From IMG/VR virus record IMGVR_UViG_3300031555_001734: 20,000 nt of DNA; one strand, written 5' to 3'. Below are positions 1-20,000 of the stretch, piece after piece. The notes under the pieces were generated by a model. It did no database searches and was not told where the DNA came from. It saw only the letters and a list, made by a program, of their open reading frames with translations. Position 1 is the stretch's first letter. The number at the start of each line of letters is the position of its first letter. Origin of the DNA: an uncultured virus (IMG/VR IMGVR_UViG_3300031555_001734) (taxonomy: Duplodnaviria; Heunggongvirae; Uroviricota; Caudoviricetes). Position numbers and translations under genes: made by a program.

Positions 1-368
1 TCGGTAAGCACATCCTTCCTGGTATCGGACAAGGCATCGATCAGACCAGCCCTGAACTGAATGATACGATGCAGGATGCGGCCAGCGAGATGATTAACTC
101 TTTCGACACAGCGACGGAGGATATCGATGTATCTGGTCTGGTAAAGAAAATGCGTGATGGCGTGACTGAACAAGTAGGAAACATCAACGCTAATGTCTCT
201 GTGAAGACCCGCACCGGAACGGGACAGGTCGATGGAACTATGGACGAGTATCTCGACTATGAACAACTGGGCGATGCCGTTGCCCGCGGTTTCGTTCGTG
301 CTGACGTCAAGGTTGAGTGCGACGACAGAGAGTTCGGCCGCTTGATCTCTGACATTGAACCTGCATAG
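1..368 (+). CDS. C-terminal end of phage tail tape measure protein (5' truncated by window)
   Basis: Frame is open from the window start (GKHILPGIGQGIDQTSPELNDTMQDAASEM...DDREFGRLI). It resembles siphovirus TMP C-termini and lies directly upstream of a distal-tail-like gene. Confidence 0.65.
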   Translation, partial: GKHILPGIGQGIDQTSPELNDTMQDAASEMINSFDTATEDIDVSGLVKKMRDGVTEQVGNINANVSVKTRTGTGQVDGTMDEYLDYEQLGDAVARGFVRADVKVECDDREFGRLISDIEPA

Positions 369-381
369 GAGGTGGTGTGAT

Positions 382-1248
382 TTGAAGTATGACATTTATT
401 ACCAGAACAGTGTAGGAACAAAGCTGGAATTCTGTAATATCCCGTATCTGCTGGAGACAGGAGATTTCCTGGACTTTGCATGGGAGTTTACTTCTTCCAC
501 GAACTACAATGCGTATGGCGGTAAAATCGATGAGTTCACCAAGTCTATCACCTCCAAGAAACTGAAACTGACCATTATGGCCTGGACTGAAGCAGATTAC
601 ATTGCCGCCCTGGACAAAATGATAGATGTCTTTGAGTACGATATCATCAATAAGACTCCGGGCAAGCTGTACTGTAACGGAAACTACATGAAGTGTTATA
701 TTACGGCGGGCAAGATGACGGATTGGGAAGACCCGGCAGATTATATGACCGCAGAACTGACGATTACCACCGAGTATCCGATGTGGATCATTGAAAAAGA
801 ATGGAACTTCGTTCCGACAGGCAACCTGGCAGCGGGAAGTAAGCGATATGCGAATCGGTATCCCTACAGATATGCAAACGGAACGACTACCGGAACGATT
901 CTTCAGGGATCGAACTCTCCGGCGAACTTCAAAATCGTGTTCCACGGGCCAGCCAATGATCCGGCGGTTATTATCGGCGGTAATACGTACGGTGTTACAG
1001 GAATCAGCCTGGACGAAAGCGATTATATCGTTATTGATTCTTCCGAGGGTAAGGTTCTGAAATACTTCGCTGATGGCGAGGTGCGGAACATTTTCAACGC
1101 AAGAACCCGAGTGAACTCGTGCTTCGAGAGGCTCCAGGCAGGCTCCTTGCCGATTCAGTGGTCTGGTGAGTATCTGTTGTCAATCACAGTATTCGAGGAA
1201 AGGAGTATGCCGAAATGGAGCTTATCTCAGTCAAGGAAGACGGTGTAG
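382..1248 (+). CDS. Phage distal tail protein (Dit)-like
   Basis: ORF 355-1248; likely start TTG at 382 after AGGAGGT. About 290 aa, follows TMP, with typical Dit-like C-terminus (FKIVFHGPANDPAV...YIVIDS...RNIFNAR). Confidence 0.65.
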   Translation: MKYDIYYQNSVGTKLEFCNIPYLLETGDFLDFAWEFTSSTNYNAYGGKIDEFTKSITSKKLKLTIMAWTEADYIAALDKMIDVFEYDIINKTPGKLYCNGNYMKCYITAGKMTDWEDPADYMTAELTITTEYPMWIIEKEWNFVPTGNLAAGSKRYANRYPYRYANGTTTGTILQGSNSPANFKIVFHGPANDPAVIIGGNTYGVTGISLDESDYIVIDSSEGKVLKYFADGEVRNIFNARTRVNSCFERLQAGSLPIQWSGEYLLSITVFEERSMPKWSLSQSRKTV

Positions 1249-2222
1249 AACTCGGACTGTTGAAGGATGTTAGAGGCTTGGATGTGAGTATCGGAGGCAG
1301 CAATGACTTTGTAATCACATTTAACTCTGGCGACTGGCAGAACAATGAGGCACTTCTCGAAGCCGATTACTGGTATGCTGACGGATATGGTGAGGTCGGC
1401 GGTAAGATCCGCTGCATCAAATCGTCCACGAAGGAAAAGAAGGTCAAGGCAAGCGGCTATACATGGCGTGGCCTTATGGAGAAAAAGATAATCGAACCAC
1501 CGGAAGGTGAAGATTACAGGGTCGTATCAGGTGAGGCAAATGCTGTGCTTGCCGAGCTGATCGAACCTTGCTTCGGCGGATTCTTTGTCGTGTCCGACGA
1601 AAATAGTGGGTTTGAAATAAGCAGCCACCAGTTCAAACGATACGAAACCCTGTTGGCGGGTACGGTAGATATGCTCTATGAAGTCGGGGCGAAGCTGGAG
1701 ATCAGCTTCGTTCCCGGCTATTCTACTGTCAGCTCATTCGTCCCTGGCTATGTGTTGGTAAAGGCAGTAGCCATTATTGACTACTCGAACGAGATCGAGT
1801 ATAGCCAGGACGGGAAAGTGGACTTCACTGCCGAGGCAAACCGAATGGGTGTCAACCATCTGATTTGCCTCGGTCAAGGCGAACTGAAAGATCGTCAGGT
1901 TGTTCACCTGTATATGGACGAAGAAGGAAACATCAGTACGGAACAGTCGCTGACTGGTGTTGACGAAATCACGGATGTCTACGACTACTCTTCTGCGGAG
2001 AGTCTGGAGGACCTGATTGTCTATGGAAAAAAACGGCTGAAAGAACAGGGAAATTACACCACGCTCCAAATCAGCCTGAATGAAATGGATGCGCAGGTTG
2101 GTGACATTGTTGGCGGTCAGGAACAGGTGACAGGTATTACGCTGAAGAAGCAGATTGCCGAGATCATCTTCAAGATCGACAGCAAGGGCAAATTATACAT
2201 TACACACAAGGTTGGTGAATGA
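1215..2222 (+). CDS. Siphovirus baseplate hub / Gp37-like minor tail protein (Tal position)
   Basis: 335 aa, SD AAGGAG upstream, follows Dit. Motifs GYTWRGLMEKKIIEP and NHLICLGQGELKDR resemble ReqiPepy6 Gp37-like proteins. Confidence 0.6.
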   Translation: MELISVKEDGVELGLLKDVRGLDVSIGGSNDFVITFNSGDWQNNEALLEADYWYADGYGEVGGKIRCIKSSTKEKKVKASGYTWRGLMEKKIIEPPEGEDYRVVSGEANAVLAELIEPCFGGFFVVSDENSGFEISSHQFKRYETLLAGTVDMLYEVGAKLEISFVPGYSTVSSFVPGYVLVKAVAIIDYSNEIEYSQDGKVDFTAEANRMGVNHLICLGQGELKDRQVVHLYMDEEGNISTEQSLTGVDEITDVYDYSSAESLEDLIVYGKKRLKEQGNYTTLQISLNEMDAQVGDIVGGQEQVTGITLKKQIAEIIFKIDSKGKLYITHKVGE

Positions 2223-2223
2223 T

Positions 2224-2817
2224 ATGGGATTCAAGGGATTGACAGTGAACAGACCTGAGGACGAAGATCCTCATATCTATGCTGAGAATGATGCGGCCAT
2301 CTATCAGGCGATTCTTGGCGACGGCGATATGCTCCTGAATTATGGTGACTGCTTCAGCATGGTTTCCACGAGCTACAATTCCATCCAGGTCAGCAGTGGC
2401 CTGCTGGCTGTTCAGGGCCATATGGGTGTAATTGAAATCGGAGACACGGCAGAGCTGACACTGAGCAACGGCACTTCCGGCGTGACTCGTAACGACCTCG
2501 TGGTTGCCCGGTTTACAACGACAGGCAATCACGGAGAGGACACATTCACATTGGCTGTTCTGACAGGCGGCAGTGATGGCTCTGATCCGACGTACACTGC
2601 AGAAGATCTGAACGATGGCGGTAAAACCAGAGAGTTCCCGATTGCGAGAGTGACCATGAACGGACTCAACATCTCTGCGATAGAAATGTTGGTTGAGCCT
2701 GCCACCTGCATGAAGGATCTGCTCCATGCTCTGAATGAGCGCATTTCCTACGGCACTACTCAGCCTACGGCCAGCATGGGCGAGGACGGCGATATCTACA
2801 TCATGTATGAAGCATGA
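2224..2817 (+). CDS. Phage baseplate/virion structural protein
   Basis: ORF 2155-2817; likely ATG at 2224 just after the upstream stop. Contains RNDLVVARF and a C-terminal ISYGTTQP...GEDGDIYI motif typical of tail proteins. Confidence 0.55.
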   Translation: MGFKGLTVNRPEDEDPHIYAENDAAIYQAILGDGDMLLNYGDCFSMVSTSYNSIQVSSGLLAVQGHMGVIEIGDTAELTLSNGTSGVTRNDLVVARFTTTGNHGEDTFTLAVLTGGSDGSDPTYTAEDLNDGGKTREFPIARVTMNGLNISAIEMLVEPATCMKDLLHALNERISYGTTQPTASMGEDGDIYIMYEA

Positions 2818-2860
2818 TGACCTGTAAGTTAATCAGAATACGGCAGGAAAGGAGTAATTT

Positions 2861-4177
2861 ATGGCAACGCAACAGGTAAATTATAGTGACTCTGCTAATG
2901 GATGGGACGTAACCATATATTGGGAAGCGGATTATGACGATACTGAGTGTTGGGTATGGTGGGAAGTAAACTCCAACTCGTACAGCAGAACCTTCGCCAT
3001 AGTCGTAAGTGGCAATAGTAGCAACAAACTCAATTCTGGTATATCCCTTGCCTCTGGCACAGTTTGCTATTTCCAGGTATTCAAAAACGGCGCATATTCT
3101 CAGCAGAAAGGACCGTTCACGGTTTCTGCACCTGTACGTCCTAAGTATACGATTTCCTATAACGCCAACGGCGGTTCCGGAGCGCCTTCCAGTCAGACCA
3201 AGACATATGGCTATTCACTCACTCTGAGTACCACGAAGCCCACCAGGACAGGATATACCTTCCTTGGCTGGTCTACCAGTAAATCGGCAACAAGCGCAAC
3301 GTATGAGCCTGGAGACACATACACATCTGAAGGTGATGCGACTCTGTATGCTGTCTGGAAGATCATCACATACACTGTCAAGTTCGATGCGAACGGTGGC
3401 ACTGGAGCTCCTGGCAACCAGACGAAAACGTATGGAACGGCCCTGACTCTGACAAGTACGAAGCCTACCCGAACGGGATATACCTTCAAGTCGTGGAACA
3501 CAAAGGCAGATGGATCTGGAACGTCGTATGCTTCTGGTGGCTCCTACACATCCAATGCAGCGGTAACGTTGTATGCGATCTGGACTGCAAACCAGTATGC
3601 CGTCAAGTATAACGCCAACGGCGGCTCTGGCTCAATGAATGACCAGACCATGACCTATGACACGGCTGCGAATCTGACTGCAAATGCTTTCACATATGCA
3701 GGCCGCACCTTCACGGGCTGGGCAACATCGGCAACCGGAGAAAAGGTGTATTCCGATAAGCAGTCGGTCAAAAATCTGGTATCTACGTCTGGTGGCTCCA
3801 TCACACTTTATGCCGTTTGGAGCATAAATGCCATCACGATTACCTTCGATGCTGCCAGCAATGGCGGTACTTGCAGTGAAGCAAGCAGAGAAATCGACTA
3901 CGGTAGTTCTCTCGGCACTCTGCCTGTAGCGAGCAGACCGTACTACGTTTTTGCCGGCTGGTATACTGCAAAGACCGGAGGCACGAAGGTAACGACGACC
4001 AAGACGTTCACTGCATCCACAACGCTGTATGCTCAGTTTGTCATTGATGCTTCCACCAGCATCAAAGTATCCGGTGCCTGGAAGAAGGGCATCCCATACG
4101 TCAAGGTTGGTGGCGAGTATAAGAAAGGCTACGCATGGGTGAAAATCGGCGGAGTCTGGAAGCAGGGAATTGGCTAA
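2861..4177 (+). CDS. InlB B-repeat (Listeria-Bacteroides repeat) protein, putative tail adhesin
   Basis: SD GAAAGGAG. Four ~70-aa repeats (YT[I/V]x[Y/F][N/D]ANGG...GYTFxGW...TLYA[V/I]W) and a C-terminal triple (V/I)KVxGxWK-type motif. Confidence 0.8.
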   Translation: MATQQVNYSDSANGWDVTIYWEADYDDTECWVWWEVNSNSYSRTFAIVVSGNSSNKLNSGISLASGTVCYFQVFKNGAYSQQKGPFTVSAPVRPKYTISYNANGGSGAPSSQTKTYGYSLTLSTTKPTRTGYTFLGWSTSKSATSATYEPGDTYTSEGDATLYAVWKIITYTVKFDANGGTGAPGNQTKTYGTALTLTSTKPTRTGYTFKSWNTKADGSGTSYASGGSYTSNAAVTLYAIWTANQYAVKYNANGGSGSMNDQTMTYDTAANLTANAFTYAGRTFTGWATSATGEKVYSDKQSVKNLVSTSGGSITLYAVWSINAITITFDAASNGGTCSEASREIDYGSSLGTLPVASRPYYVFAGWYTAKTGGTKVTTTKTFTASTTLYAQFVIDASTSIKVSGAWKKGIPYVKVGGEYKKGYAWVKIGGVWKQGIG

Positions 4178-4202
4178 GCACAAAGAAATGTTTATACAAT
4201 GT

Positions 4203-4238
4203 GACCTCCTCGCCGTAAAAGGTGGGGAGGTCTTTTTT
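4203..4238 (+). terminator. Rho-independent terminator
   Basis: GACCTCCTCGCC-gtaaaa-GGTGGGGAGGTC stem (with G-U pairs) followed by TTTTTT. Confidence 0.75.
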
Positions 4239-4258
4239 AGAATGGAGTGTGAGTTGCA

Positions 4259-4576
4259 ATGATTCGTGGAACGACACCTACACACATTTTTGAGCTGCCG
4301 TTTGATACATGCGAACTTACAAAGATCCGCATCCTCTATGCCCAGAATGATGAAATGATTCTGGAAAAAACAGAGAAGGACTGTGAACTCAATGGACCTG
4401 TCATCAAAGTCAGACTTACCCAAGAGGAAACTATGAAGGTTAAGCATCTCGACATGGTTCAGATCCAGCTCCATGTCCTTACATCGAAAGATGACTCTCT
4501 GGTGTCCAACGTTTACAAGGTTCCGGCGTATCAGCTCTTAAAGGATGAGGTGCTGAGTAATGAGACTGAGAGTTAA
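4259..4576 (+). CDS. Phage protein, BppU N-terminal-like
   Basis: 105 aa MIRGTTPTHIF...VRLTQEET...VQIQL, a common small siphovirus baseplate-region protein. Confidence 0.5.
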   Translation: MIRGTTPTHIFELPFDTCELTKIRILYAQNDEMILEKTEKDCELNGPVIKVRLTQEETMKVKHLDMVQIQLHVLTSKDDSLVSNVYKVPAYQLLKDEVLSNETES

Positions 4577-4853
4577 ATTCCATGAAGCTGATCAGTTCAT
4601 TCCGCTCAAGTTTGATTTTTCTGAGGTAGAGCAGCAAATCCCGCTTAAGTTCGAAAGCATCCAAGAGGTGCACGTGGCAGGAAGAGGCGCTTATGATGGC
4701 CCTTATAGCGTAACCCCTACGGTTGACGAACAGAAGTTGGAAACAGCCCAGAAGATAATGCTTGATGACGTGACAGTGAAAGCAATTCCGTATTATACAG
4801 TCAGCAATGTATCGGGAGGCACAACGATCTATATTGCTGACACACTCGAGTAA
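4560..4853 (+). CDS. Hypothetical phage tail-region protein
   Basis: 97 aa, overlaps the upstream stop, SD GAGG. YDGPYSVTP...LET...DDVTVKAIPY motif also echoed at the C-terminus of the next gene. Confidence 0.6.
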   Translation: MRLRVKFHEADQFIPLKFDFSEVEQQIPLKFESIQEVHVAGRGAYDGPYSVTPTVDEQKLETAQKIMLDDVTVKAIPYYTVSNVSGGTTIYIADTLE

Positions 4854-4867
4854 AGGAGAGCGATAAT

Positions 4868-5443
4868 ATGGGTGTTTCAAAAGTAATATATGGCGGTAAA
4901 GTCCTGATCGACTTGACCGCCGATACCGTAAAGGCTTCAGATCTTCTGTCCGGCGTTACAGCGCATGGCAGTGATGGCGAGCCGATTGTCGGTACTTGCT
5001 CGTTTGATGCAGATACTCAGGATGCGAATGCTACCGCTTCTGAAGTTCTGAAGGACAGGATCGTCTATGTGCGAGGCGTAAAAGTCACCGGCTCAATGCC
5101 GAACAACGGCGCAGTCAAGGGAGTCATCACCAGTAAAGATACTCCTTACATTGTGCCACCTGGTTTTCATGATGGATCCGGAACAGTACGGATGGATGAT
5201 ACCGAGGCAGCAAAACTGGTTCCTGACAATATCCGCGAAGGTGTAACGGTTTTTGGTGTAACTGGTGCGATGTCTGGACTTGAAAGCGTAAAGGCTCAAG
5301 CGAAAACCATCACACCTGCCGTTTCGGATCAATCCGTTGTTCCGGATGAAGGGTATAATTACATTTCTCAGGTTACCGTTCTGGCTATCCCTTACGAGGA
5401 GAGCAGCAACGCAGCTGGCGGTATTACCGCAACGATCGGGTGA
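4868..5443 (+). CDS. Phage tail fibre-related repeat protein
   Basis: 191 aa, SD AAGGAG. Contains tail-fibre-type repeats (ASDLLSGVTAH...IVGT; ASEVLKDRIVY...VTGSM; PDNIREGVTVFGVTG). Confidence 0.6.
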   Translation: MGVSKVIYGGKVLIDLTADTVKASDLLSGVTAHGSDGEPIVGTCSFDADTQDANATASEVLKDRIVYVRGVKVTGSMPNNGAVKGVITSKDTPYIVPPGFHDGSGTVRMDDTEAAKLVPDNIREGVTVFGVTGAMSGLESVKAQAKTITPAVSDQSVVPDEGYNYISQVTVLAIPYEESSNAAGGITATIG

Positions 5444-5449
5444 TGACTT

Positions 5450-5686
5450 ATGCCTATCAGTAAGGTTATTTATTACGGAAAAACTCTGATGGATCTGACG
5501 GACAGCACCGTAAACCCTGAGAATTTGGCGACCGGAGAGGTCGCTTATAATTCTGCAGGCGAACGAATTGTGGGAACCGCTGACATGAACAAAGGGGCAA
5601 CCTTTGAGGTTGTAGAAGAAACCCTGACTATTGTCAGCGAGAAATCTGTGGTATCCGAAGAAACGCTTGAGATGGGAGAGTTGTAA
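5450..5686 (+). CDS. Small paralogue of the N-terminus of the preceding tail protein
   Basis: MPISKVIYYGKTLMDLTDSTV...GERIVGT aligns with MGVSKVIYGGKVLIDLTADTV...GEPIVGT. Stop overlaps the next ATG (TAATG). Confidence 0.6.
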   Translation: MPISKVIYYGKTLMDLTDSTVNPENLATGEVAYNSAGERIVGTADMNKGATFEVVEETLTIVSEKSVVSEETLEMGEL

Positions 5687-8600
5687 TGTCTGATATTAGC
5701 AAAATTGTTCTTAATGGCGTTGAGTATGACCTGAAGGACTCAACAGCCAGAACTGATCTGGCTACAGCTCTGGCTAGATTGAGCGCACTTCTCACCGAGT
5801 TGCAGGCAAACCCGGACTATGCACCTACGGCAGAGGTCGTTGACATCCGCACGGCCTATGACGGAACTGTTTATGAATTTGCTGGTGATGCAGTCAGAGC
5901 ATTAGGGCAGCAACTTAGCGAGTTCAAGGAAAAGTTCGGTGATAACCTGTACTTCGGTTGGAAGTATGAAAACAGTGTTCTCGAACTGACGCTTAACGGA
6001 AATGTTTGTTCTGACCCTGTTACTATCGTAAGTGGTGGTTCTGGCGGCAGTGCCAATAACGCCACCATGTCCCTGAAGAACACCGGCGGATGGGTATATA
6101 AAACGATTGCAACAGGTAAGGAATGTTCTGTCCAGGCAACATGGTCATCCCTTGAGGATGGCATCAGCACAGGCACAGGCACCCTCAAGGTCACGGTGAA
6201 TGGATCTGTCCAAATAAACAGATCCATTGAGCAGGGCGATTTTTCTATCCCTTTGGAATCGTATCTTGTCGACGGCCCCAATACTGTCCGCATCAATGTT
6301 ACCGATGTCTATGAAAACAGCAAAACACTGACGTTCACCATCAATGTTGTGGCGCTGTACCTCAATTCCACTTTTGATGCTACCGCCCAGTACACAGGCG
6401 CAATTACTTACTACTATACCCCCACGGGTGCTGCAGAAAAAACGATGCACTTCATTCTGGATGGTGAAGAGATTGCGACAGAGATTGTGTCTGTTACTGG
6501 ACAGCAGCAGGAGTTTTCTATACCTGCGCAGACACACGGAAGTCATACCTTCGAGACATATTTCACGGCTGTTGTCGGTTCTGACACGGTTCAGAGTAAT
6601 TCTCTGTACTATGACCTGATGTGCATCGAAGATGGCAACACAACCCCTATCATTGCAAGCACCTTTAGGCCGGTTGCAACCGAACAGTTTGTCACATTCA
6701 CGATTCCTCATATTGTTTACGACCCTGCTAATTTGCAGACTACAGTCGAATACAGAGCCTCTGGTGAGCTGGTAAGTAGCCTCACGGTGGACAGAACCGA
6801 GCAGAAGTGGAGTCTTCAGGGGGCAGATGTGGGCGACCTTGAACTGACCATTACCTGCGGTGATACCGTAAAGAGTTTTACAGTACCCATCATCGAAAGT
6901 TCTATGGATGTATCAGCGGTCACTAACAGCTTGACCCTCCACCTGACAGCCTATGGTCGGAGCAATAATGAGGCGAATCCGGAAGTGTGGGAGTTCGGCG
7001 ATTGTGCTGCATCTCTCAGTGGCTTCAACTTCAAATCTGACGGCTGGCAGCTGGATGAGGATGGGAATTCCGTTCTTCGTGTTGCTGGTGATGCCAGGGT
7101 CTACATTCCTCTGCAGATATTTGCGGAGGATTTCCGTTCTACTGGCAAGACTATCGAGTTGGAATTCGCCACCCGGGATGTGCTGAACTATGATGCTATC
7201 CTATTCAGCTGCATGTCCGGAGGACGTGGTCTGGAAGTCGGTGCGCAGAAAGCCACGCTGACCTCCGAGCAGAGCCAGATCGGCACGCAGTACAAGGAAG
7301 AGGAACATGTCCGGCTCGCATTTGTCGTTGAAAAGCGAGCAAACCGGCGGCTACTTCTGATGTACATAAACGGCATCATGTCTGGCGCTGTTCAGTACCC
7401 CGACAACGACGACTTCTCCCAGACCGAGCCTGTCGGCCTCTCCATCGGATCCAGCGATTGTACCACAGATATTTATTGCATCCGTGTGTATGATAACGAT
7501 CTGACCCGCTATCAGGTGTTGAACAACTGGATCGCTGATACTCAGGTCGGCACGCTGAAAAAGGAGCGGTACGAGCGGAACAACATTTATGACGACTACG
7601 GCCGCATCACCATCGGCACCCTCAACAAGAATCTTCCTTACCTTGTCATTGAGTGCCCTGTCCTCCCTCAGTTCAAAGGCGATAAGAAAACCTGTAGTGG
7701 TTACTATGTTGACCCGGTGCATCCGGAACGCTGTTTCTATTTCGAGAATGCCCAAATTGACGTTCAGGGTACTTCCTCTCAGTACTACAAGGTCAAGAAC
7801 TACAAGATTAAGTTCAAAGGCGGCTTCATACTCACGGACGGTACGACCGTAGAAGTGTATGCTATGAATGACAACGCCGTCCCGGTCGATACCTTCACCT
7901 ATAAGGCAGACGTCGCATCGAGCGAAGGCGCCAACAATGTCGTCCTGGCTCAGCTCTACAATGAACTATGCCCGACCAAGACACCTCCACAGGAGGAAGA
8001 CCCCAGGGTGCGGCAGACTATTGACGGTCATCCCATTGTCATCTTCTGGGATTCCGGCTCCGGCCCTGTGTTCGTCGGTAAGTATAACTTCAACAACGAC
8101 AAGGGAACCGAGGATGTATTCGGCTTTAAGACGGGTGACGAGTCCTGGGAAATCAAGCAGAACGGTACTGACCGTGTCGGTTTCCATAGCGCTGACTTCT
8201 CTGAGGGCAGCGGCTGGGAGAACGACTTTGAGGCCCGGTACCCGGAGGACAACACCAATACTTCAAATCTGGAAAGATTCTCTGCATGGCTCGTTACCAC
8301 CGATCTGACTCAGGTTACGGGCGCAGACCTCGATGCAGCTGTGACCATCAATGGAGTGGAATACACCCAGGATACAGAGGAATACCGACTGGCTAAATTC
8401 ACTGCAGAGCTTCCTGACTGGATGGATGTTTCCGCAGCGGTATTCTACTATGTGTTCACTGAAATTTTCCTTTGTATTGACCAGAGAGAAAAGAACGCAT
8501 TCCCGACCTTGTATGCGCTGCTGCTTCTGTGGATTATCCTGTTCTACGATGCTGACTCTTCCCTCGGCATCAACAACAAGGGTGCACTCGCATTCGAGTA

Positions 8601-9996
8601 CTTCCTGGAAGACATTGACTACACCGAAAGCGGAGACCCCGTGTACAACGGTCAGAACTCCGTCCTGTGGGTCAACCTGAGAAAGTGCTTCTATGCGAAA
8701 ATTACCGCAGAATACCAGCGCCTCCGTACTACCATCCGCGGAGATGGCAGTGGCCTGCCGTTGATCAGCTATGAGGTTGTCGATGCGTTGTTCGAGGCAC
8801 ATCAGGGTAAGTGGTGTGAAGCTATCTACAACGAGGACATGGAACGAAAGTGTCTGGACGCTCTGGCCGACGGCGATACCTCCTATCTATCCATGCTTCT
8901 CGGAAAGAAGGAGCAGCAGAGAAAGTGGTGGACATACAATAGATTCCGCTATCTGGATTCCAAGTATGTTACCGGCTCCTCTATGGAGAACCGTATCATT
9001 ATCCGTGCCAAGTCCAAAGCGAATGTCTCCCTGATCGCCTACGTTAATATGTACGGCCACGTCTACTACAACGACGAAATGGCTGAGCATCGCATGGAGC
9101 GTGGCAAGGAGTACGAATTTGTCTGGGCTGCTTCCGGAGCAGAGGACGCAGTTATCGGTATCAACGACGCTGATATGCTGACCAGTCTCGGCGATCTGGC
9201 ACCGCTTCAGGTTGAAACCATAGACCTGTCGCCGGCGATTCATGTCACATACATCAAAATTGGCGATGCCGCCGACGACTATGAGAACGCCAGCCTGACT
9301 TCTGTTACCTTTGGTAATAACTATTTGGCCAAGTATATCGATCTTCGTAAGTGCTCGAAGCTGACACAGAGCATCGACATTTCCGGTTGTACCGGAGTAG
9401 AGGAGGTTTACCTCGACGGCACCTCTGTTACAGGTATCATTCTTCCTGACGGCGGCATGGTTCGGGTTCTGCATATCCCGTCCACAATTGCAAGCATCAA
9501 GATTCTGAATCAGACCAAACTGGAAGAGTTTGCGTGCCCTGACTTCTCGCAGGTATCTTCTCTGCGTATAGAGAATTGCGGTACTCTCGTCGATACCGCT
9601 TCCATCGTTGCTGGCATGCAGAGTACCGGTCGTGTCCGCTTGATCGGAATGGACTGGACTTTGGATAGCACAGATATCATGGACAAGCTGATCGGCATGA
9701 AGGGTCTGACAGAAACGGATATCAACACTGACAAACCCGTTCTGTCAGGCAAAGTTCACTTCTCTATGGCACTTCCAATCAGCAAACTGCTGGAATATGA
9801 AGAATCGTTCCCGTTCCTGACTATCACAGCAGATTCTATTGCAGCTGATGTGCTGATGGTACCCGGCGCTGTTCTGAAGGACAGCGAGGGAGACATTCTG
9901 AAGATGTCCGACGGCGGCTATGAAACTGAGTTTACCGCAGATCAGATCGATGCATTTACGAGCGCTGTCCTGGAAGCACTTGCTTCGCTTGAATAA
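5686..9996 (+). CDS. Large multidomain phage protein: Ig-like region, LamG/concanavalin-like domain, CotH-kinase-like domain, leucine-rich repeats
   Basis: 1436-aa ORF. LamG-like HVRLAFVV...LMYING...IGS...DIYCIRVYDNDLT; CotH-like VQGTSS...KNYKIKF, FVGKYNF, DQREKN, YDADSSLG; LRR-like YIDLRKCSKLTQSIDISGCTGVEEVYLDGTSVTGIILP. Confidence 0.65.
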   Translation: MSDISKIVLNGVEYDLKDSTARTDLATALARLSALLTELQANPDYAPTAEVVDIRTAYDGTVYEFAGDAVRALGQQLSEFKEKFGDNLYFGWKYENSVLELTLNGNVCSDPVTIVSGGSGGSANNATMSLKNTGGWVYKTIATGKECSVQATWSSLEDGISTGTGTLKVTVNGSVQINRSIEQGDFSIPLESYLVDGPNTVRINVTDVYENSKTLTFTINVVALYLNSTFDATAQYTGAITYYYTPTGAAEKTMHFILDGEEIATEIVSVTGQQQEFSIPAQTHGSHTFETYFTAVVGSDTVQSNSLYYDLMCIEDGNTTPIIASTFRPVATEQFVTFTIPHIVYDPANLQTTVEYRASGELVSSLTVDRTEQKWSLQGADVGDLELTITCGDTVKSFTVPIIESSMDVSAVTNSLTLHLTAYGRSNNEANPEVWEFGDCAASLSGFNFKSDGWQLDEDGNSVLRVAGDARVYIPLQIFAEDFRSTGKTIELEFATRDVLNYDAILFSCMSGGRGLEVGAQKATLTSEQSQIGTQYKEEEHVRLAFVVEKRANRRLLLMYINGIMSGAVQYPDNDDFSQTEPVGLSIGSSDCTTDIYCIRVYDNDLTRYQVLNNWIADTQVGTLKKERYERNNIYDDYGRITIGTLNKNLPYLVIECPVLPQFKGDKKTCSGYYVDPVHPERCFYFENAQIDVQGTSSQYYKVKNYKIKFKGGFILTDGTTVEVYAMNDNAVPVDTFTYKADVASSEGANNVVLAQLYNELCPTKTPPQEEDPRVRQTIDGHPIVIFWDSGSGPVFVGKYNFNNDKGTEDVFGFKTGDESWEIKQNGTDRVGFHSADFSEGSGWENDFEARYPEDNTNTSNLERFSAWLVTTDLTQVTGADLDAAVTINGVEYTQDTEEYRLAKFTAELPDWMDVSAAVFYYVFTEIFLCIDQREKNAFPTLYALLLLWIILFYDADSSLGINNKGALAFEYFLEDIDYTESGDPVYNGQNSVLWVNLRKCFYAKITAEYQRLRTTIRGDGSGLPLISYEVVDALFEAHQGKWCEAIYNEDMERKCLDALADGDTSYLSMLLGKKEQQRKWWTYNRFRYLDSKYVTGSSMENRIIIRAKSKANVSLIAYVNMYGHVYYNDEMAEHRMERGKEYEFVWAASGAEDAVIGINDADMLTSLGDLAPLQVETIDLSPAIHVTYIKIGDAADDYENASLTSVTFGNNYLAKYIDLRKCSKLTQSIDISGCTGVEEVYLDGTSVTGIILPDGGMVRVLHIPSTIASIKILNQTKLEEFACPDFSQVSSLRIENCGTLVDTASIVAGMQSTGRVRLIGMDWTLDSTDIMDKLIGMKGLTETDINTDKPVLSGKVHFSMALPISKLLEYEESFPFLTITADSIAADVLMVPGAVLKDSEGDILKMSDGGYETEFTADQIDAFTSAVLEALASLE

Positions 9997-10008
9997 GGAG
10001 GTAGCACA

Positions 10009-11202
10009 ATGGCTCAAAATATTGAACAGTTAAGTCATACCGGTCAGGAACTGGACAAGGCTATTGCTGGTTGGCTTAACACCCTCATTCCTGCGTATAC
10101 CCTCCCTGAACAGGTAACCTTCAGAGCGGCACTGGATCCCACGGTGCCGCAGGTTCACCTGTACTGGGCGTGGGAAAGTACGGATTATGCCAGCGGTATT
10201 ATGATCCGCAGAAAGGTTGGATCCTTGCCGGAACACTCCGAAGACGGCGAGCTGGTGTGTAACATCACCGGCACGGAAACAACCACCTATGACGATGCGG
10301 GATTCGATATGGAGGATCCTGAACAGGTCGGAACGATGGCAGCTCCTGTAACCTGGTATTACAGAGCGTTCCCGTACAACACCAATCTGCAGAACCAGAC
10401 CCACTATCAGACCACGGTGAATCTGGGTGTCATCTCTGTCAATGTCTATTATCTGGCTGAGTCTACTACGTTGACATCCATCGCCCTGGGCGGAGATTTC
10501 GTCTTCGGAAGATGGAACTCCACGCCGTTGATTTGGAGAGTAGCAAATATCCAGGAAGATCGTGCGCAAGTCATTCTTGCAACAAACTTCCTGAAGATAA
10601 CTGCACAGTACGACGAAAGAGAACCTAACAACCCGATTACAGACCGTAACAACGGTAATAACCGATGGTCGTTGTCCAATATCCGTCAGTGGCTCAATTC
10701 TGATGGTGCTGCCGGAGAGTGGTATGTGGAATCCCACGATTATGATGCAGCCAGTAACACCACCAAGAACCGCTCTGGCTTTCTGTATGAGTTCACAGAG
10801 GCGGAGAAAGGTATCATTATCCCGGAGGAGCATACGATGCTGCTGCCTAGCATTGATGGCGGCGGTACCGAAACTGTGGTTGATACAGTATGGCTCCCGA
10901 GCCGTGATGAAATGGGTCTTGGATCTGAGAACAATAGTTACCCCGAAGGATCTGTGTTCCAGCTTTTTGATGGAGACCTTAATACCAATGCCAACCGAGC
11001 TGACGGATGGAATGTTATCTACTGGCTCAGAACGGCCTATGCCTCCATCGCGATCAACGCGCGTTACGTCGCTGCGGCGGGCTCGCTCGGCAGCCACATC
11101 GCCTACAACTCTTTTGCTGTCCGGGCGGGCTTGACTATTCCTCTTTCTACTGTCCTTTCTTACAATGAGGAAACAGGTTACCATGAGGCGGTAGTCGTCT
11201 AA
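10009..11202 (+). CDS. DGR target protein: N-terminal FN3/Ig-like domain plus C-terminal DUF6273/C-type-lectin-like variable domain; putative receptor-binding protein
   Basis: SD AAGGAGG. Motifs NNRWSLSNIRQWLN, DTVWLPSRDEM, YWLRT...AVRAG typical of Bacillota DGR targets. Contains the VR matching the downstream TR. Confidence 0.88.
   Translation: MAQNIEQLSHTGQELDKAIAGWLNTLIPAYTLPEQVTFRAALDPTVPQVHLYWAWESTDYASGIMIRRKVGSLPEHSEDGELVCNITGTETTTYDDAGFDMEDPEQVGTMAAPVTWYYRAFPYNTNLQNQTHYQTTVNLGVISVNVYYLAESTTLTSIALGGDFVFGRWNSTPLIWRVANIQEDRAQVILATNFLKITAQYDEREPNNPITDRNNGNNRWSLSNIRQWLNSDGAAGEWYVESHDYDAASNTTKNRSGFLYEFTEAEKGIIIPEEHTMLLPSIDGGGTETVVDTVWLPSRDEMGLGSENNSYPEGSVFQLFDGDLNTNANRADGWNVIYWLRTAYASIAINARYVAAAGSLGSHIAYNSFAVRAGLTIPLSTVLSYNEETGYHEAVVV
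11033..11131 (+). repeat. DGR variable repeat (VR)
   Basis: 99-bp ungapped match to 11787-11885 with 12 mismatches, all opposite TR adenines. Confidence 0.95.
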
Positions 11203-11216
11203 TTTACTCCCATAAT

Positions 11217-11231
11217 GCCGCCGAAGGCGGC
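11217..11231 (+). promoter_or_regulatory. GC-rich hairpin with GAA loop downstream of the target gene (candidate DGR homing hairpin and/or terminator)
   Basis: GCCGCC-GAA-GGCGGC perfect stem; a T run follows at 11240-11245. Confidence 0.6.
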
Positions 11232-11329
11232 CCGGCCGATTTTTTAGGGAATAACGAAATACGTTATAATATAACAAAATCCGGAAGGTTCGCCAAACTC
11301 CGCTATAATACATCCGAGGATGTGATATT

Positions 11330-11734
11330 GTGGCTGAGCAAAAATCTGAAATTCGAGATCTTGAGATTATCATCCGGGCCAGAGATCTTCAGGACTGGGT
11401 GTTTCGTATAACATCGAAAAAGCCGAAGAAGCCCGTGAATGAGTTTGAGGATAACGAGAATAACGGTCTTCCTGCAAAGTATCAGCATAGCATCGGAACC
11501 AGGATGCAGAACTACACGCTGGATATATTGGAGTATTTGCAGAATGCTCGCTTCGATAAAAAAGAGCGTGTCGGTCATCTTGATTCTGTGATTAGTGCGA
11601 TCGTCAGGCTGAACGAATGTATTTGGCTCTGTTTCAGATTAAAAATTATCCGCAAAGCCTCTGCAGAAGAAGGCGAGAGGATCCTCCTTGAAGTAAAGCG
11701 TATGGCCATTGCGTGGCGAACGAAATCGGCGTAA
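11330..11734 (+). CDS. avd: DGR accessory variability determinant (Avd-like four-helix bundle)
   Basis: 134-aa basic, helical protein (LPAKYQHSIGTRMQN...EVKRMAIAWR) with a GTG start, lying between target and TR as in canonical DGRs. Confidence 0.82.
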   Translation: MAEQKSEIRDLEIIIRARDLQDWVFRITSKKPKKPVNEFEDNENNGLPAKYQHSIGTRMQNYTLDILEYLQNARFDKKERVGHLDSVISAIVRLNECIWLCFRLKIIRKASAEEGERILLEVKRMAIAWRTKSA

Positions 11735-11786
11735 TGGTGATACTGGTGCAGCTAGATCGCTCTGATTCTTTGTTTTTCCCGGGCGC

Positions 11787-11885
11787 CGGCCAATGCCTCC
11801 AACGCGAACAACGCGCGTAACGTCGCTGCGGCGGGCTCGCTCAACAACAACAACGCCAACAACTCTTATGCTGTCCGGGCGGACT
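11787..11885 (+). repeat. DGR template repeat (TR)
   Basis: Non-coding AAC-rich copy of VR (11 AAY triplets in the VR frame, 24 adenines) between avd and RT. Confidence 0.95.
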
Positions 11886-12083
11886 GGTGGTATAGCGAGG
11901 TGAGTAAGCGAAAGCTGAAAAGAGTGCACCATCATCAAGCGAGCTGTTCCATCCCGAAAGGGTAAACAAGGGGTTAAAATCCCATGGCTGATGTCTATTG
12001 CGTGGCAACAGGTATTAGGCTATTACAGTCAAAAGTTATCGCCCCGGATCTCCGGGGCGATAATGGTTTTAGGAGTGTGCGGT

Positions 12084-13256
12084 ATGGGAGAAATGGAAAA
12101 AGCTACAGATCTGGCCTCTCTTCACAGGGCATATTACAAGGTGAAGAAAGGAAAGCGTGGAAAGCCTGCGGCAATTAAATTCGGTCTGAATGCCATGGAA
12201 GGTCTATGCCGACTGAAATGGAGCATGGAAAACCGGAGTTATCATCTTAGCAACTATACAACATTCAATGTCACAAGGCCTGTCTTTCGTGAGGTGAAGA
12301 CGTGCTCGTTTCAAGACAAAATCGTACTCAGTTCGGTGTGCAAAAACGTCCTTTGGGATAGGATAGAACCACACCTGATAGACACGAACTATGCGAGCCG
12401 AAAAGGCTTTGGCCAGCACATGGCCCTGGATATCCTCGAAAAGCATTTGAGATCCTTTTACATCAATCATGGTTGCAACGGTTACGTATTGCGGATCGAT
12501 GTGAGAAAGTATTTCTATAACCTATCCCACGATGCCATTGCTCTGGATATGCGGCGATTCGGTTTTGATGATTGGACAATCTGGATTGTATGCCAGATCC
12601 TGGTGAGTTCTCATCACTCAAAGAAAAGCGGATATTACACTACAGATGCTAAAGGCCGCTGCAGCGTAATATTCTGCGATCAGCAAGGCTTTCCGGAGCT
12701 TGAGGTAGGATCCCCGATCGGCAACGAGTCGAGCCAGGTTTTTGCGGTGCAGTATGCAAATGACATTGACCACGCTATCAAAGATCAGTGGGGCGTTAAG
12801 TACTACGGTCGTTATATGGACGATAGTTATATCATTCACCATGACAGACAGTATCTGGAAGAGCGCCTCGCCGATCTGCGGGAGCTGTATCGAAAAAGAG
12901 GCCTTGAATTGAATAATAAAACACAGATCTCGCCGTTGAAAAACGGAGTGAGTTTTCTGGGTATGCACTTCATCCTGACCGATACCGGAAAGGTAATACG
13001 CAGGCTGAGACCGAAGAATGTTCGGTACCAGCGTGTCCACATTCGGGAAAATGCGGAAGCAGTTGCCCGAGGGAAAATGACAGTCGAAAGTTACTGGAAA
13101 CGATTCGAGGCGATGGATGCACACAATGCCCATGCGGACGCAAAGTCGCTTCGGAAAAAGCTACGGCGATATGCCGAGGAGGCGTTGCAAAATGCTTATC
13201 ATCGAGAACAACGGAAACTGGGAGAAGTCCAAGAGGACATCAAAGAATCTCCCTGA
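12084..13256 (+). CDS. DGR reverse transcriptase
   Basis: ORF 11991-13256; likely start ATG 12084 (AGGAG upstream) or 12093. RT motifs YASRKGFG, LRIDVRKYF, DGR-type PIGNESSQ (IGxxxSQ) and catalytic YMDD at 12813-12824, then FLG. Confidence 0.93.
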   Translation: MGEMEKATDLASLHRAYYKVKKGKRGKPAAIKFGLNAMEGLCRLKWSMENRSYHLSNYTTFNVTRPVFREVKTCSFQDKIVLSSVCKNVLWDRIEPHLIDTNYASRKGFGQHMALDILEKHLRSFYINHGCNGYVLRIDVRKYFYNLSHDAIALDMRRFGFDDWTIWIVCQILVSSHHSKKSGYYTTDAKGRCSVIFCDQQGFPELEVGSPIGNESSQVFAVQYANDIDHAIKDQWGVKYYGRYMDDSYIIHHDRQYLEERLADLRELYRKRGLELNNKTQISPLKNGVSFLGMHFILTDTGKVIRRLRPKNVRYQRVHIRENAEAVARGKMTVESYWKRFEAMDAHNAHADAKSLRKKLRRYAEEALQNAYHREQRKLGEVQEDIKESP

Positions 13257-13491
13257 AGCACATATTGATGGAGGAACGATGTTTCTTCCTATCAATATCG
13301 AGGAAACTACGATCCTTGAACCCGTCTTTGACGAGGAAGGGAACGAGATTTCCACCACTGAACACACGGGCTATTCCTTCGATGAATACCGTATCAATAA
13401 GGCCATAAACCTCCCGGAGGAGGCATCGGCCGCACTCGCTGGCGCTTTCCAGCTCAGCGTACAAGCACTTAAGATCCTGGGGGTGATGTAA
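13192..13491 (+). CDS. Hypothetical phage protein (possible tail-fibre assembly factor)
   Basis: ATG 13192 with strong SD GAGGAGG inside the RT 3' end; 99 aa, acidic; abuts the next ATG. Confidence 0.55.
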   Translation: MLIIENNGNWEKSKRTSKNLPEAHIDGGTMFLPINIEETTILEPVFDEEGNEISTTEHTGYSFDEYRINKAINLPEEASAALAGAFQLSVQALKILGVM

Positions 13492-13932
13492 ATGGCAACA
13501 CTCATTGAAAGGGCCAAAGAGGTAAGATCCTACACCGAGACGGCCGCACAGTTGCTGCCTGACGACATTGCTTTGAAAGCCAAGGCACTGTACCCCCGAT
13601 GGGAAGACCTTGTGGAAGAAGGAAAGAAAGTGAAAGCGGGCTTCCGATTCATGTACGGAAACAACCTCATGGAGACCGTTCAGCCGGAGCACACCTTCAC
13701 CAACGAGCACACCCCCGGAGCAACCGGAACAGAGAGCCTGTTCAAGAATCGGAATGAATCGAATGCCGGATCCCGGGAGGATCCGATCCCGTACAACGGC
13801 AATATGGATCTTCTGGAAGGCAAGTATTACAGCCAGGACGGCGTTGTGTACCTGTGTACCAGAGATACCGGCATTGCTGTCTACCACGCTCTTGCTGATC
13901 TGGTCGGCATCTATGTTGAGCCCGCCGAATAA
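13492..13932 (+). CDS. Phage protein with putative CBM5/12-like carbohydrate-binding modules
   Basis: 146 aa. YPRW...VKAGFRFMYGNNL...HTPG...SLF and DPIPY...GKYYSQDGVVYLC resemble small chitin-binding-type modules common before phage lysis genes. Confidence 0.5.
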   Translation: MATLIERAKEVRSYTETAAQLLPDDIALKAKALYPRWEDLVEEGKKVKAGFRFMYGNNLMETVQPEHTFTNEHTPGATGTESLFKNRNESNAGSREDPIPYNGNMDLLEGKYYSQDGVVYLCTRDTGIAVYHALADLVGIYVEPAE

Positions 13933-14018
13933 CGCATTTCGTGATTTTCTAACTTCATGGAGAATGAATAAAGAAATGATGCTATAAATGAGGATATAAC
14001 CTTTTAGGAGGGATCCTC

Positions 14019-14228
14019 GTGTCAAATCTGGAAATGATCGAAACGCTATGCAAGTTGGTAGAAGAACAGTCGAAGGTCATTCGACATCTTGCAACAGAAC
14101 TCGCTCATACAAGGAACCTCTCTGATGCTGAAGCCCGGATGGTAACAGCTGTTCGGGATCAGTACGCATACCTCCTTGGAGCGGATGAAATACCCGATGA
14201 ACTGTATATGGATGAAACCCACGGCTAA
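14019..14228 (+). CDS. Hypothetical small coiled-coil protein
   Basis: GTG start with SD AGGAGG; 69 aa; stop lies in the loop of a terminator hairpin. Confidence 0.55.
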   Translation: MSNLEMIETLCKLVEEQSKVIRHLATELAHTRNLSDAEARMVTAVRDQYAYLLGADEIPDELYMDETHG

Positions 14229-14243
14229 GGCCGTGGGTTTTTT
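14215..14243 (+). terminator. Rho-independent terminator immediately upstream of the endolysin
   Basis: AAACCCACGGC-taag-GCCGTGGGTTT followed by TTT. Confidence 0.75.
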
Positions 14244-14258
14244 GTTGGAGGATCCGCT

Positions 14259-15062
14259 ATGCAAAATAAGCAAAAGCAATGGCAACTTTATTATCTGGGA
14301 TTCTACGGAGAGTCGACCTCAGATATTGACGGTATCTGGGGACCGAAGTCCAGAGCTGCGACCGAGCAGCTGCAGAAGGCCGTAGGAATCAAGGATGACG
14401 GTATTTTCGGTACCCACACTCGCAATAAGACAAAGGAAATGATTTCTGCGATTCAGGAAGTCATCAGCGGCAGCGGTGGAAAGAAGCTTACGATCGATGG
14501 CCTTGCTGGGCCTGCTACGATGTCGGCTACGATCTGGTACCAAAAGGAGCACGGCCTGACGCCCAACGGACTTGCGGATGCTGAAACCCGGAAGTACATC
14601 AGTGAAAACTGTGGCCCTCAGGTTGGTGAGGACATAAATGTCCCTGGCAACGAATCTGCGACCGACATTCCTGTCGGTGACAAAAAGGAGACAACTGGCA
14701 CCTTCTGGGACGAAATTCAGTATTTCACTCGGGATGAACTGAAGTGTAAATGTGGTGGGAGGTTTTGCAATGGCTTCCCGGCCGAGCCTCAGGAAATGAC
14801 TGTCCGACTGGCAGATCGTGCCCGGAAACATTTCGGCCGTCCCGCTCATAACGTCAGCTTCCTGCGCTGCCGGCAGCACAATGCCAATTCCGGAGGTGTC
14901 GCCAACTCCCAGCACATGTATGGAGAAGCAATGGACATTTATATTGAGGGCGTTACTGCGAACGAACTCTACAGCTTCATGAAGAAGCAACCGGAGGTCC
15001 GGTACACCTATAAGATCAACAATACAAATGTCCACTTCGATATTCCTAAGGGAGCGAGGTGA
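14259..15062 (+). CDS. Endolysin: two peptidoglycan-binding domains plus Peptidase M15 (Zn) domain
   Basis: PG_binding_1-like motifs DGIWGPKS...LQKAVGIKDDGIFG and DGLAGPAT...YQKEHGLTPNG; M15A motifs SFLRC..HN...SQHMYGEAMDI and VHFD. Confidence 0.85.
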   Translation: MQNKQKQWQLYYLGFYGESTSDIDGIWGPKSRAATEQLQKAVGIKDDGIFGTHTRNKTKEMISAIQEVISGSGGKKLTIDGLAGPATMSATIWYQKEHGLTPNGLADAETRKYISENCGPQVGEDINVPGNESATDIPVGDKKETTGTFWDEIQYFTRDELKCKCGGRFCNGFPAEPQEMTVRLADRARKHFGRPAHNVSFLRCRQHNANSGGVANSQHMYGEAMDIYIEGVTANELYSFMKKQPEVRYTYKINNTNVHFDIPKGAR

Positions 15063-15067
15063 TACCA

Positions 15068-15547
15068 ATGCAGCAAATATACGAAGTGATCGAAATGATC
15101 ACGGGGAAGCCTGCTAAAGAAGTGCTCGGCGTAGGCTTTCTTTTCCTGATGCTGTTATCGATCTTTGTTGAGATAACCCCCATCAAATTCAATCCCATCA
15201 CATTCCTGATCCAATTGCCTGGCAAGATCATGGGGTGGCTCAGTAAGGCCATCAACGCGCCTGTTCTGGCCGAGCTTGCGAAACAGGAGAAAACCATAGG
15301 GGAGATCCGGGATGTAGTTGATGACAACGAAATCGATAGGATCCGGTGGGAAATACTCGACTTCGCAAATTCTTGCAGGCAGCATAAAAAGCACACTCTG
15401 GATGAGTTCGTACATATCATAGAACTTAATGCAAAATACCATTCGATTCTGGAACGCCGAGACCTGAAGAACGGCAGAATCGATCTGGAGTATGCCTACA
15501 TCGAAAAGATCTACCAAGAATGCCTGGAAGAAAACAGCTTTTTGTAA
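15068..15547 (+). CDS. Phage lysis-region membrane protein
   Basis: ORF 15059-15547 (start GTG 15059 or ATG 15068). One N-terminal hydrophobic segment, then EITPIKFNP...IRWEILDFAN; located between endolysin and holin-like gene. Confidence 0.6.
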   Translation: MQQIYEVIEMITGKPAKEVLGVGFLFLMLLSIFVEITPIKFNPITFLIQLPGKIMGWLSKAINAPVLAELAKQEKTIGEIRDVVDDNEIDRIRWEILDFANSCRQHKKHTLDEFVHIIELNAKYHSILERRDLKNGRIDLEYAYIEKIYQECLEENSFL

Positions 15548-15629
15548 AGGGAGGGGATCTCAATGCGTAAGATTATTTAGCGTCACACAGTAAGCCATAA
15601 ACTCTCAATCACTCAAGGAGGAAAAACAA

Positions 15630-15968
15630 ATGAACTTCGACATTAACGCAATCGCCCCTGTTCTGCTGAACTACGCATCCATTCTGCTGGGTGTCATGTT
15701 CCTTTTGGTCTTCACCGTCAACGTCATCGTTGAGGTTGTCAAGCGCCTGGTTCCTGTGGTCCCCACCGATCTGGTGGTGTTCATCGTATCCATTGCGGTA
15801 ACGATGCTGGCCTTGTGGATCTGCGCTTCCGTCCTTCAGATTACTATCATGTGGTACTACGCCGTCGGCGCATTGGTATTGGGTATTTTTGTTGCCTATG
15901 CTGCCATGTTCGGCTTCGACAAATTCAAAGAGCTGTATGACCGGCTCAAGACTGTCGCTGATAAATAA
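15630..15968 (+). CDS. Holin-like membrane protein
   Basis: 112 aa, three hydrophobic segments, charged C-terminus, strong SD AAGGAGG, last gene of the late operon. Confidence 0.65.
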   Translation: MNFDINAIAPVLLNYASILLGVMFLLVFTVNVIVEVVKRLVPVVPTDLVVFIVSIAVTMLALWICASVLQITIMWYYAVGALVLGIFVAYAAMFGFDKFKELYDRLKTVADK

Positions 15969-15975
15969 ATAACTT

Positions 15976-16024
15976 ACGCCCCCATCGAGTCGCCTTCTGC
16001 GTGGCTCGGTGGGGGCGTTTTTTT
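15976..16024 (+). terminator. Rho-independent terminator ending the late/lysis operon
   Basis: ACGCCCCCATCGAGTC...GGCTCGGTGGGGGCGT stem followed by a T run; lies between convergent genes. Confidence 0.8.
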
Positions 16025-16037
16025 GTTTTATATCGGT

Positions 16038-16214
16038 TTACTCATTGAAGTCTTGCAATCCCGGTTGTAACCGATCAGGGGAGGCGGCAGAGGCAACGAC
16101 AGTAAAACCTTTCTTTTCAAGTTCGTCGCTGAACTCCTCAAAACTCATGTGACCGGCCGCTTTCATCGCCTTGCTGACTTCCTTGAGTTCTTCCTCTGTC
16201 CAATCTCTGCTCAT
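16038..16214 (-). CDS. Small hypothetical protein
   Basis: MSRDWTEEELKEVSKAMKAAGHMSFEEF...; ATG overlaps the upstream TGA (ATGA coupling). Confidence 0.55.
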   Translation of the reverse strand: MSRDWTEEELKEVSKAMKAAGHMSFEEFSDELEKKGFTVVASAASPDRLQPGLQDFNE

Positions 16215-16714
16215 ATGGGCAAGAACTCCTCTCGGGTAAGAACACCGACACACTCGTATCCGACCCAGTGAAGCGGGGGATCCAACTGCTTCCATTTTGC
16301 TTCGTCATAGCAGAAGGAGCAGTTCAGATCTCCGGATGCCTTATTGGGTACGGTTTCTCTGAATAGTGCTGTGGCTTCGTCCCAACTGGATGCTACCACC
16401 TCAAGCCATGCGTTCTGATACGGTAATTCAGGATCGTCGTTGAAAGTGAAGTAGTACCGGTTCATGAGGTCATAACGCTCGGGGTTAATTGCTACATCCC
16501 ATGCGACGGGAGGAATGTTGGAGCTGCTCATCGCCCGAAGCGCCTCGTCCATTCCGCACATGTCGCAGATATGGATACCGTAACACCGACTCAGTGCATT
16601 TCGAGTTACCGGGACTGTCATGTTGTTACGGCCGCAGCGAGGACACGGGTAGATGCCCTCAGCCTGCTTTGCGGCAAGCCTGGTGATAAAGGATTCTGCC
16701 TTTTGCTTATCCAT
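16211..16714 (-). CDS. Hypothetical protein with N-terminal Cys4 zinc finger
   Basis: CPRCG...NALSR...ICDMCG; SD AAGGAGG. Confidence 0.7.
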   Translation of the reverse strand: MDKQKAESFITRLAAKQAEGIYPCPRCGRNNMTVPVTRNALSRCYGIHICDMCGMDEALRAMSSSNIPPVAWDVAINPERYDLMNRYYFTFNDDPELPYQNAWLEVVASSWDEATALFRETVPNKASGDLNCSFCYDEAKWKQLDPPLHWVGYECVGVLTREEFLPI

Positions 16715-16724
16715 GATGGCCTCC

Positions 16725-17057
16725 TTAGATGTTATAGAAGAAGAACTCTGCCACGATCAGGAATCCGCCGATAAGAGAGAACTCATAGCGGTACGTGGGA
16801 GCTCCGGGGAGTGCGATGCCGGTTTCGCCGATTTCAAGATCGTTTATCACCGCATTGCGAAGAGTGCCGGTCTCCCAGACCTCCGGGGGATAGTACCGAT
16901 CGCCGTGAAATGCACCTTCCCGCTCGAAGCTGTCGAGCATCAGCAGGAAGCTGTATGTTTCATCGGCCACGTCGTACACATGGATCGTGGTGGATCCGCC
17001 CTCGCTTTCGTGGTGAGGACGGTGGATGGTCTGCAGCAGTTTGTAATTGGAATTCAT
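16725..17057 (-). CDS. Hypothetical protein
   Basis: 110 aa, SD AGGAGGT, tightly packed in the minus-strand operon. Confidence 0.65.
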   Translation of the reverse strand: MNSNYKLLQTIHRPHHESEGGSTTIHVYDVADETYSFLLMLDSFEREGAFHGDRYYPPEVWETGTLRNAVINDLEIGETGIALPGAPTYRYEFSLIGGFLIVAEFFFYNI

Positions 17058-17069
17058 AGTGTTACCTCC

Positions 17070-17519
17070 TTAGTTTGTGTGGGATACGGGGTGAGTAGCT
17101 GCATATAAGAGCTTCCTGGCAGGGAAGCCGAAATCCTGATAGCCTTGCTTGATCGTGTTCAGGTAGTTGGGAGAAGGCTTGCTCCATATCTTGCCGGGGG
17201 TCATAACATAGACAATGGCCGGGACGGTACGCAGATCTGGGAGTTTAATCATCATGACCTTCTTGGTGTACAGGGTGGGATAGCCTTCGTACCGATCCAG
17301 ACGGCGCTCGTCCTCGGCTGTGATGGACCAGATGCCGACCGGCACTTCGGATCCCTTTCGGGGTTCGATGTTGGCAACGCCGACTCTCCAGTTGCTCCGG
17401 AAAGTGATGCGGTAATCCTTCAGGACAGTGGAGCCGATCTGATAGGCTCCGGGGCAGCGATCCTTCATCTGCTGGACGTTGAGGTTGCTGCCGTAGGCGA
17501 TGTAAAATTTTCTGCTCAT
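17070..17519 (-). CDS. Gamma-glutamylcyclotransferase (GGCT/AIG2-like) family protein
   Basis: Signature YIAYGSNLN...QM..RCP and LDRYEGYP.LY. Confidence 0.88.
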   Translation of the reverse strand: MSRKFYIAYGSNLNVQQMKDRCPGAYQIGSTVLKDYRITFRSNWRVGVANIEPRKGSEVPVGIWSITAEDERRLDRYEGYPTLYTKKVMMIKLPDLRTVPAIVYVMTPGKIWSKPSPNYLNTIKQGYQDFGFPARKLLYAATHPVSHTN

Positions 17520-17525
17520 TGGAAA

Positions 17526-17756
17526 TCATCCTTTCTTTGGTTCTTCGGTGCCCTCCACAGATACGGTATCCGGGAGGCCTAGGTAGTGGGAGAGGTAAGC
17601 ACCCTCGAAGTCTCGTTTGTGAATGGGAAGTCGGTTCTTCCGGCAACTTATGTTGATGTGCTTACCTCGACTCATGTTGAAGTATCTACACTCCAGGCAC
17701 TTTGCTATGTCGAAGGTTTTGGGATCCTGGATGGGGCAAACGATGTGGTACACCAT
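17526..17756 (-). CDS. Small Cys-containing hypothetical protein
   Basis: 76 aa, SD GGAGG, CP...CLEC...C; fits operon spacing. Confidence 0.55.
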   Translation of the reverse strand: MVYHIVCPIQDPKTFDIAKCLECRYFNMSRGKHINISCRKNRLPIHKRDFEGAYLSHYLGLPDTVSVEGTEEPKKG

Positions 17757-17758
17757 GA

Positions 17759-18031
17759 CTACGCCTCCGCTCCTGCGATTCCATCCTTAAGCTTAAATAC
17801 TGTATAACAGTATTTCCCGTCGTCATCTAGAACTGTTTCGACCTGGGTGATATTAGAAAGAGCAATGCTCATCGGGGAACCGTAAGTGCCGCTCTCGTAT
17901 AATCCGGAGGCTACAGCCTTTTTCCAAAAGCAGCCAACTTCGATGCCGGCATTGGGGCCGGGGCGACCATGGTGCTTCGTAAACTGTGCTTTTATGAAGT
18001 TTTCGCACCACTCAACTTTAACCTGTTTCAT
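17759..18031 (-). CDS. Hypothetical protein
   Basis: ORF 17759-18079; likely start at 18031 (or 18037) after SD AAGGAG; MKQVKVEWCENFIK... Confidence 0.6.
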   Translation of the reverse strand: MKQVKVEWCENFIKAQFTKHHGRPGPNAGIEVGCFWKKAVASGLYESGTYGSPMSIALSNITQVETVLDDDGKYCYTVFKLKDGIAGAEA

Positions 18032-18107
18032 GTACATGTTCTCCTTCTCCCCGTTGAGCCGATAGGACAGCTGATGCAAGTAGTCTTAAGATTGATGCAA
18101 GTTTGTC

Positions 18108-19019
18108 TTAAGCTGCGGTGGAGGTAAAGGCACTGGTCAGGTGCTGACGGCAGGTCTTGAACTCAGGACCTTTCATTCCCAGACGGTTCTTCAGGACACG
18201 GTTCATCAGGTCGGCTTTCTGCTCCTGGGTGTAGTGGGACACATCCTTGAAGAACAGGCGGTCAGCATCAGTCTCGATGGCCCATGCGCTCATAGCCAGG
18301 CAGAACTGAACATAAGCCTTGATCTTGCCAGCATGGGTGGTGCCGTTAAAGAGCCGGAACTCGACGGTGCCCTTAGTCCAGAAAGCGTGGAGGTTGATGC
18401 CGTGGTACCGGGTGGCGTTGTAGTGCTCGTGGCTGATGCCACCGGTGTAATCATCGTTTGCACGGCTGTACCAGATGCGTTCCATGTTTGCTCTGGTCTT
18501 CTCGGCCTGCTTCATGGCCTTCAGCAGAGAGGGGGAGATCTTGTGGCACCAGCGGTCGGCACGACCACCGATCTGAAGGGCTTCGTAGAACAGATCCTGA
18601 CGGCCGGTGGCGAAGTTGATCAGGCGGGTCAGGCTTTCGGGGGTATGCTTTGCACCGTCCACGTGGACGTGGATTCCGCAGGAGCTATTGGCGATGGCAC
18701 CAGCGGAGCGGAGAGCCCGGATGATGTTCTGCAGATCGTCCAGATCTTCGTACTGGAGGATGGGGGTTACGACTTCGCAGGAGTAAGAATCACCGGCCCA
18801 AACCACCCGGCCGTTTTCCTTGCGCTGGGTAGTGATGGAAGCGTCGGACATAGCCTTCCAGGTGCGACCCTTGCGATCGGTTGCACCCCAGGTCTTGTAA
18901 TAGGTACCGATGTAGCGGGCGGTGGTACCGTAGTAGTTGGCAATTACCTTAGCGGCAGCTTCACGAGTCAGGCCGGTCAGCTCGATTTCTACGCCGAAGT
19001 TCTGTTCCTTGATCATCAT
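18108..19019 (-). CDS. Putative amidoligase (Amidoligase_2, COOH-NH2 ligase) family protein
   Basis: Motifs FGVEIE, W...SDASI, EVVTPIL, SCGIHVHV, RYHGIN, TVEFRLF; start ATG 19019 after SD AGGAGG. Confidence 0.88.
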   Translation of the reverse strand: MMIKEQNFGVEIELTGLTREAAAKVIANYYGTTARYIGTYYKTWGATDRKGRTWKAMSDASITTQRKENGRVVWAGDSYSCEVVTPILQYEDLDDLQNIIRALRSAGAIANSSCGIHVHVDGAKHTPESLTRLINFATGRQDLFYEALQIGGRADRWCHKISPSLLKAMKQAEKTRANMERIWYSRANDDYTGGISHEHYNATRYHGINLHAFWTKGTVEFRLFNGTTHAGKIKAYVQFCLAMSAWAIETDADRLFFKDVSHYTQEQKADLMNRVLKNRLGMKGPEFKTCRQHLTSAFTSTAA

Positions 19020-19067
19020 TTTGTTTTCCTCCTGTATGTTGGGTGGTGTGTTTTTCTTTATGGGTAT

Positions 19068-19096
19068 ATAGTACACTAAATTGATGTACTTGTCAA
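19068..19096 (-). promoter_or_regulatory. Sigma-70/A promoter for the amidoligase operon
   Basis: Minus strand TTGACA-17 nt-TACTAT. Confidence 0.75.
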
Positions 19097-19139
19097 TAGT
19101 AAAGGAAAACTTTTTTGCTATATTTTTTCACATAGTAGC

Positions 19140-19168
19140 TTGACAAGAAAATCGAAATGGTGTACTCT
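19140..19168 (+). promoter_or_regulatory. Sigma-70/A promoter for the HTH regulator
   Basis: TTGACA-17 nt-TACTCT upstream of SD AAAGGAGGAGG. Confidence 0.65.
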
Positions 19169-19191
19169 TATCAGGAAAGGAGGAGGTTGCC

Positions 19192-19413
19192 ATGGCAATA
19201 TCCAATAAGGTCAAAGCTGTTCTCGAACTGTCCCTCAAGAAACAGCAAGATCTTGCTGCACACTTCGGCATGACAAAGCAGACTATGAGTAACAAGTTTG
19301 CAAGAGATAGCTGGTCCGGTAAGGATCTGGTGAGCGTAGCTGAGTTCGTAGGAGGTAGGCTTGTCATAGAGCTGCCTGACGGCCAGCGGATCGTCATCAA
19401 AGATGAAGAATAA
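19192..19413 (+). CDS. XRE/Cro-like helix-turn-helix regulator
   Basis: 73 aa, KKQQDLAAHFGMTKQTMSNKF HTH; strong SD. Confidence 0.8.
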   Translation: MAISNKVKAVLELSLKKQQDLAAHFGMTKQTMSNKFARDSWSGKDLVSVAEFVGGRLVIELPDGQRIVIKDEE

Positions 19414-19452
19414 AAAATAGCGCAGAACGGTTTTGCCGCTCTGCGCTATTTA
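19412..19452. terminator. Terminator hairpin between convergent HTH genes (possibly bidirectional)
   Basis: AAATAGCGCAGAACGG-ttttg-CCGCTCTGCGCTATTT with an A run on the left and a short T run on the right. Confidence 0.7.
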
Positions 19453-19462
19453 CGTTGTGACG

Positions 19463-19714
19463 TCACTTATGTACTTTCTGACCTGCGCGGTTGTCCTCGA
19501 TCTTAGGGGTCTTGTTCGGTACCCGGATCAGGATTTCGTCAAGATCACAATCCAAGGCCTCGCAAATGAGGTCGAGGTGTTCCAGGTTCACACGCTCGCA
19601 GAATTCGTGGTACATTTCATTGATCGTCGTAGGGCGGATGCCGGTCTTCCTGGCAAGATCAGCCTGCGTCCATCTCAGCTCGCCAAGCTTTCTGGACAGT
19701 AAAATCTTAATCAT
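19463..19714 (-). CDS. Cro/C1-type (HTH_26-like) transcriptional regulator
   Basis: WTQADLARKTGIRPTTINEMY...LDLICEALDCDLDEIL; SD AAGGAG. Confidence 0.85.
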   Translation of the reverse strand: MIKILLSRKLGELRWTQADLARKTGIRPTTINEMYHEFCERVNLEHLDLICEALDCDLDEILIRVPNKTPKIEDNRAGQKVHK

Positions 19715-19797
19715 ACACAGCCGCTCCTTTTGGTGATAATCTACCGCATTTGCTATGAAATGTGGTTAAATTGTTAGATTATCACGGATTAGGTTAT

Positions 19798-19830
19798 AAA
19801 AAAATCACGGTAGTCCGAAGACTACCGTGA
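19798..19830 (-). terminator. Rho-independent terminator downstream of ssrA
   Basis: TCACGGTAGTC-cgaa-GACTACCGTGA perfect 11-bp stem with an A run on its left (U tail on the minus strand). Confidence 0.75.
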
Positions 19831-19910
19831 GTCGGTGTGCAGTTGGGAGATCAGTACAAACCCGTCTGCGGTAAGGTAAATTATCGCAGGGGGTTCGTAC
19901 AGCTCCCCTA

Positions 19911-20000
19911 TGGTGGAGCCGAGGGGAATCGAACCCCTGTCCGAAAGCAACTTGGAAAGAACTTCTCCGGGTGCAGTTTGTTATTTACATTCCCTCATCC
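19911..20000 (-). ncRNA. ssrA: tmRNA, 3' portion (continues beyond window)
   Basis: Reverse complement reads ...AAACTGCACCCGGAGAAG...TTTCGGACAGGGGTTCGATTCCCCTCGGCTCCACCA: T-arm, Ala-type acceptor strand and CCA, but no anticodon or D arm upstream, as in tmRNA. Confidence 0.85.

Follow-up and report, generated by a model that had tools for sequence, protein, structure and literature searches.

The 20,000-nucleotide stretch of viral DNA analysed here (hereafter the window) carries a complete, canonical diversity-generating retroelement (DGR) of a tailed gut phage, with a reverse transcriptase (RT) of the DGR type; we put the probability of this reading at about 0.88. Its variable repeat (VR) lies at the 3' end of a gene for a DUF6273 protein, and it departs from a noncoding template repeat (TR) only at template adenines. 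Judged by sequence variation among natural relatives, the element has clearly been active in nature in the lineage of the window phage.

A complete cassette behind the tail genes

The cassette runs target, Avd-like gene, TR and RT, and sits in a wider order of tail genes, target with VR, accessory gene, TR, RT, small ORFs and endolysin. Its features are as follows.

5686-9996, + strand: large tail protein of 1436 aa, after the genes for Dit (355-1248) and a minor tail protein (1215-2222)
10009-11202, + strand: DGR target gene, 397 aa, preceded by a separate GGAGG ribosome-binding site
10090-10461, + strand: target residues 28-151, FN3-like domain
10462-11199, + strand: target residues 152-397, DUF6273 domain, carrying the VR C-terminally
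11033-11131, + strand: VR, codons for target residues 342-375 (of 397)
11119-11131, + strand: G+C-rich 3' end of the VR, GTCCGGGCGG, putatively IMH-like by position
11217-11245, + strand: putative terminator of the target gene, read from the sequence; hairpin GCCGCC-GAA-GGCGGC (11217-11231) and T-run (11240-11245)
11265-11270 and 11304-11309, + strand: two perfect TATAAT hexamers ahead of the Avd-like gene
11330-11734, + strand: Avd-like accessory gene, 134 aa, GTG start, between target and TR
11787-11885, + strand: TR, noncoding, starting 52 nt past the Avd-like gene
11886-12083, + strand: TR-RT spacer, 198 nt, with a perfect 12-bp hairpin at 12036-12063
12084-13256, + strand: DGR RT, 390 aa, ATG after AGGAG; ORF open from 11991

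The target gene begins 12 nt after the stop of the 1436-aa protein gene, and the TR lies in the gap at 11735-12083, ending 198 nt ahead of the RT start. The initial annotation, made from the sequence alone, had described a complete DGR of BPP-1 architecture, and the repeat pair, the type of RT and the gene order all agree with it. It had also placed the element in a prophage, a term we drop: the window holds no integrase, attachment site, bacterial flank or lysogeny gene.

Signals for expression can be proposed between the genes. The hairpin and T-run at 11217-11245 are likely the terminator of the target gene; a consensus scan missed the hairpin. The interval 11265-11309 is a candidate promoter region for an avd-TR-RT unit, and its TATAAT pair was not picked up by a two-hexamer promoter scan. 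The region 11735-12090, which includes the TR-RT spacer, has a folding z of -2.05, and the spacer may have a role in the DGR RNA. An Rfam scan of 9500-13800 returned no family at E <= 1 other than an miRNA match (E 0.88), which we consider chance.

Adenine-only differences between the repeats

VR and TR align over 99 nt without gaps, at 88% identity. Every one of the 12 mismatches falls on a TR adenine (7 A>T, 4 A>G and 1 A>C), and the 75 other bases of the TR recur unchanged in the VR. The TR is composed of 24 A, 36 C, 25 G and 14 T; the 12 mismatches, if scattered at random over the 99 positions, would all land on adenines with a probability of C(24,12)/C(99,12) = 2.9e-9. We thereby recovered the same coordinates and counts as the initial annotation. 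No second VR for this TR was found on either strand of the window.

In the frame of the target ORF, the TR reads as 11 AAY codons plus one TAT and one GAC, which together hold all 24 adenines. Because NNY encodes 15 amino acids and no stop, the earlier figure of 15^11 variants is correct for the AAY codons, and so is the statement that they are proof against stops.

The two sequences part after 11131 and 11885. IMH and IMH* are the elements that set the direction of transfer in BPP-1 work, and we know of no IMH consensus sequence with which the VR end could be compared. The twelfth mismatch, at 11129, changes TR GAC to VR GGC three bases before the homology ends. The resulting glycine, G374 (codon 11128-11130), is invariant in 8 of 8 members of the target cluster described below and in 27 of 27 homologues (alignment A2). 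This mismatch may mark the limit of information transfer, or a selected glycine, rather than a freely mutated site.

The reverse transcriptase and its Avd-like neighbour

The RT matches RVT_1 (E 2.5e-14) and phrog_1423 (E 4.5e-81). An RYMDD sequence occupies residues 243-247, numbered from the start at 12084, and positions G209, G213, S217, Q218 and R243-D247 are invariant when the window RT is aligned with Brt of BPP-1 and four IMG/VR RTs; we take these to be the motifs named IGxxxSQ and YMDD in DGR RTs. An intact YMDD RT beside Avd, as first annotated, is thus what we see, with the Avd-like gene upstream.

The name Avd itself holds in part. Models in three libraries match the protein: phrog_3206, 'Avd protein of DGR' (E 1.4e-8), NF033474 (DivGenRetAVD; E 2.8e-6, 27.6 bits, below the cut-off of 80) and PF22296 (bAvd-like; E 5e-4, 20.9 bits, below the cut-off of 40). 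Compared with bAvd, it gave no BLASTP alignment and an hhalign probability of 0.7%, from a shallow alignment, and when the Avd alignment was run as a profile against solved structures, nothing came below E 1. The gene has 20 homologues, kept down to 52% identity, one of which (P0134) carries PF22296 in precomputed annotation. Because the protein scores below the curated cut-offs and shows no detected similarity to bAvd, we restrict the label to Avd-like.

The target and its place on the virion

The target opens with a conserved helix (residues 12-26, of low model confidence) ahead of the FN3-like domain. DUF6273 (PF19789) is matched over residues 204-378 at E 1.9e-22, with 80.4 bits against a gathering cut-off of 23.5, which bears out the first half of the original label, DUF6273/CLec-like. 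For the second half there are only match lists filled with FN3: neither Foldseek on the PDB nor the two VIA-align searches listed any DGR target of Mtd, TvpA or C-type-lectin type, and because FN3 matches occupy these lists, the absence of a CLec chain is uninformative on the fold. The AlphaFold2 model, made with an alignment, reached pLDDT 90.8 and pTM 0.80, and an ESM Atlas search with residues 152-397 gave every match under 0.9. The target has 133 homologues at E <= 0.001. An exact 22-mer from the VR/TR core had 0 matches in viral contigs; a metagenome contig (L007) shares the core only over 22-23 bases and was set aside as a chance match. The nearest record in the collections searched (G001) spans 5.4 kb and lacks the DGR.

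Indirect evidence favours the initial description of the target as a tail protein. Its gene follows those for Dit, the minor tail protein and the 1436-aa protein, and in relatives its domain is fused to the large protein. Residues 115-1380 of the 1436-aa protein align with residues 328-1679 of the 2245-aa DGR target of Hankyphage (E 4e-89, 24% identity). Among the 120 homologues listed for the 1436-aa protein, 36 carry PF19789 in precomputed annotation, and DUF6273 stands at the extreme C-terminus in 10 of the 10 that were rescanned. Among the 80 IMG/VR loci collected for this family, 3 kb or more of downstream sequence is available at 40, an RT match was seen at 8 and an A-biased TR/VR pair at 7. 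The VR lies inside the giant ORF in all six loci examined, the seventh A-biased locus (L055) being omitted since its coordinates equal those of L054. In such fused relatives, trunk and DGR-written tip form one polypeptide of 1870-2245 aa. NatCom_3357 has only the large protein in common with the window, and the Heliusvirales paper contains no DGR terms. A search for paralogy between the large protein and the target reached a best E of 1.6, and that relationship was ruled out.

We infer that the 1436-aa protein is the carrier or partner of the target, and the target most likely forms, together with it, a ligand-binding tip on the tail. A bacterial receptor or a gut surface is the candidate ligand, and we take the host-range switch of the initial annotation no further than a hypothesis. 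With a little less than even odds, we further propose that the lineage split a hypervariable tip from a giant tail protein, and that the free 397-aa tip docks on the 1436-aa trunk via its N-terminal helix. The split form of the target is kept across relatives 42-90% identical. Complex prediction for the target and residues 1150-1436 of its large neighbour gave scores of 0.27 and 0.23, below the mark of 0.32, and we treat the outcome as neutral. If the proposal is true, tail-tip diversification would here take a modular form, with an adaptor that is detachable and written by the DGR.

Activity in natural populations

We compared the window protein, as reference, with proteins from other assemblies in its 90%-identity cluster (8 members). 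Across the 6 other full-length members, 63 of 78 cells differ at the 13 TR-adenine codons, against 11 of 2304 cells elsewhere in the protein (Fisher p about 1e-97). A 96-aa fragment in the cluster differs at 11 sites, all of them TR-adenine codons. The 8 members present 7 distinct VR peptides, and at AAY sites every residue belongs to the NNY set. Because near-identical relatives differ almost only at TR-adenine codons, the VR must have been rewritten repeatedly since these lineages diverged. Seven distinct VRs in eight proteins that are otherwise 0-5 residues apart imply very recent turnover.

Nucleotide data were available for 21 listed runs, all of them as assembled contigs in which minor variants are hidden, and two of these runs show the same concentration. 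In the contigs of runs X8 and X18, 14 of the 16 VR positions listed as differing are TR-adenine positions, and 22 differences are listed across the remaining 1902 nt. The TR is unchanged in runs X1 and X3, and in X8 it is unchanged over 11787-11841 while the VR differs. Among the differences listed, which leave aside 8 further rows, the VR changes away from TR adenines are 11109 C>A (X8) and 11118 T>G (X18); the relative P0125 adds S368A, and for all three the TRs of the strains concerned lie outside coverage. The initial annotation had suggested current or recent activity and had named adenine-specific VR variation in related phages as its test; such variation is present, in the proteins and in the contigs alike.

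Contigs of X3, X8 and X18 break within the VR, and an IMG/VR contig (L001) stops 16 nt short of it. We considered within-sample heterogeneity as the cause and dropped these breaks as evidence, because collisions of the TR and VR repeats in the assembly graph explain them equally well. The host is left unnamed, because scans of genome contigs with alignment A2 and P0016 found no relative; an endolysin search pointed to no informative host.

Alternative readings

Could the RT belong to a group II intron or a retron, with the repeat pair an unrelated duplication? Its top NCBIfam match is indeed a group II intron RT/maturase (E 4.3e-18; 65.6 bits, cut-off 300), and its NCBIfam matches include no family of DGR RTs. 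Solved structures rank differently. The best is PDB 8ub7 (E 1e-18), whose chain is a 328-aa RT corresponding to BPP-1 Brt (bRT), and it leads by 15 orders of magnitude over the group II maturase 6me0 (E 0.0027) and the retron-type RT 5hhl (E 0.0061). BLASTP likewise aligns the RT with Brt (25% identity, 306 residues, E 2e-23). The initial annotation had named clustering with group II intron or retron RTs as grounds to abandon the DGR call. Group II intron and retron RNA families were not found in 9500-13800 at E <= 1. Four IMG/VR loci with a related RT (29-35% identity) are all DGRs, 4 of 4 carrying A-only TR/VR pairs with 15/15, 15/15, 14/14 and 12/12 mismatches at adenines, and the improbability of the window's own A-only pattern (P = 2.9e-9) speaks against an unrelated duplication. 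On these sequence comparisons the intron or retron reading is already contradicted by results in hand, and we give it next to no chance. That a genuine DGR was formerly active and is now frozen, its cassette intact-looking and its VR no longer diversifying, is improbable rather than absurd: the one contig of run X1 that spans the whole VR has 0 differences from the window, albeit as an assembled contig, and the Avd-like protein is divergent. Yet every catalytic motif of the RT is intact, the TR retains all its adenines while its 75 non-A positions still equal the VR, the Avd-like gene is conserved in its 20 homologues, and the 7 distinct VRs occur in 8 otherwise near-identical proteins.

The placement of the target is where a rival deserves more weight. 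The target could be a capsid decoration or a mucus adhesin, Hoc-like or 'tentaclin'-like, in which case the DGR would tune adherence to gut surfaces and not bacterial host range. Its best PHROGs family is phrog_10993, 'Hoc-like head decoration' (E 1.1e-29), it contains an FN3/Ig-like domain, and its one homologue of known structure is a domain from an IgA peptidase secreted by a gut bacterium. PMC10743442 and PMC6199706 offer hypotheses in which DUF6273-plus-Ig targets and the Hankyphage target bind intestinal or immune cells or mucus, and for DGR targets of the DUF6273 type they also consider binding to gut mucosa or cells. However, the target gene closes the tail module rather than lying among head genes, and relatives carry the domain as the C-terminus of the large tail protein encoded behind Dit and the minor tail protein. 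This weakens only the capsid half of the alternative, because a tail location is compatible with a non-bacterial ligand. Taken as a whole, we consider the alternative unlikely and keep to a tip on the tail.

Relation to known DGRs and proposed mechanism

The BPP-1 DGR (mtd-avd-TR-brt) is the paradigm, reportedly through the work of Liu in 2002, Doulatov in 2004 and Guo in 2008. The window shares its order of parts, its place after tail genes and before small ORFs and endolysin, the VR at the target 3' end with A-only mismatches, and an RT homologous to Brt. It differs in that the target is FN3 plus DUF6273 and not Mtd-like in sequence (no sequence-profile similarity to Mtd profiles, hhalign probability 0.1%), the repeat is 99 nt instead of 134 nt, the Avd-like protein lacks detectable pairwise similarity to bAvd, and about 30 extra residues are inserted in the RT ahead of IGxxxSQ. 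By analogy with BPP-1, the avd-TR-RT unit would be transcribed, and the RT with the Avd-like protein would reverse-copy TR RNA to cDNA, misincorporating opposite adenines. The cDNA would then substitute for the VR at the 3' end of gene 10009-11202, and could recode up to 11 AAY codons (15 residues each) and one TAT (4 residues) free of stops.

DGRs with DUF6273 targets have been described in the Faecalibacterium phages Roos, Pioen, Lelie and CP11 and the gut phages nd4 and nd12, where (PMC11792537; PMC10743442) the VR lies in the C-terminal part of the domain, as here, and VR variation in cognate genomes is taken as evidence of activity, as we do. The nearest named relatives of the window RT are those of nd12 (35.8%) and of FP_Toutatis and Lelie (33.5%), and the DUF6273 part of the target shares 32-33% identity with stretches of nd4 and nd12. 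The window nonetheless stands apart from this group through low identity, with no megablast match of nt 9000-14000 in the phage collection, and through the single VR found in it. Domain order also differs: FN3 then C-terminal DUF6273 in the window, N-terminal DUF6273 then Ig in the tentaclins.

Hankyphage p00 of Bacteroides (BK010646; PMC6199706) resembles the window in its trunk, the 2245-aa target being homologous to the 1436-aa protein as noted above, in the DGR directly after the 2245-aa gene, and in a VR annotated at the C-terminus of that gene's product. In Hankyphage the VR end lies within the giant ORF, whereas the window has a separate 397-aa gene. The C-terminal part of the Hankyphage protein has no profile similarity to the window target, and the similarity of the RTs is weak (21% identity, E 7e-7).

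Significance

DGRs on DUF6273 targets in gut phages were published previously, and the DGR of the window is an ordinary member of this group that raises no new question. Gut phages already have many known DGRs; this one joins them as a well-supported case, active in nature, whose target family counts about 130 detectable homologues. In practice it serves as a clean example, in which eight near-identical natural proteins hold 7 VR variants. It also ties a free-standing DUF6273 target to giant tail proteins with a fused DUF6273 tip, a link that is useful for locating such poorly understood targets on the virion.

Gene order and surroundings of the retroelement

The window presents every part of a diversity-generating retroelement (DGR) in the architecture known from BPP-1, a phage of Bordetella, as the initial annotation had proposed. 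The gene order equals that of the annotated BPP-1 record, which runs from tail proteins through mtd with its variable repeat (VR), avd, the template repeat (TR) and brt to two small open reading frames (ORFs) and an endolysin.

Features of the window (coordinates, strand, description)
355-1248, +, Dit, tail module
1215-2222, +, minor tail protein, tail module
2861-4177, +, Listeria-Bacteroides-repeat protein, 438 aa, tail module; four repeat domains (Flg_new, E 4.7e-61)
5686-9996, +, large protein, 1436 aa, tail module
10009-11202, +, target, 397 aa, bears VR
11033-11131, +, VR, 99-nt ungapped alignment to TR
11330-11734, +, Avd-like gene, 134 aa, Avd model matches
11787-11885, +, TR, non-coding, 99-nt ungapped alignment to VR
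between 11885 and 12084, +, spacer from TR to RT, 198 nt
12084-13256, +, reverse transcriptase (RT)
13279-13491 and 13492-13932, +, two small ORFs between RT and endolysin
14259-15062, +, endolysin
15059-15968, +, two membrane proteins 3' of the endolysin; one of them has a single hydrophobic segment and the other several
17070-17519, -, gamma-glutamyl cyclotransferase-like gene, downstream of the lysis genes
18108-19076, -, amidoligase gene, downstream of the lysis genes

The two membrane proteins are likely holin-type partners, and neither small ORF encodes a hydrophobic segment. The 438-aa repeat protein looks like an adhesin. No lysogeny gene was found in the 20,000-nt window, and genome-contig scans (alignment A2, of 27 target sequences; P0016) and an endolysin search gave no host assignment.

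Target and Avd-like gene are separated by 127 nt in which lie a G+C hairpin with its T-run and a pair of perfect TATAAT hexamers, features that would fit a separate avd-TR-RT transcript. Within the TR-RT spacer, 20 nt 5' of the RT start, lies a perfect 12-bp G+C-rich hairpin (12036-12063) that a scan reads as terminator-like on the minus strand; it may belong to the DGR RNA or act as an attenuator.

Adenine-specific repeats and their variation in nature

VR and TR differ at 12 positions, every one a TR adenine (seven A>T, four A>G and one A>C, among 24 adenines), while the 75 non-adenine positions are the same in both. Repeat coordinates, mismatch count and A-only pattern thus reproduce the initial annotation exactly, and the probability that 12 random mismatches would all land on the 24 adenines is 2.9e-9. 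A search of both strands of the window found no second VR matching the TR. Read in the target frame, the TR holds 11 AAY codons plus TAT and GAC, again as annotated, and NNY codons yield 15 residues and no stops. The twelfth mismatch, at 11129, converts TR GAC to VR GGC (codon 11128-11130, G374) only 3 bases before the homology ends, adjoining the G+C-rich stretch GTCCGGGCGG. G374 is unchanged in all 8 members of the target's 90%-identity cluster and in 27 of 27 sequences of alignment A2. Probably this site marks where transfer ends or holds a glycine kept by selection, and is not mutable; the freely varied set would then comprise the 11 AAY codons and one TAT codon.

Relatives vary where the TR predicts. 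The 8-member cluster draws on several sources, and its six other full-length members and one 96-aa fragment were compared with the window protein. Among the full-length members, 63 of 78 cells differ at the 13 TR-adenine codons, against 11 of 2304 elsewhere in the protein (Fisher p ~1e-97); in the fragment, all 11 differing sites are TR-adenine codons. The 8 near-identical proteins carry seven distinct VR peptides, and none has a residue outside the NNY set at an AAY site.

Sequence words of the region occur in 20 metagenome runs under 13 study codes, recorded as animal gut or faeces. DNA was compared for four of these (X1, X3, X8 and X18) as assembled contigs, which drop rare variants. X1 shows no difference over the entire VR and may be the sample from which the window itself came. 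X8 and X18 are strain-level relatives: among the differences listed, 14 of 16 VR positions fall at TR adenines, and 22 differences lie outside the VR over 1902 nt. The X8 contig matches the window across TR 11787-11841. Three changes count against an A-only reading, namely 11109 C>A (X8), 11118 T>G (X18) and S368A in P0125, a near-identical target homologue; they might have been copied from altered TRs of those strains. Recent activity in nature, suggested in the initial annotation, is well supported, as is the DGR identity.

Several contigs break at the repeats. L001, an IMG/VR contig that matches window 5009-11017 at 100% identity, stops 16 nt before the VR, and contigs of X3, X8 and X18 also end within VR or TR, which could be repeat collision or VR heterogeneity.

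The reverse transcriptase and the accessory gene

The RT is, by its sequence relationships, a DGR RT. Its best solved match is 8ub7, a 328-aa RT corresponding to BPP-1 Brt (E 1e-18), against 0.0027 for a group II maturase and ~0.006 for retron-type RTs in the same search; against Brt of the BPP-1 record, BLASTP aligns 306 residues at 25% identity (E 2e-23). Once Brt and four RTs from IMG/VR are aligned to it, G209, G213, S217, Q218 and R243-Y-M-D-D247 prove invariant, and the YMDD motif called intact in the initial annotation is there; we take the IGxxxSQ and RYMDD residues to be DGR signatures. A group II intron or retron origin would draw on the NCBIfam search, in which a group II RT model leads and no DGR RT family matches, but that match reaches 65.6 bits where the model's cut-off is 300. 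Rfam found neither group II intron nor retron RNA around the RT (9500-13800), and all four IMG/VR loci with a related RT (29-35% identity) have TR/VR pairs with adenine-only mismatches (15/15, 15/15, 14/14 and 12/12). We regard such an origin as extremely improbable.

The RT also has an insertion of ~30 residues (about 177-207) N-terminal to the IGxxxSQ motif, missing from Brt and three of the four aligned IMG/VR RTs; L006 has a shorter one in the same place. Related DGRs at L003 (5740-7805) and L004 (5684-7598) are ordered TR, RT, VR, with the VR 3' of the RT, and the window, L005 and L006 run VR, TR, RT.

The adjacent gene previously called Avd keeps its position and has Avd-model matches from three libraries (phrog_3206, 1.4e-8; NF033474, 2.8e-6; PF22296, 5e-4), but falls under both curated cut-offs (NF033474, PF22296) and shows no bAvd similarity by BLASTP or by profile from a shallow alignment. 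On sequence it is Avd-like only, and it is kept in 20 homologues with identity down to 52%.

The target as a proposed detached tip of a giant tail protein

The DUF6273 assignment of the target holds, with 80.4 bits over residues 204-378 against a cut-off of 23.5. A structural model from a 66-sequence alignment reached pLDDT 90.8 and pTM 0.80, with a low-confidence helix at residues 12-26. Hypervariable columns are common to target homologues down to 42% identity.

The large protein upstream connects this target to giant DGR proteins. The Bacteroides phage Hankyphage (p00) has a 2245-aa DGR target, and residues 328-1679 of it align with residues 115-1380 of the large protein (E 4e-89); the VR of that Hankyphage target is annotated at the C-terminus, followed by TR and RT (PMC6199706). 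The family is very large, with 839 of 8000 scored candidates matching at E <= 0.001, and its C-terminal ends are interchanged among DUF6273, BspA-type LRR_5, CotH, collagen and others; DUF6273 (PF19789) occurs in 36 of 120 listed homologues and forms the extreme C-terminus in 10 of 10 rescanned. Among 80 IMG/VR loci of the family, 40 extend 3 kb or more downstream; eight show an RT match and seven an A-biased TR/VR pair. The VR lies inside the giant ORF itself in all six examined of those seven (L055, sharing coordinates with L054, was left out). The closest relatives of the window's 1436-aa protein (66-90% identity, 1407-1467 aa) lack the DUF6273 domain, and free-standing targets of 390-400 aa form a conserved family. 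From these sequences we infer that the target would be the detached tip of the 1436-aa protein. A complex prediction of large-protein residues 1150-1436 with the target scored 0.27 and 0.23 against a mark of 0.32 and weighs neither way. Phage NatCom_3357 (Ca. Heliusvirales) encodes a protein 49.8% identical to the large protein, with no DGR beside it.

The function of the target can be proposed from sequence. Its ligand may be non-bacterial: its PHROGs match is labelled 'Hoc-like head decoration', and hypotheses of mucus or cell binding have been published (PMC10743442; PMC6199706).

Earlier work reports DGRs that have DUF6273 targets from the Faecalibacterium phages Roos, Pioen, Lelie and CP11 (PMC11792537) and from two gut phages, nd4 and nd12 (PMC10743442), and the nearest named RTs (31-36% identity) are among them. 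Because such DGRs are already published, the element is a further case of a described system type. The observation is confirmed and the DGR well supported; the split arrangement, with trunk and proposed tip as separate genes, is the sole modestly unusual feature.
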